Shown here: positions 1 through 64,000 of the stretch, in pieces | How positions within the stretch are numbered: the first letter of the stretch is position 1 | How the letters are laid out: each line of letters opens with the position of its first letter | IMG/VR virus record: IMGVR_UViG_3300027917_000001 | DNA: 64,000 bases | Source of the DNA: an uncultured virus (IMG/VR IMGVR_UViG_3300027917_000001) | Taxonomy: Duplodnaviria; Heunggongvirae; Uroviricota; Caudoviricetes | Direction: 5' to 3' (one strand) | The notes under the pieces: model-generated | Seen by the model: only the letters and a program-made list of their open reading frames with translations | The model's database searches: none | What the model was told of the DNA's origin: nothing | Program-made: the position numbers and the translations under genes

Positions 1-396
1 AATAAGGGAACGTCTGGGTATACAAACGGTGACGAGGTGAACGTTGTTGCGGTGCGAGACTTCGATGCAGAACTTGCGCCACGTATGTTCAAGCAGCGAT
101 ATAATTTGGCACCTGTCGGAACCGATATGAACGGTGTCACGAGTGTTGGATTATACTACTCAGTGTTACCGGACACGATGGACATCACTGTCACTGACAT
201 GAGTACGATCGACATGGACATGCCAGACGAGTTCATAGACTCGATAGTTACGGAGCTGGCATTGTATATGGCGATCAAGGACAACAGGTCACAGGACGAG
301 ATTGCGGTATTGCAGATCGAGGTTCAGCAAGCCGATGCGATCTTCTCCGCTGCGGTCGGTAACTTCAGCAGGACTACACGACGGTTCAATGAGTAA
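1..396 (+). CDS. Head-tail adaptor / tail tubular protein A-like (5' partial)
   Basis: Frame is open from base 1; C-terminal 'DMPDEFIDSIVTELALYMA' helical pattern; directly precedes the nozzle-like gene. Confidence 0.5.
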   Translation, partial: NKGTSGYTNGDEVNVVAVRDFDAELAPRMFKQRYNLAPVGTDMNGVTSVGLYYSVLPDTMDITVTDMSTIDMDMPDEFIDSIVTELALYMAIKDNRSQDEIAVLQIEVQQADAIFSAAVGNFSRTTRRFNE

Positions 397-2371
397 CCCT
401 CTTCAGGTCTATACAGTTCCATCGTTCAATGGTGGCGTCAACGACTTCGCTGCCGTGTTCGGCGGGATGCAGGAAGACGAAAGCCTTGAGATCCACAATG
501 GAATACTCGACGGTCTTGGTCGTATCACGCTACGTCGTGGTGCCGTAGTCACTGATACGTTACTGGATTCCACGGCTACCGAAATCGACCAAGTGTTATG
601 GGTAGGTCCATGGCAGAATGGTATGGCTGCCGTTGGTTGGTCCGATTCTGATGGCAAGGCATGGTTCTACAGCACGACAAGTCAGGATGGGAGTGGCTTC
701 ACTGTCATGCCTGCTTCTTACGCCACACCGCTATATACCGGTAGTGATATCCCAAAGATCGTGGCGCAAGAGATCGAGGCGCCGACTGAGGTACGATTGT
801 ACTTCTGTGATGCAGACCAGAACTACAACCTCAAGTATGTATCAGGTAACATCGGATCAGAGACGATCACGGAACCAACTGAAGACTTCAACGATGGTAA
901 CGGGGTTCGGGCGCTGACCCCGAACTTCGTTGGTGAGTTCAATTACCACCTATTCATTACTGGTTTCGAAAACTACGGCGAGCATCAAGCTGGTCGTGGG
1001 GCCGAGGTCGTACGATACTCCACCCCGGGCCTAGTCAACGACCCAACAGAGGGCACGGCATGGCGGGACCTTGACTTCGAGCCAATCGGTAGACCCGGAG
1101 AGCCGATCAGATTACTTGGTAAGGTTGGTGGCGGGCTTGTGATCGTCAAGGAAAACAACCTGCACTACTGGTGGGGCTTTGATTCCCGCACGTGGGGACA
1201 CAGGCACATACACGCTCAGTTTGGTGGCGAGAACGAGCGGTTTGTTCTGGCACAGGACTGGTTGTATTACATGAGCAACCAAGGCCCGTGTCGCACAGAC
1301 GGGCGCGAGGTGCAGTTCATCAGCCAGAACATACGAGAGTTCTTGCAGGGTGTTGACGACACGGAGAAGACCGTCATCATCCACAACCCGACGAAGTTTC
1401 AGGTCATCTATGTCTTTATGGACGCTAACGATTCGACAGCATGGCCATCTCTTGCCAAGGCATTCAGTTACCTGAGCAATGCATGGACTGATGGTAGGTG
1501 GTTCGAATCGTATGCTGACGTACTCCATGTACACAGTAGTTCAGTTGTGGGTACCGCAACGTTGCCAATACCGGAAGACGCACCATACGATCTTGCATTG
1601 GAGGAACTGGAAAGCGAGGTAACCTGTTCAGTACAAGCAAGGCTGACATGGGTGAACGGTGACACCGCACCTGCGACTACAACGTGGATCTATCGTATCA
1701 ATCAGGTAGCGGCTCCCATTACAGCAGATTGGACAGGGGCCGAAGTATATGATACAGTAGCTTCTGGTGTAGCTGCTTACATAGATTCAGATATCGCATA
1801 CGGCGAGACGTACTGGTACCAGATCCGGCATCGACGCAACAACGTATTCTCTAACTGGAACGACGACGCGACAGATCCGGCGACGACCGATGTGTCTATC
1901 ACCATGTCTGCCGCGCCCACCGCACCAACAGCACCAAGCGGATTCTCAGCTACCGACGTGTCGGAATGCAACGGTGCTGCGAGTACCTGCCCCACAACAC
2001 AGCCCGGAGGCACGGTCACGTACAAAGTCCAGCTCGACTGGACGAATAATCACGGTGGCATAGAGGGTGAGAATGCGTGCCGCATCGAGATCTGGGGCAA
2101 CAGGTTTACTGCCTCACCAGAAGACTACGAGTTGATGAAGACCGTATCATCTTGGGACTTCGTGAACGAGCAAACGTATGCAACCCAGAGCACAACAGTA
2201 ACTCTCGAAGCTGATACATCTGCGCCATATGGACCACTACATAACTATTTCAAGATTCGCGTGGTACATAGGCGACGTGGTGAGGACTGCGGAAAGTATT
2301 CTAGCTTCACAACAGAAGATGGTCCTGTTATTGACGAGAACCCGTGCACATGCGCGTCCATTCCGGTATAA
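389..2371 (+). CDS. Tail nozzle / tubular protein B-like (P22 gp10 / T7 gp12-like), N-terminal part, with C-terminal FN3-like domains
   Basis: Start reassigned to ATG 389 (MSNPLQVYTVPSFNGGVND); 'F.GG.N', 'ITLRRG', 'VRYS' propeller motifs; 'YGETYWYQIR' and 'APTAPSGFSA' FN3-like motifs. Confidence 0.6.
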   Translation: MSNPLQVYTVPSFNGGVNDFAAVFGGMQEDESLEIHNGILDGLGRITLRRGAVVTDTLLDSTATEIDQVLWVGPWQNGMAAVGWSDSDGKAWFYSTTSQDGSGFTVMPASYATPLYTGSDIPKIVAQEIEAPTEVRLYFCDADQNYNLKYVSGNIGSETITEPTEDFNDGNGVRALTPNFVGEFNYHLFITGFENYGEHQAGRGAEVVRYSTPGLVNDPTEGTAWRDLDFEPIGRPGEPIRLLGKVGGGLVIVKENNLHYWWGFDSRTWGHRHIHAQFGGENERFVLAQDWLYYMSNQGPCRTDGREVQFISQNIREFLQGVDDTEKTVIIHNPTKFQVIYVFMDANDSTAWPSLAKAFSYLSNAWTDGRWFESYADVLHVHSSSVVGTATLPIPEDAPYDLALEELESEVTCSVQARLTWVNGDTAPATTTWIYRINQVAAPITADWTGAEVYDTVASGVAAYIDSDIAYGETYWYQIRHRRNNVFSNWNDDATDPATTDVSITMSAAPTAPTAPSGFSATDVSECNGAASTCPTTQPGGTVTYKVQLDWTNNHGGIEGENACRIEIWGNRFTASPEDYELMKTVSSWDFVNEQTYATQSTTVTLEADTSAPYGPLHNYFKIRVVHRRRGEDCGKYSSFTTEDGPVIDENPCTCASIPV

Positions 2372-2374
2372 AGT

Positions 2375-3601
2375 ATGGCTCAGAACGTATTCCTAGGTGA
2401 AGCGGCCGGTGGTCGCATAGTAAAACTGGAGACAGGCGTACAGGACATCAACGCCATCCGTGGTGCTAATGTCATTACTGGGCTAGCAGAGGACACATTT
2501 GCTGCGAGTTCCAATACGAACCTGCCAGACTGGGTTCCTACCGGCTCCAAGGAAACGATCATTGGATTTGGTGGGTGGACATTCAACAAGAACGGCGTGG
2601 CACCAGACAACCCGTACAACTGGAAGGTCTACACAAACAGTACTACGGGCAACGACCATTCGTTTAGTCCATTTAGGGCACGTTGCAACAACGACATAGC
2701 TGACAACAACTTCAGGGTGTACTCAAGTCTGGGTCGTGACGGTGTTGACATCGTTGGTTCTACGTGCGGTATCAGGATTCTGGTCGATGGCACCGAAGAT
2801 GCTGACACCGAGAAGGATGGAGTGGACATCGTGTTCGAGAGGACGTCTTCATCGACGGCGAACTTCATCGTACGCGAGTGGATTGATGGATCGAACGTTC
2901 AGTCCAAGTACTTCTATTCGTCAGCAGGCGGTGCCACTTGGTCTTGGGGACTCGCGCAACTCAACTGGGGACTGATGGTTGATTTTGCCGATGATGTCAT
3001 ATCGCTGTACTTGGGTGACGTGATGACCGATGGAACCTATGTTCTTGCGAACCAAGTGGATATGTACAACAGTGGAGTACTGGACAACCAGTACACCTTA
3101 ACGACGAGCAGGACAGGCAAGAACCGGATCGGTATGGTCTCGGGTGCCAACCCGAGTTCTGGTAAGGGACGGATAGCGCACCTGTATGTCGAGTCTGTAG
3201 GTACTGGTGGCGAGACTGAGATGACCGAAGAGTACGTTGGTCCAGACTTGAAGTGGCGATCAAAACCATACTCACCGGCTGGTGAGGGAGCGATCCACAA
3301 CTTCAGGCGCATTATCTTTGCCATACGACACAATGCTGGCTTCCAGTTCCTACTGATACCATATGTTGATGGCATCGAGCTGATGGACGAGGACGGTAAT
3401 AGCCAGAGGCAGATACTGGTCAATCAAATCGAACCAGAGCAAATTGTACTCGAACCATTGGAGGTCCCGATCAATGGTCGTGGACACAACCTGTCGTGGA
3501 CACTGATTACCGGCATCATTCCGGGTGACTTTTATATCGAAGGCGTTGCGATCGGGTTCAGGCCCGAGCGTGGATTGCCACTAGAATCACAAGGGAGTTA
3601 G
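2375..3601 (+). CDS. Tail nozzle C-terminal part with an inserted beta-rich (lectin-like) domain
   Basis: Begins 'VFLGEAAGGRIVKLETG..D' and ends 'WRSK...GRGHNLSW...IEGVAIGF', resembling the C-terminal sandwich of nozzle proteins. Confidence 0.45.
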   Translation: MAQNVFLGEAAGGRIVKLETGVQDINAIRGANVITGLAEDTFAASSNTNLPDWVPTGSKETIIGFGGWTFNKNGVAPDNPYNWKVYTNSTTGNDHSFSPFRARCNNDIADNNFRVYSSLGRDGVDIVGSTCGIRILVDGTEDADTEKDGVDIVFERTSSSTANFIVREWIDGSNVQSKYFYSSAGGATWSWGLAQLNWGLMVDFADDVISLYLGDVMTDGTYVLANQVDMYNSGVLDNQYTLTTSRTGKNRIGMVSGANPSSGKGRIAHLYVESVGTGGETEMTEEYVGPDLKWRSKPYSPAGEGAIHNFRRIIFAIRHNAGFQFLLIPYVDGIELMDEDGNSQRQILVNQIEPEQIVLEPLEVPINGRGHNLSWTLITGIIPGDFYIEGVAIGFRPERGLPLESQGS

Positions 3602-3604
3602 ATC

Positions 3605-4345
3605 ATGGTTCCTCCTGCTGTTGCTGCTGCTGGCATCATGGCCGGTGGCCAGCTATTGGGCGGTCTCTTTGGTGGTGGAGGCGGGATCGGTAAAGACGAG
3701 ATCAAGATGATCCTGCGACGGCAGACCGAACAGGAACGTCGTCGTGCTAAGGAGTTTGCTGCCGGTCTACCAGAATACGAGGCGATGGCTGAGAGGTTCG
3801 GCGGGCTCAGTTCGGACTACTTGACGCAGGGCGCCCGAACGATGCGCGACTACCTTGGTGGCCTTAGCGACATCGAGACCGATATCACAACGCGCCTTCA
3901 GGACCGTATTGCCGGGATACAGGGTGAGACGCAGACGATGCTTGGCGAGTACATGCGATCGTTCCTGCCTGAAGCACAGCGAGCTGGCGTCATGCGCGGC
4001 TTCTCCCCAAGAGGAGGGGCTACCTCTCGTGCAATCGGTGAGATGGCCGAGCGTGGTGCCCAGACCGCTGGTGAGTATGCGTCATCTCGGTTGCAACAGG
4101 CGATGTTTGATGTCATTCCAGCCCAGATGCAGCTCGCTGGTATGCGTGGCGCTGCCGGTCAGTGGCAATCCGAGATGGGAATGGGTGCTCTGGGTTCCGA
4201 GGCAAGCCTGCGTGAGTCCATCTTCGGAGCACGGATGAACACACCTTATGCTACCGAGGCATTGGAGCAGGGTGAGGACTTCCAAGTCTCTAGTGGATGG
4301 GGTAGTAGACTGGCTGACTTCATCAGGAAGAGGGCGTTGAAATAA
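3605..4345 (+). CDS. Internal virion (ejection/pilot) protein
   Basis: Gly/Ala-rich N-terminus 'AAAGIMAGGQLLGGLFGGGGG' followed by Gln/Met-rich helices; position after tail genes. Confidence 0.6.
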   Translation: MVPPAVAAAGIMAGGQLLGGLFGGGGGIGKDEIKMILRRQTEQERRRAKEFAAGLPEYEAMAERFGGLSSDYLTQGARTMRDYLGGLSDIETDITTRLQDRIAGIQGETQTMLGEYMRSFLPEAQRAGVMRGFSPRGGATSRAIGEMAERGAQTAGEYASSRLQQAMFDVIPAQMQLAGMRGAAGQWQSEMGMGALGSEASLRESIFGARMNTPYATEALEQGEDFQVSSGWGSRLADFIRKRALK

Positions 4346-4719
4346 TGGACCTGAACTCAATGCTCATGTATGCAATGGCGAATCGCGCCCCTTCTTTTGG
4401 TTCACGCCTTGCGAATGCGATCGGTGGCGGCATGGCCCGTGTCGGTGGTGCTTGGTTTCAACATGAGATGAACAAGCCAAAGACACCGGAGGAGGCCGCA
4501 GAGGACCAGAAGGAACAACAAGAAAAGGCGACCGGCGTACTTACACCCGAGGACCCGCTCATGCCGCCAGATGAGGCGACAGGCGGGTCGCAGCCAGAGA
4601 CCCAACAGACAAGTTTCCGCCCGATCACTGGGCCGGGACAGGGACCGCAGTTCGGTCAATTTGCCAGACGAAACCGGCCACGTCTTTCGGTATTCGAGCG
4701 TAATGGCTTTAGGAGATAG
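4345..4719 (+). CDS. Putative internal virion protein
   Basis: TAATG coupling to upstream gene; RLANAIGG amphipathic motif. Confidence 0.5.
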   Translation: MDLNSMLMYAMANRAPSFGSRLANAIGGGMARVGGAWFQHEMNKPKTPEEAAEDQKEQQEKATGVLTPEDPLMPPDEATGGSQPETQQTSFRPITGPGQGPQFGQFARRNRPRLSVFERNGFRR

Positions 4720-4721
4720 TA

Positions 4722-6239
4722 ATGGTCAGCATTAGCTTCTTCAGGTCGCGTGGACCGGAAGCAATTACACCACGCCCATCAGACCGTGACCGGCTTGAGA
4801 TACAGCTATTGACCCAGCGTGCTATGCAGCCGTCCACATCCGAACGGCTTGCCAATGCCATCGGTGGCGCTGCCACTGTGTTTGGTCAAGGCATGTTCGA
4901 ACATGCGATGCAAAAGGAACGGCTGGAGTCGTACGAACGTCAGGCTGGTATGCGCAGTCGTGAGTATTCCGCTGCCCAGAGGCGCCTAGATTACAACGAG
5001 GGTATTGTTCCACAGGAAAACATCACACGAATGCTACCTGACACAGAGGTAGCGATCGACAGGATGGAGCGGGCCGCTGAGAGAGGGAGGGGATCAGTCA
5101 TCAGGGGGCAGGTCCGTACGGATTTGCCTCCTGTCGGCCTACGAAGCGGTGACCCACTTGAGGGTGCTCTGTTCGGTGATGTTGACCTGAGGCCGACGAT
5201 GGCGCCAAAGACGTTTTCAAAGTATCCAGTTGGTTCTGTCGAGCACATACAGGTCCCGGGTGGTAGTATACCGGTCCCAGTCGAAGAGGCGCCACCAGAT
5301 CCTGTGACCGGCGCTCCACGTGTGCGTCTGTTTAGTCGCAGTGCAGAGGGGCGTGACCTTGCTGTCAAGTCAAAACTATTTGAGCAGCAGCAGGCGTCTA
5401 AAGTAGCGTCTGAATACCAGATGTTCCGACGCGTGAACGAGGCGTACCCGGACTTTGGTCGTGACATGGGTGCATTTGATGCCGAGGTTGCCAAGCAGGG
5501 TGGGTATTCTGATATCTGGGGCAAACTTGTCAGTGGTGAGATCACGGAGCGTGGTGCAATCAACCGCGAGGCTCGTGAGCGTGGCGAGGAGGAGAGAAAG
5601 AAACTCGAATCGGAGGCCGTGGCAGAGTTTCTGTCGCCGTACATGCTTGAGGGTAAGTCTGCTGAAGAGGTATACAACGAGATACAGCAGTACAAACGTG
5701 ACTATCCAGCCGCTTGGATGCGCATGCCGACGTCTGTCAAGCGTATCACTCTGGATGATATCGAGCAGTTCCGTCGTCGGTCCACTCCACAGCGGTTCGA
5801 CTTCCTCCAGTACCTGTTTGGAATGGGAGGTAGCGCACCAACTCTTGGTGGTGGTAGCCCAACCAATCCGCTGGGCTTCAATAACCGAAACGTCGAGGAC
5901 GCGAGGAAGAAAGGCATCGAGACAGAGGAGAGCGTACTCAACGACTTCTCGCCCGACGATAGACTTGCGGCCCTCGAAGAGGTTGGAGTATTCGTTGACA
6001 GGATCGCCACATCGAGTGGGCGTACGGAGCCTACGGTCAATGATCTCGTGGCTGCGATGGAGCGTGTATCCAACGACATGTCTGACGACAACCCGAACAA
6101 GCAACTCTATCTTGCAACCATGGCCCGTATGCTACGATACTACATCGAGCAGGCAGAGGCCAACGATCCGAGTATGATGGACGTGGCATTGAAGACACCG
6201 ATCGCTATCGGTGATGCGATCGCGCACCTTTTTAGGTAA
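4722..6239 (+). CDS. Putative internal virion protein
   Basis: 505 aa, AGGAG RBS, helical/charged, in the ejection-protein cluster. Confidence 0.55.
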   Translation: MVSISFFRSRGPEAITPRPSDRDRLEIQLLTQRAMQPSTSERLANAIGGAATVFGQGMFEHAMQKERLESYERQAGMRSREYSAAQRRLDYNEGIVPQENITRMLPDTEVAIDRMERAAERGRGSVIRGQVRTDLPPVGLRSGDPLEGALFGDVDLRPTMAPKTFSKYPVGSVEHIQVPGGSIPVPVEEAPPDPVTGAPRVRLFSRSAEGRDLAVKSKLFEQQQASKVASEYQMFRRVNEAYPDFGRDMGAFDAEVAKQGGYSDIWGKLVSGEITERGAINREARERGEEERKKLESEAVAEFLSPYMLEGKSAEEVYNEIQQYKRDYPAAWMRMPTSVKRITLDDIEQFRRRSTPQRFDFLQYLFGMGGSAPTLGGGSPTNPLGFNNRNVEDARKKGIETEESVLNDFSPDDRLAALEEVGVFVDRIATSSGRTEPTVNDLVAAMERVSNDMSDDNPNKQLYLATMARMLRYYIEQAEANDPSMMDVALKTPIAIGDAIAHLFR

Positions 6240-6244
6240 GATAC

Positions 6245-9200
6245 ATGGCATCCAGAGATCCGCAGCAGGGCAATGGTCTTCTTGACCTTCTGACTGAGGA
6301 CGAGAAGCAGGGTCGTCCTCCACAGCAGACGGCCGTACGTGGTGGTCTTCAGGGACTGAGTACGGAAGGTGTCGAAGGTCCAGCGGGGCTCCGCAAGATC
6401 TGGCAAGAGATCAAGGCGGCTGTTGGTACACGAGAGGGACTCGAAGAGCTGTCAGTACGTGCGCTTCAGGGGTTCCATGAGACCGCCGCGAAGATTGGAT
6501 CTCAAGTGAAGTGGGGTGCCGCCAACTCTCCGATTGCATGGCTGCTCAGGGCAGACCCGGACATAGATAAAGAGGACGTTCGCCGCTGGATCGACAAAGC
6601 TGGTGAGGGCGTCGAGCGTGTAGCTGGCGCAGCAGCTCGTGCCACGATCATCGGTGGTCAAGTAGCGGCCGGTCAACATGCGGCTGCTGCCGAAACTATC
6701 GCTGAAGAGGGTCCGCGTATGTTCGCCCGCCTGCCTTCAGTCGAGGAGGTCGAGACGGCAACACGTAAGATCGAGGAAGCTGGCGAGCACGTACCTACAG
6801 AGACGCAGCGAATGCTGGCAGGCGATATCGCACCGATCGCCGTAGCCGGTGGTATCACGGCGCAGCTTGGTGCCACGATCCCGTCATTCGGTCGTCTGAT
6901 TAAGCTCTCCAAAGGTGAATCACTGGCACGCATCGCTGGCAGACTGGCGGTCAGAGGTGGTGTCACTGGTGCTGCTTTCGGTCAGGTCGAGGAACCGGGG
7001 AACGTCAAACGCAGCCTGCTGGACGCCGCACTTTTTGCCACCCTCGATCCGATGTTCGGAGCGGGCGGGCGGGCCATCGGGAGACCCCTTGCCCGGGCCG
7101 CTGGTAGGGCTGGAATCGAAGTTCGGGGGCGTCTCCTCTCCGAGGTACTCTCAAGGGGCAAAACGCAGCCAGAGGCCGAATTTGCGCGAAGAGTGGCAAC
7201 TGGGCAAAGTCTACGAGATAGGGTTACCGAGCGCATGGCACGTGGTCAGATGGTGCCGGAAGATGAGGCCCGGGTATTCATCGCTGGACCGGAGGGTACA
7301 CGTATTGCCGATCGCCCACGGACCATGGCCGAGAACGTCGATCGCATTGTAGAGTTGAGGCGCAGGATCAGTGAAGGCGCACCTGACGATCTGGACTGGG
7401 AAACCATGCAGGCCATGGACGCCATGCAAGACGTGATCCTTGAGCCAGTAGAGGGTGGCCCGCTTTCCGTCACTCTCGGTCGTCGCGTACAGGTCGAACG
7501 GATCGACAGGTCTGGCCAAACAGTAGACCCACTCCTTGAGGCAGCAGAGTCTTACGAAAGAGATGTCGTAAACATACTGGCAGAGCTGCGGGCGCGAGAA
7601 GGTATGCTGGCACGTGAGATGATGACGCCAGATGAGCGCAAGTCGATTCTCAAGCTTCTCGAAGACACAGCCGTTGATGTCTATCAGCGTGGCAACAAGG
7701 GACATGAAGAGTATGCCGAGGTATTGGAGCTAGCACATCGTCTAGGCTTCAGTGACGCCGAGATTGCTCTCATGACCGAAGTGCGTGCTGGCGCACCGAC
7801 AGCGGCACGCACATCAGAGAAGGCGCTCATTACCAAGAACACGCGCAAATCCGAGCGGCCATATCGTGTCACATTCTTTGACGACCGTAATATGCCGTCC
7901 GGTCACATGGACGCTGAGTCACCGGCCGAGGCATTGGCGTTCGCTGAGAGGTATGGCTTCAAGCTTGACAACCCGGACGCGCCAAACCCGCTGAACCAGT
8001 CGCTTAGTATCGACAAGGGCTCAGAGGGTTGGGCCAACGCACGCATCGAGCAGGCGATTGATGACGTGGCTGGATGGGACGTCTACCTCAAGGACTTGCC
8101 ACCGGGAGAGATGCCAAACTGGGCGGCTGAAATCGACCGCGTAAACGCAATACGCGCCGACGTTCAAAACCCACACCCTGACTCGCCGTTCTCAAAGGTG
8201 CCGATGTCACCAGAGGAGTTCGAGCGCCGTGTTGCTGAGCGTGCCGCACACTTCGAGCGCACAACAGATATACCGAATCCAGATGAGATCATAGATGACC
8301 TGATTGGTCGTGCCCGTGAAGCTGACTTCATCGGTGAGATCCCAGAAGAGGCATTCATTGACCTTGAGGCACCGCCAAGCCGACGACCGCTGACCATGAC
8401 AGAAGCGGAAGAGCGTGCGATCAGCCGTTCTGGTCTGACAGAACACGAGGAGCAGATCGTTGCCAGATCAGACGATGAGATGGTACGTGCCTTGCAGCAA
8501 GGTGATATGGGTCGTGGCGCAGCCGCCGCTCGCAGGAAACTTGACGTCCAGCGACGGGCCGAGAGGATCGCGCAAGAGCGACTCGAAGGTGTAACAATCG
8601 AGTATCATGGTGAAGGAGAACCCACGGCTGCCGGTGAGGCCATTCACAACTATACGGTCAGTACACCTACTGGTACAGTCGATGCGGTGGTAACAGAGAA
8701 ACTTGGTGGTAGGATACTAGACGTCGCAGTCACCAGAGAGTCCACTGGCGCCATGATCGCAGACTTTGAAGAGCCGGGGCTCAAAGCTTTCATCGCGCAT
8801 CTTGCTGAGCGATTCCCTGATGCCGACGCTTTTGGTACCGTTCGCCCGAAACCCGGGTCTGTCAACGCGGCGATCGAGGCTGGTACGAGTACCATTGACG
8901 AGTTCGTAGTTGACGGATACCTACCGGACTTCAGAGGCTGGGCCGGGACAGGTGGACCCGTCAATATCATCAATATACCGGAAGTACGTGCGGCAGCAGA
9001 GCAACACATTGGCTCGCTTGCGCGATTCGGTCTTGACTATGGTGGGGAGAACTTGCTGGCGAGGACCGTAGTGGATATCACAAAGGCACTTGGCCCAGCA
9101 AAGAAGATGACGTGGAGTGAGGCCAGAAAGGTGGCGGCATCCTTGGGTATCAACCCGTCGTTGCTGGAGCGTAAGCGAGCCACCTCACTTACTCGTAATG

Positions 9201-11485
9201 AGATGCTGGCGATCAAGATGATCCTGAATCAGGACACGCGACGACTTCAGGAAGTCTATCGTGACATCGCCATGACTGGTGAGTTTGGACGCGAAGCATT
9301 CACCGCCGAAGGTCAGAGCCAGATCAACGCTCTCATGACAGAGGCTGCCGCCATCGAACAGCGCATGGTCAATCTGACCGGCAAGTTCATGAAACAGCGG
9401 AGCGAGACCGGTCGTGCCCTCAACCAGCTCAAGATGTACGTTACTTCTGCCGATCTTGATATGAGCGATCCGGCGCCATGGATGACGTTGGCCAAGCGCA
9501 TGCTGCGTGACCGTCCACTGACACCAGACGTGCGTGAGAACATCATCAAACTACTTGGTGAGGGTGACAAGGACAAACTGGCACTGTTCATCGCCAACCT
9601 GTACGAGGCGTCACCGATCGAGAAGGTCATCGCCTTGTGGAAAGCTGGTCTATTGACCGCGTTCCAGACGCATGCCGCCAACCTCATCGGCAACACGACC
9701 ATGTTGACGCTTGAGATCCTGAAGGACGTACCGGCCTATGCAGTCGATCGCGTCTTGAGTGAGATCGGGACCATGGCCGGTCGCCAGACCAAGGCTCTAT
9801 CACCAGCGGCACAACTGACCGGTACACTCAAGGGCGCACGTCAGGGTCTCAAAGAGGCGTGGCAGGTCCTGAAGAAGGGTGATACGGCAGAGGCGATGCG
9901 CCGATGGGACGTGCACGAGATCGACTATGGCAATGCCTTCCTTAACTGGTATGTCAATGGAACCTTCAGGCTCCTGACTGCCGGTGACAGGATCTTCAGG
10001 AACGCCGCGCTTCAGCGCTCGCTGGTCGAGCGTGCCACCGTCTTGGCTCGTAACGAGGCGAGAATCAAGATCCGTGCTGGTGACATGGAGCAGGCTGGCT
10101 CCGAGAAGTGGATTGCCGATCGCATCAAGAAGATCTTGGATGCGCCACCTGACCACGTGACGTTCGGTGCTATAGCAGACTCCGAGTATGCCATCTTCAT
10201 GGACCGTAGCGTACTGGCCCGTGCTGGCCAGCAGTTGCGTCGTGGCTTCAAGGGTGATCCACTCACCGAGATCGGCGCCGAGACGATCATGCCGTTCGTA
10301 TTCACGCCTGCGAACATCGCACAGCGTACGATCGACTACTCGCCACTCAGACTTGGCGTAGAGATACCGCACGCCATCAAGATTATGACACGTGCCGCAC
10401 GGGGCGCGAACATACCTGAACAAGAGCAGCGTGCTGTGGCCGAATACCTTGGCCGTGCGATCGTTGGGTCTGCTCCGATCGGTATAGGTGCGTGGCTTGG
10501 ATACAAAGGACTGGCCACGGCTGACTACCCACGCGACCAAAGCGAACGTGATCGCTGGGCGCTCTATAACATTCAAGAATGGAGCATTTCACTTGACGAT
10601 CGCCAGAGCTGGCGCAGTTTGGGTAGAATCTCGCCTGTCGGAAACCTGATCGGCATCGGAGCCAAGTTCGGACAGGAGTATGCCTCTGACCATCCGGTCG
10701 AGGAGCAGGCGTTACAGTCCGTAGCTACGATTGCTCGATCGGTCGTTGAGCAGTCGTTCCTGCTGGGTATATCTGGCGCGATGGAGCTGCTTAAAGGAGA
10801 ACCCGGAGCCGGTCGTCGTTTCGTCAATACATACATGTCGTCTGTCGTACCCTCGATCGTTCGTCGTGTTGCCATGGGAACAGACGACTACATGCGCGAT
10901 ATTCGTGGTATCGACCCGGGTGGCGCTATCAAGAAGTCTCTGCCTATCGTGTCGAGGGAACTACCTGCCAAGATGGACCCGTTCGGTGAGCCGATAGAAC
11001 GGGCCGGTGGACTCATCGCCAACATCTTCGATCCATTCACCAAGAAGGATTCTCGTATCGGCTCAGATCCGCTGATCACAGAAATGGCACGGGTGCGTGC
11101 CGTGATCGGTATGCCAAACAAGAGGAAGCACGAGAGCGACGAGGCATACTATCTGAGGCTACAGGAGGACGGACCCATTGTCCGTGCCGCACTTGAGGCG
11201 ACCATCGGCTCGATTGGGTACCAACAGGGTATACGCAGGGCGTCTGCAATCCTACAGATGGAGCAGCCAGAACTGTTTAAGGACGTGGACGAACTGGAGA
11301 TGATCTTGCAGTCTGCCGTGATCGAAGCAGTCGCCGGTCTCGTGAGGCAGCGCATCTCAATGGCGCGTGGTGGGGTAGATATCCCCAACCTGTTACGTGG
11401 CCTTGATATCACTGATATCATGCGACAAGAGGCAGCGGAAGAAGTAATCGAGAGACAGAACGCACTCAGAACACAAGGTCAATAA
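6245..11485 (+). CDS. Large internal virion / DNA ejection protein
   Basis: 1746 aa Ala/Arg/Glu-rich helical protein, last and largest of the cluster; C-terminal 'LPAKMDPFGEPI' type motif. Confidence 0.6.
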   Translation: MASRDPQQGNGLLDLLTEDEKQGRPPQQTAVRGGLQGLSTEGVEGPAGLRKIWQEIKAAVGTREGLEELSVRALQGFHETAAKIGSQVKWGAANSPIAWLLRADPDIDKEDVRRWIDKAGEGVERVAGAAARATIIGGQVAAGQHAAAAETIAEEGPRMFARLPSVEEVETATRKIEEAGEHVPTETQRMLAGDIAPIAVAGGITAQLGATIPSFGRLIKLSKGESLARIAGRLAVRGGVTGAAFGQVEEPGNVKRSLLDAALFATLDPMFGAGGRAIGRPLARAAGRAGIEVRGRLLSEVLSRGKTQPEAEFARRVATGQSLRDRVTERMARGQMVPEDEARVFIAGPEGTRIADRPRTMAENVDRIVELRRRISEGAPDDLDWETMQAMDAMQDVILEPVEGGPLSVTLGRRVQVERIDRSGQTVDPLLEAAESYERDVVNILAELRAREGMLAREMMTPDERKSILKLLEDTAVDVYQRGNKGHEEYAEVLELAHRLGFSDAEIALMTEVRAGAPTAARTSEKALITKNTRKSERPYRVTFFDDRNMPSGHMDAESPAEALAFAERYGFKLDNPDAPNPLNQSLSIDKGSEGWANARIEQAIDDVAGWDVYLKDLPPGEMPNWAAEIDRVNAIRADVQNPHPDSPFSKVPMSPEEFERRVAERAAHFERTTDIPNPDEIIDDLIGRAREADFIGEIPEEAFIDLEAPPSRRPLTMTEAEERAISRSGLTEHEEQIVARSDDEMVRALQQGDMGRGAAAARRKLDVQRRAERIAQERLEGVTIEYHGEGEPTAAGEAIHNYTVSTPTGTVDAVVTEKLGGRILDVAVTRESTGAMIADFEEPGLKAFIAHLAERFPDADAFGTVRPKPGSVNAAIEAGTSTIDEFVVDGYLPDFRGWAGTGGPVNIINIPEVRAAAEQHIGSLARFGLDYGGENLLARTVVDITKALGPAKKMTWSEARKVAASLGINPSLLERKRATSLTRNEMLAIKMILNQDTRRLQEVYRDIAMTGEFGREAFTAEGQSQINALMTEAAAIEQRMVNLTGKFMKQRSETGRALNQLKMYVTSADLDMSDPAPWMTLAKRMLRDRPLTPDVRENIIKLLGEGDKDKLALFIANLYEASPIEKVIALWKAGLLTAFQTHAANLIGNTTMLTLEILKDVPAYAVDRVLSEIGTMAGRQTKALSPAAQLTGTLKGARQGLKEAWQVLKKGDTAEAMRRWDVHEIDYGNAFLNWYVNGTFRLLTAGDRIFRNAALQRSLVERATVLARNEARIKIRAGDMEQAGSEKWIADRIKKILDAPPDHVTFGAIADSEYAIFMDRSVLARAGQQLRRGFKGDPLTEIGAETIMPFVFTPANIAQRTIDYSPLRLGVEIPHAIKIMTRAARGANIPEQEQRAVAEYLGRAIVGSAPIGIGAWLGYKGLATADYPRDQSERDRWALYNIQEWSISLDDRQSWRSLGRISPVGNLIGIGAKFGQEYASDHPVEEQALQSVATIARSVVEQSFLLGISGAMELLKGEPGAGRRFVNTYMSSVVPSIVRRVAMGTDDYMRDIRGIDPGGAIKKSLPIVSRELPAKMDPFGEPIERAGGLIANIFDPFTKKDSRIGSDPLITEMARVRAVIGMPNKRKHESDEAYYLRLQEDGPIVRAALEATIGSIGYQQGIRRASAILQMEQPELFKDVDELEMILQSAVIEAVAGLVRQRISMARGGVDIPNLLRGLDITDIMRQEAAEEVIERQNALRTQGQ

Positions 11486-11487
11486 TC

Positions 11488-11871
11488 ATGCAAGTCAAAG
11501 CCATGTTGGCCAGCGTTGGCCAGTGGTTTGATATGGCTAGCCATATCACTAGCTGGAAGAAAGCGATCAAGGATCTGCCGACTACAAACTGGCTGACCTT
11601 CACGGGTACAGGCGTTGGTATCGGTACGGCTATAGTCTTCGGCTTGAACCATGTGGTCAAGTGGATACTTTCATTCAAGTTTGGCCACATACAGGGATGG
11701 AAGCCGCCTCAGATGATCGAGCTGGACATCTGGATTGCGTGGCTTGCTTTCGTAGCGAGCTGGATGGGGTTCAGTGTGCGCCAGTTCAAACACAAGCGCG
11801 AAACGCAGTTCAACGAGACGACTGGTGATTCGATACGACACGCTCAGGCTCGTAATGGAGGTGCCAAATGA
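11488..11871 (+). CDS. Holin-like membrane protein
   Basis: Two hydrophobic segments, basic tail, immediately upstream of the endolysin. Confidence 0.45.
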   Translation: MQVKAMLASVGQWFDMASHITSWKKAIKDLPTTNWLTFTGTGVGIGTAIVFGLNHVVKWILSFKFGHIQGWKPPQMIELDIWIAWLAFVASWMGFSVRQFKHKRETQFNETTGDSIRHAQARNGGAK

Positions 11872-12485
11872 GCAACGGATTCCTGTGGGCATTCAACTGG
11901 ATACTCAGCGTAGAGTGTCCCAAGTCCGGTAGCTGCTTTAGCGACCATCCAACCGATCCGGGTGGTGCAACTAACTGGGGTATCACGCACACAGAATGGG
12001 AAAAGTACTTGGTGCGTAACTCGTTGCCACCCAAAGATATACGAAGTGTAACTCACGAGGATGCTGCTGACTTCTACCGTGAGATCTGGGAAGGTGACAT
12101 CGTGAGTCAGGTTCACGACGTTGCAGGTTCCAGAATGGCGCTTATAGTATTCGATGCGATAGTAAACACGGGTCCGAACACTGCTGTTATCTGCCTACAA
12201 CGGACTATCGAGACACTGGTTGACCGTCATCAATGGAACAACTGTACAGACCTCACGGCTATCGACGGCAAATTCGGACCCAATACGAGACAGGTACTCT
12301 TCGAGTGGTGTCAGACCTTCGCCGTCCCATTGATCGAGGAACAGTTCCTATGGGAACGCATCGAACACTACCGCAAGATAGCAAAGTCGTGGACCGCTGC
12401 TGGTAAGATCAGGGCCGCTGCAACGTGGCTACCTGTGTGGGTGAACCGGATGTTCAGATTACACGAGGTGATTTCCAATGATTAA
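11868..12485 (+). CDS. Endolysin, glycoside hydrolase family 108
   Basis: 'SDHPTDPGGATNWGIT', 'FYREIW', 'VFDAIVNTG', 'IDGKFGPNT', 'WVNR' motifs. Confidence 0.9.
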   Translation: MSNGFLWAFNWILSVECPKSGSCFSDHPTDPGGATNWGITHTEWEKYLVRNSLPPKDIRSVTHEDAADFYREIWEGDIVSQVHDVAGSRMALIVFDAIVNTGPNTAVICLQRTIETLVDRHQWNNCTDLTAIDGKFGPNTRQVLFEWCQTFAVPLIEEQFLWERIEHYRKIAKSWTAAGKIRAAATWLPVWVNRMFRLHEVISND

Positions 12486-13212
12486 TCTCAAAGGCTTCGT
12501 CGCCCCCGCCATCGCCGTGGCCCTTGCGTTTTTCTGCGTTTCTTTGTATATTAGTAACCGATCTCTGAATCGCAATTTGGATTCCGCGATTATCCAGAGA
12601 GACTCAGCTTACATTGAAGCGGGGATTGCGCAACGTGAAGTCGAAGGATGGACAGGCCGGTTCGGAATGCCAGCAGACGAGGCGTTCCTTGAACGCAATA
12701 GTGACAAGGAGCTGGTGGCCGCGCTCCGTCGTGAGAATCGAAGACTCACCCAGCGACTCGACGCTAGAGTCACTGTCGTGGATACGGTCACGGTTCGGGC
12801 TGATACTGTTTTCGTTGACACCACGGGCGCTCAGATCCTTCACTTTGCAGAGCGAGATACCACTGGATTCTCCTTCGAGGCGTGGGTCAATGCTCGTCTG
12901 GCTGATCTCCGTCTTGAGTGGCAGCTTGACTTGGAGCTGAGTGTACGTATAGCAGAGAACAAGGCAGGAAGACCCGATGTCTTCATCGAAGCGCCGAAAC
13001 TTGCCGACAATACGACTATTACTATTGGGGCTTATGATTACGTTGCTCATAAGCGCAGCCTATGGTCAAGGATTAGTGTTGGTCCTATGGGGTTTGCCGG
13101 AAGCAACGGCGCAAGCGTGGGGGTTGTTGGATGTATAGAGCCAGTATGCGGCTACTGGTCACCACTTGGCAACGACATCGGTGTAGGGTACTTGTGGCGT
13201 CCATTCAAGTAA
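12478..13212 (+). CDS. Spanin-like lysis accessory protein
   Basis: N-terminal TM, coiled coil, 'DTVTVRADTVFVDT', C-terminal beta-hairpins ending in aromatic residues; follows the endolysin. Confidence 0.5.
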   Translation: MINLKGFVAPAIAVALAFFCVSLYISNRSLNRNLDSAIIQRDSAYIEAGIAQREVEGWTGRFGMPADEAFLERNSDKELVAALRRENRRLTQRLDARVTVVDTVTVRADTVFVDTTGAQILHFAERDTTGFSFEAWVNARLADLRLEWQLDLELSVRIAENKAGRPDVFIEAPKLADNTTITIGAYDYVAHKRSLWSRISVGPMGFAGSNGASVGVVGCIEPVCGYWSPLGNDIGVGYLWRPFK

Positions 13213-13221
13213 GGGGGAACA

Positions 13222-14586
13222 TTGAAGTATGACTACTATGCGATCCAGCACATGCGCGAGGTGGAGAACCTCCCATGGCTGGAGATCGCTAGGCGGGTAG
13301 GTGCGCCACTGGACAATGGCGCTTCCACATTGCGCGGCAACTACTACAAGTGGAGAAAGCAGAAGAGTCATGGTGTAGAAGGGTTCGACTTTGACCTGCT
13401 GTCCGACGACACCATCCTCAAGAGCGGCTTCAGCGAGCACCGCATCACGTCGCTCGATCAACTGTTCGACTTCTTCGAGATCCCATACCGCTGGATCGAC
13501 GGTAAGCACGGTGAGCGCATACCAGTCAGTGACGACTACGATGTGGTCTCGTTCCGTGTCAACTCATGGGAGCAACACAGCGTCAAGAAGGGCATCACAA
13601 CGTTGTATCAGGTACGCGCAACGCTGCAACCCAAGGCTGTGCTCGACTCCATTGCTGCCATCGACGCCATGTTCGATGAGTTCACAAAGCTGCACGAGAC
13701 ATGTGGACCCGACACCAGTGTCTTACCACGCCCGATACTCAGGAGTGCGGACAGACCACAGATGATGGAGATGTTTCTAGTTGACCCGCACCTTGGCATG
13801 CTGGCATGGGCACCGGAGGTCGGACTTAACTATGACATCGAGATTGGGATACGGGACTACAAAGATGCGTTCGTTGAGCTGCTTGGCTGGTCCCAGATGT
13901 ACAACGTTGAGGAGATTCTGGTACACATCGGTCACGACCTGTTCCATGTTGACGCCCCGGGCTTCGATGCTCGTGGCGGTACACGTGGTGGCGCCACAAC
14001 CAAGGGCACAATGCAGGATCTCGATACGCGGCTTGCACGCATGTTTGTAAAGGTCGAGAAGCTGATCATCGAGTGCATTGAGGAGTGCGCGGCACGGTTC
14101 CCAAAAGTGACAGTGCAGATGGTCCCGGGTAATCATGACCGACACACCGTCTTCAAGTTGGGCCGAGTGATCAGCGCTTGGTTCCGCAATATCCCACACG
14201 TAGAGGTCCGCAACTCACCGAGTGTACGCACGTACTACGGGTATGGTAGCAACGTCTTCATGTTCACGCATGGTGAAGAGTTCTATCGCAACCGTGACAA
14301 CATGGCCACGATCTTTGCTACCGAGTGCCCACCAGAGCTGTGGGTCCGTGGCAAGGTGAGAGAGATACACGTCGGGCACAACCACATCAACAAGCAGAAG
14401 GTCTGGGACGGCAGGTTCACGGAGGAAGTCTGGGAGGGACGTGCGATCCGGGTCCGATCGTTGCCGGGGCTCACGCCGGAAGACTCGTGGCATTTCGAGT
14501 CAGGCTACAAGCACCAGCGTAGAGGTACGGTCATGTTCTGGGATCGCAGTGGAGGAATGGCAGGGTACCACGAGGTGACGCTATGA
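13222..14586 (+). CDS. Calcineurin-like metallophosphoesterase with N-terminal HTH-like segment
   Basis: D-x-H (VDPHLG), GHDLFH, GNHD, THG and GHNH motifs; AAGGGGG RBS before TTG. Confidence 0.85.
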   Translation: MKYDYYAIQHMREVENLPWLEIARRVGAPLDNGASTLRGNYYKWRKQKSHGVEGFDFDLLSDDTILKSGFSEHRITSLDQLFDFFEIPYRWIDGKHGERIPVSDDYDVVSFRVNSWEQHSVKKGITTLYQVRATLQPKAVLDSIAAIDAMFDEFTKLHETCGPDTSVLPRPILRSADRPQMMEMFLVDPHLGMLAWAPEVGLNYDIEIGIRDYKDAFVELLGWSQMYNVEEILVHIGHDLFHVDAPGFDARGGTRGGATTKGTMQDLDTRLARMFVKVEKLIIECIEECAARFPKVTVQMVPGNHDRHTVFKLGRVISAWFRNIPHVEVRNSPSVRTYYGYGSNVFMFTHGEEFYRNRDNMATIFATECPPELWVRGKVREIHVGHNHINKQKVWDGRFTEEVWEGRAIRVRSLPGLTPEDSWHFESGYKHQRRGTVMFWDRSGGMAGYHEVTL

Positions 14587-14966
14587 CATTCTATGTCTTA
14601 TGGGCAGTACTGCTCTTGCTGCAAAACGCGTCGTTCACCATGGTTAGTCGTGCACGTAACAGTGGTAGCGACTGGTACCATGCGTTCGCAGCCGTTGGTT
14701 CCAACGGCATCTGGTTGGTTGCAACATTCTTCACCTTCGACAAGGTTTTCTTTGCCGCCGTCAACGACGGACTGTCGCTTGAGGTTCTTGGTGCCAGTCT
14801 CTTGTACGTCGTATGCACTGTGACAGGTTCCGTGTTCATGGGCAAGTTCCTACGCCGGTATGTCGAGCGTGGCAACAGACAGGTCGGTCACTACGACGCC
14901 AAGGAAGAGCGGATCAAAGCGCTCGAAGAGCAACTGGGCCTTGTCATGGAGAAACTGGAAGCCTAG
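14583..14966 (+). CDS. Small multi-pass membrane protein
   Basis: Three hydrophobic helices; ATGA coupling. Confidence 0.6.
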   Translation: MTFYVLWAVLLLLQNASFTMVSRARNSGSDWYHAFAAVGSNGIWLVATFFTFDKVFFAAVNDGLSLEVLGASLLYVVCTVTGSVFMGKFLRRYVERGNRQVGHYDAKEERIKALEEQLGLVMEKLEA

Positions 14967-14968
14967 TC

Positions 14969-15151
14969 ATGAAGTGCGGTAACTGCTACTCCGATATGGT
15001 ATACGAGGAAGACACGTACGGCTCCTACTACATGTGCCACAACTGTGGCGACTGCGAAGTGATTGATTTCTGGGACGAGTTTCCAGAGTACGAAGGGAGT
15101 GACGAGGAGTGGCTTGCGGAGATGGATGGTAGGGAATGGTCGGATTACTGA
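14969..15151 (+). CDS. Small acidic zinc-ribbon protein
   Basis: MKCGNC...CHNCG; start reassigned to ATG 14969. Confidence 0.5.
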   Translation: MKCGNCYSDMVYEEDTYGSYYMCHNCGDCEVIDFWDEFPEYEGSDEEWLAEMDGREWSDY

Positions 15152-15633
15152 GATACACAAGGGACACAATACTACCGGCCTTTGCTGGACTGGTGATACT
15201 ACTTGCTATCGCTTTCTTTACGCCAGAGCAGTCACAAGACTGCCCGACTAGCGGGTGGGTATTCGGCTACGTTGCAGAAGACGACACTGTTCCTACGGTC
15301 GTTGGTATCAACAAGTGGTCAGTATGGCGCGATAAGGAATTGATCATCCTTGAGCCATTACTGAAACTGAAGCTGGACCTGTCGGAATACGAGACGCATA
15401 TTACAGTACAACTGTCACGCTACGTGCAGATCTGCGACGAGCACGGAAAGTGTTTCGAACCATACTGGAGACCACTCGATCCGCTCGTACTGCACGCCTC
15501 CCCACTCAGATGTGAGTACGAACGTGAAGGTGACAGCGGTGCGAAAGTCTTCTTCCGTGCATATAGGGACGTAAAGGATGGTGTCACGCACAAGACTGGT
15601 GCGTGGCGTAGACCCAGCAACAACACTAACTAG
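15136..15633 (+). CDS. Membrane-anchored hypothetical protein
   Basis: N-terminal TM segment, 165 aa. Confidence 0.5.
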   Translation: MVGLLRYTRDTILPAFAGLVILLAIAFFTPEQSQDCPTSGWVFGYVAEDDTVPTVVGINKWSVWRDKELIILEPLLKLKLDLSEYETHITVQLSRYVQICDEHGKCFEPYWRPLDPLVLHASPLRCEYEREGDSGAKVFFRAYRDVKDGVTHKTGAWRRPSNNTN

Positions 15634-15644
15634 GAGAGCATTTC

Positions 15645-15962
15645 ATGAGGAAAAGTTTGCTAGGCACAGCGATTGGGTTGTTGGCGCTTCTGTCGTTCGC
15701 CTGTACGGACAAGCCAGCGGTGACCGAGATCCCAGACGGTGTACTTGACGCACAGTTCGTCTGCACTTACGTCAGCTCCTACTACATCAATGGGTGGGAG
15801 ATGTACAGTACGTATCAGTGCAGTAGCAACGGTGCTGCTGAAGCATACGCTGATGGTATAGAATCCAGTAGCTTCGACAAGGACGGGGTGTACCACACCG
15901 AGTGCGAGACCTACAACAATGTGGTGCGGTGCTTCAACTTGGACTATCCCGACGAGAACTAA
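15645..15962 (+). CDS. Lipoprotein
   Basis: Signal peptide with lipobox 'LLSFA-C'; AGGAG RBS. Confidence 0.65.
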   Translation: MRKSLLGTAIGLLALLSFACTDKPAVTEIPDGVLDAQFVCTYVSSYYINGWEMYSTYQCSSNGAAEAYADGIESSSFDKDGVYHTECETYNNVVRCFNLDYPDEN

Positions 15963-16381
15963 TGGACAAATCACAGCAGGGTAAGAGGAACAGGAGATAC
16001 GGCCACGACGCAGAGCGTGAATGGGCGCGTGAGTTGAACGACTGTGGTTGCTGGGCTGAACGCGTAACGTCTGAGTCAAAGCACGGGAACCTTGGCGACG
16101 TCGTACACAATCTGACGTCCGACTTCAAGGTCAAGTATCAACTGAAATCTGGGAAGTCGCCTTCGATCTGGAAGGCTATGGAAGAGGCGATCCAGTCCAC
16201 TGCGCTCTCTGAGTACTATCCTGCTGCGTTACTGAATAGGACCAACGGACCCGGGAAACCACGTGACCGCTACGTGGTGGCCCGGGCCGAAGACTGGCTA
16301 TCGCTCGTGCGGATAGTCACCGATCTCCTCCTCAAGATCGAGCGACTGGAGAACGGGGTCGTCGGGGATGGAGATGGGTAG
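15962..16381 (+). CDS. Hjc-like Holliday junction resolvase (PD-(D/E)XK)
   Basis: 'GKRNRRYGHDAERE...GDV...YQLK' pattern; start reassigned to ATG 15962. Confidence 0.65.
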   Translation: MDKSQQGKRNRRYGHDAEREWARELNDCGCWAERVTSESKHGNLGDVVHNLTSDFKVKYQLKSGKSPSIWKAMEEAIQSTALSEYYPAALLNRTNGPGKPRDRYVVARAEDWLSLVRIVTDLLLKIERLENGVVGDGDG

Positions 16382-17803
16382 CGTACGACGCTTTGTCTCT
16401 ACCACGGCGCCTGCCTTGGTATTGAACGGGAAGAACAGCACGCCACCTTCACCGCCTGCCCTTCGCTTACCCACCTTGATATAGAAGTGTTCGTCATCTA
16501 GCTTGCGCTCATCTTCCGGCACGGAATTGAATGTGCGTGCCGTGGTCAGTAGCACCGGCCTACCCTTGCCGTCTATCTCTGTCCTGCCAAGTCCGTTACG
16601 TCTGACCCACGGGCGGAACGGGAACAACACAACGTCCAGCTCGTTCCAGATCTCCGTCAGGCCACGGATGTCTGCCTCTGTTGGTGGCTTGGACAGGTCG
16701 CTGCCGATGTCTGGTTTGCGTGGCTGGTACGCAACGATCACTGCCACGCCTTTGTCTTTGGCGAAGTTTCTCAGGTCGATCGCCGTCTCTGCGATATGCT
16801 CAAGCTTGTTTGCGCGGTCGTACTTAAGCCTGTGGCCATGGTCGATAATGAAAACCTTTGTCCCCTCGCTGGTGTACATGCGCATGTTGGAGAGGAGCTG
16901 GTTTGGTGACAGCGTGGCACGCCAGTTGGCACGCCACTGGCTGTGTTTGTACATCTCATTGATCGCTTCGAGGTACGATTGCTGCTCGAACTCCGACAGC
17001 GGCATGCCACGTTCCAGCTTCCGGTAGTCTACGTCAAGCCCCAACTGCATGGCCTGAACCGTGGCGACACGACTAAAGAAGTCAGTGCCCATCTCGGTTG
17101 AAAACACAGCAGCGGGCACGTCGTTTTCAATCATTCGCTGGAACAGGTTGGCCAAGAGCGTACTCTTCCCCTGTCCGCTGTACGCACAGATCACGTACAT
17201 CTTGCCGGGGACTATGTTGCCGATCTCCTCTCTCAGCATACCAAACCCCGGATGGTACCCCTTCTCCTCAGACGCAGCGGATGACTCCAAGAACCTTCGT
17301 AGTACATTGCGGTTGTCGTAGTCAGCGTCAGTACCATACGATGCCGACACGATCTTACTGTGGAACTCCTCAAGTATCGCATCAAAGTCTTCTCTAGTGG
17401 CCCTGTCACCGTACTGTAGCATCTGGTACTGGAGCCATTCCGTAGCCGTCAACACCAGCCGCTGACGGTACGCTTCCTGCACTCGTCCAATCTGGAAGTC
17501 AATATCGTCGCTCAATGGTGCGACGGACATGACGTCAACGATCGTTTCGTGCCCACCGATGTCGTTGAGCAGATCACGCTCGTGCAGTATGCGCTCCAAC
17601 ACATCGCCAGTCATGGCGTAGTTGTGTCTGACGATCTCCTCGACAGCATTGAAGATCGTAGCCATGGCCGGATCTTGAAAGTGATCGCTTGACAGAGACC
17701 GGATCGCACGCTCAGCGACTTTCTTGTCGAAGAGCATGGACCCGATTACCTGCTGCTCAAGACTGACTGAAGCAATCTCGTGTGAGTGGCTTGCCTGTAT
17801 CAT
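16298..17803 (-). CDS. dnaB: DnaB-like replicative helicase
   Basis: DnaB N-domain 'EQQVIGSML', Walker A 'AYSGQGKST', 'FSTEM', 'FIIDH'; start at ATG 17803 with GAGG RBS. Confidence 0.9.
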   Translation of the reverse strand: MIQASHSHEIASVSLEQQVIGSMLFDKKVAERAIRSLSSDHFQDPAMATIFNAVEEIVRHNYAMTGDVLERILHERDLLNDIGGHETIVDVMSVAPLSDDIDFQIGRVQEAYRQRLVLTATEWLQYQMLQYGDRATREDFDAILEEFHSKIVSASYGTDADYDNRNVLRRFLESSAASEEKGYHPGFGMLREEIGNIVPGKMYVICAYSGQGKSTLLANLFQRMIENDVPAAVFSTEMGTDFFSRVATVQAMQLGLDVDYRKLERGMPLSEFEQQSYLEAINEMYKHSQWRANWRATLSPNQLLSNMRMYTSEGTKVFIIDHGHRLKYDRANKLEHIAETAIDLRNFAKDKGVAVIVAYQPRKPDIGSDLSKPPTEADIRGLTEIWNELDVVLFPFRPWVRRNGLGRTEIDGKGRPVLLTTARTFNSVPEDERKLDDEHFYIKVGKRRAGGEGGVLFFPFNTKAGAVVETKRRTLPISIPDDPVLQSLDLEEEIGDYPHER

Positions 17804-17957
17804 ATACCTCTGTTCCGTGTCGTCTGCACATACCGATATTGCGCTTGCCACCGTCTGTGCGCCTATGCAGGTAGAACGTGCAATCCTTGCACTTACGCTT
17901 CTCGAACGGCCTGCGTTCAAACGGTATACGTTCACCACCTAATGTCTTGAATGTCAA
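17757..17957 (-). CDS. Small Cys-rich protein
   Basis: CKDC...C...C; TTG start coupled to the upstream stop, purine-rich RBS. Confidence 0.4.
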   Translation of the reverse strand: MTFKTLGGERIPFERRPFEKRKCKDCTFYLHRRTDGGKRNIGMCRRHGTEVYDTGKPLTRDCFSQS

Positions 17958-18400
17958 AACCCAGTCGCCCCCTCTCCTTCCTCGAATGCCTGTACAAGTC
18001 GCATCACTCCGATTACATGCAAGCGGCGTACTACCTCTCGTGTCCACTCTAAGTTGTCGATAGCTATATCGTTCAGCTCCTTGTCAAGTGACCCACGTGT
18101 AGGTTGTAGCACACCGGCAGTTGCGAAGCACAGAGCTGCGTTCTTGATGTGGTGTACCACTGGGCTGGGTATATTGAGCTGTGTCTGGTCACGCAAGATC
18201 ACCAGCACCTCGTTCGCCAGCTTCCTTGTGGACGTGAACACGTTGTGTGACAGAGAGTTGGGCTCCTCGACATCCTGAAGCAAGGTCCTGATCAGGTGGG
18301 AGATCGCCTGCGTCTCACCCTTCTCGTCCACCTTCCAAGCGTCCTGCTCATTCATCTCGATCAGGACATCGCTGAACCTGCGATCTGACCAGACCCCCAT
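17954..18400 (-). CDS. Hypothetical protein
   Basis: Coupled ORF in the replication operon. Confidence 0.55.
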   Translation of the reverse strand: MGVWSDRRFSDVLIEMNEQDAWKVDEKGETQAISHLIRTLLQDVEEPNSLSHNVFTSTRKLANEVLVILRDQTQLNIPSPVVHHIKNAALCFATAGVLQPTRGSLDKELNDIAIDNLEWTREVVRRLHVIGVMRLVQAFEEGEGATGF

Positions 18401-19032
18401 CACTGACCAGCCTTCACGCCACCGCATCTCGTATGGCTGAGCAGGTCGGCTTTCAGTTCATCAACGTCGGTGGCAGGGTTCTCCCAGCTCTCGACGTCTT
18501 TGACCTCAGACTCGCTTGGCTCTTCGAGCTGGACGCCACCGCCCCACTTTGCTGTTGGGAGATTGGGTGGATCGGTGACATCGAACCCCTGAACTGGATC
18601 AGCGTCAAGGTCTGGGGACCACGGCATGTCGGTGCTTCGCATGTCGAAGAACACGAGCCTTCCATACCTGTCTGGCATCACGATACCGGGGAACACCTCT
18701 CCGATATCAAAATAAACCGATCGCCATACAGGCGGCTTGATCCAGAACAAGACCTTTCGCAACCATACCGGCCAAGTGGTCTTGAAGTGGCTCCACCATG
18801 TCTTCGGAGCAGTCAATGATACCGTACGCTGCATTCCGGGTAGCGAGAACTTCATGACCAGATCATGAGCCAACGCTTCAGGCACGTAGCGAACGAACAC
18901 ATCGGGCTGCTCCCTAATGAGGGACATCTCCACTCGTGCGTTAGCAACGAAGTTGATCTGGTGCATAGCGATCTCTTTAATCGCCGGAATGAATTTCTCC
19001 ACGCCCACGGGGTACTTATTCCTGCTCGACAC
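18400..19032 (-). CDS. Hypothetical protein
   Basis: GGAGG RBS before GTG 19032. Confidence 0.55.
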   Translation of the reverse strand: MSSRNKYPVGVEKFIPAIKEIAMHQINFVANARVEMSLIREQPDVFVRYVPEALAHDLVMKFSLPGMQRTVSLTAPKTWWSHFKTTWPVWLRKVLFWIKPPVWRSVYFDIGEVFPGIVMPDRYGRLVFFDMRSTDMPWSPDLDADPVQGFDVTDPPNLPTAKWGGGVQLEEPSESEVKDVESWENPATDVDELKADLLSHTRCGGVKAGQ

Positions 19033-19957
19033 TCTCACCTCCTGTAAACTGTCTCTCTGCCAGCCTCCGCTTATACCAATCTGGCAGACCAGCGGTCGTC
19101 GCACGACTCAGGCGTTTCTTCCACGCCCAGTCGAACAGCTTCTGCTTGATCCGCTCTTGTTCCTCTTCATGGACGTCGGTCTGCACTTCCTTCATGAGTG
19201 GTCCGATGTCCCGTAGCGACAACGTTAGCTCGCCACGCTCTCGCAACCGTGCGATAGCCTTCTCCCACCGCGCCTCGCTACACAGCGCTGCGGCAAGATC
19301 GTCAATGATGTCAGAGCGGTTGGGATTTGCTTTCTTCCACTCGCTTGCATGCAACTCACGGAACCGTGGCGAGACATACTTGCCCATCAGCACCTTGCCG
19401 TCTCGTCCGAATCTGTTGTAGTTCTTGAAGACGATGCCCTCAACCTTCTGCCCTCCCAGTATCGAGTCCCTGTCGATCAAGTGATCCAACTCTTCGATGT
19501 CCATTGAGCTGTCAACGTACTTGATCAATGGAACAGCCTCAATACCAAGGTCAAGTGCAACGAGCTGTAGAGTATTATGGTCCTGCTCAAACCTCTGGTA
19601 CCCACTCTCGACACCGAACAGCATGAGGTGATTCTTGGGTATCCTCTCGTATGCCAGAGCATTGTGCTTCGGGCGCATGAACGCCTCACATCGGTAGATG
19701 ACATATGGCATCAACCTGTCCTTGATAGACATCACATGCATGACGGCTGGCGCAAACAACTTGGGCGCTATCTCTTGTACGATGATGGCGCTCTTCGACC
19801 TGAAGTGCAGCTCACCCTGCGAGTCAACCATGAAGCTGAACTGAGACCCGTCAACCTTCTCCGTAACCTCGATCGCATTCCCTTCGAACAGGCCGTCAAC
19901 CTCAGGGTGGCCTAAGTTGTACACCTTCGGGAAACTATGGATCTTCTCTGGCATCAA
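19016..19957 (-). CDS. RNA ligase (Rnl2 family nucleotidyltransferase)
   Basis: Motif I 'TEKVDGSQ', 'VPLI', motif IV 'EGIVFK', motif V 'KYVSPRFRE'. Confidence 0.8.
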   Translation of the reverse strand: MMPEKIHSFPKVYNLGHPEVDGLFEGNAIEVTEKVDGSQFSFMVDSQGELHFRSKSAIIVQEIAPKLFAPAVMHVMSIKDRLMPYVIYRCEAFMRPKHNALAYERIPKNHLMLFGVESGYQRFEQDHNTLQLVALDLGIEAVPLIKYVDSSMDIEELDHLIDRDSILGGQKVEGIVFKNYNRFGRDGKVLMGKYVSPRFRELHASEWKKANPNRSDIIDDLAAALCSEARWEKAIARLRERGELTLSLRDIGPLMKEVQTDVHEEEQERIKQKLFDWAWKKRLSRATTAGLPDWYKRRLAERQFTGGESVEQE

Positions 19958-20943
19958 CTTATCCTTTTAACTGTGAGTACCTCGTACTCTGTCTCCTCTG
20001 TAGCGTCGTGCAAGATCTCTTCTGGTATCAGGTCCTTGTTCAGTCGCTTGGTCTTGCGAACATTGACACCAACATCCCATGATCCATGCGCCTTGCTTGT
20101 GACAACAGCCTTGGCTAGATCCTGTAACTCCATACCAGCCATGATCTTAGCACGCGAGTCTTTGAGCGCCTCCGACAGATCCTTCTCGTCCTCTTTGAGT
20201 GAATCGTATATGCTGGCAACTGCTGCAAGGCCCTCGTCTTCGACCTCAACCTTGTCCTTGCTGCGTTCTTTCACGTTCTCGATCGCATCATCGAAACACC
20301 GATCACGGTAGTCGCAGTACAGACACGGGAACTCGTTCTTACTTGCGTAAGGACGAGGCGGCAACATGCCGTGCAATCCCATCTCGACTTCCAAGAATCT
20401 GCGAGCCGCAGCATCTGCCATATCTGCATCGTAGTTGATCTCGCATACCATGAACGGGAAATCCTCCCGGGGATAGCCGTCACGATTGACGTACAGGATG
20501 TACCACTTATTCCGCTTGGTTGCACGCATGTACATGTTGCATTGCTCCACATATGCCTCATGTGGGCCATGCGTCTTCACCCTGCCCCAACCACTGGAGT
20601 TGACACCCTTCACATCCAGTCCAGCATCGTCGCCAACGAGGCAATCGACGTGACCAGCTATCCCCCCGAGTCCCTCGATCTCAACTATGACCTTGGCTTG
20701 CGGGCTATGATACTTCTCCGGGTCCGCTGCGAACAATAGGCGCAAGGCGAGATCCTCGATGTCGTCACCTCTCACCATTGCCAACATACTATTCCACGTT
20801 CGCTCATTGCTTGGTGTGACACCACGTCCTTGATAGACACGAGCACGAACACAGCGTCCAGAGCTACTCAATCTGTGTATCCACTCGTACTGTCCATCAT
20901 TAACAAGTGTGTCAAGTCCTTTCGCAACGTCTTCTACGATCAT
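19954..20943 (-). CDS. Cas4-like PD-(D/E)XK exonuclease with Fe-S cysteines
   Basis: N-terminal Cys (SSSGRC), 'GHVD', 'DVK', 'QCNMY', C-terminal 'CLYCDYRDRC'. Confidence 0.8.
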   Translation of the reverse strand: MIVEDVAKGLDTLVNDGQYEWIHRLSSSGRCVRARVYQGRGVTPSNERTWNSMLAMVRGDDIEDLALRLLFAADPEKYHSPQAKVIVEIEGLGGIAGHVDCLVGDDAGLDVKGVNSSGWGRVKTHGPHEAYVEQCNMYMRATKRNKWYILYVNRDGYPREDFPFMVCEINYDADMADAAARRFLEVEMGLHGMLPPRPYASKNEFPCLYCDYRDRCFDDAIENVKERSKDKVEVEDEGLAAVASIYDSLKEDEKDLSEALKDSRAKIMAGMELQDLAKAVVTSKAHGSWDVGVNVRKTKRLNKDLIPEEILHDATEETEYEVLTVKRIS

Positions 20944-21050
20944 TCTTTCGGTCTCCTGTTATCTGACCACTCGTCGTCAACATCTATAATTGACAGCACG
21001 ATCACGGCCACGATACCAATCACTGCCACAGCACCAAGCAATATGATCAT
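20940..21050 (-). CDS. 36-aa single-TM peptide
   Basis: MIILLGAVAVIGIVAVIVLSII...; ATGA-coupled on both sides; not in the ORF track. Confidence 0.5.
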   Translation of the reverse strand: MIILLGAVAVIGIVAVIVLSIIDVDDEWSDNRRPKE

Positions 21051-21478
21051 TGCGTCATCCTCATCTCAGATGCGCTCCAATGCAGTAGAGTGCGCACTAT
21101 GTCGATATACCTGTCCCACTCTGCTACGTCCTGCTCCGCTTGCTCCAACTCAGCTTCGAGTAAGTGCATGTCACGTTGCCGTGCAAGGTGGTGCTCCAAC
21201 CATTTCTTGTACTCGTCGCTGGCATGTGCCTCAGAATCCAATCTGGTCTCACTTATCTTTCCTTCGGCGCTATTGCGTAACTCACTGACCAGACGTGCAA
21301 TGAACGCCTTCCTGAGCTGGTCATATGGCGAAGCTGTTCCGCCACGATACATGGATCGGTAGTTTGCTAGCCGTTCCTTGATGTCGACCACCCTCTTAAC
21401 GGCTTCCGATCGCTGAGCCAGAGCTACTGTCGGGTCCATGCCGATCGAATCGACAGCCCGATTGAGTGTCTCAGCCAT
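21047..21478 (-). CDS. Coiled-coil protein, possibly a UvsY-like recombination accessory
   Basis: Helical, 'ISETRLDSEAHASDEY'; adjacent to the nuclease; GAGGAG RBS. Confidence 0.4.
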   Translation of the reverse strand: MAETLNRAVDSIGMDPTVALAQRSEAVKRVVDIKERLANYRSMYRGGTASPYDQLRKAFIARLVSELRNSAEGKISETRLDSEAHASDEYKKWLEHHLARQRDMHLLEAELEQAEQDVAEWDRYIDIVRTLLHWSASEMRMTQ

Positions 21479-21494
21479 TGCTCCTCACCTTCAT

Positions 21495-21725
21495 CTACAT
21501 CCTGTCTCGTATCACCAGTACAGCATCCAGTGCTGGGTAGGCGATCGTCAGGAACTTATCGCCGGGGTCGATCTTACCGAACGCACGTCTGGCTGCGTTC
21601 ATGGCCAGCCTGATGTTGTACGTCCTGTTGTTGACAGTCGCATTAGTTGACCCCCAAGCGACCGGGATACCCTCGATCGTTCCGATCCGTACGTTAGGTA
21701 ATTGTTGTCGTTTGCTCATGCCCAC
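21495..21725 (-). CDS. Hypothetical protein
   Basis: 76-aa ORF in operon. Confidence 0.5.
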   Translation of the reverse strand: MGMSKRQQLPNVRIGTIEGIPVAWGSTNATVNNRTYNIRLAMNAARRAFGKIDPGDKFLTIAYPALDAVLVIRDRM

Positions 21726-21726
21726 C

Positions 21727-22296
21727 TCACAGCGTGTACTTCGGCTTGATGCCCATCAGGATATGCACAGCCAGCGCCTCGGTCGAACGGCCATCCATCT
21801 GCATACCAAGGAATGACTTGGCAACCAGCTTCGAGGACGGGTCAGTGTCTTCGGGGTCACCCATGGCATCCGCTGCGGCGACAACGCACTTCTTGTTCCA
21901 CCATGAGGCCACGTCGAACGCCAGATCGAAAGCCTTGGCAATCGTCCTTCGTGTGTCATTGCCACTGAGCCTGTCTCCACCACTAGTGGCACTGGATACC
22001 TGACCGGCAGGAACCTCGATTGGCTCGCCCTGATGTACGCTTGTGACAGTATATGCGTTCTCTGGTCGGGCCACCTTGACGATCTGTCCCTGCTCGCACA
22101 GATTGAACACCTTGTCATTCGGTGCGAACCAAACGCACTCCTCACCAACCTGAACGACGTCCTTCCACGGAGTGACAGCAGTCAGAATGACCGATCGCCA
22201 CTTGTCCTTGCCTTCGCCGCCTTCTGTCTTGCGCTCCACCTTACCGACGAACGGCCCTTCACCCTTGGCCATCTTCAACTTCGGGCGATCACTCAT
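21727..22296 (-). CDS. Hypothetical protein (possible ssDNA-binding/annealing protein)
   Basis: Beta-rich N-half with Gly/Ser linker; GGAGG RBS; recombination context. Confidence 0.4.
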   Translation of the reverse strand: MSDRPKLKMAKGEGPFVGKVERKTEGGEGKDKWRSVILTAVTPWKDVVQVGEECVWFAPNDKVFNLCEQGQIVKVARPENAYTVTSVHQGEPIEVPAGQVSSATSGGDRLSGNDTRRTIAKAFDLAFDVASWWNKKCVVAAADAMGDPEDTDPSSKLVAKSFLGMQMDGRSTEALAVHILMGIKPKYTL

Positions 22297-22471
22297 TGAC
22301 TTGTCCCTCCTTCAGTTTCTCGCCAGCGTATCTCATGACGAACTCGATGCCCCACACGGAAGCAGTCAGTGCCTCGTACAGTATCTCGATCTCATCGAAC
22401 TGATCGAGCCACTTGTTGAGGATGTTCTCTAGCCCCTTCGGGGACTGATCCCTGAATACTTTGTATTTCAC
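22289..22471 (-). CDS. Hypothetical protein
   Basis: GTGA-coupled 60-aa ORF (3' end of the 241-aa track ORF). Confidence 0.45.
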   Translation of the reverse strand: MKYKVFRDQSPKGLENILNKWLDQFDEIEILYEALTASVWGIEFVMRYAGEKLKEGQVNE

Positions 22472-22704
22472 TTGTTCATCATCTCCGCGATATATTCCTC
22501 TGCCTTGCAAAGCAACGGGTTCTTTGGCTCCCCCGGCTTGCCTTCCAGTAGCTCGTCCAGACACTCCCAGATACCCCACGCTAGCTTTGACGCTTCCGTG
22601 TTCGCCGTCACGTTCTCCTCGTTGAGGATCTCGCGCAGTAACACTGCCTCCAACAGGTCGAGCGTCACTGTCACTTGTTGGCGGATCTCCAGCTTCGCCT
22701 CCAT
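22468..22704 (-). CDS. Hypothetical protein
   Basis: GAGG RBS, 78 aa. Confidence 0.55.
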   Translation of the reverse strand: MEAKLEIRQQVTVTLDLLEAVLLREILNEENVTANTEASKLAWGIWECLDELLEGKPGEPKNPLLCKAEEYIAEMMNK

Positions 22705-22707
22705 CGG

Positions 22708-23073
22708 TCACCTCTCTACTGGTACCTTGGTCAGTTCCGTCCCCTCTGGCAGTCTCTTGTTCCTCTGCCACAGGTTCCGTGCGATCGACTTCGCTTCCTT
22801 CTCGCTCTTTGCTACTACTTCCAGAGTCTTGTGATTCGGGGCTCTCACTATCCACAGATACCCCGCGAACAGTTTCTTTCCTCCTTTCAGCGTAATGTAG
22901 TGCTTGACGTACTCTGTCCGATCTCCCAGCGGAGCGAGAAACACCAGCCTCAGTGCCTCCCTCGACTGGTATCGTGACATCAGCCTGATCGCTCTTGCCT
23001 TGTCTCCTTTGCATATCAGCTCACTGTCTAAGTAGATCTCGCCGTCCTTTACTTCAAGGATGTAGTCCGCCAC
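22708..23073 (-). CDS. Hypothetical basic protein
   Basis: Start reassigned to GTG 23073 after AGGAAGAGAG. Confidence 0.5.
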   Translation of the reverse strand: MADYILEVKDGEIYLDSELICKGDKARAIRLMSRYQSREALRLVFLAPLGDRTEYVKHYITLKGGKKLFAGYLWIVRAPNHKTLEVVAKSEKEAKSIARNLWQRNKRLPEGTELTKVPVER

Positions 23074-23305
23074 CTCTCTTCCTTTCTCTTCCTCATCTCC
23101 ATGACGATCACGGCCACCTCTCTGACACAGCCGATCACCACTCCCACCAACACCAGAATCAGGTAGACAGCCAGTCCCCTCAAGATCTCCATCAATCCAG
23201 AGCCTTAGCTGACAGCAGGATTCCACCATAGTACCCGTTATGGCGATTGTAAGCATTGAACGTGATCTCACCCATGGTTCCTCCTCCGTTGAAAAATCCG
23301 CACCA

Positions 23306-23334
23306 AATCTAACACATTTGACCACGCCTGTCAA
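23306..23334 (-). promoter_or_regulatory. Sigma70-type promoter for the replication operon
   Basis: TTGACA-N17-TAGATT on the minus strand. Confidence 0.8.
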
Positions 23335-23358
23335 GCCCCTGCCAAAATGGCAGACCCC

Positions 23359-23387
23359 TTGACAAAATGGCAGATCCGTGCTATATT
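23359..23387 (+). promoter_or_regulatory. Sigma70-type promoter (divergent)
   Basis: TTGACA-N17-TATATT with extended TG. Confidence 0.8.
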
Positions 23388-23395
23388 ATACGATT

Positions 23396-23680
23396 GTGTG
23401 CAAGACTACTCGTCACGTTAACTGCCCAAGGTGTCGTCAGCCGGTCTATGTTCGCCTCCATGTTGAGGATGGACAGGGGATTTACCCCGGTTATGTGTCC
23501 TTGTCCTGTCCCAATTCCTATCGGACGCGACATGGCCGACGATCATGCCGCCGCCCGATCATCATGACCCAGAAGCCGGGGAGACTGCTCGTCACGTTCC
23601 CCAAAAGCTGGGCAGACGTGGCCGGTCTGTCCATCCAAGAGATTCTGGGAGACAGCGATGAGGATCAGGAGAGCCAGTGA
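23396..23680 (+). CDS. Cys-rich (Zn-binding) protein, probably leaderless
   Basis: CPRC...C...C; GTG lies 8 nt after the -10 box. Confidence 0.45.
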   Translation: MCKTTRHVNCPRCRQPVYVRLHVEDGQGIYPGYVSLSCPNSYRTRHGRRSCRRPIIMTQKPGRLLVTFPKSWADVAGLSIQEILGDSDEDQESQ

Positions 23681-24092
23681 TATCGAAACGGTGCGAGCAC
23701 TCCACACCATACTATTCCCCGATACTTTCTTTGAGGGTCCAGAACTGGGCAACGTCTACTGGATTGCTTGGAATGATGTGGATGAGCCCGTGGGGTTTTG
23801 TTCTGTACGACCGATACGACCAACGTGTGATGAGCCACGATGGAGTGAGACTGCCATACTCTCACGAGCTGGTGTACTACCGGGGTATAGAGGACGTGGG
23901 CTTCAGCGTAGGTTCATCAGCCTGCGCATTAAGTGGGCACGCAGCGTTGGGTTTTCCAGATGCGTCTCCTATACACTTCGCAGCGAACCTACTACGTCAG
24001 CTAGGAATCTCGTCCGCTCTGGTTTCCTCCCCTACAAACCCGCAGTCATGTGGGCCACAGAAGACGTAGACTACTGGGAGAAAGAATTGTGA
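23658..24092 (+). CDS. GNAT family acetyltransferase
   Basis: Acetyl-CoA motif A 'VLPGYRGRGLQ'; 'SARNLVRSGF'. Confidence 0.85.
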   Translation: MRIRRASDIETVRALHTILFPDTFFEGPELGNVYWIAWNDVDEPVGFCSVRPIRPTCDEPRWSETAILSRAGVLPGYRGRGLQRRFISLRIKWARSVGFSRCVSYTLRSEPTTSARNLVRSGFLPYKPAVMWATEDVDYWEKEL

Positions 24093-24769
24093 CGTCTCGA
24101 AATGACACGAAGGGTAACATCGGTGAAGACGGTATGCTCATGCCATCAACACCTATGCGTGAAGAGATCGCACGACTATCCTTCGAAGGTAAGCACTACA
24201 AAGAGATAGCCGGAATCGTTGGATGTCACCCAGACACGGCACGCAAAGCGCTCAAAGAGGATGACGTACAGGCCCACATCCTACGCCTCAAGATTCAAAC
24301 TGGCGAGGGTATCAACCGCCTTAAGGTACGGGACTGGCGCGAGTTTGCCCCGGCAGTCCAGCAGTTCTACGAGTTCATTATGCAGCGTGCCATGCAGGAA
24401 CCTGAGTACATACGTAACCCAGTCGGTAAAGATGACGACGGCACCATACTATACGAAAGTATTGCCAACCCCGTCGCCATGCACTTCCACAAGCTAGCCG
24501 CGCAAATCGCACCACGTGTCGAGGATCGTGTCTGGGGTAAGACACCACAGAAGATCGAAGTCGATAAGCTACCTACCGCAGAGCGACTTGGTGATCTCAC
24601 CGATGCCCAACTCGATTACTATCGTCGCCAGATCCTGCAAGGCATCGACAAGAACATGGCATTTGCCGAAGCCATGCGTATCGAGGATGCAGACTACGAG
24701 TTCGAGCCATTCGCAGGCTTCATCAAGGACGCAGAGATCCTCATGATCGAGGGTGAAGTAGAATCCTAA
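24089..24769 (+). CDS. HTH protein, probable terminase small subunit
   Basis: N-terminal HTH 'YKEIAGIVGCHPDTA'; 'DRVWGKTPQKIEV...LTDAQL' pattern typical of TerS. Confidence 0.55.
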   Translation: MTSRNDTKGNIGEDGMLMPSTPMREEIARLSFEGKHYKEIAGIVGCHPDTARKALKEDDVQAHILRLKIQTGEGINRLKVRDWREFAPAVQQFYEFIMQRAMQEPEYIRNPVGKDDDGTILYESIANPVAMHFHKLAAQIAPRVEDRVWGKTPQKIEVDKLPTAERLGDLTDAQLDYYRRQILQGIDKNMAFAEAMRIEDADYEFEPFAGFIKDAEILMIEGEVES

Positions 24770-24948
24770 CCCCTGTCGTTACCTTCCATTTGATCGACCA
24801 TATCCCAGACCACCGCATCTAGGTCGCGCAAGAATCCAAGTACCTCCGGTGATTCGAGTCCGCCAACCTGTCCCCATTGTTCCATGCGTAGCAAGGCGAC
24901 ACGGAGTGACTGTATGAACGCAAACGCATCTGGCAGCTCACCCATCAC
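24766..24948 (-). CDS. Hypothetical protein
   Basis: GAGGAGG RBS, coupled. Confidence 0.5.
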   Translation of the reverse strand: MMGELPDAFAFIQSLRVALLRMEQWGQVGGLESPEVLGFLRDLDAVVWDMVDQMEGNDRG

Positions 24949-25247
24949 TCTTCCTCCTCTCCAAAGGTTAATGGATCGTCATCTTCACCGATCACGATCA
25001 GTATCATCGGATCACACACGATCAAGCTGACACCCATCGACGGCAACACATCATCACCATCGACAAAGAGACCGTGTTCGAGTCTGACGATCGCCATTGG
25101 TGTCCACTCATCAAAGTATATTAATGGAATCAGTGTCTCGCAGACGACTCGACCTGCACGCTTCCGGCTGCCAATGAGCACACGTTTCCCTAGTAGCCCA
25201 AGATCAACGCTCGTATTCTTGGGTCGTAGACTTAGAGTCCTTTCCAT
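24945..25247 (-). CDS. Hypothetical protein
   Basis: GAGGGAG RBS. Confidence 0.5.
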   Translation of the reverse strand: MERTLSLRPKNTSVDLGLLGKRVLIGSRKRAGRVVCETLIPLIYFDEWTPMAIVRLEHGLFVDGDDVLPSMGVSLIVCDPMILIVIGEDDDPLTFGEEEE

Positions 25248-25438
25248 CTCTCCCTCTCGATCTTCCGCCTTGCATACGCAGACATCGGACTACGTGATAT
25301 CTCGTACGTCGTGAACCTTCTCTTACATGACTGGCACTCACGCCTGCGGCGACGTCCGTCTTCAATCGTGCGTACATCTATCACACGACATGGACCAACG
25401 ACACCGCAGGACGGACACGGGTACTCGCTATGCGCCAT
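25232..25438 (-). CDS. NrdR-like zinc ribbon protein (no ATP cone)
   Basis: 'CPSCG...VIDVR...RRRRRECQSCKRRFTTYE' matches the NrdR N-terminal domain. Confidence 0.8.
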   Translation of the reverse strand: MAHSEYPCPSCGVVGPCRVIDVRTIEDGRRRRRECQSCKRRFTTYEISRSPMSAYARRKIERERWKGL

Positions 25439-25442
25439 CAGA

Positions 25443-25772
25443 CTACAGGTCCTTGAATGCGCCTCGTAGCACATTCTCAATTACAGTCAACCGCGCATCG
25501 ACCAACGTCAACGTCTTGCGCAACGCCTCACAGTATGGAGATATAGAGTCAACGTCACGGTCATCGAACTCACTGTCGATCTTGCGATCGACCATCTCCT
25601 CGATCAACGGTTCGGCGTCGGACTCCAGCCAGTTCTGTGCCACGTGCTCCACCTTGTCCTCGATGATACTCTCAACCTCGTAGCTGTCGATGTGGTCATT
25701 GACAAGGCTCTCAACGACCATGGTGATCAGCTTGCCGATCGCCTCTTCAAACTCGTTGGCGAAGTCACTCAT
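25443..25772 (-). CDS. Acidic helical hypothetical protein
   Basis: GAGGAGG RBS, 109 aa. Confidence 0.55.
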   Translation of the reverse strand: MSDFANEFEEAIGKLITMVVESLVNDHIDSYEVESIIEDKVEHVAQNWLESDAEPLIEEMVDRKIDSEFDDRDVDSISPYCEALRKTLTLVDARLTVIENVLRGAFKDL

Positions 25773-26004
25773 TGTCTTCCTCCTCTGGATAGAACTGTTC
25801 TACATCAACGATACGGTGCATCACAATGGGAGCATACACCACGAATGAATCATGAGGTTCTTGACGCTCGAACAATCGCACACGTCCTGCACTAGACAAC
25901 TCTGCCATCATATACGACTCGGCATATGATCTTGATTGTGCAGTAATACATCCCCACACATAATCACCGTTAACCAGCCGTATCTCGAACGTCACCCTAG
26001 TCAT
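25765..26004 (-). CDS. Hypothetical protein
   Basis: ORF in early operon; start uncertain. Confidence 0.45.
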   Translation of the reverse strand: MTRVTFEIRLVNGDYVWGCITAQSRSYAESYMMAELSSAGRVRLFERQEPHDSFVVYAPIVMHRIVDVEQFYPEEEDNE

Positions 26005-26051
26005 CGGGTGATTGCGCTGCATTCCCCTCGGCCTCCTTCTCAAGGTTCCTC

Positions 26052-26258
26052 CTATATTTCGACATCGCTACCCAGCTCCTCTCTCAGGTACTGTTGTGCC
26101 ATGTCGGGGTCAGTGAATGCCTTCCACGTCGGATACGCATACCGACGCACGGCAAGCAGGAATGCCTCCAATGCGTCGAATGAGTCGAATACTTCATAGT
26201 CAACATTTATGCCGTCCGCATTCACCACCCACACCTCCGGGTACTCAGTCCTCAACAT
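26052..26258 (-). CDS. Hypothetical protein
   Basis: AAGGA RBS, 68 aa. Confidence 0.5.
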   Translation of the reverse strand: MLRTEYPEVWVVNADGINVDYEVFDSFDALEAFLLAVRRYAYPTWKAFTDPDMAQQYLREELGSDVEI

Positions 26259-26541
26259 AATCGTATCCTTGGTAGTTGATGAAGTTGTCTAAGTGCAAGG
26301 CTTCAAACACCTTACCAATGTTCACCACCTCACCTTCGCGAACCGGATTGTCCACCTCGTCGTCCCACTCCGGGTACGTGTCTTCATCGACACACTCCTG
26401 CACATGCTCAATGATCTGCACGCACGTGTCGATCCACTCTAATGGTACTGGTGGAAAATGGTTGCACGATAGGTGCCATTCCAATGCGCTGCGTATGTCT
26501 GGCGCCCATTCAACCACGTCCCTCGCCGATAATCCACCCAT
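26245..26541 (-). CDS. Hypothetical protein
   Basis: GGAGGG RBS; 'LEWHLSCNHFPPVP' motif. Confidence 0.55.
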   Translation of the reverse strand: MGGLSARDVVEWAPDIRSALEWHLSCNHFPPVPLEWIDTCVQIIEHVQECVDEDTYPEWDDEVDNPVREGEVVNIGKVFEALHLDNFINYQGYDYVED

Positions 26542-26545
26542 TTCA

Positions 26546-26713
26546 TCACCCTCCTTTCTCATCTTCTGGTATACAGTTCACACAATAGTACGCCTTGAAC
26601 CATTCCCCCTCAAGGTCTGCGCGAATCTGATCGGCTTCGCAATCGCACGCCTTGGGGCCATCTCCCAAGTGGTGCCACCCCTGACTGGCGCAGCCGATAC
26701 GGTGCTCACCCAT
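26546..26713 (-). CDS. Small Cys-rich protein (end of mini-gene array)
   Basis: MGEHRIGC...CDC...CVNC; coupled. Confidence 0.45.
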   Translation of the reverse strand: MGEHRIGCASQGWHHLGDGPKACDCEADQIRADLEGEWFKAYYCVNCIPEDEKGG

Positions 26714-26927
26714 CTTCCCGTTCCTTCTGTTTGGCGAGCGCGGCGCGGATGCGCTCATCGGCAGCACCGTCTGTGTATGGAGCGAATGAAACTTCGCCCG
26801 CCATGTAGGCTTCTAGCTCTAAGTCTTGCAGCAGCCGCTCAAGGCGTTCTATCGTTACTTCTATCCATTCGCCGTCACCGCTTTCGGTGTTGCCCCAATC
26901 CCGTATCTCGTCACGCAGGTTAGTCAT
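26706..26927 (-). CDS. Mosaic mini-gene (MTNLRDE...ERLERLL...AALAKQKERE)
   Basis: Shares patches with 28052-28360. Confidence 0.6.
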   Translation of the reverse strand: MTNLRDEIRDWGNTESGDGEWIEVTIERLERLLQDLELEAYMAGEVSFAPYTDGAADERIRAALAKQKEREDG

Positions 26928-26929
26928 GG

Positions 26930-27193
26930 TCAGTCCTCCGGTAGCAGTTCGGCGGCGATGGTGATGGCCTCCGCTTCAGCCTTAGCGGCAATCTGTTCTA
27001 CCTTCTCGCGTGGTGCGATTAGTGGTAGTCGGCGGGCCAACGCCCTATCAACGCCAGCCGCAACCAACGCCCGTACAGCAGCATCGAGGCGGTGATTGAC
27101 GGCAAGGTACTTTTCTGCGTCGCCTTCGCGGAAGCGCAATACTCTGGCAAAGTCCAGCTTTGCCTCCCGGTACTCGCGTAGCTCGTCAGTCAT
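26930..27193 (-). CDS. Mini-gene (MTDELRE...)
   Basis: Overlap-coupled, Ala-rich. Confidence 0.55.
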   Translation of the reverse strand: MTDELREYREAKLDFARVLRFREGDAEKYLAVNHRLDAAVRALVAAGVDRALARRLPLIAPREKVEQIAAKAEAEAITIAAELLPED

Positions 27194-27395
27194 CGTCGGC
27201 CTCGTTGAGTAAACGAAGTTCAACCCATTCCCGTGGGTGCCAGACTGGAAGTGGTGAAGCTAACGTGCTACGGCGTAGCAGTCGCTTGACCAGTTCAGAC
27301 ACCGCCTCAAGGTTCCGTATCTCGTGAAACTCTTGCACGAGTTCATCGCGGTCGCCCATGTAGACGTACCGCTTATGTACCGCTATTGCTTTCAT
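27186..27395 (-). CDS. Mini-gene ending LLNEADDD
   Basis: Shares a 22-bp patch with its neighbour. Confidence 0.55.
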   Translation of the reverse strand: MKAIAVHKRYVYMGDRDELVQEFHEIRNLEAVSELVKRLLRRSTLASPLPVWHPREWVELRLLNEADDD

Positions 27396-27600
27396 CGTCG
27401 GCCTCGTTGAGTAGGGCAGCTATGCGCTCATCGAGCGAGACTATCTGGCACAGCCGTTCCACCTTCGCGCAGAGGGCGGCACGGGCAAGCGTCACCGGAC
27501 ATTGTGATCCGTGCGGGCCGACCCTGAACGACTCGCAATCACATTTCGCCTTTTCCACCGCCTCCACTCCGCGCCGTAGCGCCGGGGGTAGGTCAGTCAT
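27373..27600 (-). CDS. Mini-gene (MTDLPP...LLNEADD)
   Basis: ATGA coupling; CxC...H...C motif. Confidence 0.55.
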   Translation of the reverse strand: MTDLPPALRRGVEAVEKAKCDCESFRVGPHGSQCPVTLARAALCAKVERLCQIVSLDERIAALLNEADDESNSGT

Positions 27601-27740
27601 CGCCATAGTATCAGCCTCACCTTGTAGCACCAAAACCGGAGCGGTGGTCGATACCACGGGCGTAGTCTAATCAAGCCGCCACGTTCTTCGGTTCGCCACA
27701 CGGGCGGCCACTTTCGGATACGAGCAGCACAGTCAGTCAT
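27597..27740 (-). CDS. 47-aa Arg/Trp-rich mini-gene (MTDCAAR...)
   Basis: Fills the gap between coupled genes; GGAG RBS; not in the ORF track. Confidence 0.4.
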   Translation of the reverse strand: MTDCAARIRKWPPVWRTEERGGLIRLRPWYRPPLRFWCYKVRLILWR

Positions 27741-28071
27741 GCTCTCCATCCTTTCCGCGCACTAGGCGGCGGGCGATCTGTATTGCTGGCGGTGGCTCGC
27801 AGTCAAACCATTGCGCTGCGCGTTCCTCGGGAGACCCTTCAAGTGTTACCCATTCGTGCCCAAGGCAGGCCGCCTCCACCGCTATCTCCTCCACCGCGTC
27901 GAGGGCTTCGCTGCGAGCCAACGCCAACCGACTACCGTATGCAGCGTGTCGTTTGTCTTTCGTGGCCGACCATAGGCCGCGCTGTTCCCCTGCCGCTTCG
28001 ACCTCATCCAGCGCCGCCCCCAGCTTGGCGCGGGCGCCCACCGCTACTATGTCATTCGGTTCCGCTGCCAT
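27733..28071 (-). CDS. Mosaic mini-gene (...LDAVEEIA...ARRLVRG)
   Basis: Shares two patches with 28353-28880. Confidence 0.6.
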   Translation of the reverse strand: MAAEPNDIVAVGARAKLGAALDEVEAAGEQRGLWSATKDKRHAAYGSRLALARSEALDAVEEIAVEAACLGHEWVTLEGSPEERAAQWFDCEPPPAIQIARRLVRGKDGEHD

Positions 28072-28360
28072 CGTCCCGTTCCTTCTGTTTGGCGAGGGCA
28101 GCTCGGATGATTTCGGTCAGCCATCCTTGTGTGCGCGATTCCACATATTCTGACATCATCACGTCGGTTCCCACATCCCGCAGCAGCCGCTCAAGGCGTT
28201 CGGGCATCGCACGCAGTCGGTCGGCGCTGTCCCGAAGCGCAGCACATCGGCCATGTGTGTCGAGGTTCCCATCGACTACCCATGCCGCGATCTCCTCAAA
28301 GAAATCAGCCTCATCGGTGAAGTGGCCCCATTCGTCTAACTCGTCGCGCAGGTCAGTCAT
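28052..28360 (-). CDS. Mosaic mini-gene (MTDLRDE...ERLERLL...AALAKQKERD)
   Basis: GGAGG RBS before ATG 28360. Confidence 0.6.
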   Translation of the reverse strand: MTDLRDELDEWGHFTDEADFFEEIAAWVVDGNLDTHGRCAALRDSADRLRAMPERLERLLRDVGTDVMMSEYVESRTQGWLTEIIRAALAKQKERDDGSGTE

Positions 28361-28880
28361 CGTCGCCTCCGTATCCGTGCTCGCGTAGCGAAGCCTCAGC
28401 AATCTCACAGAGACACTTCCAGTGATCCCGCTCGCGTTCCAGCCGTGCGAACAGGTCGCGGATGCGCTGTATTCGGTGGTCACAAGGCATTGAGAATGAA
28501 CAGCACGGCCCCGTCAGCGCCTCGTCCAGTTCGGTGCGCAGGGCCGTGTCAGATGAGTCAGTACGGTTTCTCTCTGACATTACACCCGTACTAGCTAGGC
28601 CCTGCGCCTCGTCCCGTTCCTTCTGTTTGGCGCCGCGCACTAGGCGGCGGGCGACATCCATATCCCAATCGCCCGGTTCAGCGTCTAAGATTTCTTCTAG
28701 CGGACAAGCGTTGCCCGTCGCTTCCCATACACGACTGACTGCCGCCGTTCGCGCCGCTATTTCCTCCACCGCGTCGAGGACGGCTTCGCGCCACTCATGA
28801 TATGGCATATCAGCTTGTGGGTACGCAGACAGCAACGCCTCCAGACGGTAATAGTCTGGGTTGATCTTCGTCAGCCTCAC
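28353..28880 (-). CDS. Chimeric mini-gene fusion
   Basis: LDAVEEIA...ARRLVRG directly joined to AKQKERD, then an LRTELDE module. Confidence 0.55.
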   Translation of the reverse strand: MRLTKINPDYYRLEALLSAYPQADMPYHEWREAVLDAVEEIAARTAAVSRVWEATGNACPLEEILDAEPGDWDMDVARRLVRGAKQKERDEAQGLASTGVMSERNRTDSSDTALRTELDEALTGPCCSFSMPCDHRIQRIRDLFARLERERDHWKCLCEIAEASLREHGYGGDDD

Positions 28881-28884
28881 CTTA

Positions 28885-29136
28885 CTACGCCTCCTTGCAA
28901 CAACTATGGACTCTCACCATATCATAACCCCACCCCTCACTGCCTTCGGCTTGTATGTCCATATTGATATCGTCAACGAATCGCTTGACGATCTCCTCTG
29001 GGTTGTCTGCTTCTTCGTCCCACGTTGAACCCCAGTTCTTACGCGCATCATTCTTGATAGAACGGCATCCTCGCTTATGAACTGAAGCAAAGTGGTCTTT
29101 CCAGCAGCCGTAGTTGACTACTGTGTACCAAGGCAT
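28885..29136 (-). CDS. Hypothetical early protein
   Basis: AAGGGAG RBS; 'VHKRGC' motif. Confidence 0.55.
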   Translation of the reverse strand: MPWYTVVNYGCWKDHFASVHKRGCRSIKNDARKNWGSTWDEEADNPEEIVKRFVDDINMDIQAEGSEGWGYDMVRVHSCCKEA

Positions 29137-29138
29137 CG

Positions 29139-29873
29139 CTACACTACTCCCTTCTCAGTCAAGTACTCATTGGCGAGCGCACGTGCCTCCTCCATCGCAT
29201 CGTCAGCATCGTCAAAGATGCCAAGGTCCCCCTCTCCATTGGTCAGATGGTCAGGTCTCGAATGGGTTCCGTACGCCCAGCACTCGACAACAAACTGGCC
29301 GAACTTCTCGAAGACTTCAATCTCGACATACGTGGCTTCTACGTCGCCAACGATATCGGTATCGGTCTTGTCGCCAGACCAGTCCCAGCAGTCTGGGCAT
29401 ATGTCTCCGTAATCACGGGTATACTGAGGCGGTTCGTCCTCATAATCATGCAACTCGTTGCAACCGTCGCATAGGTAGAACGCATCTTCTCCGGGCATCA
29501 TGTCAGCGATCTCGTCATCGCTCACCATGTACGTCTTGTGGTAGGCCGTGATGTACACCTGAAACTGTCCAGCCTCTGTAATAGCCCAGTAGACCGGCTC
29601 GTCGCTATCGAAGATCAGATAGTTTGCCCTGTCAATGAACTCATTGATTGTCAGCGCTGGCTCACCGGGACGGCCGAACCCACTACTGTCCACGAAGAAC
29701 GTCTCGACATCCTCGTACGGGAGACCGTATTCTTTCACCGCATTGCCGATGAACGGGATCGGAAACGGTGGTTCCAGCTCGTACGCTTCAAGCTGGAGAG
29801 GAATCCTCCTCTCAAACGCAGCGGCCATCGCCGCTTGACTCGACATGTGTCGAATCGTAGCCGCATCCATCAT
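29139..29873 (-). CDS. Acidic hypothetical early protein with Cys pairs
   Basis: GAGGAGAGAGAACC leader; 'FFVDSSGFG', CxxC...CxxC. Confidence 0.65.
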   Translation of the reverse strand: MMDAATIRHMSSQAAMAAAFERRIPLQLEAYELEPPFPIPFIGNAVKEYGLPYEDVETFFVDSSGFGRPGEPALTINEFIDRANYLIFDSDEPVYWAITEAGQFQVYITAYHKTYMVSDDEIADMMPGEDAFYLCDGCNELHDYEDEPPQYTRDYGDICPDCWDWSGDKTDTDIVGDVEATYVEIEVFEKFGQFVVECWAYGTHSRPDHLTNGEGDLGIFDDADDAMEEARALANEYLTEKGVV

Positions 29874-29897
29874 GGTTCTCTCTCCTCTGGTGAGTGG

Positions 29898-30128
29898 TTA
29901 CGATGGGAACATCGGATCGTCGTCCTCTATCTCATCGAACAGGACCACAATAGCCCATCCTATATCATGGTCCTCCTTGCGCACCTTCATGATTGGTGCG
30001 TGAAACGATTCGCCGTCTCGCTTGGTCTCGATTCCGAACTTGACCCGCAGAAGCATCTCGATCCAGAATAACTTAGGGTCGTTTGTCCTTCTTGTCAAGA
30101 CCACCCATCCATCATCCTTCGTTCCCAT
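29898..30128 (-). CDS. Hypothetical early protein
   Basis: GAGGAGG RBS; 'RTNDPKL' motif. Confidence 0.55.
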   Translation of the reverse strand: MGTKDDGWVVLTRRTNDPKLFWIEMLLRVKFGIETKRDGESFHAPIMKVRKEDHDIGWAIVVLFDEIEDDDPMFPS

Positions 30129-30435
30129 CCCAAAACGCCTCCTCGTCAAGCACGATTGCACCATTCAGAAGCGAAGCAATGTCGGCTTCATCATCGAAGT
30201 GCTCAGACAGTTCTGCGTACACATTGAACAGATCATCGTTGCTCGAATCGCTAGACACAAGGGCCAGCAACGACACGAGAAGATCGAACGTCACCTTCGA
30301 CGCCTCTATCCTCACGAGATACTGGCCGTCTGGGTTACGATAGATCATGACCCTCTGTCCAACCCAGAGATTGTCATCAACCTTCTGCAAGTCCCACGGC
30401 ATTTCGATGTCCGGTAGGCCGTCAAACGGGTCCAT
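30112..30435 (-). CDS. Hypothetical early protein
   Basis: GAGGGAG RBS before ATG 30435. Confidence 0.55.
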   Translation of the reverse strand: MDPFDGLPDIEMPWDLQKVDDNLWVGQRVMIYRNPDGQYLVRIEASKVTFDLLVSLLALVSSDSSNDDLFNVYAELSEHFDDEADIASLLNGAIVLDEEAFWDGNEG

Positions 30436-30466
30436 CTCAATTCTCCCTCTGGTTGTGTGGTGTCCA

Positions 30467-30646
30467 CTACCACAATTGTTCGTACCCCTCATCGTCAAGC
30501 GGCTGCACCTGCTCTTCGAAGTCCAACTCAACGATTGCTGCATCCACGATACTGTAAATCTCGTCCGGGTCAAAGTACTTCAACGCCGCACGGACAGCAC
30601 CCACGAGGTTTTCCTCGGCCAGTTCAAACTGTCTTGGATTACTCAT
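30467..30646 (-). CDS. 59-aa acidic protein
   Basis: MSNPRQFELAEE...; ATGA-coupled; not in the ORF track. Confidence 0.5.
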   Translation of the reverse strand: MSNPRQFELAEENLVGAVRAALKYFDPDEIYSIVDAAIVELDFEEQVQPLDDEGYEQLW

Positions 30647-30912
30647 ACATCCCCCGTCGATAGCATGAGTAAGAGTGCAGACAGCTCGACAGCCTCATCA
30701 CACTCGATAAGGACACCCGTTCCACATTCAGCAGTTATAAGCACATCACCATCACCGACAGCTTCTAGTTCGAACTCATCGCCATCCAAAATTATGCGAT
30801 ACGTCGTCTGGATACTGGTATACTCGTAGCCACGTGTCGTGATCAGTTCTTCTGCTGCGCTCACAAGTGCATCCTCTAACTCTGCCCGAGTCTCCTGCTT
30901 CTTCGCAGTCAT
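30643..30912 (-). CDS. Acidic hypothetical early protein
   Basis: CTAGAGGGAG leader. Confidence 0.6.
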   Translation of the reverse strand: MTAKKQETRAELEDALVSAAEELITTRGYEYTSIQTTYRIILDGDEFELEAVGDGDVLITAECGTGVLIECDEAVELSALLLMLSTGDV

Positions 30913-30940
30913 GTTCGTTCTCCCTCTAGTTGGTTATGCC

Positions 30941-31135
30941 TTAATGTGCAGCGGGTTCACCTCTTGCCACCCGCTTCTCCGGTGAATCGAACCCAGATGC
31001 TACCGGGGTTCCTTTGATACCCGGATGCTCCTTGAACGCGATACCGCAGCGATCACACGGATCACCGGGGCGATCTTTCGGTGGCGTATACCTATGCTTA
31101 AGCCCCGGAAAGGTCCTCTCCCTCTGGTCTCTCAT
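30941..31135 (-). CDS. Hypothetical protein with CxxC/H motif
   Basis: GGAGGAGG RBS. Confidence 0.5.
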   Translation of the reverse strand: MRDQRERTFPGLKHRYTPPKDRPGDPCDRCGIAFKEHPGIKGTPVASGFDSPEKRVARGEPAAH

Positions 31136-31523
31136 CGTCCTCCTCCCAATCTAGTAACAGTGAGTATGTTCTACTTCTCAAAGCGGAATGTTCGTCAAAG
31201 ACGAGTTGCATCCACCCTTTCTTAACCTTGTCGTCCGGTACAAGAAAGGTCACAATGTGGAACCCGAAATCGTACATGATAGCACGGTCATTCTCGTTGA
31301 ACCACTCCTTGAGTTTCCATAGCGAGGCGAACCCGAACAGCATTCCATCGTAATCTACATTTCGGAGTCCATCTTGGTGTGGTAGTGGATGATGTTGTGC
31401 ATCTAAGCCACTCTCATAGTCAGACCAAAGACCATAGCTTGGATTATTGTCTGTCTCCAAGTACGTAGCATGATGGTGTGGTCCACGGCCAGACTCCGGG
31501 TGTTCTACGCGCCAGACTATCAC
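31098..31523 (-). CDS. Hypothetical early protein
   Basis: 'WRVEH...GP...HP.P..D...FGF.S...L..WF...QLVF' pattern reminiscent of a recurrent phage family. Confidence 0.6.
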   Translation of the reverse strand: MIVWRVEHPESGRGPHHHATYLETDNNPSYGLWSDYESGLDAQHHPLPHQDGLRNVDYDGMLFGFASLWKLKEWFNENDRAIMYDFGFHIVTFLVPDDKVKKGWMQLVFDEHSALRSRTYSLLLDWEEDDERPEGEDLSGA

Positions 31524-31780
31524 CGCTCCAATCGCTTGCGCTTCTCGGCAAACGCCTCCAACGCATCATCCAGTTCCACACAGTAGTCACCCCACGCGCA
31601 TGCCACTCGCTCATTATCTATCCAGCACATCCACGTGACGTACTTGGTCAGCGATTCTGGTAACTCACACAGCACAATTCGAGCAGGAAAGCAACCATCC
31701 TGCCGTACGATCGGACCAGCAAGAGCGATAACGCCACCGTTAGGCAGTCGATCGCCAGCGCTTAGCGTCTCAAAGTTCAT
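31520..31780 (-). CDS. Hypothetical early protein
   Basis: GAGGAGGGGAACC leader; 'YVTW...WGDY...A...F..R' pattern. Confidence 0.6.
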   Translation of the reverse strand: MNFETLSAGDRLPNGGVIALAGPIVRQDGCFPARIVLCELPESLTKYVTWMCWIDNERVACAWGDYCVELDDALEAFAEKRKRLER

Positions 31781-31804
31781 GGTTCCCCTCCTCTCGGTTG
31801 GTTG

Positions 31805-32005
31805 TTAGAGATCCCACAGATCCGCGTAGGTCTCTCCGGTTTCCTCACCCCACTGTTCTCGGGATGCGAGCCGCTGACCGGCCCAGTTGTAGTCTGCTCC
31901 ACAGTCAGGGCATGTCGTGGTGAAGCCTTCACATCGCAGCCACTCACCACAGCATTCCACTTCCGCTATGAAGCGGTGGCCCTCCTCTACGTGTCGTTTC
32001 TTCAT
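31805..32005 (-). CDS. Zinc-ribbon protein
   Basis: 'ECCG...CPDCGADYNWAGQRL...WGEE'. Confidence 0.6.
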   Translation of the reverse strand: MKKRHVEEGHRFIAEVECCGEWLRCEGFTTTCPDCGADYNWAGQRLASREQWGEETGETYADLWDL

Positions 32006-32382
32006 GTCTGCACTCGAAGTGAATCAATCACTGGCTTGACGTGTACCCCGTTCTGTGCAATCGGGTCATGAGACCACAGTTCCACGTATCGCTCGACCGG
32101 CACACCTTCTGCCCAGCACGACAACTCAACGTACGCACACAACTGGTCGTACTCCTCAAGCAACAGGAATACAAGTCGCTGTAGCCCTTTCATGTTGGTT
32201 GTATACGTTGCCAGCGTTATTGCTGGCTCCACACCCCACTCACCAAATCCCCAGCACTCAGTCAATGACCCGCTGAGACCAGCATAAGCTGGTTCGTAAT
32301 CCAGCAAGTCCTGAATGTGTCGTGCTACGTCTTCGGCGGGGTCTCGTGAGGCGAACGTGATCTTCGCCAGATACTCAGTCAT
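32002..32382 (-). CDS. Hypothetical early protein
   Basis: GAGGGGAGG leader. Confidence 0.55.
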   Translation of the reverse strand: MTEYLAKITFASRDPAEDVARHIQDLLDYEPAYAGLSGSLTECWGFGEWGVEPAITLATYTTNMKGLQRLVFLLLEEYDQLCAYVELSCWAEGVPVERYVELWSHDPIAQNGVHVKPVIDSLRVQT

Positions 32383-32406
32383 GTTCTCACCTCCCCTCGA
32401 TGTTGG

Positions 32407-32574
32407 TTACTTCTGGTCTAACAGCTCATGTAAGTGCTCAAGGACGTGCAGCAACTCACGCAACACGCTGTCGAACACTCCGTAGGACTCAACCTCGATC
32501 CCCTTGACGATATAATCACGACTGTAGTTGCCACCAGTCTTGACCTTTTCGTGCTCAACCTTGATCCTGAGCAT
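32407..32574 (-). CDS. 55-aa hypothetical protein
   Basis: GGAGG RBS; not in the ORF track. Confidence 0.45.
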   Translation of the reverse strand: MLRIKVEHEKVKTGGNYSRDYIVKGIEVESYGVFDSVLRELLHVLEHLHELLDQK

Positions 32575-32905
32575 CTAGGACCTCCAAACCAGCGGCTTCG
32601 AACAGGATTCGCGCCTCATCACGGTAGGCAACGCTCAGCGATTCCCATAACTCATCTGGGTGGTATCCAATGAAGGAACAGTCGTCCATCGGACCATAGC
32701 ACGAACAATGGCCCATGTCGTGGATGTCGTACTGATCATCGGCACGCATGAGGATCTGTCCAGCACCCTCGTACATATCAACTTGATACCAGTACCACAC
32801 TTCCTCCACTCTGGCTGGTACAAGTGCCAGATCATGGTCAGCCAGTTCATCGTTATCGCCCCACGAGAAATGGCGGGGCACGGTCACTACGTGAACCTTT
32901 AACAT
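32555..32905 (-). CDS. Hypothetical early protein
   Basis: 'YEGAG...GHCSCYGP' motif; CCTAGGGAGAGG leader. Confidence 0.6.
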   Translation of the reverse strand: MLKVHVVTVPRHFSWGDNDELADHDLALVPARVEEVWYWYQVDMYEGAGQILMRADDQYDIHDMGHCSCYGPMDDCSFIGYHPDELWESLSVAYRDEARILFEAAGLEVLDAQDQG

Positions 32906-32929
32906 GTTCTCCTCTCCCTAGGCTGATTG

Positions 32930-33481
32930 TTACTCGAACAAGTCTCTCTGTGGACTACGTACCATGATCCAAACCGTAGCTTGGAATGGTGCTACGTCCT
33001 CACCACACATGCACGCAGCCTCTCGTAATGGCTGAGCCACAATATCGTAGGTTTTCTTGTTGAGCCTGCCAGTGTACCCACAGGCCCGAGCAATCCAACG
33101 ATCGACCACGGCTGCGTCTGGTTCCAAGCAGATTCCACGCGTAAACTCCGTGGTTTTCGGGGCGCCAAGTAGGGCATCCACGCCGATGTCAAGAGCGTTA
33201 ATTGCCTTCTTGACGTTTGACTTGAAGACAGGCAGTTGTGGCTCTATAATACCGTCACGCACCGATCGCAAGAGGGAACGTGTATACTCAACGTTCAGAT
33301 CCCAACGCACCATAGGAGACAGTGCCGAGATAGCGGCTGCCACATGTGGTGCAGGATATCCATAACCACGGGCCAAGCCCACGGCGATGTCCCACGCATC
33401 GGGATACCACACCCTACCTAACCTACGATCTGTTGGCGTAGCCTGTTCGAATATACGTACAAATCTGTCCGTATACTCCAC
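32930..33481 (-). CDS. Phage protein with possible DNA-glycosylase-like (HhH) fold
   Basis: 'G..WY..A', 'ALSP...W..N', 'K...F', 'VD.W', 'QA.VW' pattern (DUF7178-like, from memory). Confidence 0.5.
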   Translation of the reverse strand: MEYTDRFVRIFEQATPTDRRLGRVWYPDAWDIAVGLARGYGYPAPHVAAAISALSPMVRWDLNVEYTRSLLRSVRDGIIEPQLPVFKSNVKKAINALDIGVDALLGAPKTTEFTRGICLEPDAAVVDRWIARACGYTGRLNKKTYDIVAQPLREAACMCGEDVAPFQATVWIMVRSPQRDLFE

Positions 33482-33508
33482 GTCTCCCTCCTCTTTGTGT
33501 TTCTACCA

Positions 33509-34045
33509 CTAATTGTCGTACTTCTCGTACTGCTTCTTGACTTCAGCAACAAACTCAGCGTCAGTCATTGGTTTGGTCAGACCCCTATTAAGGTCACACA
33601 ACTCGCTGAACCTCTCTGGGTCTTCCGGTTCGTCGTTCTTGGCGTTCGTGTCGGCAAACCTGTAGTCTGCCGTGGGTGGACGCTTGCTGTTATCCGGCCA
33701 ACACATCCCAGAGTACGAGCCGTGCGGAGACCGAGCATAGCCACGTGTACCATTAGCGAAATAGGCCACACACGAATCGGCGTCCTGTTGCTCAGGATGA
33801 AACTCGTTGATGGGTTCGTCGTACAGTGTGGGTACATCAAACCCCTCGCTATCCCAATAGACCCAACGGTCGCCACAACACGGGCAGTCGATACCCTTGG
33901 CGCAACCATCGAAGTACACTCCATGCGCCTTGGCAATCGCCTTGGCCTGCGCATACGAATCCGCCTCAACGAACACGTAGCTATCCACGTCCTCGTTACG
34001 GACCATATACCCGAACGTGCTGTTCTGGTTGAACAAGTAGAACAC
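33509..34045 (-). CDS. Phage early protein with 'DCPCCGDRW' motif
   Basis: 'FNQNST.G...VEA...A...G.YF..C..G.DCPCCGDRW'. Confidence 0.6.
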   Translation of the reverse strand: MFYLFNQNSTFGYMVRNEDVDSYVFVEADSYAQAKAIAKAHGVYFDGCAKGIDCPCCGDRWVYWDSEGFDVPTLYDEPINEFHPEQQDADSCVAYFANGTRGYARSPHGSYSGMCWPDNSKRPPTADYRFADTNAKNDEPEDPERFSELCDLNRGLTKPMTDAEFVAEVKKQYEKYDN

Positions 34046-34294
34046 GGTTCCCTCTCCTCTAGTACTGTGAAGGTTAGTGTTCCCTACGGATCATCCAATC
34101 CAGTAGGCCGATCACCATGCCGATTCCTACCACTATCCACAAAGCTACCACGGCGCACTGTCCAATGGCATCATAGCAGCCTGTGCACACGTGGAAAGAA
34201 TCCACGAAACTATCAGGCAGACCAGTATTAGGGCAATACGCCACAATACACCAGTCTCCTGAAACGGCTCCGTCCACTGAGGCCAGCGCATAAC

Positions 34295-34546
34295 TCAGAA
34301 CCCCTCAGGCTCTTGTAGCTGCACAACCCACCAGTCAAAGGCCCCAATGTACGCGTCAGCCCATGTCTCTGCCGCATTGGTATATCCGTCAAACGGTCCA
34401 ATGACGGCAAACCCACCTGCTGGCGTACCGGAGATGACCACAACCTGCTTCTCTGGCAGGGTTTGTGCTCGTGGTCCTGACCGGAGACTAGAGGCAAGTA
34501 ACGCAGCCTCTTTGTCTTGCTGAAACTCCTGTGCCTTCAAGTCCAC
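34295..34546 (-). CDS. Hypothetical early protein
   Basis: GAGGAGGGAG leader; 'G.P..GF..IGPF' motif. Confidence 0.55.
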   Translation of the reverse strand: MDLKAQEFQQDKEAALLASSLRSGPRAQTLPEKQVVVISGTPAGGFAVIGPFDGYTNAAETWADAYIGAFDWWVVQLQEPEGF

Positions 34547-34570
34547 GGTACTCCCTCCTCTGGTAGTGGT

Positions 34571-34840
34571 TTAACCTATCGAAACCGCAGTAAACTGCGG
34601 TCGGTATGCGGCCCTGAAGTCGGCGTCCAGATCCAGCAATCTCACCTTCGCACGTCCAGCCACACGGCACTCCATCGCAGCGGACAGGAAAGCGAACACA
34701 ACTGCGCTGATCTGTTCATCGCTGTCGCGGGTTAACCTGAACCCTTCAATTCGCCAGCACCCAAGGTCCACATTGTACGCAACACCGTCGATACGCAAGG
34801 TAACGGGTGCGTCTTCAACGTTTATCCTGATGTCGATCAT
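34571..34840 (-). CDS. Hypothetical early protein
   Basis: GGAGGGAGAG RBS before ATG 34840. Confidence 0.5.
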   Translation of the reverse strand: MIDIRINVEDAPVTLRIDGVAYNVDLGCWRIEGFRLTRDSDEQISAVVFAFLSAAMECRVAGRAKVRLLDLDADFRAAYRPQFTAVSIG

Positions 34841-34864
34841 CTCTCCCTCCAAGGTTGTATCAAG

Positions 34865-34941
34865 TGGCGGCGACCGGACTCGAACCGTGCTAACGTCCCC
34901 GCACATGTAAACGGGGTGCGACTACCTGTCGCTACGCCGCC
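34865..34941 (-). tRNA. Degenerate tRNA-like element (10-nt anticodon loop; possibly Val-TAC derived)
   Basis: GGCGGCG/CGCCGCC acceptor, GCGA/TCGC D stem, CCCCG/CGGGG stem, TTCGAGT T loop. Confidence 0.55.
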
Positions 34942-34957
34942 GCCAGTCCTCCCACTC

Positions 34958-35182
34958 CTAGTGCTGATCTGTGTGACCGCAGTCCCACATACCAAGCCCA
35001 ACGTACTTGCACCCACATGTGTCTGGGTCGTGTTCAGTGTACTCCACGTGCATCTCCTCAAGGGCCGCACGTATCTGTTGACGCAATGCTGGGTCCACGG
35101 CAGCGCTTGATGCGTCGAGTTGTAGCGACTGCTCTAGGACGTCCCATGCATCAACACTCATGGTAATCACTACCCTATGCAT
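34958..35182 (-). CDS. Hypothetical early protein
   Basis: 74 aa, C-terminal Cys/His. Confidence 0.5.
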   Translation of the reverse strand: MHRVVITMSVDAWDVLEQSLQLDASSAAVDPALRQQIRAALEEMHVEYTEHDPDTCGCKYVGLGMWDCGHTDQH

Positions 35183-35364
35183 GTGTCCTGTCCTTCTGGG
35201 AAGTAGGTATTCCGTACCACACGTGATGTCACCCAGTTCCGCTGTGTACGTTTGTTCATGAACGTCTCTGTCACGTACCCATCTTCGACACGCAGCACTA
35301 CGTCCACCGGATCTAGGTCACGGTTTGGATTCACTTCCCACACGGTGTAACGTATCTCGCGCAT
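35170..35364 (-). CDS. Hypothetical early protein
   Basis: CTAGAGGGAG leader. Confidence 0.55.
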   Translation of the reverse strand: MREIRYTVWEVNPNRDLDPVDVVLRVEDGYVTETFMNKRTQRNWVTSRVVRNTYFPEGQDTCIG

Positions 35365-35392
35365 GGGTCACTCCCTCTAGTTGTACTACATA

Positions 35393-35569
35393 CTACCGCA
35401 TCTTCTCGAAGCGGTTCATCAACCGCTCCAGCCTGTCCTGCCGCATGGGGTATGTAACCACTTTCAGCACACCCCGCTTATCGTACCGCACGGTGTACTG
35501 CGGCAGTATGGGGCTCAAGCTACCCGCCTGCTTGAACTTGCGGGTCCAGATCACCGTCTTGCGGCTCAC
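35393..35569 (-). CDS. 58-aa basic protein
   Basis: GAGGAGAGGGAACC-GTG leader; not in the ORF track. Confidence 0.55.
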   Translation of the reverse strand: MSRKTVIWTRKFKQAGSLSPILPQYTVRYDKRGVLKVVTYPMRQDRLERLMNRFEKMR

Positions 35570-35593
35570 GGTTCCCTCTCCTCTCAGTGATAG

Positions 35594-36106
35594 CTACGAC
35601 AGTATCGCACCCTCTGCGACATACATAGCTATGTACTCATCACGTGTCACTTCATCCAGACACCCGACACCAGCTTGTTGTGCCAGTGCGTAGTCCTTGA
35701 ACGCACCACCCAACCCCGGTATCATCCAGTCTGGCACCTCACACGTGGACCGTGCCCTAACTCCGGGTCGGAACAGAGGTGCACGCCACACGAAGCCCGG
35801 ATTACGGTCCACCACGGGCCGTACGTCCAGCACTGGAATGCCTAGGATACGGCAGCACTGTGCCGTATGTCCGTCAGCATTCTCATACCCAGACACGTGA
35901 GCATGTGGGTGGTAGTAGAATACGTGGCCACCCTTGCCGATCTGTAGCAGACCACCGCACTCTAGTGCGCTGCGGAACTGTTCCACGTCACGGCGGATAC
36001 TCTGACGTTCCCGCTTACGTGCCTCTACGACGTTACCCTGTCGCCGTAGTTGTGCGTGATACCACCACGCTTTAGCTTCACGGTCCAATATCCCGTAGAT
36101 ACTCAC
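35594..36106 (-). CDS. Hypothetical early protein
   Basis: CCTAGGAGGGAG leader, 170 aa. Confidence 0.6.
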   Translation of the reverse strand: MSIYGILDREAKAWWYHAQLRRQGNVVEARKRERQSIRRDVEQFRSALECGGLLQIGKGGHVFYYHPHAHVSGYENADGHTAQCCRILGIPVLDVRPVVDRNPGFVWRAPLFRPGVRARSTCEVPDWMIPGLGGAFKDYALAQQAGVGCLDEVTRDEYIAMYVAEGAILS

Positions 36107-36174
36107 GGCTCCCTCCTAGGTTGTGGTATAGGGATACCGGGGAGTCGCACCCCGGTCCCCTCTCTCTCACGCCG

Positions 36175-36390
36175 TCAGATCGCCTCTAGTGGACCTATGC
36201 AGTCGAAGGTATCGAGCGGACAACCTTCTGCTACCCAGTTGAGAAGATCGGTCAGGATATCTTCCACATGTTCCTGAGCCGCTTTGACACGGATCTTGCG
36301 TGTGGATATTATGGTGAGATCGTCACCAAACCGTACCGACAGGTACATGCGATCCACGTCCACGTTCAGGTGTACAGTCATGCTTTCCAT
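36175..36390 (-). CDS. Hypothetical early protein
   Basis: CCTAGGGAGAGAG leader. Confidence 0.55.
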   Translation of the reverse strand: MESMTVHLNVDVDRMYLSVRFGDDLTIISTRKIRVKAAQEHVEDILTDLLNWVAEGCPLDTFDCIGPLEAI

Positions 36391-36539
36391 TGGTCTCTCT
36401 CCCTAGGTTTTGTGGGTACTGTTACTCAGGGTTGCAGTCTTAACTATCCCGACAGTGTATCAGGTACTAACCTCTCGCCGCCCCCACTAACTAGGCTGTA
36501 TTGGGTGTGCGGGGAATCGCACCCCGCACCCCGTTCTCC

Positions 36540-36794
36540 CTACGCGATACCGAGACGTTTCTTCTCGGCGTCAGTGATCGCCCGTGTGATCGAGAACGTG
36601 CACTGGTACTTCTGGCCGTCGACCACCACGGAACCCGTTGCGAACCAACCGGGACGCCCACTCTTGAACCGCTTGGGTGCCGCTGCCAGCACACCCAAGG
36701 TGTCCTTACCCGCGTGAACGGGCAGGGTCAAGCTCGATTCGGGCATGGGAAGGCTTGCCGCGTAATCCGCGATTGCTTTGTCGTTCTTACCCAT
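36540..36794 (-). CDS. First early protein (basic, 'FKSGRPGW.A.G...VDG..YQ')
   Basis: AAGAGGGAGAGAG RBS before ATG 36794. Confidence 0.6.
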   Translation of the reverse strand: MGKNDKAIADYAASLPMPESSLTLPVHAGKDTLGVLAAAPKRFKSGRPGWFATGSVVVDGQKYQCTFSITRAITDAEKKRLGIA

Positions 36795-37380
36795 TGTGTA
36801 CTCTCTCCCTCTTGCGTTGCCACGTACCGCGTGGCGCGGGGGACGTTTCTTGCGTCCCATTCTCCAAAGCCCGTATCCCCACCTGAAGTGGGCACCCTAG
36901 GTGTGCGTCCCATGTTCCGGCCGCAGATACAGGCCACCTAGAGGGAGGGAGAACCTTGCCACCTAAGCCCGTACTATCCGGTGAGCCTACCCCTAGGGGA
37001 TCTTACGTGTATACGCCCGTGGCTTTTTCACCCCGTCTCACGTTGCACCCTACTTCTAACTTCGGGTCTTGGCATGGGACACCAACGAACCCCCACACGT
37101 ACCCCTAGGTGACACACCCCGTAACCTAGGTGGGTCTTGGCGGACACTACCCCCGATCCGCCACCGTCGTAGGTGTCCCGCTCGTTGGGCTGGCAAGCCT
37201 ATTGGGGTGCGGCTTGCACGCCCGTGGCAAGAGCCTTGCGACAGTCCCTGTAGACTCAGGGAGGGGTCTCGGACGGCAGACTAGGCAACGCTCACCTGCC
37301 GCGTATGGCCGCCGCGTCTCAGTAGGCTTGCGACACCCAGCCTACCACCTGTCACGTGGCGCGACGTCACGATCCGACAT

Positions 37381-37397
37381 TGCGAAACCCGTGCCAA
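37381..37397 (-). promoter_or_regulatory. Sigma54-type promoter (leftward)
   Basis: TTGGCACGGGTTTCGCA; GG-N10-GC spacing. Confidence 0.6.
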
Positions 37398-37403
37398 AAA
37401 GCC

Positions 37404-37428
37404 TAAGTCATTGCAGCGCAACGACTTA
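37404..37428. promoter_or_regulatory. Palindromic IHF-like site
   Basis: TAAGTCATTG-CAGCG-CAACGACTTA; each half matches the CAA-N4-TTA core. Confidence 0.5.
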
Positions 37429-37433
37429 CGCCA

Positions 37434-37450
37434 TTGGCACACAATTTGCA
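37434..37450 (+). promoter_or_regulatory. Sigma54-type promoter (rightward)
   Basis: TTGGCACACAATTTGCA; near-consensus -24/-12. Confidence 0.65.
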
Positions 37451-37510
37451 GAGATGTGCAAATTCATGCACATTTGCATGCAAAAATTTCACATACTGCA
37501 AAAATCATGC

Positions 37511-37780
37511 CGCCGCCCCACACGTGCCCGCACGTGCCCGCACGTGCCCGCACACGGGCACACACGTGCCCGCACACACACGCATGCCTGCACGCACACG
37601 CACACGCACACGCGCAGCGCACACGCACACGCGCCCACACACACGCCCGCACACGCCCACACGCGTCACGCGCCCGTGTACGCGCCCGACCGCACGCGAG
37701 CGCCCGCGCCCGCGCCTACGCGCCCGCGCGTGTGCGCACCCCCCCGTGCACACGGGCGTAACTGGGGTTCCCGCCCGCGC
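37511..37780. repeat. Low-complexity alternating purine/pyrimidine tract
   Basis: (CACGTGCCCG)x3 at 37521-37550, a fourth copy at 37563, then CA/CG dinucleotide runs. Confidence 0.9.
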
Positions 37781-37847
37781 TAATTGGGCTTATGGCTGAA
37801 TGCGGAGGGCATTTTGACCGACCTATAGGCTAATGGATGGTTTACAG

Positions 37848-38087
37848 GTTACCGTTTGGTAACGGGTCTGCCGTTTTGGCAGGTGTTACGGATTGGTAAC
37901 GCGTTACCATTTGGTAACATGGTGGTGTAAGTACTTATTTCACAATGGTATGAAAAGTTTTCAGGGGGTTGACAAAACGGGGGGAAGGTGTTAGATTTGC
38001 CTGTAGGATTTCGGGGTTGGGTGCGGATATGTAACGTTTCGTTACGTGTCCACCCGGGATCGGGTGCAGATGTTACCGTTTGGTAAC
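37848..38087. repeat. Four GTTAC(C/G)-N4-GGTAAC palindromes
   Basis: 37848-37863, 37885-37900, 37903-37918, 38072-38087. Confidence 0.85.
37969..37997 (+). promoter_or_regulatory. Sigma70-type promoter
   Basis: TTGACA-N17-TAGATT. Confidence 0.8.
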
Positions 38088-38122
38088 ATTGAGGGTGCAC
38101 GGGATCGTGGAGGCTGCGAGGA

Positions 38123-38242
38123 ATGATTCTTCGGATCTTGACGTCGTTTCTGTTTGGTGCGGCGATTGGCGCTGTCGTGATATTGGCCCTGATCGTTGGC
38201 GTTGAACTTGGCAACTGGCTGATAAGGAGTATGGGACGATGA
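38123..38242 (+). CDS. 39-aa single-TM peptide
   Basis: MILRILTSFLFGAAIGAVVILALIVG...; ATGA-coupled to the next gene. Confidence 0.5.
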   Translation: MILRILTSFLFGAAIGAVVILALIVGVELGNWLIRSMGR

Positions 38243-38466
38243 TCACGGTGACGCTACCGGTCGAGGAGTACAATGCTATAGTGACGGCACGGAAAGACTA
38301 CCTGACAGCCGTCGCATGCTGTCTGGACGAAATCGCTGCGGGCGTAAGGCAAGGGAAAACAAGGGTCCTCAACGTTACATCCGCAGGCGTGGCCGAGTAC
38401 GTCGAAGAGGTCGCTCGTCAGATACGCAAGAAACGCGACGGTCTCCCTGTATTGGTGAAGGAGTGA
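38239..38466 (+). CDS. Hypothetical protein
   Basis: AAGGAG RBS. Confidence 0.55.
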   Translation: MITVTLPVEEYNAIVTARKDYLTAVACCLDEIAAGVRQGKTRVLNVTSAGVAEYVEEVARQIRKKRDGLPVLVKE

Positions 38467-38471
38467 CTTTG

Positions 38472-38918
38472 GTGACTGAGGAAAGGGTACGCGGGGAATT
38501 TTCCCCCGACGACGGGCGAACAGGATTGAGATACGTGGTATCGGGTAGCCGGATCTGGAGTCCAAGCGGCCAGCGGGTCATTCGATCCATCATCCAGCGG
38601 TGGGTGGTAGGACTACCGGCAGACACCGTGATCGTTCATGGTGGTGCCCGGGGCGTGGATACATGGGTCCAGCAGACTGCGGAGCTGTACGAGCTGAAGA
38701 CCGAGATCTACTACCCGGACTGGAAGAAGCACGGCAAAGCTGCTGGGGTCATACGGAACCAGCAGATGATCAACACCAAGCCAGACCGAGTGGCCATATT
38801 CTGGAACGGCACCAGTCGCGGGACCAAGGACATGATCGACCGTGCACTGAAAGCCGGGATCTCCGTTGAGGTGCCGTTGACCGGAGATGTTCTCCACCCA
38901 CCGGAGACCATTACATGA
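38472..38918 (+). CDS. SLOG (YspA/DUF2493-like) protein
   Basis: 'VSGSR', 'VHGGARGVD', 'W..HGKAAG.IRNQQM', 'SRGTKDMI'. Confidence 0.85.
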   Translation: MTEERVRGEFSPDDGRTGLRYVVSGSRIWSPSGQRVIRSIIQRWVVGLPADTVIVHGGARGVDTWVQQTAELYELKTEIYYPDWKKHGKAAGVIRNQQMINTKPDRVAIFWNGTSRGTKDMIDRALKAGISVEVPLTGDVLHPPETIT

Positions 38919-39358
38919 GATGGTTACTGTCACTGGCGGCATTGCTCTGTCTCGCTACACCGGCTATGGGACAATGGACTGGCCCGATCTGCGAGAATGG
39001 ATTGCCGTGCCTGTCCGGGTACACGGGCAGGGTGGCACACTCAGCTTCTCATGCTGTGCTGGCCGTAGGCGTGTCAGAAGGACTCCGACTGTTCGATAAG
39101 GATTGGAACTGGCAGGATAGATACCTGCTTGGCACCATCGCCATGCCAATCCTCTGGGAAACGTTCGATTACATACAGTGGCATGTCGTGCCTGAAGGTG
39201 GATTCAAATCCCCGCCGAGTCGGCATGCCGTCTACGATATCTGGAGCTATCAGGGCGCGTGGATACTACCCCTGATACGAGAGAAGAAGTACTGGCAAGC
39301 AGCCCTCGTGTTCGTGGCATGGGGTGGCTCGATAGCTATATGGGAACTAAAGAGATGA
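38915..39358 (+). CDS. Membrane/secreted hypothetical protein
   Basis: Signal peptide plus hydrophobic segments. Confidence 0.55.
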   Translation: MRWLLSLAALLCLATPAMGQWTGPICENGLPCLSGYTGRVAHSASHAVLAVGVSEGLRLFDKDWNWQDRYLLGTIAMPILWETFDYIQWHVVPEGGFKSPPSRHAVYDIWSYQGAWILPLIREKKYWQAALVFVAWGGSIAIWELKR

Positions 39359-39476
39359 GCAACGTCAGATTACTGGGAGGACAAGATGTATGACTGGAAG
39401 AAATGCTGGGTCTTTCACAGGATGCCCATCGAGATCTGGGCGATTATACTGGTTCTCGGAATCTTCTGCCTGACTT

Positions 39477-39719
39477 GTGGGTAAGGGAAGCAAGCGGCGA
39501 CCCAGACAGATCAGCTACAACACTTACGCGGCTAACTACGATCGCACATTCTTGGGGAGGAATGATGACGAGACGAGTGGGGCACATACTGGCGACGTTC
39601 ATTCACCCGATCAGCGCGAGACTGGCGAACCTGATCAGCACGGGCACAGGAGTAGAAGAGAGGTTTCTGGTCACGATGCAGACGCACCCCGTGGAAGTCT
39701 GGGCCAAGAGCCCGGATGA
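39477..39719 (+). CDS. Small protein 'GKGSKRRP...NYDRTF'
   Basis: N-terminal motif recurrent in phage small ORFs; C-terminus overlaps the next ORF. Confidence 0.35.
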   Translation: MGKGSKRRPRQISYNTYAANYDRTFLGRNDDETSGAHTGDVHSPDQRETGEPDQHGHRSRREVSGHDADAPRGSLGQEPG

Positions 39720-39780
39720 GGCCATGGAGAAAGCTTTGTTCGAGACCGGCAGTTGGACGATTCACACGGAGCGAATATGA
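39562..39780 (+). CDS. Hypothetical protein
   Basis: GGAGG RBS; coupled to the next gene. Confidence 0.45.
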   Translation: MMTRRVGHILATFIHPISARLANLISTGTGVEERFLVTMQTHPVEVWAKSPDEAMEKALFETGSWTIHTERI

Positions 39781-40043
39781 TGTTACCGGTTCTTGTGTTG
39801 GCTGGCCAACGCGATCAGATGAATGCGTGGGCTGAAGAGAACGACATCCCGCTTGAGCATCTCAGGTTCGTACACACTGGCGGCGATCTCGTTGGTGTGT
39901 ATGGGTATCGTGTCACGTATGTCGGTGAGTACTTCACGAATCCGATGGCTGGCTTTGTGTACGATAGCGTGGCACGCAGGCGCCTCGAACCATTAGACCA
40001 GTCGGAGGTGAAGGCGTGGATAGACGAGCAGCTCAAGAGTTAG
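39777..40043 (+). CDS. Hypothetical protein
   Basis: ATGA-coupled. Confidence 0.5.
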   Translation: MMLPVLVLAGQRDQMNAWAEENDIPLEHLRFVHTGGDLVGVYGYRVTYVGEYFTNPMAGFVYDSVARRRLEPLDQSEVKAWIDEQLKS

Positions 40044-40288
40044 ACAACTACATCACCGGCCATGGCGGTGAGGATCAGTTCAGGATATACGAGTGGGATG
40101 ACGAAGATATGATCTATCACCAGTTTCGATCGGACGTAGAGGAGGTGTACAGGACGCTGAACCTCCTGTACTCGAACACTCAGGTCAATCAGTGCGACGT
40201 AATCGAAGAACTGACTAATATCAAGCAGGAGATTATTGAGATGATCGCCGTGATCAGGGGCGGCTCGCCGTGTAAGGAGGATACATGA
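40016..40288 (+). CDS. Hypothetical protein
   Basis: GGAGG RBS; 'LDNYITG..GEDQF'. Confidence 0.5.
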   Translation: MDRRAAQELDNYITGHGGEDQFRIYEWDDEDMIYHQFRSDVEEVYRTLNLLYSNTQVNQCDVIEELTNIKQEIIEMIAVIRGGSPCKEDT

Positions 40289-40662
40289 GCCCGGAAGACA
40301 TGGTAGTCTGGTGGGGTCAGACCATGGTCAACACACAGCCGCCACAGAAGATGTTCTCTGATAGTCTAGAAAACGTACTGAGTATGCTGAACGGCATGCT
40401 GATACGTCTCGGGGTTGCCTATGGCAATGTCGATATGGACCAGTACATCAGATTGATGGCGTCGATCAGCTATACTATGGGCGTGGCGGCATACAAACTG
40501 AACGAGAAGGGCGAGTACCCTGACCTTTCTGAACAGAAAAGCGTGGATATTATGGACAACGAACAGTCTTGGGAAGAAAGGCCACAGGAATACAGTCAGC
40601 CAAAGGAACCACAATGGGGTAGTGATCAACCACCTGCATGGGGGAGGAACAATGTCACATAA
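40285..40662 (+). CDS. Hypothetical protein
   Basis: AGGAGG RBS. Confidence 0.55.
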   Translation: MSPEDMVVWWGQTMVNTQPPQKMFSDSLENVLSMLNGMLIRLGVAYGNVDMDQYIRLMASISYTMGVAAYKLNEKGEYPDLSEQKSVDIMDNEQSWEERPQEYSQPKEPQWGSDQPPAWGRNNVT

Positions 40663-41032
40663 GCCGTTTTTGACAGTCACCGATTTCGAGTCACTTGAGT
40701 ATCGCATCGGTCAACTGGAGAAGTACAGCGAGGCGCACGCCGAGTGGATGGACGAAATGGAGCGTCGGATCACGCTATGCCGTGGCTCGATCGAGGACCT
40801 GCGTTCCCTGATAGGCGGTGCGCATAGCCATATCAATGACTTGGATACCGAGCTGAAGGCACTGCAAGCGCACTTGCTGGTGGCATTGGAAGAGTTTGGA
40901 GTGTGTATGTACTTGGTAGGACAGAAGATAGGTATGCCACACCTGTTTCCGCAGGCAGAGGAATTTCTCTATGGCGATGATCCTGAAGGACCCAGACGGG
41001 ACGCTGTGGCTGCAACTGAGCCTCTTCAATGA
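40652..41032 (+). CDS. Coiled-coil hypothetical protein
   Basis: GGAGG RBS before ATG 40652. Confidence 0.55.
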   Translation: MSHKPFLTVTDFESLEYRIGQLEKYSEAHAEWMDEMERRITLCRGSIEDLRSLIGGAHSHINDLDTELKALQAHLLVALEEFGVCMYLVGQKIGMPHLFPQAEEFLYGDDPEGPRRDAVAATEPLQ

Positions 41033-41400
41033 AAAACCGCGATACCCCACCGTACATCACGATCAGGACGATTCGGGAAACGCTGGGAACGAAGGCGATG
41101 CTTCAGTACCTGCTTCGACTCGCGGTATGCTTAGCCTTTGGCCACTCGAAGGGCCAGCCAATCACTAACATACCCGGGATCTCGATGTGCCATTCCGGTG
41201 TCGATATGACGGAGGCGATCGGATATTGGTGCTCGCGCTGTGGTACCGACATCTTCACGGAGGCTGGCAAGCAGTTACTGGAAGGAATAGCTGACGCACT
41301 GAAACAGGCTTTGAGTCAGGAGCCCGATCGTGTGTTCATACCACCATTGGGCGTTGTTGTCGAGGAATGGAAGTCAACAGAAAGGCAGGACCCTGTATGA
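41029..41400 (+). CDS. Hypothetical protein (C...GH...CxRC)
   Basis: Coupled ORF. Confidence 0.5.
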   Translation: MKNRDTPPYITIRTIRETLGTKAMLQYLLRLAVCLAFGHSKGQPITNIPGISMCHSGVDMTEAIGYWCSRCGTDIFTEAGKQLLEGIADALKQALSQEPDRVFIPPLGVVVEEWKSTERQDPV

Positions 41401-41816
41401 TATCAGAGAACAGAGCGGAGATCGTACGAAGGTTTATGCCAATCTCCATGGCCGAATTTGCCGGTGATAGGGACGAGTGGATAGTGCTCGTGTTTATCCC
41501 GGGTACCAGTGTCATACACTCTTACACAATCAAAGGGGTTGAGCTGGCGTCGGCCAAAGGCAATAACCGGTACACGTTGTATCCGAAAGACGATCGCTGG
41601 CGTACAGCGTACCCCGGCGATGAGTTGGCCAAGCTGTTTCCAGATGGATGGTCAGAATGGACTAAAGCCAACATCACCAATAAGTTCATGGATGGACTGG
41701 CTGATCGTGGATACGGAATGAGACGATCGGATGGTGTGTGGAGCGACGTGCCGCCACAACCACGTCTTGAGCAACCATGGTGCGATCCCGACGACTACGA
41801 CAGACTGCCCGACTAG
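41397..41816 (+). CDS. Hypothetical protein
   Basis: ATGA-coupled. Confidence 0.55.
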   Translation: MISENRAEIVRRFMPISMAEFAGDRDEWIVLVFIPGTSVIHSYTIKGVELASAKGNNRYTLYPKDDRWRTAYPGDELAKLFPDGWSEWTKANITNKFMDGLADRGYGMRRSDGVWSDVPPQPRLEQPWCDPDDYDRLPD

Positions 41817-41840
41817 AGGTGATCTTTGATGCCGTAGGGG

Positions 41841-41869
41841 TTGACAAACCACGGTCCTCGTGTTATATT
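41841..41869 (+). promoter_or_regulatory. Sigma70-type promoter
   Basis: TTGACA-N17-TATATT, extended TG. Confidence 0.85.
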
Positions 41870-41874
41870 TGTTG

Positions 41875-41935
41875 TGCATCGTTACTCTCCTCTTGGGTGG
41901 CTGGGCGTGCTTGGATGGACGCCCAGTTTCTTTTC
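41875..41935 (+). ncRNA. Candidate ~60-nt anti-RBS small RNA ending in an intrinsic terminator
   Basis: Promoter, then TGCATCGTTACTCTCCTCTT, then a GCTGGGCGT/ACGCCCAGT stem and T-rich tail. Confidence 0.55.
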
Positions 41936-41940
41936 GCCCC

Positions 41941-41969
41941 TTGACAAATTGATTCGATCGTAGTATATT
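41941..41969 (+). promoter_or_regulatory. Sigma70-type promoter of the tRNA/ncRNA operon
   Basis: TTGACA-N17-TATATT. Confidence 0.85.
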
Positions 41970-42086
41970 ATACGGTACAAACGCCGCGTACCTGCCGATG
42001 GCAGCCTAGAGCACCCCAACTGGGGCGCTGCCATCAAACGTTCCTCCGTCGCTGATGGGCCTCACCTAGAGGCCCACAGTGATAAG

Positions 42087-42154
42087 GCCGGTGGTTCGCG
42101 GGATTGACCCCGCCTTGTAAGCGGGGAACCTCGGTTCGACTCCGAGCACCGGCT
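42087..42154 (+). tRNA. tRNA-Thr(TGT), reduced D arm
   Basis: GCCGGTG/CACCGGC acceptor; CCCGC-CTTGTAA-GCGGG; CTCGG-TTCGACT-CCGAG. Confidence 0.75.
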
Positions 42155-42260
42155 TGACGTTACATACACGCACCACCATGTCGCTGTGTCGGTGCGGATG
42201 GGGCGGGCGTTGGATGTTGCCTCGGCATCCAACAACGCGTGGCTCGCCCCAACGGGTTTT

Positions 42261-42333
42261 CTGGAGCTGGCGCAATCGGTAGCGTTCCTGCTTTGGAAGC
42301 AGGCGGTTCCGGGTTCAAGTCCCGGGTTCCAGA
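42261..42333 (+). tRNA. tRNA-Pro(TGG)
   Basis: Full cloverleaf; CCTGC-TTTGGAA-GCAGG. Confidence 0.9.
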
Positions 42334-42336
42334 CTT

Positions 42337-42412
42337 GGGGTGAAGTAGCTCAGCACGGGAGAGCGCTGCCCTTGCAAGGCAGAGGTTGAGGGTTCGAGTC
42401 CCTCCCACTCCA
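42337..42412 (+). tRNA. tRNA-Ala(TGC)
   Basis: CTGCC-CTTGCAA-GGCAG; G3:U70 present; 2-nt bulge in the acceptor stem. Confidence 0.85.
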
Positions 42413-42643
42413 CTCTTGGGCTATGGCCTGAGAACCAGAACGGGAATGAGATGTCGCAATATGGCTCGACTATGAGACCAAAGAGTCCAGCGAGCAGGGG
42501 GCTGCGCGACTTGATCACCCGACTGGTATAGATAGGCAGCCCCCTAATGAACATGTATAGGGAACGCCCACCCTTGCCCGGGCGGCGTTAGATGGACGGT
42601 GGGCCGATCAGTTGAGTTGGTGGGTTCTCGGACTGATCACCAT

Positions 42644-42721
42644 GTAGGGCCGGATTGGCGACCAAAGCGGGCTGTAACCCCGTGGCCACTGGCCTTGTAG
42701 GTTCGACTCCTACGTCCTGCA
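42644..42721 (+). tRNA. tRNA-Tyr(GTA), reduced D arm, long variable arm
   Basis: GCGGG-CTGTAAC-CCCGT; GGCC-ACT-GGCC variable arm; GTAGG-TTCGACT-CCTAC. Confidence 0.8.
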
Positions 42722-42923
42722 CTTCGTGATGGACGCTGGTTGGGACGCCGCTAGCGTGGGCTGTGACGGAATACTCTGTCCAGAACCGGAGCAACGTAAC
42801 GGGTGGCGATGAGGACGCCGCGACCGGCAACGTGGCCGGTCAACTCGGGTCGGGGGTATTGTCAATGGTAGTTCTGGCCCCCGTGGAGGAAGCCAAATCC
42901 TCCCGGCCCTTACCATCGAAAAT

Positions 42924-42997
42924 GCCACGGTAGCTCAGCTAGGTAGAGCGACGGGCCGTTAACCCGTGGGTCGGAGGTTCGATCCCTCCCTGTGGCG
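42924..42997 (+). tRNA. tRNA-Asn(GTT)
   Basis: Full cloverleaf; ACGGG-CCGTTAA-CCCGT. Confidence 0.9.
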
Positions 42998-43014
42998 CTA
43001 CCTTAGGAGGAACG

Positions 43015-43704
43015 ATGCAAGACCCAAAGAAACCCAAAGTCAATTTCATTAGCATGAGCGGTGGACCGAACGGGTTCCCGCTGGTGCGTGGCCCACGTGG
43101 CCAAACCTACGAAGTCCTGCCCTACGATTTCCAAGGCGAAGTGAAGCAGCAAGAGGGGGTCATCCCCATGAGCGAGCGTAACTTCATGCCTCCCATAGAC
43201 ATACAGAGAGAGATGAACCAAGCCGACATGGCGCTGTACCGCATGACAGGTTCGCGGGTGAAACATGCCGAGCTGGACGAGCTAAACCGGAGGAGAAACC
43301 CGATGCCTGACCTGAGTGGTCTGAAAGAGTTCCCGCCAGCCGGGACTGGAGAGAAATTGCGATCGGCCATAGTTGGTGCGATCCCTGAAGAGTCGCGGCG
43401 CGGTTTCGCGGCATTCCCACGTGTTGCGTCCCAAGAGGGCCTTGGTGGCACGATCGGTGGCCTGATCGGTACGCTGGGCTCTGAGGCAAAGCGGAAGCTG
43501 TTCGGCTTCTTCAGTGCCATGCGCGAGGGTGCTGGTCTCGTGGGTGAGGGTGCTGCCGAGCTGGACGCCCTTAGTCAGGAACGAGCTGAGTTTTTTGGTG
43601 ACACTGGGTCAGCCAAAACCGAGTTCGATCTGAGTACGTTCGAGGGAGTGGTCCCTCATATTCGTAGGCGACGGCAGTCGGAGGACGAGCTGCTGAGCCA
43701 GTAA
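43015..43704 (+). CDS. Hypothetical protein
   Basis: AGGAGG RBS, 229 aa, Gly-rich amphipathic C-half. Confidence 0.65.
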
Positions 43705-43727
43705 TCCTACCCGCCATAGGAGGACAG

Positions 43728-44048
43728 ATGGGAGAGTTCATCGACGTTGTTACGCTTATTTGGTTGGTGGGCCTCACGGGACTATTTGTCACATACCTCA
43801 GGAAAGGACCAAGTGCTGGCATGCGTGGTCCTCAGGGGCCTGCTGGACCGGCCGGTCCACCGGGGCAGAAGGGTGATAAAGGCGACCGTGGAGACCAAGG
43901 CCCACGAGGCGACCAAGGTGAGCGTGGCCCGAAAGGAGATAAGGGCGATCGAGGCCATAGTGCCGATGCGCCCGGACAGTTAAAGAAAGACGAACCGCCA
44001 CCGGGGCACCAGAAGGAACACCCGGGCAAAGGAAAGGATAAACCGTAA
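43728..44048 (+). CDS. Membrane-anchored collagen-like protein
   Basis: N-terminal TM followed by about 15 Gly-X-Y triplets. Confidence 0.75.
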
Positions 44049-44140
44049 TGGGTCATACACTTCTCGGGATACTGGGTGTGATCCTGCTTGCCTCCCCGTT
44101 CGTGATCTACTTCGTATTCCAGAAGAAGAAAGTTAATTAG
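44048..44140 (+). CDS. 30-aa single-TM peptide
   Basis: [35 protein letters not shown] coupling. Confidence 0.5.
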   Translation: MGHTLLGILGVILLASPFVIYFVFQKKKVN

Positions 44141-44185
44141 CGCTCACCACTAATTAAGGTTCGAACCGGAAACTTTAATAGCAAG

Positions 44186-44210
44186 GGGGTGTGTCAAAAC
44201 GACACACCCC
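44186..44210. terminator. Hairpin between convergent genes
   Basis: GGGGTGTGTC-AAAAC-GACACACCCC perfect 10-bp stem. Confidence 0.55.
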
Positions 44211-44278
44211 TCATGCTTTACTGAAACTACGTGGACTAAGTTGTTGTTACGCAAGGTTTGGGACAGAATGACCGAGTG

Positions 44279-44506
44279 TTACCGGTCGCTCTGTGCGTTG
44301 TCGATCAGCTCTTCGAGGTCAACTATCAGGGCCTCCATACTCGCAAGCAACGGCTCCATTCTGGTAAAGCATAGATCTACGACCCTCCGCGCCGTCTGAC
44401 CCGGGGGGATCGTACCTGTCGCCTGATCCACCACTTCCCTGACCTCCATGTACAGAGAATCGCGTTCCTGAAGGAATAGCTCCCGAAACGATGGCTGCTG
44501 ACTCAT
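44279..44506 (-). CDS. Hypothetical protein
   Basis: GGAGAGG RBS before ATG 44506. Confidence 0.5.
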   Translation of the reverse strand: MSQQPSFRELFLQERDSLYMEVREVVDQATGTIPPGQTARRVVDLCFTRMEPLLASMEALIVDLEELIDNAQSDR

Positions 44507-44774
44507 AGACCTCTCCGTTCTGCTTGAGTTTGCCTCGCTCGTACTCGCCACCAACGCGCCGGTAGAACTCCAGCTTGGCCATCTCCAGATCGCCTAAGAC
44601 GGAACTTAGTAAGTTGTAGCTTATATCACCACCTTTCCGACAGCGCAGATCCATGACCCTTGCCAAAAAGTACGCGAACTCCCCGTTTGTTGCGTGAGTC
44701 CCTAGGAAGTTGATAGTATCTTCGTGCCCTTGGTCCACGTAGTCCCTCATGGGCTTGGAAATGTAAGGCATCAC
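44319..44774 (-). CDS. Conserved phage protein 'MPYI...KLEFYRR...YE..K...NG.V' (DUF6899-like)
   Basis: Recognised motif; AAGGAG RBS; C-terminal extension overlaps the next gene. Confidence 0.6.
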   Translation of the reverse strand: MMPYISKPMRDYVDQGHEDTINFLGTHATNGEFAYFLARVMDLRCRKGGDISYNLLSSVLGDLEMAKLEFYRRVGGEYERGKLKQNGEVYESAAIVSGAIPSGTRFSVHGGQGSGGSGDRYDPPGSDGAEGRRSMLYQNGAVACEYGGPDS

Positions 44775-44812
44775 ACCTATCTCCTTGACACTGGGTGCAC
44801 GAAAGGGGTACA

Positions 44813-44841
44813 AATCTAACCACAAAGACACCAAAAGTCAA
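44813..44841 (-). promoter_or_regulatory. Sigma70-type promoter
   Basis: TTGACT-N17-TAGATT. Confidence 0.7.
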
Positions 44842-44896
44842 GTGTGTCGAAGTGACACGGTAGTGTTGCGTTGGTGCAACGTGTCAGATTGACACA

Positions 44897-44924
44897 TTGA
44901 CAATCCGGCGAATCCTGCTAAATT
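44897..44924 (+). promoter_or_regulatory. Sigma70-type promoter upstream of the candidate ncRNA
   Basis: TTGACA-N16-TAAATT with extended TG. Confidence 0.6.
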
Positions 44925-44940
44925 TGTGGTCCGAAGATTT

Positions 44941-45199
44941 CGGGGGTCTCTGACACCGTTACCTGTAAGCTAACCTCCATAGCTTACAAACAACGGGATG
45001 AACCGTGTCGGCCATTTCACAAATCCTTGCTCTGCCAACGGGGTGCAACAAGGTCCGTCATTCAATCGACGCGGTGCTGGACGGGTTGCCATGGCCCGGA
45101 GGACCACATGAGGGGCAAATCGCTGTAGTGTGCAATCGAAGAATGGACGGGGGTTCTCTGTTGCTTTGGCCGTCTTTACTAAATGACGGAAGATCCCCG
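44941..45199 (+). ncRNA. Candidate ~260-nt multi-stem structured RNA
   Basis: Terminal 9-bp stem, nested long stems, ACCTCCA loop, own promoter, no credible ORF. Confidence 0.55.
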
Positions 45200-45221
45200 T
45201 GTGCTTAGAAGCTGTCAGGGG

Positions 45222-45250
45222 TTGACAACCAGCGACGAATGTATTAGATT
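45222..45250 (+). promoter_or_regulatory. Sigma70-type promoter for the ssb-terminase operon
   Basis: TTGACA-N17-TAGATT. Confidence 0.8.
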
Positions 45251-45301
45251 TGTTGATGTTCCGTGGTCTGAGAGAGGATCATACCAGCAAGGAGGAACCA
45301 A

Positions 45302-45757
45302 ATGCTCTCACTCAACAAGGTGGTCTTGTGCGGTCACGCAGGCGATGACCCCGAGGTCAGGCACACGGCGAATGGCGCAAAGATCGTCAACGTCCGAATC
45401 GCAACCACCCGCTACTACCAAGGCGAAACCTATACCGACTGGCATACTGTCACGGCATGGGGCGACAAGCATGCCGAGTACGCCTCGAACTTCATCCGCA
45501 AGGGATCACATCTCTATGTCGAGGGCCGTCTCAATACACGCTCTTGGGAAGACAACGACGGCAAGAAGCAGTACCGCACAGAGGTTGTAGCGTGGACCCT
45601 CCAGCTTGTCGGCAAGAAACCTGAATCCACACAGTACAACGGTGGCGACCAGTCACAGTATAGCGAACACGCCGCCAAGGACGACGAGGATATTCTGACC
45701 GAGATGCTGGGATTCGACCCGTCAAGCCTTGAAGAGGATGACGACCTTCCCTTCTGA
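45302..45757 (+). CDS. ssb: Single-stranded DNA-binding protein
   Basis: 'LNKVVLCG..G.DPEVR', 'TDWH', 'KGS..YVEGRL.TRSW', acidic tail DDDLPF. Confidence 0.95.
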   Translation: MLSLNKVVLCGHAGDDPEVRHTANGAKIVNVRIATTRYYQGETYTDWHTVTAWGDKHAEYASNFIRKGSHLYVEGRLNTRSWEDNDGKKQYRTEVVAWTLQLVGKKPESTQYNGGDQSQYSEHAAKDDEDILTEMLGFDPSSLEEDDDLPF

Positions 45758-45771
45758 TTACAGCGAGAGTG

Positions 45772-45791
45772 TGGGGAGACGAGTCTCCCCA
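45772..45791 (+). terminator. Hairpin after ssb
   Basis: TGGGGAGAC-GA-GTCTCCCCA; no U tract. Confidence 0.4.
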
Positions 45792-45946
45792 TATCGTCTG
45801 TACATGGTTTGGGATGAGATCTACGAGGCTGATGGTGCCCATGACTTTCAACAGGTCGCTTTCCCGCTGTCCCAACACGAACTGTCGATCATGGATGCCA
45901 CCGGCCTCGAAGGTCTTGGCGCTTACTTGGAGGAGACACGTAGACG

Positions 45947-46405
45947 ATGGCTGACGACACGACCGTCAACACTGAAAAGACTGGTGGAACACGCTACTCG
46001 CAAGGTAAGCAAGGTGGCTGGTGGTTCATTCCCCTTCGCGGTCTGAACGAGGTAGCAAAGGTCTCGGTAGCTGGGGCCTTGAAATACGCACCACTCGACT
46101 GGGCCGAGGGCCAGTCGTTCTCCACGCTTCTGGACTGCATGTTCCGCCACGTATTGAAGGTCATGGAAGGCGGGCCAAAGGTCATTGATGAGGACACTGG
46201 CGCGTACCACCTAGCCTGTGCCGCTTGGAATATACTGTGCCTGTTGACATTCATCAACCAAGGTAGGACAGACCTCGATGACGTGACACCATGGTACGGC
46301 GTCTCTGCAAGTGACGCCAAAGTTGAGGGATGGTCCTACCTGAACTGCACACCACCATACTGGGCACGGATACCTGATGAACCGTCTAACGCGAGAACAG
46401 GCTGA
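45947..46405 (+). CDS. dATP/dGTP diphosphohydrolase-like (DUF5664)
   Basis: 'G.RY..GK', 'GALKYAP.DW..G', 'RH...D.DTG..HLA.AAWN'. Confidence 0.8.
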   Translation: MADDTTVNTEKTGGTRYSQGKQGGWWFIPLRGLNEVAKVSVAGALKYAPLDWAEGQSFSTLLDCMFRHVLKVMEGGPKVIDEDTGAYHLACAAWNILCLLTFINQGRTDLDDVTPWYGVSASDAKVEGWSYLNCTPPYWARIPDEPSNARTG

Positions 46406-47951
46406 GATCGTTGCGGCGATCGACACCGAGATCGCCAAACGCCGCTGGACCGATCCGTTACTGTACAGGTACAGACCACACCGCATGCAGCGACTTATGC
46501 ATGAATCAAAGTCGCAGCTCTCGGTTTTGTTCTCTGCCAACCGTATTGGAAAGAGCCTCGCCGGTCTCGCTGAGATTATCTGGCGTGGTAAAGGTGTACA
46601 CCCATACAAGAAAGTGAAGAAGCCGCCAGTCCACATGTGGATGGTGATTCCGTCGTTCCAGTTCTTTGACGAAACGTTCGTGCAGGGACTGTGGCGTGAC
46701 TGGGCTCCGCGTGATGACAGCGTGATCATTAAGCGTGGACATATCGGCGCGTCACTCGTGATCCAGTTCGACACTGGATCGACCTGCACCATCATGTCGC
46801 AAGAAATGGACCTGCGGAAGTTTATGGGCGCGGCGATCGACTTCGTATGGTTTGACGAGAAGGTGGACGCACAGAAGTTCGAAGAGTCGATGGTCCGCAT
46901 TATCTCCTGTAAGGGAGAAGCATGGTACACGGCGACTCTGGTCGAAGGGATTGGTTGGGAATATGAGGACCTGTACCTGCCCGGGATCAGTGGTGAGGAC
47001 CCTGACATTGTAGCCTACACGGCCGCACTCTGTACGCGTGACCCAATGGCAGAGCTGGAGATTGGAAGGCCGCTATTGCCACCCGATCACCCGATGGGCA
47101 ACAGGCAGTCGATCTTACAGATGGCACGCCGCATCCCAGATCCGTATATGCGCGACGTGCGTATCTTCGGTGAGATCAAGGGGCGCACTGGACTGATCCT
47201 ACCATACAACGGACACATTCACCTGATCCCACGCTTCTCGATACCGGATCACTGGCCGATCGCGGCTGGTGTTGACCCAGCCTTCAATGGGTTTGCCGTG
47301 ACCTTTCAGGCGATCAATGAGCGCAACCAAGCGATCGTGTGGGAGGAACTGTTCAGTCGTAGAGAGAGCGCATCGACGAGGGCCAGCGCAATACGCCAGA
47401 AGGTCTACCGTCTACACCGCCCACTGGACGAAGTAGTCACAGCTTATGTCGATACCGCCAATCCTCAGGAAGTGATCGAGCTGAACGAGCGCTTCGATGA
47501 GCTGGGTGTACCCATGGTCGCCACGTCCCTTGAGCTGGGAAAGAAGGCGGTCAAGCCGGGAATCGAGCGTGTACAGTACCTCATGCAACCGGATGACGAG
47601 CTAGAATACCCACACGAGATGGGACTACATCCACCCATCTATGGTGCACCAAGGTTGCTGATCTTCGATGACCTGCAATCGACGTGGGTGGACAACCGTG
47701 GACGATCGTGGAGAAACATGAGTCGCCACACATGGGAGATGCAGCGCTGGCAGTGGAAGGACCCCAAACCGGGACAGCTTGAAAAGGATGAGCCCGACGA
47801 CTATCAGGCTGACGGAGCCCACATGCTCGATGCGGTACGCTATCTTAGTATGGCGCGTATGGGGTATGTCGAACAGAAACAGGAAGATGACCCCGATCGT
47901 TACACTGGCGTCATGGGCAGAATCATAAGACAACTAGGAGTTGGACGATGA
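46377..47951 (+). CDS. terL: Terminase large subunit
   Basis: Walker A 'ANRIGKS', Walker B 'FVWFDE', nuclease 'GVDPA' and 'HMLDAVRY'. Confidence 0.92.
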   Translation: MNRLTREQAEIVAAIDTEIAKRRWTDPLLYRYRPHRMQRLMHESKSQLSVLFSANRIGKSLAGLAEIIWRGKGVHPYKKVKKPPVHMWMVIPSFQFFDETFVQGLWRDWAPRDDSVIIKRGHIGASLVIQFDTGSTCTIMSQEMDLRKFMGAAIDFVWFDEKVDAQKFEESMVRIISCKGEAWYTATLVEGIGWEYEDLYLPGISGEDPDIVAYTAALCTRDPMAELEIGRPLLPPDHPMGNRQSILQMARRIPDPYMRDVRIFGEIKGRTGLILPYNGHIHLIPRFSIPDHWPIAAGVDPAFNGFAVTFQAINERNQAIVWEELFSRRESASTRASAIRQKVYRLHRPLDEVVTAYVDTANPQEVIELNERFDELGVPMVATSLELGKKAVKPGIERVQYLMQPDDELEYPHEMGLHPPIYGAPRLLIFDDLQSTWVDNRGRSWRNMSRHTWEMQRWQWKDPKPGQLEKDEPDDYQADGAHMLDAVRYLSMARMGYVEQKQEDDPDRYTGVMGRIIRQLGVGR

Positions 47952-48454
47952 ATATAGCGGCTCTCACCATGCTCGCGGCACTGGTCATTGCCATGGGGAT
48001 CTGGATCGTTGACTTGAGAAACAAGCTGGACAAAGCATGGGACGCAAACGTTCTTTTGAAAGTGGAACGTGAACGCAACATGAGGGACTGGTACAAAACA
48101 GAGGAGAGGCTCATCGAACAGGTCACGCAACTACGTGACGAGATCTCACTTCTCAATAAGGGCTACAAGGCGCTCGTCTATACGCACATCGAAGAGATGC
48201 GTGACAAGGACAAACTGATTCAACGACTGAATGACGATCTTGCTGGTCGTGGACCCGAACATCTGCCGACATGGCTTGACATGGGTGAGCCCAATGAGAG
48301 CTGGAACATGAACGACACAGAGTTCGATGAGTGGCTCTCCAGACAACCGAACAAGACTGTGGAGGAGATGGCCCGTATCATCTCTGAGAAGCTAGGTGGT
48401 ACAGAGGGTTTCGAGGAATTCCCCACCTTCGAGGAACCAATCCTGCCGGAATGA
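47948..48454 (+). CDS. Membrane-anchored coiled-coil protein
   Basis: N-terminal TM plus heptad repeats. Confidence 0.6.
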   Translation: MNIAALTMLAALVIAMGIWIVDLRNKLDKAWDANVLLKVERERNMRDWYKTEERLIEQVTQLRDEISLLNKGYKALVYTHIEEMRDKDKLIQRLNDDLAGRGPEHLPTWLDMGEPNESWNMNDTEFDEWLSRQPNKTVEEMARIISEKLGGTEGFEEFPTFEEPILPE

Positions 48455-48465
48455 CAGTAAGGGGC

Positions 48466-48494
48466 TTGACAAAAAGCCCCTGACCTGTTATATT
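48466..48494 (+). promoter_or_regulatory. Sigma70-type promoter upstream of portal
   Basis: TTGACA-N17-TATATT; -35 box sits inside a GGGGCTT/AAGCCCC inverted repeat. Confidence 0.8.
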
Positions 48495-48517
48495 TGTAGT
48501 CAACTAGGGTAAGCCGT

Positions 48518-48550
48518 AGGGCTCTGGTGCTGTGGCACCGGGGCCTTTTT
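48518..48550 (+). terminator. Intrinsic terminator in the portal leader
   Basis: GGCTCTGGTGC-TGTG-GCACCGGGGCC followed by TTTTT. Confidence 0.75.
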
Positions 48551-48571
48551 CTGCTTTCGAGAGGGAAACCA

Positions 48572-50833
48572 ATGCCAAGTCATGTTTCGCAGCACGACAT
48601 GGCCCGTGCAGATCGTACATTGCATGGTCATGTCCCGTACCCTACCGCAGACGCATCAGACGAAGACAAGGCGAGATGGACCCAGCACCGCTGGCATAGT
48701 CAGGACCCGCTCTATGAGCCGTTCTACCGCAAGTGGTCTGAGATCATAGCTTTCATACGTGGTCGTCACTGGGACATATGGAGCCAACACTCCATGCGCA
48801 TGGTACCCGAGACCGACGTGCCACCTTGGCGCGAACGCATGACAGTGAACTATACGTTCGCTATCTGGAAGACGTTCATCGCCAAGCTGACGAAGAACCG
48901 TCCAGCGTGGGACGTACGACCGGCATCCGGTGACGCCGAGGACATCAATGCCGCTCTCCTTGGTCGCTCGATCCTCGAATGGCTGTGGACAGCGGAGATG
49001 AACCTGTCCGAGATGTGGCGTCGTGTGGTCGCATGGGTCGTCACGACAGGCAACTGCTGGGTCGAAACCTTCTGGGACGAGAACACTGGCGAAGTGGTCG
49101 AACTGACAACCTCGACCATGATAGCTGAGATCGACCCCAACGGGAACCCGACCGGCAACTTCCTTGAGGCGCCAGCCGCCATGAACCCTGAGACCGGGGA
49201 GCCGGTTGTTGATCCAGAGACTGGATTACCACTGGATGTAGAGCCGGTAACGGAAGACATGGGTCAGGTTGGTATCGCCGTGCACACGCCATTCAGCGTC
49301 AGGACAAACCCCGAAGCATTCTCCGACCCTGAGGCTGTGACGGACGTTATGATTGGCGTCCCTGTCACACGTGAATGGGTGGAGCGCACATACAACGCAG
49401 ATATGGCGGCGAGTCTGAACTACGATTCAGGTGACGCTACGTCAATCGCTATCGAGCAGCTTGAGACGATAGCGACTGGCGGTCACGAGCGCAACGCTTT
49501 GTTCGAGACATCGACGCCAACAACTAGAGAATCCAAGGGCGAGACAACCCTGATTATCCGGCACTACCACAAACCGGATAGAGAATACCCCAACGGACGA
49601 TTCTGGGTAGCAGCAGGCAACGGGCAGATGATAGAGCCCGAGACCTCCCTCCCTCTCGGTATATGGCCCCTAGTCCATGCTCAAGCCTATCCGAACCCGG
49701 GCCTGTTGCTATCCATGTCTCCTATCGAGCCGATCATCCCGCTCAACCGGCGCCTGAACGAACAGAACAGCAGGATCGCTGAGTACGAGAAGCTGATGAT
49801 GAACGGTAAGTGGCTCGTGCCGAAGACCGCGAACATCCGCAAGGGCGCGATCACGACCGAGCCCGGAGAGGTAATCACGTACACGCCTCCATTCGAGCCG
49901 AAGCTGGCGACCATCAAGGCATTGCCCGCTGCGGTCTATAGCGAGCGAGAAGGTACGAAACAGGACATACAGTTCGTCTCAGGTATACACAAGATCAGCC
50001 TTGGTCAGCCACCTCCGGGCGTCACGGCCGGTCGTGCGTTCCTCGTCCTGCAAGAGGCAGACGACACGGACCTTGGGCCGATCCTGACTGCACTGTCGGA
50101 GTCTCTGAGCAAGCTTGGACATCTAGTGTTGTGGACAATCCGACAGAACTATACTGAGCCACGCACCGTTGCGATCGTAGGAAAGAATACCGGAGAGTTC
50201 CTCTACCGCGATTTTGTTGGCGAGGACTTGGACCCGGGTCGAAGTGGTTCACTCTCGATTCAGGTCAAGGTACAGGAAGGCTCCATGTTCCCGTGGCTCA
50301 AGGCTGCGGCACAGGAGATGGCTCTCCAGTTGCTCCAGACGCCAGTAGGTCAGATGTTACTACAGAGCCCGGACGGGCAACTCGACAGGAACAGACTTTC
50401 GGACATCCTTCAGGTTGGCGGTCTGGAGAGTCTGGTCGATACCACGGATCTCGATACGGCAGAGGCCGAACGTACGTACGACGATCTAGCTCAGCATGAC
50501 GGCAGGTCTCCACTGCCATCTCCGCACGAATGGCAGAACCTCGCCGTACATGTCTCTACATTCGAGCGACACCTGAAGAGCAAGGCTTTCACCTCGCTGC
50601 CACCGCCTAACCAGCGATTGGTTCTGGCGTACTACAAACAGTTGACTATGGTACTGAGCCAACAGCAGCAGATGGCGATCCAATCACAACTCGACCAGTT
50701 GACGCGATCGACTGAGGCGGAGGAGTTCGGTCGCAAGATGGGTGAGATCCGTGCCATGGCGATCGCTGAGAGAGAGGACATCGACATGCCCGGGACCGAA
50801 GGTAGCTCGAAAGATCCGAAAGGTAGCAAGTAA
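48572..50833 (+). CDS. Portal protein
   Basis: About 750 aa after terL; 'PGEVITY', 'IQFVSGI', 'TAGRA..LQE'; start at ATG 48572 with GAGGG RBS. Confidence 0.85.
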   Translation: MPSHVSQHDMARADRTLHGHVPYPTADASDEDKARWTQHRWHSQDPLYEPFYRKWSEIIAFIRGRHWDIWSQHSMRMVPETDVPPWRERMTVNYTFAIWKTFIAKLTKNRPAWDVRPASGDAEDINAALLGRSILEWLWTAEMNLSEMWRRVVAWVVTTGNCWVETFWDENTGEVVELTTSTMIAEIDPNGNPTGNFLEAPAAMNPETGEPVVDPETGLPLDVEPVTEDMGQVGIAVHTPFSVRTNPEAFSDPEAVTDVMIGVPVTREWVERTYNADMAASLNYDSGDATSIAIEQLETIATGGHERNALFETSTPTTRESKGETTLIIRHYHKPDREYPNGRFWVAAGNGQMIEPETSLPLGIWPLVHAQAYPNPGLLLSMSPIEPIIPLNRRLNEQNSRIAEYEKLMMNGKWLVPKTANIRKGAITTEPGEVITYTPPFEPKLATIKALPAAVYSEREGTKQDIQFVSGIHKISLGQPPPGVTAGRAFLVLQEADDTDLGPILTALSESLSKLGHLVLWTIRQNYTEPRTVAIVGKNTGEFLYRDFVGEDLDPGRSGSLSIQVKVQEGSMFPWLKAAAQEMALQLLQTPVGQMLLQSPDGQLDRNRLSDILQVGGLESLVDTTDLDTAEAERTYDDLAQHDGRSPLPSPHEWQNLAVHVSTFERHLKSKAFTSLPPPNQRLVLAYYKQLTMVLSQQQQMAIQSQLDQLTRSTEAEEFGRKMGEIRAMAIAEREDIDMPGTEGSSKDPKGSK

Positions 50834-51900
50834 TGGTACAGTTCCGTAACGACGAGACCAAACTGGAACTCGATCGCAATATGGCTGGCGTCTTCGAGTT
50901 GGCGCAAGGCGAAGTGACTTGCACGACACTGAACACAGACTATACGTATCGGATACAGGACTACCGAACAGGATTTCTGGTCCTCATAGCTCAGGGCGCT
51001 GACGCGCGATACGACTTACTTGGTACGACAGGCTCCGATTCCAACTGGCTACCAGCCGACGTACCGACCAAAGTACGCGCGCCTATGCGACGGTACGGAG
51101 TCGAGGGACCGAAGACTGCGGGCCGTGACATGTGGAGCCCGGCTGGCTTGGAGGTCCACTTTCAGGCGCCGGATAACGGGACGAAGATCACAGTGATCGA
51201 AACACTGGGAGCACAGCCCGGTACGTTCTTGCCAACGGCAATCAACGGTCTCGTACTATGGTTAAGATCAAGTTCGATCGCACTTGCTGCAAACTCAAGT
51301 GTGAGTTCATGGGAGGACGAAAGCGGTGCCAATAACCATGCTATACAGGCTACGCCAGCAAATCAACCTACGCTAGTCTACGACTCGCAAGGTAGAAAGG
51401 CTGTACGCTTTGGTGCATCTAGCCATAAACTGGTCATCGATCCACTGGCATCAAGTATACTACCAATCTCTGTGTTTACCGTTGTGACGCCACGTAGTGA
51501 AGACGAACAACGAATGATTTTGGATAAAGGGCCAACAGGGGATGCGACAACAAGGTTCATAATGTATCGTGAAACCACAGATACATGGAACCTTGGACCC
51601 GGTTCTGCACCACCAACTGGTGGAACGGTTGTTAGCGGACAAACTGACATAGTATCAGGACTACATAAAATAGGAGCCGATGAGTGTATTCTCCGTGAAA
51701 ATGGAACACAAATTGATACTGGCACAACAAACATCACAGCCGCGCTAGAGTCGTTACACATTGGTTGTGATCAAACATCAGCTAGGCAATTTAACGGGGA
51801 CTTGCTTGAGATAGCTATGTACGATCACGAACTTACGGCTGCACAATTCGACCTTGTTGACGGATATTTGTCTAGGGTAAACAAAGTAGCCCTAGCGTAA
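50833..51900 (+). CDS. Virion protein: shared N-domain plus LamG/ConA-like domain
   Basis: 'LVLWL...VSSW.D.SG..NHA.Q....P', 'FNGDLLEIAMYD..L'. Confidence 0.7.
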   Translation: MVQFRNDETKLELDRNMAGVFELAQGEVTCTTLNTDYTYRIQDYRTGFLVLIAQGADARYDLLGTTGSDSNWLPADVPTKVRAPMRRYGVEGPKTAGRDMWSPAGLEVHFQAPDNGTKITVIETLGAQPGTFLPTAINGLVLWLRSSSIALAANSSVSSWEDESGANNHAIQATPANQPTLVYDSQGRKAVRFGASSHKLVIDPLASSILPISVFTVVTPRSEDEQRMILDKGPTGDATTRFIMYRETTDTWNLGPGSAPPTGGTVVSGQTDIVSGLHKIGADECILRENGTQIDTGTTNITAALESLHIGCDQTSARQFNGDLLEIAMYDHELTAAQFDLVDGYLSRVNKVALA

Positions 51901-51912
51901 AGAGGAGAGAGA

Positions 51913-52290
51913 ATGGCTAAGTTTCGGAACGACCTGACCGCCGACGAGCTGGCACGCTCGATGGCCGGTGTGTTCGAGCTGGCACAGGGCGAGGTGACGT
52001 GTAGTTCGGCCGACACAAACTACACGTACACGATTCAGGACGCAAGGACACGATTCCTGATTCTGATCGCGCAGACCAACTCGGCACGGTACAATTTACT
52101 GGCGGCAACGTCGGCAACCTCGAACTACCTGCCGGCAGATACACCATGGAAAGTCTACGCGCCTATGGAGATCAACGATCCCGAAGGACCGGAAGGGCTG
52201 GGGCGCGAGATGTGGGACCCGGCTGGGCTCAACATCAATCTGCGATCCGAGACGGCTGGGACTAAGGTCACGGTTATCGAGGTCTTGTAA
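51913..52290 (+). CDS. Virion protein, paralog of the upstream N-domain
   Basis: Identical MAGVFELAQGEVTC, collinear over 125 aa. Confidence 0.7.
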   Translation: MAKFRNDLTADELARSMAGVFELAQGEVTCSSADTNYTYTIQDARTRFLILIAQTNSARYNLLAATSATSNYLPADTPWKVYAPMEINDPEGPEGLGREMWDPAGLNINLRSETAGTKVTVIEVL

Positions 52291-52832
52291 TGCCGATTCT
52301 TGAGAGCGACCTGCGGTTTCTCTATACCGGGGCCGTGTCTCATGATGCGGCCCAAACCGATCCAGACGCATCTCTGGGTGGGTACAGGTCCAGCTCTGTC
52401 ATAACATCTGCGGCCGATAACAACGTCTTCGATGACGTAAGCGGCGGCGAAGCGAGTGCTGGCGATACCGAATACAGGGCGATCGCTTTTCACAACAACC
52501 ATGGCACGCTGGCGCTATCGTCAGGGAAAGTGTGGATCAGTGCCGACACCGGTAATGCGGAGGACGACGTTTCGTTCGGAGTCGAGACACCATCACCCAA
52601 CGAGACCAGTGGCAGCATCCAGACGATCGCGGACGAGAGCACTGCACCCAGTGGAATCTCATGGAGTGACGCCACGTCAAAGGCGACCGGGCTGTCCTTC
52701 CCCGGGTCTGGAAGCGATGTTGCGGCAGGGGATTGGTTCGGTATTTGGCTGCGACGTATTATCTCTGCCGGGGCTGCGGCGTCGGCTGGAGAGTCGTGCA
52801 CGCTTAGAATTGAAGGGGATTCGGAACCGTAA
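52290..52832 (+). CDS. Phage structural protein
   Basis: 'SLGG..S...NNVFDDV...E...G..EYR...IWLRR' pattern. Confidence 0.6.
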   Translation: MPILESDLRFLYTGAVSHDAAQTDPDASLGGYRSSSVITSAADNNVFDDVSGGEASAGDTEYRAIAFHNNHGTLALSSGKVWISADTGNAEDDVSFGVETPSPNETSGSIQTIADESTAPSGISWSDATSKATGLSFPGSGSDVAAGDWFGIWLRRIISAGAAASAGESCTLRIEGDSEP

Positions 52833-53422
52833 TGTCAATCGTTGAGAATGACATCAGGCTCATGCGGCGCATGCTGGTCTTGCGTCAAGTGAACGACGAC
52901 TTCGGTTTACAGAAGATCGAAAAGCACTTGCGTAATGTACGCAAACTGTCGTTCAACTTGCGATCGCCGGAATCTCAGAGCACATTCCTGAACCGCCTGC
53001 AACCAAACGAACGATGGCTGGCACAGCAGTTCGGCTTTGTTGAGCTGCCAGACTACCACGACACCGTGTTCCTCAACTCGCGCTGGGCAAACCCGGCCAC
53101 GCTCTACGTCAGGCTCGTGGAGCCTGTCTCCGGGTTGCAGGAATACGGAGAGATCATGTACATGCCGCCCGAGATCGAACGTGTCTGGCATGAGATCGAA
53201 CGAGCGACACACACGCTGTACTCGCAACTCTTCGCACCTAGGGTGCATTCTGCGATAGAAGGTGGACGCATGGAAGTAGAGCTGCCGAAGCAAGTGACTG
53301 GCAAGGTGCTGCGAGTAGCGATCAAACGCTACTTCAAATACCTGTGGCACAGGGTACGGAAGTTCTTTGCACGCACCATGAGAAGAATGGCGATATGGCG
53401 CCGGGATAGGAAAAGAACCTAA
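52832..53422 (+). CDS. Hypothetical protein
   Basis: TAATG-coupled on both sides. Confidence 0.55.
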   Translation: MSIVENDIRLMRRMLVLRQVNDDFGLQKIEKHLRNVRKLSFNLRSPESQSTFLNRLQPNERWLAQQFGFVELPDYHDTVFLNSRWANPATLYVRLVEPVSGLQEYGEIMYMPPEIERVWHEIERATHTLYSQLFAPRVHSAIEGGRMEVELPKQVTGKVLRVAIKRYFKYLWHRVRKFFARTMRRMAIWRRDRKRT

Positions 53423-56259
53423 TGACGGCAGTATCAGTTTCGTTTGACGGTACACGGCTCTCTGACGCTGAGACTGAATCCTCTGGCGGTGTGTGGGACG
53501 ACTGGAGCGCGGCAACGTCACCAACCCAAGAAACTGACGTTGTTATCCAGAATACGTACTGCATGTCGAACAAGGTTAGCTCAACACAGGGTGGCGTAGA
53601 GTTCGAGGACGATGCTGGTGTAGACTACTCCACAACACCACGTGTGGTCATTGCCAAGATCAATGTGACCACATACGGCATCATGGGTGGTCAGCACGAT
53701 TCACCTGCCGGGCTCAAGTACCAGATCGGTTCTGGTACACACGCGACCAACGTCATTGACTATCACGTTGCCGGTAATGACTACTATCCAGTGACTGGTG
53801 GCTGGTTGATTTTGTGCATCGACCCCAACGTACTGGCATGGCGTGATGTCGTGACAGGTACGCCGTCCCTGACTGGTATCGATTACTACGGACTTGCCGC
53901 AGACATGACGGCGAGTGCTAAGACCGATAACGTCATGCACGACGCACTCGATTGGATACCATCTGGTGGCGGCTTGACGCTCTCTGGTGGCAGCGACACT
54001 GACCCGGACGGGACCTTTCAGGACTTCATCGACTACGACGAAGGGAACTACCTCAACCGGTATGGCATTGTCTTCACGGCGGCTCAGGCTTTGCTTGTCA
54101 GGGGTACGCTGACGATTGGAGACGCCAGCGAAACTGACTTCACTGACGAGAACAGGGTGCTGTTCTTCCCGAAGGACTACATGCTCGTAGACGAGGGTTT
54201 CTTCGGTCTGAAGTGTGACCTTCAGGCCAGTGGTACAGCCATCACCATCAATTCAACCGTGATGCAGGGGAACCATCAGGACGACTTCGTTGCCTTCTTC
54301 GATACCGAGTACGAAGTGGACGGCACCAACGAAGAACTGGATCTGACGGCCCATGATTTCGTGACCGGTGACTACGTACAGTACAGGAAGCAAGGTGGCT
54401 CCGAGGCGATTGGACTCACCGACAACAGTTACTATTGGGTGGAGGTCATTACAGCCAACTCGATCTGTCTGCACACGTCGCGGGCGAACGCCTTTGCCGC
54501 AGCGACACCTGTTGGCCTGACGGCATCGACTACTGGCAACGGCGAGGAGCATCTGATCCAGCGTTACCCGGACCTGAGGCCGGATCTCACAATCTCGGGT
54601 GCGACTGGATATGCAGTATTCGACGGGTGCACGTTCATCAGGTTCAGGAATATCAAGACCACTAGCACCTGCACGATCAAGGACTCCAAGATGGTCTATC
54701 CAGACTACTTGGACCTGACGACCAGTGGTGGATTCTTACTGCGCAATTTATTCCAATTCCCAGCGACCGTGCGCGGAGAGTCGTTCATCGTATGCGATGA
54801 TCTCGGAGATATTGATTCGTGTGCGTTTGTCTCCGGTGGAGAAGGACATGCCATTGAGATAGACACGGCTACGGCCGGCGTGGCATTTTACGCCACCACG
54901 TTCGACTTGTACTTTGATGGTGACGAGGACAACACGGGCGGTATTTCGTTCAATCCGTCCACTGACATAGACGATACAAACGATGAGATCGACTACACGT
55001 CGCATCCACTTAATACTGGTGATCCCATCTACTACAGTGACGAAGGCGGAACACCAGTTAGCGGGTTGACGGATGGCAGTCTATACTACGCACGATACGT
55101 AACTGCCAGCTCATTCAGCTTGCATCCGACGCTATATGCCGCCACTAATGGTGTCAACAAAATTGCGATCAGTACCGGATCGAACGAGACGCACAAGTTC
55201 TACAGTGCGAACGCCGCGATTCACAACAGCTCTGGTGGGCACGTGACAATCAACGTGCAGGACGCTGGTGACTCGCCATCGGTTCGCAACAGCAACGGGT
55301 CAACGACGACTGTCAACAACACGGTGACACTCTCGGTAACCAACGTGCGCGGCGGTAGTCAGGTCTCGATCCGCAAGGCATCGGATAACAGCGAGATCAT
55401 GAACAAGGAGGCCGTCCCGACGAGCCGGTTCTGGAGTGAGAAATTTGAGGACACAGGATACGACGAAACGTGGAGCGGGTCCGAAGTTGTCGGTGGCAGT
55501 TCGACGTTTGATGAGGACTACGCTGTCTCCAGCGTGACCGGTGCACCGAGCGACTGGGAAGACGAATGTCTACAAGTCGTGACCGCATCGACTGAGAACG
55601 CCTACATCGAAAACACGTTCGGTTCCGACAAGGGTGGACCGAACTACTTCAGATGTGAGGTAATCGTGGATTCGGAATCGTTGGGTACGAGCACCGGAGT
55701 AACGTTTGCTCGCGGCGCTACCAGCACACCGAACACGATGTGGGAGTTGTCGATCTACCAGAATGCCAGCGACGATCTCGTGATCCGTGCCAACATCCGG
55801 CATGACGGTAGCGATAACTTCTATGAGTCCGATCCGATCAGTCTTGATACACGATACATCGTTGAAGTGTACTGGGACGAGATAGCGGACGAATGGGCAT
55901 GGCGCATTGGAGACGAAGACTGGACGATCACAACGCTGTACAGCGGATCGCTGACTAGCACGGCGGCGACATGGGTACTTCGCACGGTCAGGATGGGAAC
56001 GACGGCAGCGGGTGGCGTAGTGACCTACTACCTCGACTGCTTCGAGATAGACGACACAGATTGGGTGAAGTCCTCTGACGGGCTCACCAGCGTGTCGAAG
56101 ACAGACTACAACTATACAGGCGAAACGGCAGTATACGTCTACGTAAGACGTTCAAGCCGTACTCCGAAATACAAGACGTGGACAGGCGGCGGTAACATCG
56201 TCAGTACCGGCCTGAGCGTGCAAGCGGCCCAAGTCCGGGACGACGTTGCAGCACCGTAA
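53422..56259 (+). CDS. Large acidic virion appendage protein
   Basis: 945 aa, Thr/Asp/Gly-rich, duplicated ~70-aa domain. Confidence 0.65.
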   Translation: MTAVSVSFDGTRLSDAETESSGGVWDDWSAATSPTQETDVVIQNTYCMSNKVSSTQGGVEFEDDAGVDYSTTPRVVIAKINVTTYGIMGGQHDSPAGLKYQIGSGTHATNVIDYHVAGNDYYPVTGGWLILCIDPNVLAWRDVVTGTPSLTGIDYYGLAADMTASAKTDNVMHDALDWIPSGGGLTLSGGSDTDPDGTFQDFIDYDEGNYLNRYGIVFTAAQALLVRGTLTIGDASETDFTDENRVLFFPKDYMLVDEGFFGLKCDLQASGTAITINSTVMQGNHQDDFVAFFDTEYEVDGTNEELDLTAHDFVTGDYVQYRKQGGSEAIGLTDNSYYWVEVITANSICLHTSRANAFAAATPVGLTASTTGNGEEHLIQRYPDLRPDLTISGATGYAVFDGCTFIRFRNIKTTSTCTIKDSKMVYPDYLDLTTSGGFLLRNLFQFPATVRGESFIVCDDLGDIDSCAFVSGGEGHAIEIDTATAGVAFYATTFDLYFDGDEDNTGGISFNPSTDIDDTNDEIDYTSHPLNTGDPIYYSDEGGTPVSGLTDGSLYYARYVTASSFSLHPTLYAATNGVNKIAISTGSNETHKFYSANAAIHNSSGGHVTINVQDAGDSPSVRNSNGSTTTVNNTVTLSVTNVRGGSQVSIRKASDNSEIMNKEAVPTSRFWSEKFEDTGYDETWSGSEVVGGSSTFDEDYAVSSVTGAPSDWEDECLQVVTASTENAYIENTFGSDKGGPNYFRCEVIVDSESLGTSTGVTFARGATSTPNTMWELSIYQNASDDLVIRANIRHDGSDNFYESDPISLDTRYIVEVYWDEIADEWAWRIGDEDWTITTLYSGSLTSTAATWVLRTVRMGTTAAGGVVTYYLDCFEIDDTDWVKSSDGLTSVSKTDYNYTGETAVYVYVRRSSRTPKYKTWTGGGNIVSTGLSVQAAQVRDDVAAP

Positions 56260-56279
56260 CCTAACAGGAGATACTTACT

Positions 56280-58673
56280 ATGGCGATCCAAGATGATTTT
56301 GTAATCAACTACCCCAACAAGGTGTTCTACTACAACGGTGGGTTCACCAATGGAATCCCGGATTCCACATACACCGCGAACCAGTTGTACTCGTGGCTCA
56401 TGAACGTGTACGACGAACCCGTTCAGATGGACAACCTTGAGCCAATGGAGGGGAAGACGGACGTGAACTACGAGATCATCAATCGCTGGTTCACCGATCC
56501 GACTAGCATGAAGTCACTCACAGGCGGCGCCATGAAGACCAACGGCTGGACGTTCAATGCGACGGCTGACCGCGATGGTCACTATGGAATCACCGAACTG
56601 GACTACAGCGACGACGGTTCACCAACAGAAGGGAACGACGGCTATACTGATCTTGGTACAGTACTGACCGGTGGTGGGTCCGGTGCGACTGGTATTCTCC
56701 TGTGGGCCGACACGACGAACAGCAAACTGTACGTCCGTAACACCAATGGCACTCAGTTCCAAAACGCGGAGGCTGTGACCGGCACCGGCTGGAACATCGA
56801 CACGAATGCGACAAGCGGCTTCGAGTCCGGTGAGCACCTGTGGGCGAACGTATACACGATCGGCTCGATCGAGCCCGATACGGACATCTACATCTATCAG
56901 GGCAAGCCCGGCGACACATACGATCCGACACCGAACAAGCTGACGAGTTGGTGGGCTGACGGCCATATCGACGTGCTCGTGAAGGTCATGGAGCATAACA
57001 ACTACTTCGACAGTGGTTATGCTACAGTCTATGCTCGACAGTTCAGCGCGACATATAGCCATTTCGAGGCCAACCTATCTGGTGGTGGTCGTAACCCTGC
57101 ACCACTTTCGGCTGGCGAGGACCTCAACTCGCAGACCGGTTACCGCACGATCAGTACCGGTGCATGGAGTGGCCCATTCACGGACGGTGAGATCATCACT
57201 GGCGGAACGTCCGGTGCCAAGGGTATCTACATGGGTGGAACTGTCGATACATCCATCCAGTACGGTCTCGTCGGCAAAGACCTGACAGACTTCCAGAGCG
57301 GCGAAGTGATCACGGGAGAAGACTCGACAGAGACCGCAACGTCTTCGAGTGGTCCATCCAACTATGGACCAGCTCTCCTGTCCGACGTGACGATCTCATT
57401 CGGGGCCACGACCGAAGACATCAACAACGGTAATGGTTCACGGAAATATTCCGTCCGCATCGATCCGTCCGACAACCCAATCGAAGAAGTCTATGAGCGC
57501 TTGCAATATGTGACCCGGCGCGGTTCGACCGACCAGTTTGGTACCGGCGCGTCGTACGACGAGAACGGTGAAGCGTACTACGGCAATCAGGTTCGACTCT
57601 ATGTCACCGAGACCGTCGCGTGGACAGAGGGTGACTTGTTGACCGGTGGTTCGTCCGGTGCGACTGGCGTGATCGTGGCCTACCACGACGACGGTGGCAC
57701 GGGCCAGCTGATCCTCTGTCAGGTACGCGGGACGTTCTCGACCGAGACTGTGACCGACGAAGGCTCTGGTACCGGTACTGTCACTACGGTGGAAAGTATC
57801 GCACCGGTACCTGCTGCTCCATTCGGTACATTCGCTGGCGGTAAGTTCTTCGGAGCCCCCGGCGTTTGCCTAACCACGGCGAACCTAGCAGCTGGTGACG
57901 AACAGGCTTACCAGCTCGTTGACGACCTTGGCGTGACACAACAGCCGCCTAACACCGTGTCCGTGTCCGTCACGGGTACGAAGACTGGCGATCGTGTTGC
58001 CGTGTTCCGTCTACAAGGTGATGGCCTGCCGATCGACAAGGCTGAGTACGGCGCTACCGTGCAATCGCCCGGAGCAACAACTATTGTGGCCGATTCTTCG
58101 ATCACTGGCGATACACCGACCGCTGGTTATGTGCGTGTCATCGATGACGACAACTCAAACAAGCGCGAGGCGCGACTCCGCTACACGAGCTATACGAGCG
58201 CGACGTTTACACTGGCTACCTCGGTGACTGGATCGGCAACTTCTGGATCTTCAGGTGATACTCTGATAGATACCGGTGCGGACTTTGGTGGTGCGGATGA
58301 CGTGCGTGTGGGCGATGTGATCCGCGACACGACTGGTGGCGGCTGGGGGTACGTTGTATCAATCGACTCCACGCAGCAACTTACGACTCAGGCTGCTGAT
58401 GGCGAGACGCTTTCTTGGGCGCCCAGTGATGGCTATGACACCAACGTTCTGCCATTCACTACTACGACTTCGGACGACATCTATGTGCCGTTCATTGATG
58501 CTGTACGTATCGCTGACGGAGACGAGACGAACCAGCTGGTGTGGAGTGCGACGATCTACATCTCGGTGCGCTTGAGACAGAAGGGTATCAAACCGTTCAT
58601 TCAGGACACGACCATACCGAGTGGCGGGCGAAGCGTAGCCGCCATTCGTACAACCGACGAGGTGGTTACCTAA
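56280..58673 (+). CDS. Large virion appendage protein
   Basis: 797 aa; repeated 'G..LTGG.SGA.G' motifs. Confidence 0.65.
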   Translation: MAIQDDFVINYPNKVFYYNGGFTNGIPDSTYTANQLYSWLMNVYDEPVQMDNLEPMEGKTDVNYEIINRWFTDPTSMKSLTGGAMKTNGWTFNATADRDGHYGITELDYSDDGSPTEGNDGYTDLGTVLTGGGSGATGILLWADTTNSKLYVRNTNGTQFQNAEAVTGTGWNIDTNATSGFESGEHLWANVYTIGSIEPDTDIYIYQGKPGDTYDPTPNKLTSWWADGHIDVLVKVMEHNNYFDSGYATVYARQFSATYSHFEANLSGGGRNPAPLSAGEDLNSQTGYRTISTGAWSGPFTDGEIITGGTSGAKGIYMGGTVDTSIQYGLVGKDLTDFQSGEVITGEDSTETATSSSGPSNYGPALLSDVTISFGATTEDINNGNGSRKYSVRIDPSDNPIEEVYERLQYVTRRGSTDQFGTGASYDENGEAYYGNQVRLYVTETVAWTEGDLLTGGSSGATGVIVAYHDDGGTGQLILCQVRGTFSTETVTDEGSGTGTVTTVESIAPVPAAPFGTFAGGKFFGAPGVCLTTANLAAGDEQAYQLVDDLGVTQQPPNTVSVSVTGTKTGDRVAVFRLQGDGLPIDKAEYGATVQSPGATTIVADSSITGDTPTAGYVRVIDDDNSNKREARLRYTSYTSATFTLATSVTGSATSGSSGDTLIDTGADFGGADDVRVGDVIRDTTGGGWGYVVSIDSTQQLTTQAADGETLSWAPSDGYDTNVLPFTTTTSDDIYVPFIDAVRIADGDETNQLVWSATIYISVRLRQKGIKPFIQDTTIPSGGRSVAAIRTTDEVVT

Positions 58674-59047
58674 TGGCCAACTCTTGGCGCGATGGGGGCA
58701 TCCATATCGTGGTGCTCCCCATCCATCCAAACGACAGCAAGGAGTTCCACCTGTATGACAAGGCCGCACTCCTCGAACAGATCACGCAGACCCAGATTAA
58801 TATCGAGATCTTTGAAGGGGAGATCGGTAAGCTACGGGATCGTATTGTGATGCTGCAAGGTCAGGTAGAGGAGTGTGACGAACGTGATCGTGCGATTGCT
58901 GCCTACGAGAAGGAGGTCAAGCAGGCAAGGAAGAAACACGGTGACGCTGTGGTGGACGAGGCTTTGAAGCAGCAGAAAGAGGCGCTGAGGAATGGCAACG
59001 CTAGAGTTTCATCCGGGCGATCTATCGGCTCCGTTCGTACTGGTTAA
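58673..59047 (+). CDS. Coiled-coil protein (possible chaperone)
   Basis: Start reassigned to ATG 58673 (TAATG coupling). Confidence 0.5.
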   Translation: MANSWRDGGIHIVVLPIHPNDSKEFHLYDKAALLEQITQTQINIEIFEGEIGKLRDRIVMLQGQVEECDERDRAIAAYEKEVKQARKKHGDAVVDEALKQQKEALRNGNARVSSGRSIGSVRTG

Positions 59048-59630
59048 GTCGCCCGCCACGGAGGTCACGATACAGGAGATCTATGACGGTGCACAGGACT
59101 GGCTTGACGAACCCGTGAACATGTCCATAGATCACTTCGTGGAAGCTGCCGGTAAGGATCTTTTGGACGCCGGTCCACCGGAGAAGCGAGTGGGTGTTAC
59201 GTTGCGTCTCCTGCACGATTGGCGAATCAAGTTCGAGGACCGAGCCGGCCCGACAGTGGAGATATGCAGGATCTCTGGTGGCAACCTCGTGACGACCAAC
59301 AGTTTCGGGAACAACCCGATCTATGCGTCCGACTATGTGTTCGCAACCTATGAAGCGGCCACGTCTCCAACGATCGTCGGGGTGGGAACACCGACCGAGA
59401 TCGCGGACGCAGTATTGGGTGAGACAATGACAGAGCTGACTGGTGACCCGGGAGCCACGCCTACGTTCAGGCAGATCTTCACTTTGATCTTCATGACGCT
59501 GCGGAACAAGAGTACGCAGGATGGTAGTTGGCTCAAGATCTTCAACAATGCCGGGACGGCGATTATCAAGTCTGCTGTCAGTGACATTGCCGGCGTCTTC
59601 ACAAGGGACAAGATGCAGGATGGTCCATAA
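58992..59630 (+). CDS. Putative structural protein
   Basis: 212 aa; 'EIADAV' motif. Confidence 0.55.
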   Translation: MATLEFHPGDLSAPFVLVKSPATEVTIQEIYDGAQDWLDEPVNMSIDHFVEAAGKDLLDAGPPEKRVGVTLRLLHDWRIKFEDRAGPTVEICRISGGNLVTTNSFGNNPIYASDYVFATYEAATSPTIVGVGTPTEIADAVLGETMTELTGDPGATPTFRQIFTLIFMTLRNKSTQDGSWLKIFNNAGTAIIKSAVSDIAGVFTRDKMQDGP

Positions 59631-59999
59631 GTGGCGATCGACACCGCAAACAAACGTGCTTCGACGTACCAGCACATACTGGTGCAGCCGTTACCGTTTC
59701 CAGATGGTTCGGTCGATACAGGGGACAAGCAACATGTCATGGGTCTGTATCGCACGACCCTGACAGTACTGGTTGGAAAGTCACTCCAAATGTTGTGGGA
59801 CCTTGGTGGTCTTGCCAACAGAAGCTTGAACATGCTTTGGGACATGGGTGGTGTTACCGGCCGCAGTCTGACGGTCGTTTATGATATGGGTGGCGTTGCG
59901 GGCAGAAGTCTGCAAATGGTATGGGACATTGGGGTTGGGGCAGCTAAGAAGTTCAAGAGGTTGTACTTCTGGTGGCTGGGGCCTCATCAGGGTACCTAA
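59631..59999 (+). CDS. Protein with four 14-aa tandem repeats
   Basis: (G/N)(K/R)SL.(M/V).(W/Y)D.G... repeated four times. Confidence 0.55.
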   Translation: MAIDTANKRASTYQHILVQPLPFPDGSVDTGDKQHVMGLYRTTLTVLVGKSLQMLWDLGGLANRSLNMLWDMGGVTGRSLTVVYDMGGVAGRSLQMVWDIGVGAAKKFKRLYFWWLGPHQGT

Positions 60000-60000
60000 T

Positions 60001-60318
60001 ATGATAACATTTCCTGATCACGTCGCAATGCTTGTCGGGGTGCTGGCGATCGTCGCGTTCCTGTTCAAGGGCATAGCTGTGATTATCCAAATTGGTCGCT
60101 CGTGGGAAGCGATCCAGCAACAGGTAAGCAACCACATACCGACAGCATTAAACGACATCAAGCTGCGTCTCGATTCTCTCGACTGCAAGTTGAGAAAGCA
60201 CGAACGACGCGAAGAGAGATACCTGAAGATCATAGCGCACTACATGCGCGATGACGATTCGCTCATTAACGAGTTGATCGAGGACGACAATGGCCGAGGG
60301 TCCAACAAGAGTTCCTAG
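60001..60318 (+). CDS. TM plus coiled-coil protein (holin/XhlA-like)
   Basis: N-terminal TM; start reassigned to ATG 60001. Confidence 0.45.
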   Translation: MITFPDHVAMLVGVLAIVAFLFKGIAVIIQIGRSWEAIQQQVSNHIPTALNDIKLRLDSLDCKLRKHERREERYLKIIAHYMRDDDSLINELIEDDNGRGSNKSS

Positions 60319-62332
60319 TGTACCGGCAGTTGTAGGTGTACCCAACGAGTTGCTCGACTGGCTGCATCTATTACGCGTACGCATGGACGAGACCGTTGGC
60401 GCTGGTGGAGAACCCGGAGAGGGACTCGATACCGAGTTCACCGACCTGACGGATCTCGATTACTTGCGGTACAGCGAGAGCGCCCTTGCGTGGGTGAACG
60501 TCACGATTGATGATATTGCCACGCATCACGGTGTCGCCAACAATACGATCCCGAAATTTAGCACAGGCAACGGGTTCGTTGATTCTCTGATAACTGATAA
60601 CGGTGTAACGGTCAGTGTGAACGCTGGGCTGTATGTCGAAGGCACGCTCAATCTGAATACCGCTGATATGTACATTGACACAGGCTACTCTATTCGTGAT
60701 GAGAGCAACCTGTACCATGCGTTCATGCCTAGGGCAGCAGCAGACCAACTCCTCGTTCGTAGTCCCGGGAATGTCGTGATCCAGATCGACGCCGACAATA
60801 ACGCGACAACCAACTTCTTCGAGATTCGCCACGACGCCAGTACATACAGTGGCGGGACGTCACTCTTCAAGATCTCTGAAGATGAAACTGTGGTTATAGG
60901 TACCCTGCACATTAATCCAGCGGACACACCAGCACTAGCAGATGGTGGTGTCAAAGAATCACTGCTCAGGTGGCGTGGTTACTACGACTCAGATCCCACT
61001 GGTAGTATCATTACCAGCACGAGGGATATCACGGCTAGAATTGAGATGGACTATGCCGCTGCCGCTGGCGAGTACAGGCTTGCGTTCATCAACGATTCAA
61101 GTGAGGAGTTCTTCACCCTTGAGGGTGACACGAAGCGTGTAGGTATTAACACGTCAACGCCAGATGTCGAACTGGACATCCTTGGAGACATGCAACTGGT
61201 TGATACCGGAGCCAGTAGCTCAACCTCAGGTCCAATTATATCACTATACGAAGACGATGGTGCCGCCATCGGTATCGACCACAGGATGGGTGCACTATGT
61301 TTCGGTGCAGCGTACGATGCCAGTGGCAACCGCTCATGTGGTGCTATGGTAGCTGCTGCCGCCGATGAGGCTTGGAGCAGCACAGTTAGAGCAACAAGAC
61401 TTGAGTTCTGGGTTACAGAAGAGGAACCGACGTACACAACCCCATATCTTGCGTGGTATATTGACGAAAGCGGTAATTTGCTCTCCGCTACAGACGAGAC
61501 TCCCGCTGGTTGGACTTCTGGCAGGATCACCATGAAAAACAATCGTGCTATATTCGCACGTAATTTTAATGACACTGGCAGTTACCCGTTGATTTACTTG
61601 TCATCTAGTAATCATATAATATTAGGTGCACCACCAACTAGCTGTGACATTCAGTTGATACTCAATAACACAACGCCCGGGAAAGTATATATACCATATG
61701 GCAACTTTCAGGTACTTGCTAGTGGAACATACTCACTAACCGGACCATATACCGTTCGTATCGCTGACAAGTCAACCAACAATGGTCTGGTCGTTGAGAA
61801 AGACACTGGGTACATAGAGATTGTCGCCGCCATCAACGCTGATACAACTGGCGAATGGTGCGGGATTGGTGGTATGGTACACAGCACGGGTGCTGGCATG
61901 CCATACTTCTACCTATGGGCTCCCGGTGGCAACTATGGTACGCCAGCGGCCACGCAGGCAAGCAAAGTACTTGGTGAGATTCAGGCTGGTGGATGGGCTG
62001 CGACTGTCGGATATGCTGCGATCGGTGCAAAGATTCAGTTCATTAATCCCATAGCCAGTGTCTGGGCAAACGGAGACACTCCGGGTGCCATCGTATTCTA
62101 TGCCACAGAAGATGGCAGCGGTACTCCTACTGAAGTACTGCGGTTGGGTGACGGTGCTAAGATTGGCATGTATGGAGTCACACCAGTCTCCCGCGCCTCT
62201 GCATTAACATCAGCCGACGCTAGTACAGTAGACACGACCTATGGCAGTGAAGAGGCTGCTGTCATAGCTAACAACCGTACCCGTATTGGCGAGATCGAGA
62301 CAGCACTCCAAAACATCGGAATCATCAACTAG
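60290..62332 (+). CDS. Tail fibre protein
   Basis: Beta-rich fibre motifs 'RVGINTSTP...LDI.G'; C-terminal '..ALQNIGII'. Confidence 0.75.
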   Translation: MAEGPTRVPSVPAVVGVPNELLDWLHLLRVRMDETVGAGGEPGEGLDTEFTDLTDLDYLRYSESALAWVNVTIDDIATHHGVANNTIPKFSTGNGFVDSLITDNGVTVSVNAGLYVEGTLNLNTADMYIDTGYSIRDESNLYHAFMPRAAADQLLVRSPGNVVIQIDADNNATTNFFEIRHDASTYSGGTSLFKISEDETVVIGTLHINPADTPALADGGVKESLLRWRGYYDSDPTGSIITSTRDITARIEMDYAAAAGEYRLAFINDSSEEFFTLEGDTKRVGINTSTPDVELDILGDMQLVDTGASSSTSGPIISLYEDDGAAIGIDHRMGALCFGAAYDASGNRSCGAMVAAAADEAWSSTVRATRLEFWVTEEEPTYTTPYLAWYIDESGNLLSATDETPAGWTSGRITMKNNRAIFARNFNDTGSYPLIYLSSSNHIILGAPPTSCDIQLILNNTTPGKVYIPYGNFQVLASGTYSLTGPYTVRIADKSTNNGLVVEKDTGYIEIVAAINADTTGEWCGIGGMVHSTGAGMPYFYLWAPGGNYGTPAATQASKVLGEIQAGGWAATVGYAAIGAKIQFINPIASVWANGDTPGAIVFYATEDGSGTPTEVLRLGDGAKIGMYGVTPVSRASALTSADASTVDTTYGSEEAAVIANNRTRIGEIETALQNIGIIN

Positions 62333-62335
62333 GGC

Positions 62336-62364
62336 TTGACAAAGCATACAACCTTTGCTATATT
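62336..62364 (+). promoter_or_regulatory. Sigma70-type promoter
   Basis: TTGACA-N17-TATATT, extended TG. Confidence 0.8.
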
Positions 62365-62375
62365 AGGGACCAGAC

Positions 62376-62594
62376 ATGGCTACGAGAAGAATTGCACGGT
62401 TCATGACGCACTACGACGAGAACGACGAGCTAGCGTCGATCGAACCTGTCGGCCTGATTACGACTACTGAAGGATACATAGTCAGGGAGACATACTTCCA
62501 GATGAAGGATGATCTGCCCCCGGGCCTGATTGTAGCGCTCGATCAGATCCTTCAGCAAATCGAGAGCCACATTGACGACGAGTTCCCACTGTAG
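62376..62594 (+). CDS. Small acidic protein (possible tail-fibre accessory)
   Basis: 72 aa immediately after the promoter. Confidence 0.5.
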   Translation: MATRRIARFMTHYDENDELASIEPVGLITTTEGYIVRETYFQMKDDLPPGLIVALDQILQQIESHIDDEFPL

Positions 62595-62602
62595 GAGGAT
62601 TT

Positions 62603-63016
62603 GTGAAGAAGCTTACGATTGACGGCAATGACCTGTGGCGTCTGAATACGGCGCACAACATCTTGACCGGACAGTTGCAGGGCATAGAGCCGATCAGGCT
62701 TGGCGGGAAGGTTGCATTGTGGGCCGTCCGTAACAAGAGTATCGTCAAGCTGTACTTCAGTGACCTCGAAGCGGCACGGAACGCGTTGATCGAGCAGCAC
62801 TTCCTACCTGACGAGAACGGAAAAAAGCAGTACGACGACGACGGTCGCTTGATCGTTAGGGATCAGGAAGTGTTCGACCGTGAGATCGAGGAGATGTTTG
62901 CACAGACCTATACATTTGAGCTGCATCCTGCGACCGAGGAAATGATCGACTCGATAGAGCCACACGCACTGCTGGCCATAGCACTGGACATACTGATCGA
63001 CATTGGTACCCTATAG
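62603..63016 (+). CDS. Tail-fibre-associated chaperone-like protein
   Basis: AGGAGG RBS; 'R..LIE....DENG...F..E..E'. Confidence 0.5.
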   Translation: MKKLTIDGNDLWRLNTAHNILTGQLQGIEPIRLGGKVALWAVRNKSIVKLYFSDLEAARNALIEQHFLPDENGKKQYDDDGRLIVRDQEVFDREIEEMFAQTYTFELHPATEEMIDSIEPHALLAIALDILIDIGTL

Positions 63017-63019
63017 CCC

Positions 63020-63048
63020 TTGACAAATTGCTCAAGTTGTGTTATATT
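63020..63048 (+). promoter_or_regulatory. Sigma70-type promoter for scaffold/capsid
   Basis: TTGACA-N17-TATATT, extended TG. Confidence 0.85.
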
Positions 63049-63125
63049 GTAGGCTAGTCTGTAAGATGGCTTGCTGCCAGTCTGGCAGACCACACAACTA
63101 GAGCCCGTCCGAAGAGGACCATCAG

Positions 63126-63162
63126 AGGCGCTCCGCACGAAGCGGGGCGCCTTGCTTTGTTT
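63126..63162 (+). terminator. Terminator-like hairpin in the scaffold leader
   Basis: AGGCGCTCCGC-ACGAA-GCGGGGCGCCT followed by TGCTTTGTTT. Confidence 0.6.
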
Positions 63163-63190
63163 CAGGCAACCACAGGAAAGGACCTGCAAA

Positions 63191-64000
63191 ATGTCTGGTG
63201 AAGGGCAAGTGGCTAGTGGCCGAGTCACAGAAGACGAGCTGTTGGGCGCAGCCGTCGCAGCGGCCACCGACCAACACTTCGACAAACTGTCGGAGGCAGA
63301 CGCTGAGACTGACGAGACCCCGGAGGTAACCGACACGGACCCCGAGGGCAACGAGGAGGTCGAAGGCGAAGGGGAGGTCGAGGGCGATGAGGCCGAGGGG
63401 ACCAAGGACCTTGACGAAGACGACGAGGCAACCGAGGACTCCGATGAGGAAGAGGAAGAGGAAGACGAAGACCTCACGCCAAGGCAAGGAGATGGACGCT
63501 TTGAGAAGCGATTCTCGAAAGTAGACCCCAACTCACTGCCCGAAGAGCTGAAGCCCATATACCGATCCATGCAGTCTGACTACACCCAGAAGACGATGGA
63601 AGCGGCGAAGTTGAGGGCAGAGGCTCAGGAAGTCCTGAACGCCGTGAAGGAGTTCGAGGATACGCTGAACACGCCTCAGGGACTAACGGACCTGATCATT
63701 CAAGCGTGGCAGTCGGACCCGGATACTTTCACGAAGGCGATCGAGCGGATCGACCAGCTATCGACAGAGCCACGCGAACGCGAGATTTGGGAGCGCGAGC
63801 AACAGCTCAGACAGCAGGAGATCAGACTCAAGCAGCAACAGCGTCAGATCGTCGCCGGTAGCGAGCAGGAAGTCCTCATGCAAACCATCTCGAAGATCCG
63901 ACAGATGGAGGAGGACACAGGGCTTCCGTATGACATGATCGAGGAGTATGTGACAGCCAAGCTAGTCACTCTGCGCGGTGCGAAGGGTGGACTACCTGCA
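63191..64000 (+). CDS. Capsid scaffolding protein (3' partial)
   Basis: Open to the window end; very acidic N-terminus, 'MQSDYTQKT' motif, coiled coil; absent from the ORF track because there is no stop. Confidence 0.75.
   Translation, partial: MSGEGQVASGRVTEDELLGAAVAAATDQHFDKLSEADAETDETPEVTDTDPEGNEEVEGEGEVEGDEAEGTKDLDEDDEATEDSDEEEEEEDEDLTPRQGDGRFEKRFSKVDPNSLPEELKPIYRSMQSDYTQKTMEAAKLRAEAQEVLNAVKEFEDTLNTPQGLTDLIIQAWQSDPDTFTKAIERIDQLSTEPREREIWEREQQLRQQEIRLKQQQRQIVAGSEQEVLMQTISKIRQMEEDTGLPYDMIEEYVTAKLVTLRGAKGGLPA

What the first reader, a model, noticed from the sequence alone, without database searches (positions are those of the whole stretch)
44941..45199. Candidate novel ~260-nt structured ncRNA displaying an anti-Shine-Dalgarno loop
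Seen between two promoters: a closing stem CGGGGGTCT (44941-49)/AGATCCCCG (45191-99) directly adjacent to TCCGTCATT (45054-62)/AATGACGGA (45182-90). A long arm CTGACAC/GTGTCGG leads through CGTT/AACG to TGTAAGCTA/TAGCTTACA, capped by the loop ACCTCCA (44973-79). Further stems are CCTTG/CAAGG, CGGGT/GCCCG and GACGG/CCGTC. Established: ACCUCC is the 16S rRNA anti-SD sequence. I see no RNase P, tmRNA, SRP or intron signatures. Inference: an undescribed phage RNA that binds GGAGGU ribosome-binding sites.
Basis: partly seen in the sequence, partly recalled or inferred. Interest (0 to 1): 0.75.

Follow-up and report, generated by a model that had tools for sequence, protein, structure and literature searches.

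The report
Uncatalogued folded RNA in sediment phage
An uncultured marine-sediment phage appears to carry a gene for a folded RNA of about 260 bases that matches no catalogued family; its ribosome-like loop more likely pairs with a ribosome-binding site inside the same RNA than with other messages, but nothing about its expression or function has been tested.

Summary
All eight stems and the ACCTCCA loop are present. Four helices of 9 bp or more occur, against 0.48 in shuffles (2 of 1000 shuffles reach four). Rfam, ARAGORN and all homolog searches found nothing. The only comparative evidence is a roughly 94% identical relative. The closing stem is weaker there, and the 67-codon ORF shows no coding signature. 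That GGAGG is a phage-type ribosome-binding site ahead of a six-codon ORF (MRGKSL), a combination seen in 2.5% of shuffles. Best reading (0.40): a promoter-driven structured RNA whose loop sequesters its own ribosome-binding site in a pseudoknot and gates a minigene. Trans action on other mRNAs is less likely (0.12). It is probably a real, undescribed RNA; expression, pseudoknot and function are untested.

The parts
44897..44924 (+). P1 promoter: -35 TTGACA, 16 nt, extended -10 TGn-TAAATT; start site inferred at about 44928-44934
   Evidence: 10 of 12 matches; one of 13 strong sites; no change listed in either hexamer in relatives X6/X9, nearest changes 44874 and 44927
44941..44949 (+). 5' strand of closing helix P1 (pairs with 45191-45199)
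   Evidence: 9 of 9, pair probability 0.7-1.0; in X6 reduced to about 7 pairs with a bulge and a U-U mismatch (worked out by hand)
44950..45011 (+). Arm A: CTGACAC/GTGTCGG, CGTT/AACG, TGTAAGCTA/TAGCTTACA, with a one-sided GGATGAACC bulge
   Evidence: z -4.1; 3 of 3 X6 changes in the arm (44983, 44986, 44988) turn Watson-Crick pairs into G-U pairs
44973..44979 (+). Loop ACCTCCA (anti-SD-like CCUCC core)
   Evidence: unpaired probability 1.0 in the nested ensemble; no change listed in X6 or in X9 record 12, which reaches 44974
45002..45011 (+). 5' strand of an alternative 10-bp helix with 45066-45075; excludes CTGACAC/GTGTCGG and crosses the 45054/45190 helix; possible switch or pseudoknot, may be chance
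   Evidence: strongest helix, -19.3; fold containing it -90.2; the X6 change 45069 A>G gives a G-U pair here too (by hand)
45025..45053 (+). Hairpin B, CCTTG/CAAGG, with a variable interior
   Evidence: X6 45051 A>G keeps the pair as U-G; five X6 changes at 45036-44 fall inside, and 2 break the predicted inner extension
45054..45062 (+). 5' strand of long-range helix P-C (pairs with 45182-45190)
   Evidence: 9 of 9 Watson-Crick; X6 45058 T>A with inferred 45186 A>T is compensatory; inferred 45190 A>T breaks the end pair
45082..45098 (+). Hairpin CGGGT/GCCCG directly 5' of the internal ribosome-binding site
   Evidence: pair probability about 0.49
45098..45102 (+). Internal GGAGG: Shine-Dalgarno sequence and 5-of-5 complement of the arm-A loop (proposed pseudoknot)
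   Evidence: duplex -9.6 kcal/mol; same form as the RBS of ssb and other phage genes
45108..45128 (+). Six-codon ORF, MRGKSL then UAG (minigene)
   Evidence: GGAGG-N4-9-ATG in 2.5% of 5000 shuffles; conservation unknown
45146..45174 (+). Hairpin GACGG/CCGTC, followed by TTTAC
   Evidence: not called a terminator by the scan
45182..45199 (+). 3' strands of P-C and P1, stacked; likely 3' end of the folded unit; sequence diverges in the relative from 45199 to 45209
   Evidence: X9 loose end and X6 indels
45222..45250 (+). P2 promoter (TTGACA-17-TAGATT) ahead of ssb
   Evidence: 72% identical copy at 41836-41874
45302..45757 (+). Downstream ssb gene with its own RBS (GGAGG at 45291)
   Evidence: PF00436, phrog_44
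44319..44834 (-). Divergent upstream DUF6899 ORF (likely start ATG 44771)
   Evidence: PF21840; 8 of 8 X6 changes examined at third codon positions

Best explanation
A phage-encoded RNA of about 258 nt, made from promoter P1, folds into a multi-branch shape. The 5'-3' closing helix stacks on a long-range helix, with a long 5' arm, a small hairpin and a 3' domain. The arm's loop (CCUCC) docks in cis on the GGAGG of the 3' domain as a 5-bp pseudoknot and hides a ribosome-binding site that serves a six-codon minigene. The arm forms first during transcription, so the site is masked by default. A trigger (protein, ligand, end-processing, or the competing 45002/45075 helix) would undock it. Ribosome loading on the minigene would then be the output: it remodels the 3' domain and so changes read-through from P1 into ssb or the RNA's stability, or it acts as a ribosome/tRNA trap. 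Shown: stems, promoters, complementarity, RBS plus AUG, absence from Rfam, pairing-compatible variation in one relative. Inferred: transcription, ends, pseudoknot, translation of the minigene, trigger and output.
For: Helix excess over shuffles. The loop is always unpaired in nested folds. GGAGG 45098 is the only GGAGG inside the element and matches the loop 5 of 5, leaving one free loop base on each side. It reads CGGAGGA-CCAC-ATG, like phage RBSs such as AGGAGGA-ACCAA-ATG (ssb). RBS plus spaced ATG occurs in 2.5% of shuffles. Of 29 such sites in the window, 26 open ORFs of 27 codons or more. SD sequestration by anti-SD sequences with 5'-3' pairing is established for type I toxin mRNAs (PMC6733600, passages).
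Against: No RNA data. No independent homolog was found, so there is no covariation for the pseudoknot, and the X6 rows covering 45070-45459, including GGAGG, AUG and UAG, were not shown (30 of 70 rows hidden). GGAGG alone occurs in 24% of shuffles. Two other chance-looking GGAGG-ATG sites with ORFs of 10 codons or fewer exist in the window. A six-codon ORF is an odd target for regulation. The five wobble-type changes are not significant by themselves (p about 0.12 given the A>G/C>T bias outside the element). 45186 A>T is inferred from an X9 contig end of depth 2.2 plus X6 change counts; it was not read directly in X6. The closing stem is weaker in the relative. The pseudoknot energy could not be computed.
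Confidence: 0.4

Rival explanations
1. A standalone structural non-coding RNA: a protein-binding scaffold or decoy made in quantity, like the other RNAs of this tRNA-rich region. Any loop-GGAGG pairing is purely architectural and the AUG is incidental.
For: Own promoter; stacked terminal helices suited to end-processing. The genome carries five tRNAs, a manA-like RNA and an RNA ligase. Compensatory and wobble changes fit. Short ORFs after GGAGG also arise by chance.
Against: An architectural pseudoknot has no reason to use the SD/anti-SD sequence with a correctly spaced AUG. No partner protein is evident; the Pfam scans of 98 ORFs returned no RT, TROVE, IscB/TnpB or recombinase family.
Confidence: 0.25
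2. One reading: a trans-acting sRNA whose exposed loop binds the Shine-Dalgarno sequences of host or phage mRNAs, as cuckoo RNAs or RNAIII C-rich loops are thought to.
For: The loop is exposed and unchanged in the relative. Precedent for anti-SD loops (PMC4615179, passages). The endolysin RBS (ATGGAGGT at about 11855) and the RBS at 32586 (-) are 7-of-7 complements of the loop.
Against: One loop only, with 5-7 pairable bases closed by a 9-bp stem. A cis partner is present. Most listed phage RBSs end GGAGGA or GGAGGG and pair at only about 5 bases. No match longer than 12 nt between the element and the rest of the genome, best E 0.83.
Confidence: 0.12
3. A long 5' leader of ssb that controls SSB synthesis on P1 read-through transcripts, by SSB binding (as in T4 gene 32) or by pairing of the loop or hairpin B with the ssb RBS.
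For: No terminator is called between the element and ssb. TCCTTGCT (45024-31) matches the ssb RBS region AGCAAGGA (45286-93) 8 of 8, and CCTCC matches GGAGG 45291. T4 gene 32 uses a leader pseudoknot (PMC535899, abstract and passages).
Against: ssb has its own strong promoter P2 between the element and its RBS. The element ends 102 nt before the start codon. About one perfect 8-bp match is expected by chance in 385 nt (by hand). None of the UUAAA/UAAA repeats of the T4 operator lies between 45200 and the ssb start (by eye).
Confidence: 0.1
4. Only the 5' arm is a real hairpin (a stabiliser, pause or protein site); the rest is intergenic sequence whose stems are chance.
For: Whole-element z -1.3 to -1.6 and 3' domain z 0.0. 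The element is more variable than the flanking genes in X6, and its closing stem is eroded. No homolog was found.
Against: Helix count P about 0.002. Two 9-bp helices stack end to end at the boundaries. A compensatory double transversion. Divergence rises just beyond 45199. A 400-nt non-coding gap behind a strong promoter in a compact phage genome.
Confidence: 0.1
5. It is a protein-coding gene: the 45005-45208 ORF (67 aa), or a read-through or frameshift product of the minigene (24 aa if UAG is read through).
For: The frames are open; the internal RBS is strong.
Against: Only 4 of 10 X6/X9 changes fall at third codon positions of the 67-aa ORF (5 at second), against 8 of 8, 5 of 7 and 6 of 8 in three flanking genes. 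No Pfam or PHROG match. TAG ends 4 of 22 confident phage genes, so it is a normal stop here.
Confidence: 0.03

Closest known systems
Type I toxin mRNAs with anti-SD sequestration, e.g. Helicobacter pylori aapA3 (PMC6733600; passages read)
   Same: Structured transcript with paired 5' and 3' ends, an internal SD held by an anti-SD sequence of the same RNA, and a small ORF.
   Different: The ORF here has 6 codons, not a 30-aa toxic peptide. The anti-SD sits in a hairpin loop and would pair as a pseudoknot, not in a stem. No convincing antisense promoter (one weak 8-of-12 site at 45218).
Cuckoo/RSs0680 sRNAs and S. aureus RNAIII C-rich loops (PMC4615179; passages read)
   Same: A C-rich anti-SD-like motif displayed in a hairpin loop.
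   Different: Cuckoo RNAs have 2 or more similar hairpins, each with CCUCCUCCC; here one loop, ACCUCCA, in a large multi-branch fold with a cis complement. No Rfam match.
Toxic minigenes such as lambda bar (PMC2490762; abstract and passages read; bar details seen only as a reference title)
   Same: SD, AUG, an AGG codon at position 2 and a stop within 3-8 codons, the layout linked to peptidyl-tRNA accumulation in E. coli.
   Different: Embedded in a 260-nt fold with a built-in anti-SD. AGG is not rare in this phage (96 of 667 Arg codons in 20 genes). The host is unknown.
T4/RB69 gene 32 leader pseudoknot (PMC535899; abstract and passages read)
   Same: Structured RNA with a possible pseudoknot upstream of a phage ssb gene.
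   Different: The T4 element is ~28 nt and adjoins the RBS through UUAAA repeats; here a second promoter separates a much larger fold from ssb.
Riboswitches whose loop sequesters the SD in a pseudoknot or kissing loop (e.g. cobalamin, SAM-II; recalled)
   Same: Loop-to-SD tertiary pairing as the proposed output.
   Different: No Rfam riboswitch match; no regulated full-length gene behind the SD.

Membership tests
Any Rfam 15 family | Covariance-model match | tested here: not met
   No gathering-score hit outside tRNAs; at E<=10 over 44700-45400 only 4 hits of 14.6-16 bits to miRNA/snoRNA models.
tmRNA (standard or permuted) | tRNA-like domain with T-arm and NCCA end | tested here: not met
   ARAGORN default finds none; no TTCRA.T T-loop motif; relaxed thresholds give only inconsistent calls.
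tmRNA (standard or permuted) | Tag frame behind a resume consensus | tested here: not met
   Resume pattern (recalled) absent. A frame from 45115 reads ANRCSVQSKNGRGFSVALAVFTK (read by hand), loosely tag-like, but lacks the upstream consensus.
RNase P RNA | CR-I and CR-V motifs forming P4 | tested here: not met
   CR-V pattern (recalled) absent; only a loose CR-I-like GCAAATC at 45115; no Rfam hit.
SRP RNA | Helix 8 with GNAA tetraloop motif | tested here: not met
   Pattern (recalled) absent; no Rfam hit.
Group I / group II intron | P7 GACUA/UAGUC core, or domain V; interrupted host gene | tested here: not met
   TAGTC and domain V patterns (recalled) absent, only GACCA at 45102; the element is intergenic.
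Cuckoo sRNAs | Two or more hairpins with CCUCCUCCC loops | tested here: not met
   One CCTCC in the region; definition from PMC4615179.
Type I toxin-antitoxin mRNA | 5'-3' long-distance pairing and SD held by an anti-SD in the same RNA | tested here: inconclusive
   End pairing and complementarity present; the pairing itself is not shown.
Type I toxin-antitoxin mRNA | Small hydrophobic toxic peptide | tested here: not met
   The ORF behind the SD is MRGKSL.
Type I toxin-antitoxin mRNA | Antisense antitoxin RNA | tested here: inconclusive
   One weak minus-strand promoter-like site (45218, CTGACA-17-GATCTT); no RNA data.
Minigene (lambda bar type) | SD + AUG + at most 8 codons + stop | tested here: met
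   45098-45128.
Minigene (lambda bar type) | Translated, with peptidyl-tRNA accumulation | not testable with these tools
   Needs toeprinting or a pth-defective strain.
T4 gene 32-type ssb operator | Pseudoknot directly upstream of UUAAA-rich RBS region of ssb | tested here: not met
   102 nt and promoter P2 lie between; no UUAAA repeats.
Retron msr-msd / RT-associated RNA | Adjacent reverse transcriptase | tested here: not met
   Neighbours are DUF6899 and SSB; no RT family among 98 ORFs scanned. The ~4.5 kb outside the window was listed but not scanned.

The most novel reading that the evidence does not exclude
The founding member of a phage RNA class in which a 260-nt fold gates its own six-codon minigene through an anti-SD loop:SD pseudoknot. 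It would act as a conditional ribosome or tRNA trap, or as a sensor of host translation that sets read-through into the ssb-terminase operon.
Probability: 0.2. Interest if true: 0.8.

Novelty: new variant of a known kind. Interest (0 to 1): 0.45.

Why it matters
Large structured RNAs of phages are mostly orphans. If the cis reading holds, this one couples a riboswitch-like SD-sequestering pseudoknot to a minigene rather than to a protein gene. I found no description of that arrangement in the searches run, which do not cover most subscription papers. It is directly testable in vitro with a 260-nt transcript. It also warns that an anti-SD-like loop need not act in trans. The case is limited by resting on one genome and a partly visible allele of one relative.

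Tried and rejected
Homolog searches, all empty for this element. BLAST against INPHARED phages: no match. PLSDB plasmids: 6 records, matches of 21-37 nt at E>=0.8. Four DNA-pattern scans of IMG/VR gave 0, 24, 28 and 29 stretches; none of the 81 extended beyond the pattern by nhmmer or inspection. JGI metagenome pattern scan: 2 hits, both inside an ABC-transporter gene. GTDB pattern scan: 0. Protein-anchored scans with SSB, terminase and P0014 found no locus. The terminase alignment found 7 viral loci and 1 genome locus at 24-39% identity. A single-sequence covariance model found nothing in 5 of 5 records, 151 of 151 genomes of one phylum, or 9 loci besides the window itself (best E 8.4). These records are incomplete and the model is insensitive, so absence is not shown. 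No paralog in the window. No RNA holder listed among 19 runs, which is no evidence on expression. Runs X4, X9 and X12 covered the element only in part or not at all. No earlier finding by sequence or in relatives. No literature hit for the loop hairpin sequence, nor in 6 supplementary files of PMC10690425; 3 files, including the two largest, could not be searched, so that catalogue is not excluded. Considered and dropped: minus-strand RNA (z -2.85, but the promoter and the G-U-type changes point to the + strand); resemblance of the arm to the c-di-AMP riboswitch core and of 45070-45120 to SAM-I P2 (recalled; no Rfam support); k-turns at 45080/45099 and 44950/44997 (only partly fit); Y RNA; permuted tmRNA; stop-codon recoding. 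My first stem check of GACGG used 45145-49 and was off by one; corrected.

Full report
Setting. The window is most of a ~68.6-kb phage genome (longest contig). It has a P22-like portal, terminase, DnaB helicase, RNA ligase, endolysin and five standard tRNAs. The best-matching runs are marine-sediment metagenomes, two of which may be its source. The nearest held record, G001, is identical over the element. The host is unknown. The element lies in a gap between a divergent DUF6899 gene and ssb.

Observation. All stems and the loop are as described. Four helices of at least 9 bp occur against 0.48 in dinucleotide shuffles; 2 of 1000 shuffles reach four. The signal is uneven: arm A z = -4.1, whole element -1.3 to -1.6, 3' domain 0.0. 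A further 10-bp helix, 45002-11/45066-75, competes with CTGACAC/GTGTCGG. Thermodynamics alone therefore do not fix the fold. Both promoters are consensus sigma70 sites of a class found 13 times in the window. No terminator is called behind the element.

Known families. Rfam gives nothing at gathering score and only noise at E<=10. ARAGORN and recalled motif tests for tmRNA, RNase P, SRP, group I/II introns, hammerhead and T-box are negative or loose. No reverse transcriptase, TROVE or RNA-guided nuclease family was returned for 98 ORFs; the ~4.5 kb beyond the window was not scanned.

Comparative evidence. All searches for independent homologs failed. The one source is read-laying. Run X6 (mangrove) has a contig over 44300-45459 with 65 differences. 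The tool showed 40 of 70 difference rows, ending at 45069 within the element. The loop and both promoter hexamers of P1 are unchanged. 44983 C>T, 44986 A>G, 44988 A>G, 45051 A>G and 45069 A>G turn Watson-Crick pairs into G-U pairs; given the background bias this alone has p about 0.12. 45058 T>A lies in the long-range helix. A loose contig end in X9 (depth 2.2) shows the 3' allele with 45186 A>T and 45190 A>T, and the same two indels as X6. X6's hidden rows hold exactly 2 A>T and 2 G>C changes, the numbers that allele needs. I infer that X6 carries 45058 T>A together with 45186 A>T, a compensatory swap. Against the fold: 45190 A>T opens the end pair of that helix, two changes break the predicted interior of hairpin B, and the indels leave the closing stem with about 7 pairs, a bulge and a U-U mismatch (by hand; not among the 13). 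The 67-codon ORF has 4 of 10 changes at third positions, against 8 of 8, 5 of 7 and 6 of 8 in flanking genes. It is not a gene.

The loop. ACCUCC is the 16S anti-SD (recalled). Its core CCUCC is complementary, 5 of 5, to GGAGG at 45098-102 within the same RNA (duplex -9.6 kcal/mol). That GGAGG is followed by ACCAC-ATG, the form of this phage's ribosome-binding sites, and opens a six-codon ORF, MRGKSL-stop. GGAGG alone appears in 24% of shuffles, GGAGG with a spaced ATG in 2.5%. Of 29 such sites in the window, 26 open ORFs of at least 27 codons and 3, including this one, open ORFs of 10 or fewer. An anti-SD loop and an RBS in one transcript are most simply read as a cis pair. Whether GGAGG, AUG and UAG are kept in X6 is unknown, because those rows were hidden. 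For trans action, two phage RBSs (endolysin; 32586 on the minus strand) match the loop 7 of 7, but most match at only about 5 bases and no longer complementarity exists.

Mechanism. Most likely (0.40) the arm-A hairpin folds first and captures the RBS as it emerges, keeping the minigene silent until a trigger undocks it. Ribosome loading then remodels the 3' domain, changing read-through into ssb or RNA stability, or traps ribosomes or tRNA as minigenes do in E. coli (PMC2490762, abstract and passages). AGG is not rare in this phage, which weakens the tRNA-trap version. Rivals: structural scaffold or decoy (0.25), trans anti-SD sRNA (0.12), ssb leader (0.10), hairpin plus chance (0.10), coding (0.03). 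These odds are my judgement, not computed.

Comparison. It works like the self-sequestering type I toxin mRNAs (PMC6733600, passages) and SD-pseudoknot riboswitches (recalled), but fails membership of both. It shares an anti-SD loop with cuckoo RNAs but lacks their repeated CCUCCUCCC hairpins (PMC4615179, passages). It sits upstream of ssb like the T4 gene 32 operator but is cut off from it by a promoter (PMC535899, abstract and passages). STAXI, the ssb-associated motif (PMC2864571, passages), is a repeated small pseudoknot and is not matched by Rfam here. PMC10690425 was seen as a search listing, and 6 of its 9 supplementary files were searched without a hit; the unread files could hold this RNA.

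Verdict. Probably a real, uncatalogued structured phage RNA (my estimate about 0.8), with a cis rather than trans role for its loop more likely. Evidence is thin: one genome, part of one allele, no expression data. Interest 0.45; new variant of a known kind.

Noticed in passing
window 42734-42913 (+): Full-length match to the manA RNA model (RF01745): 47.3 bits, below the gathering score of 55.2, E 1e-10; fold z -3.0. It lies between tRNA-Tyr and tRNA-Asn, not in front of a protein gene, whereas PMC2864571 describes manA mostly in 5' UTRs in marine metagenomes and cyanophages. This phage is not T4-like.
   Followed up: partly
window 41975-42085 and 42156-42260 (+): Other folded spacers in the tRNA cluster: 41975-42085 folds at z -5.3 (three hairpins behind the promoter at 41941), 42156-42260 at z -1.7; no Rfam match.
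   Followed up: partly
window 42420-42643 (+): A 220-nt non-coding spacer ending in ...TGATCACCA just before tRNA-Tyr, with complementary stretches GGGGGCTGC/GCAGCCCCC and GAGAACC/GGTTCTC seen by eye; overall z only -0.1.
   Followed up: partly
window 44191-44205, 44844-44858, 44881-44895: Three exact copies of the palindrome GTGTCR-N3-YGACAC within 700 bases; 4 matches at up to 1 mismatch against 1.26 expected. Two lie between the divergent promoters and form a dyad (44840-44900, z -4.0); one is in the hairpin between convergent genes. Possible operator sites of a phage regulator.
   Followed up: partly
window 44279-44554 (-) and 44319-44771 (-): A second ORF overlaps the tail of the DUF6899 frame; X6 changes follow the DUF6899 frame down to 44520 (8 of 8 third positions) and the second frame below (5 of 7), so the DUF6899 C-terminal extension may be unconstrained.
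   Followed up: partly
window 34864-34941 (-): ARAGORN calls an isolated tRNA-like gene with an 8-base anticodon loop ('acat'), outside the tRNA cluster and not matched by Rfam at gathering score.
   Followed up: no
window 44925-44932 and 45101-45108: TGTGGTCC around the inferred start site is an 8-of-8 complement of GGACCACA, which covers the internal RBS spacer; 44927 differs in X6/X9, so this may be chance.
   Followed up: partly
window 19016-19957 (-), 23658-24092 (+), 38316-38918 (+), 45947-46405 (+): RNA ligase, GNAT acetyltransferase, SLOG-family (YAcAr) protein and dATP/dGTP diphosphohydrolase: a set that may relate to tRNA repair and nucleotide modification.
   Followed up: no
L092 (CATQGZ020000001.1): A 73.5-kb contig binned in a Dehalococcoidia MAG encodes a terminase 31% identical to this phage's; too distant to indicate the host.
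   Followed up: partly
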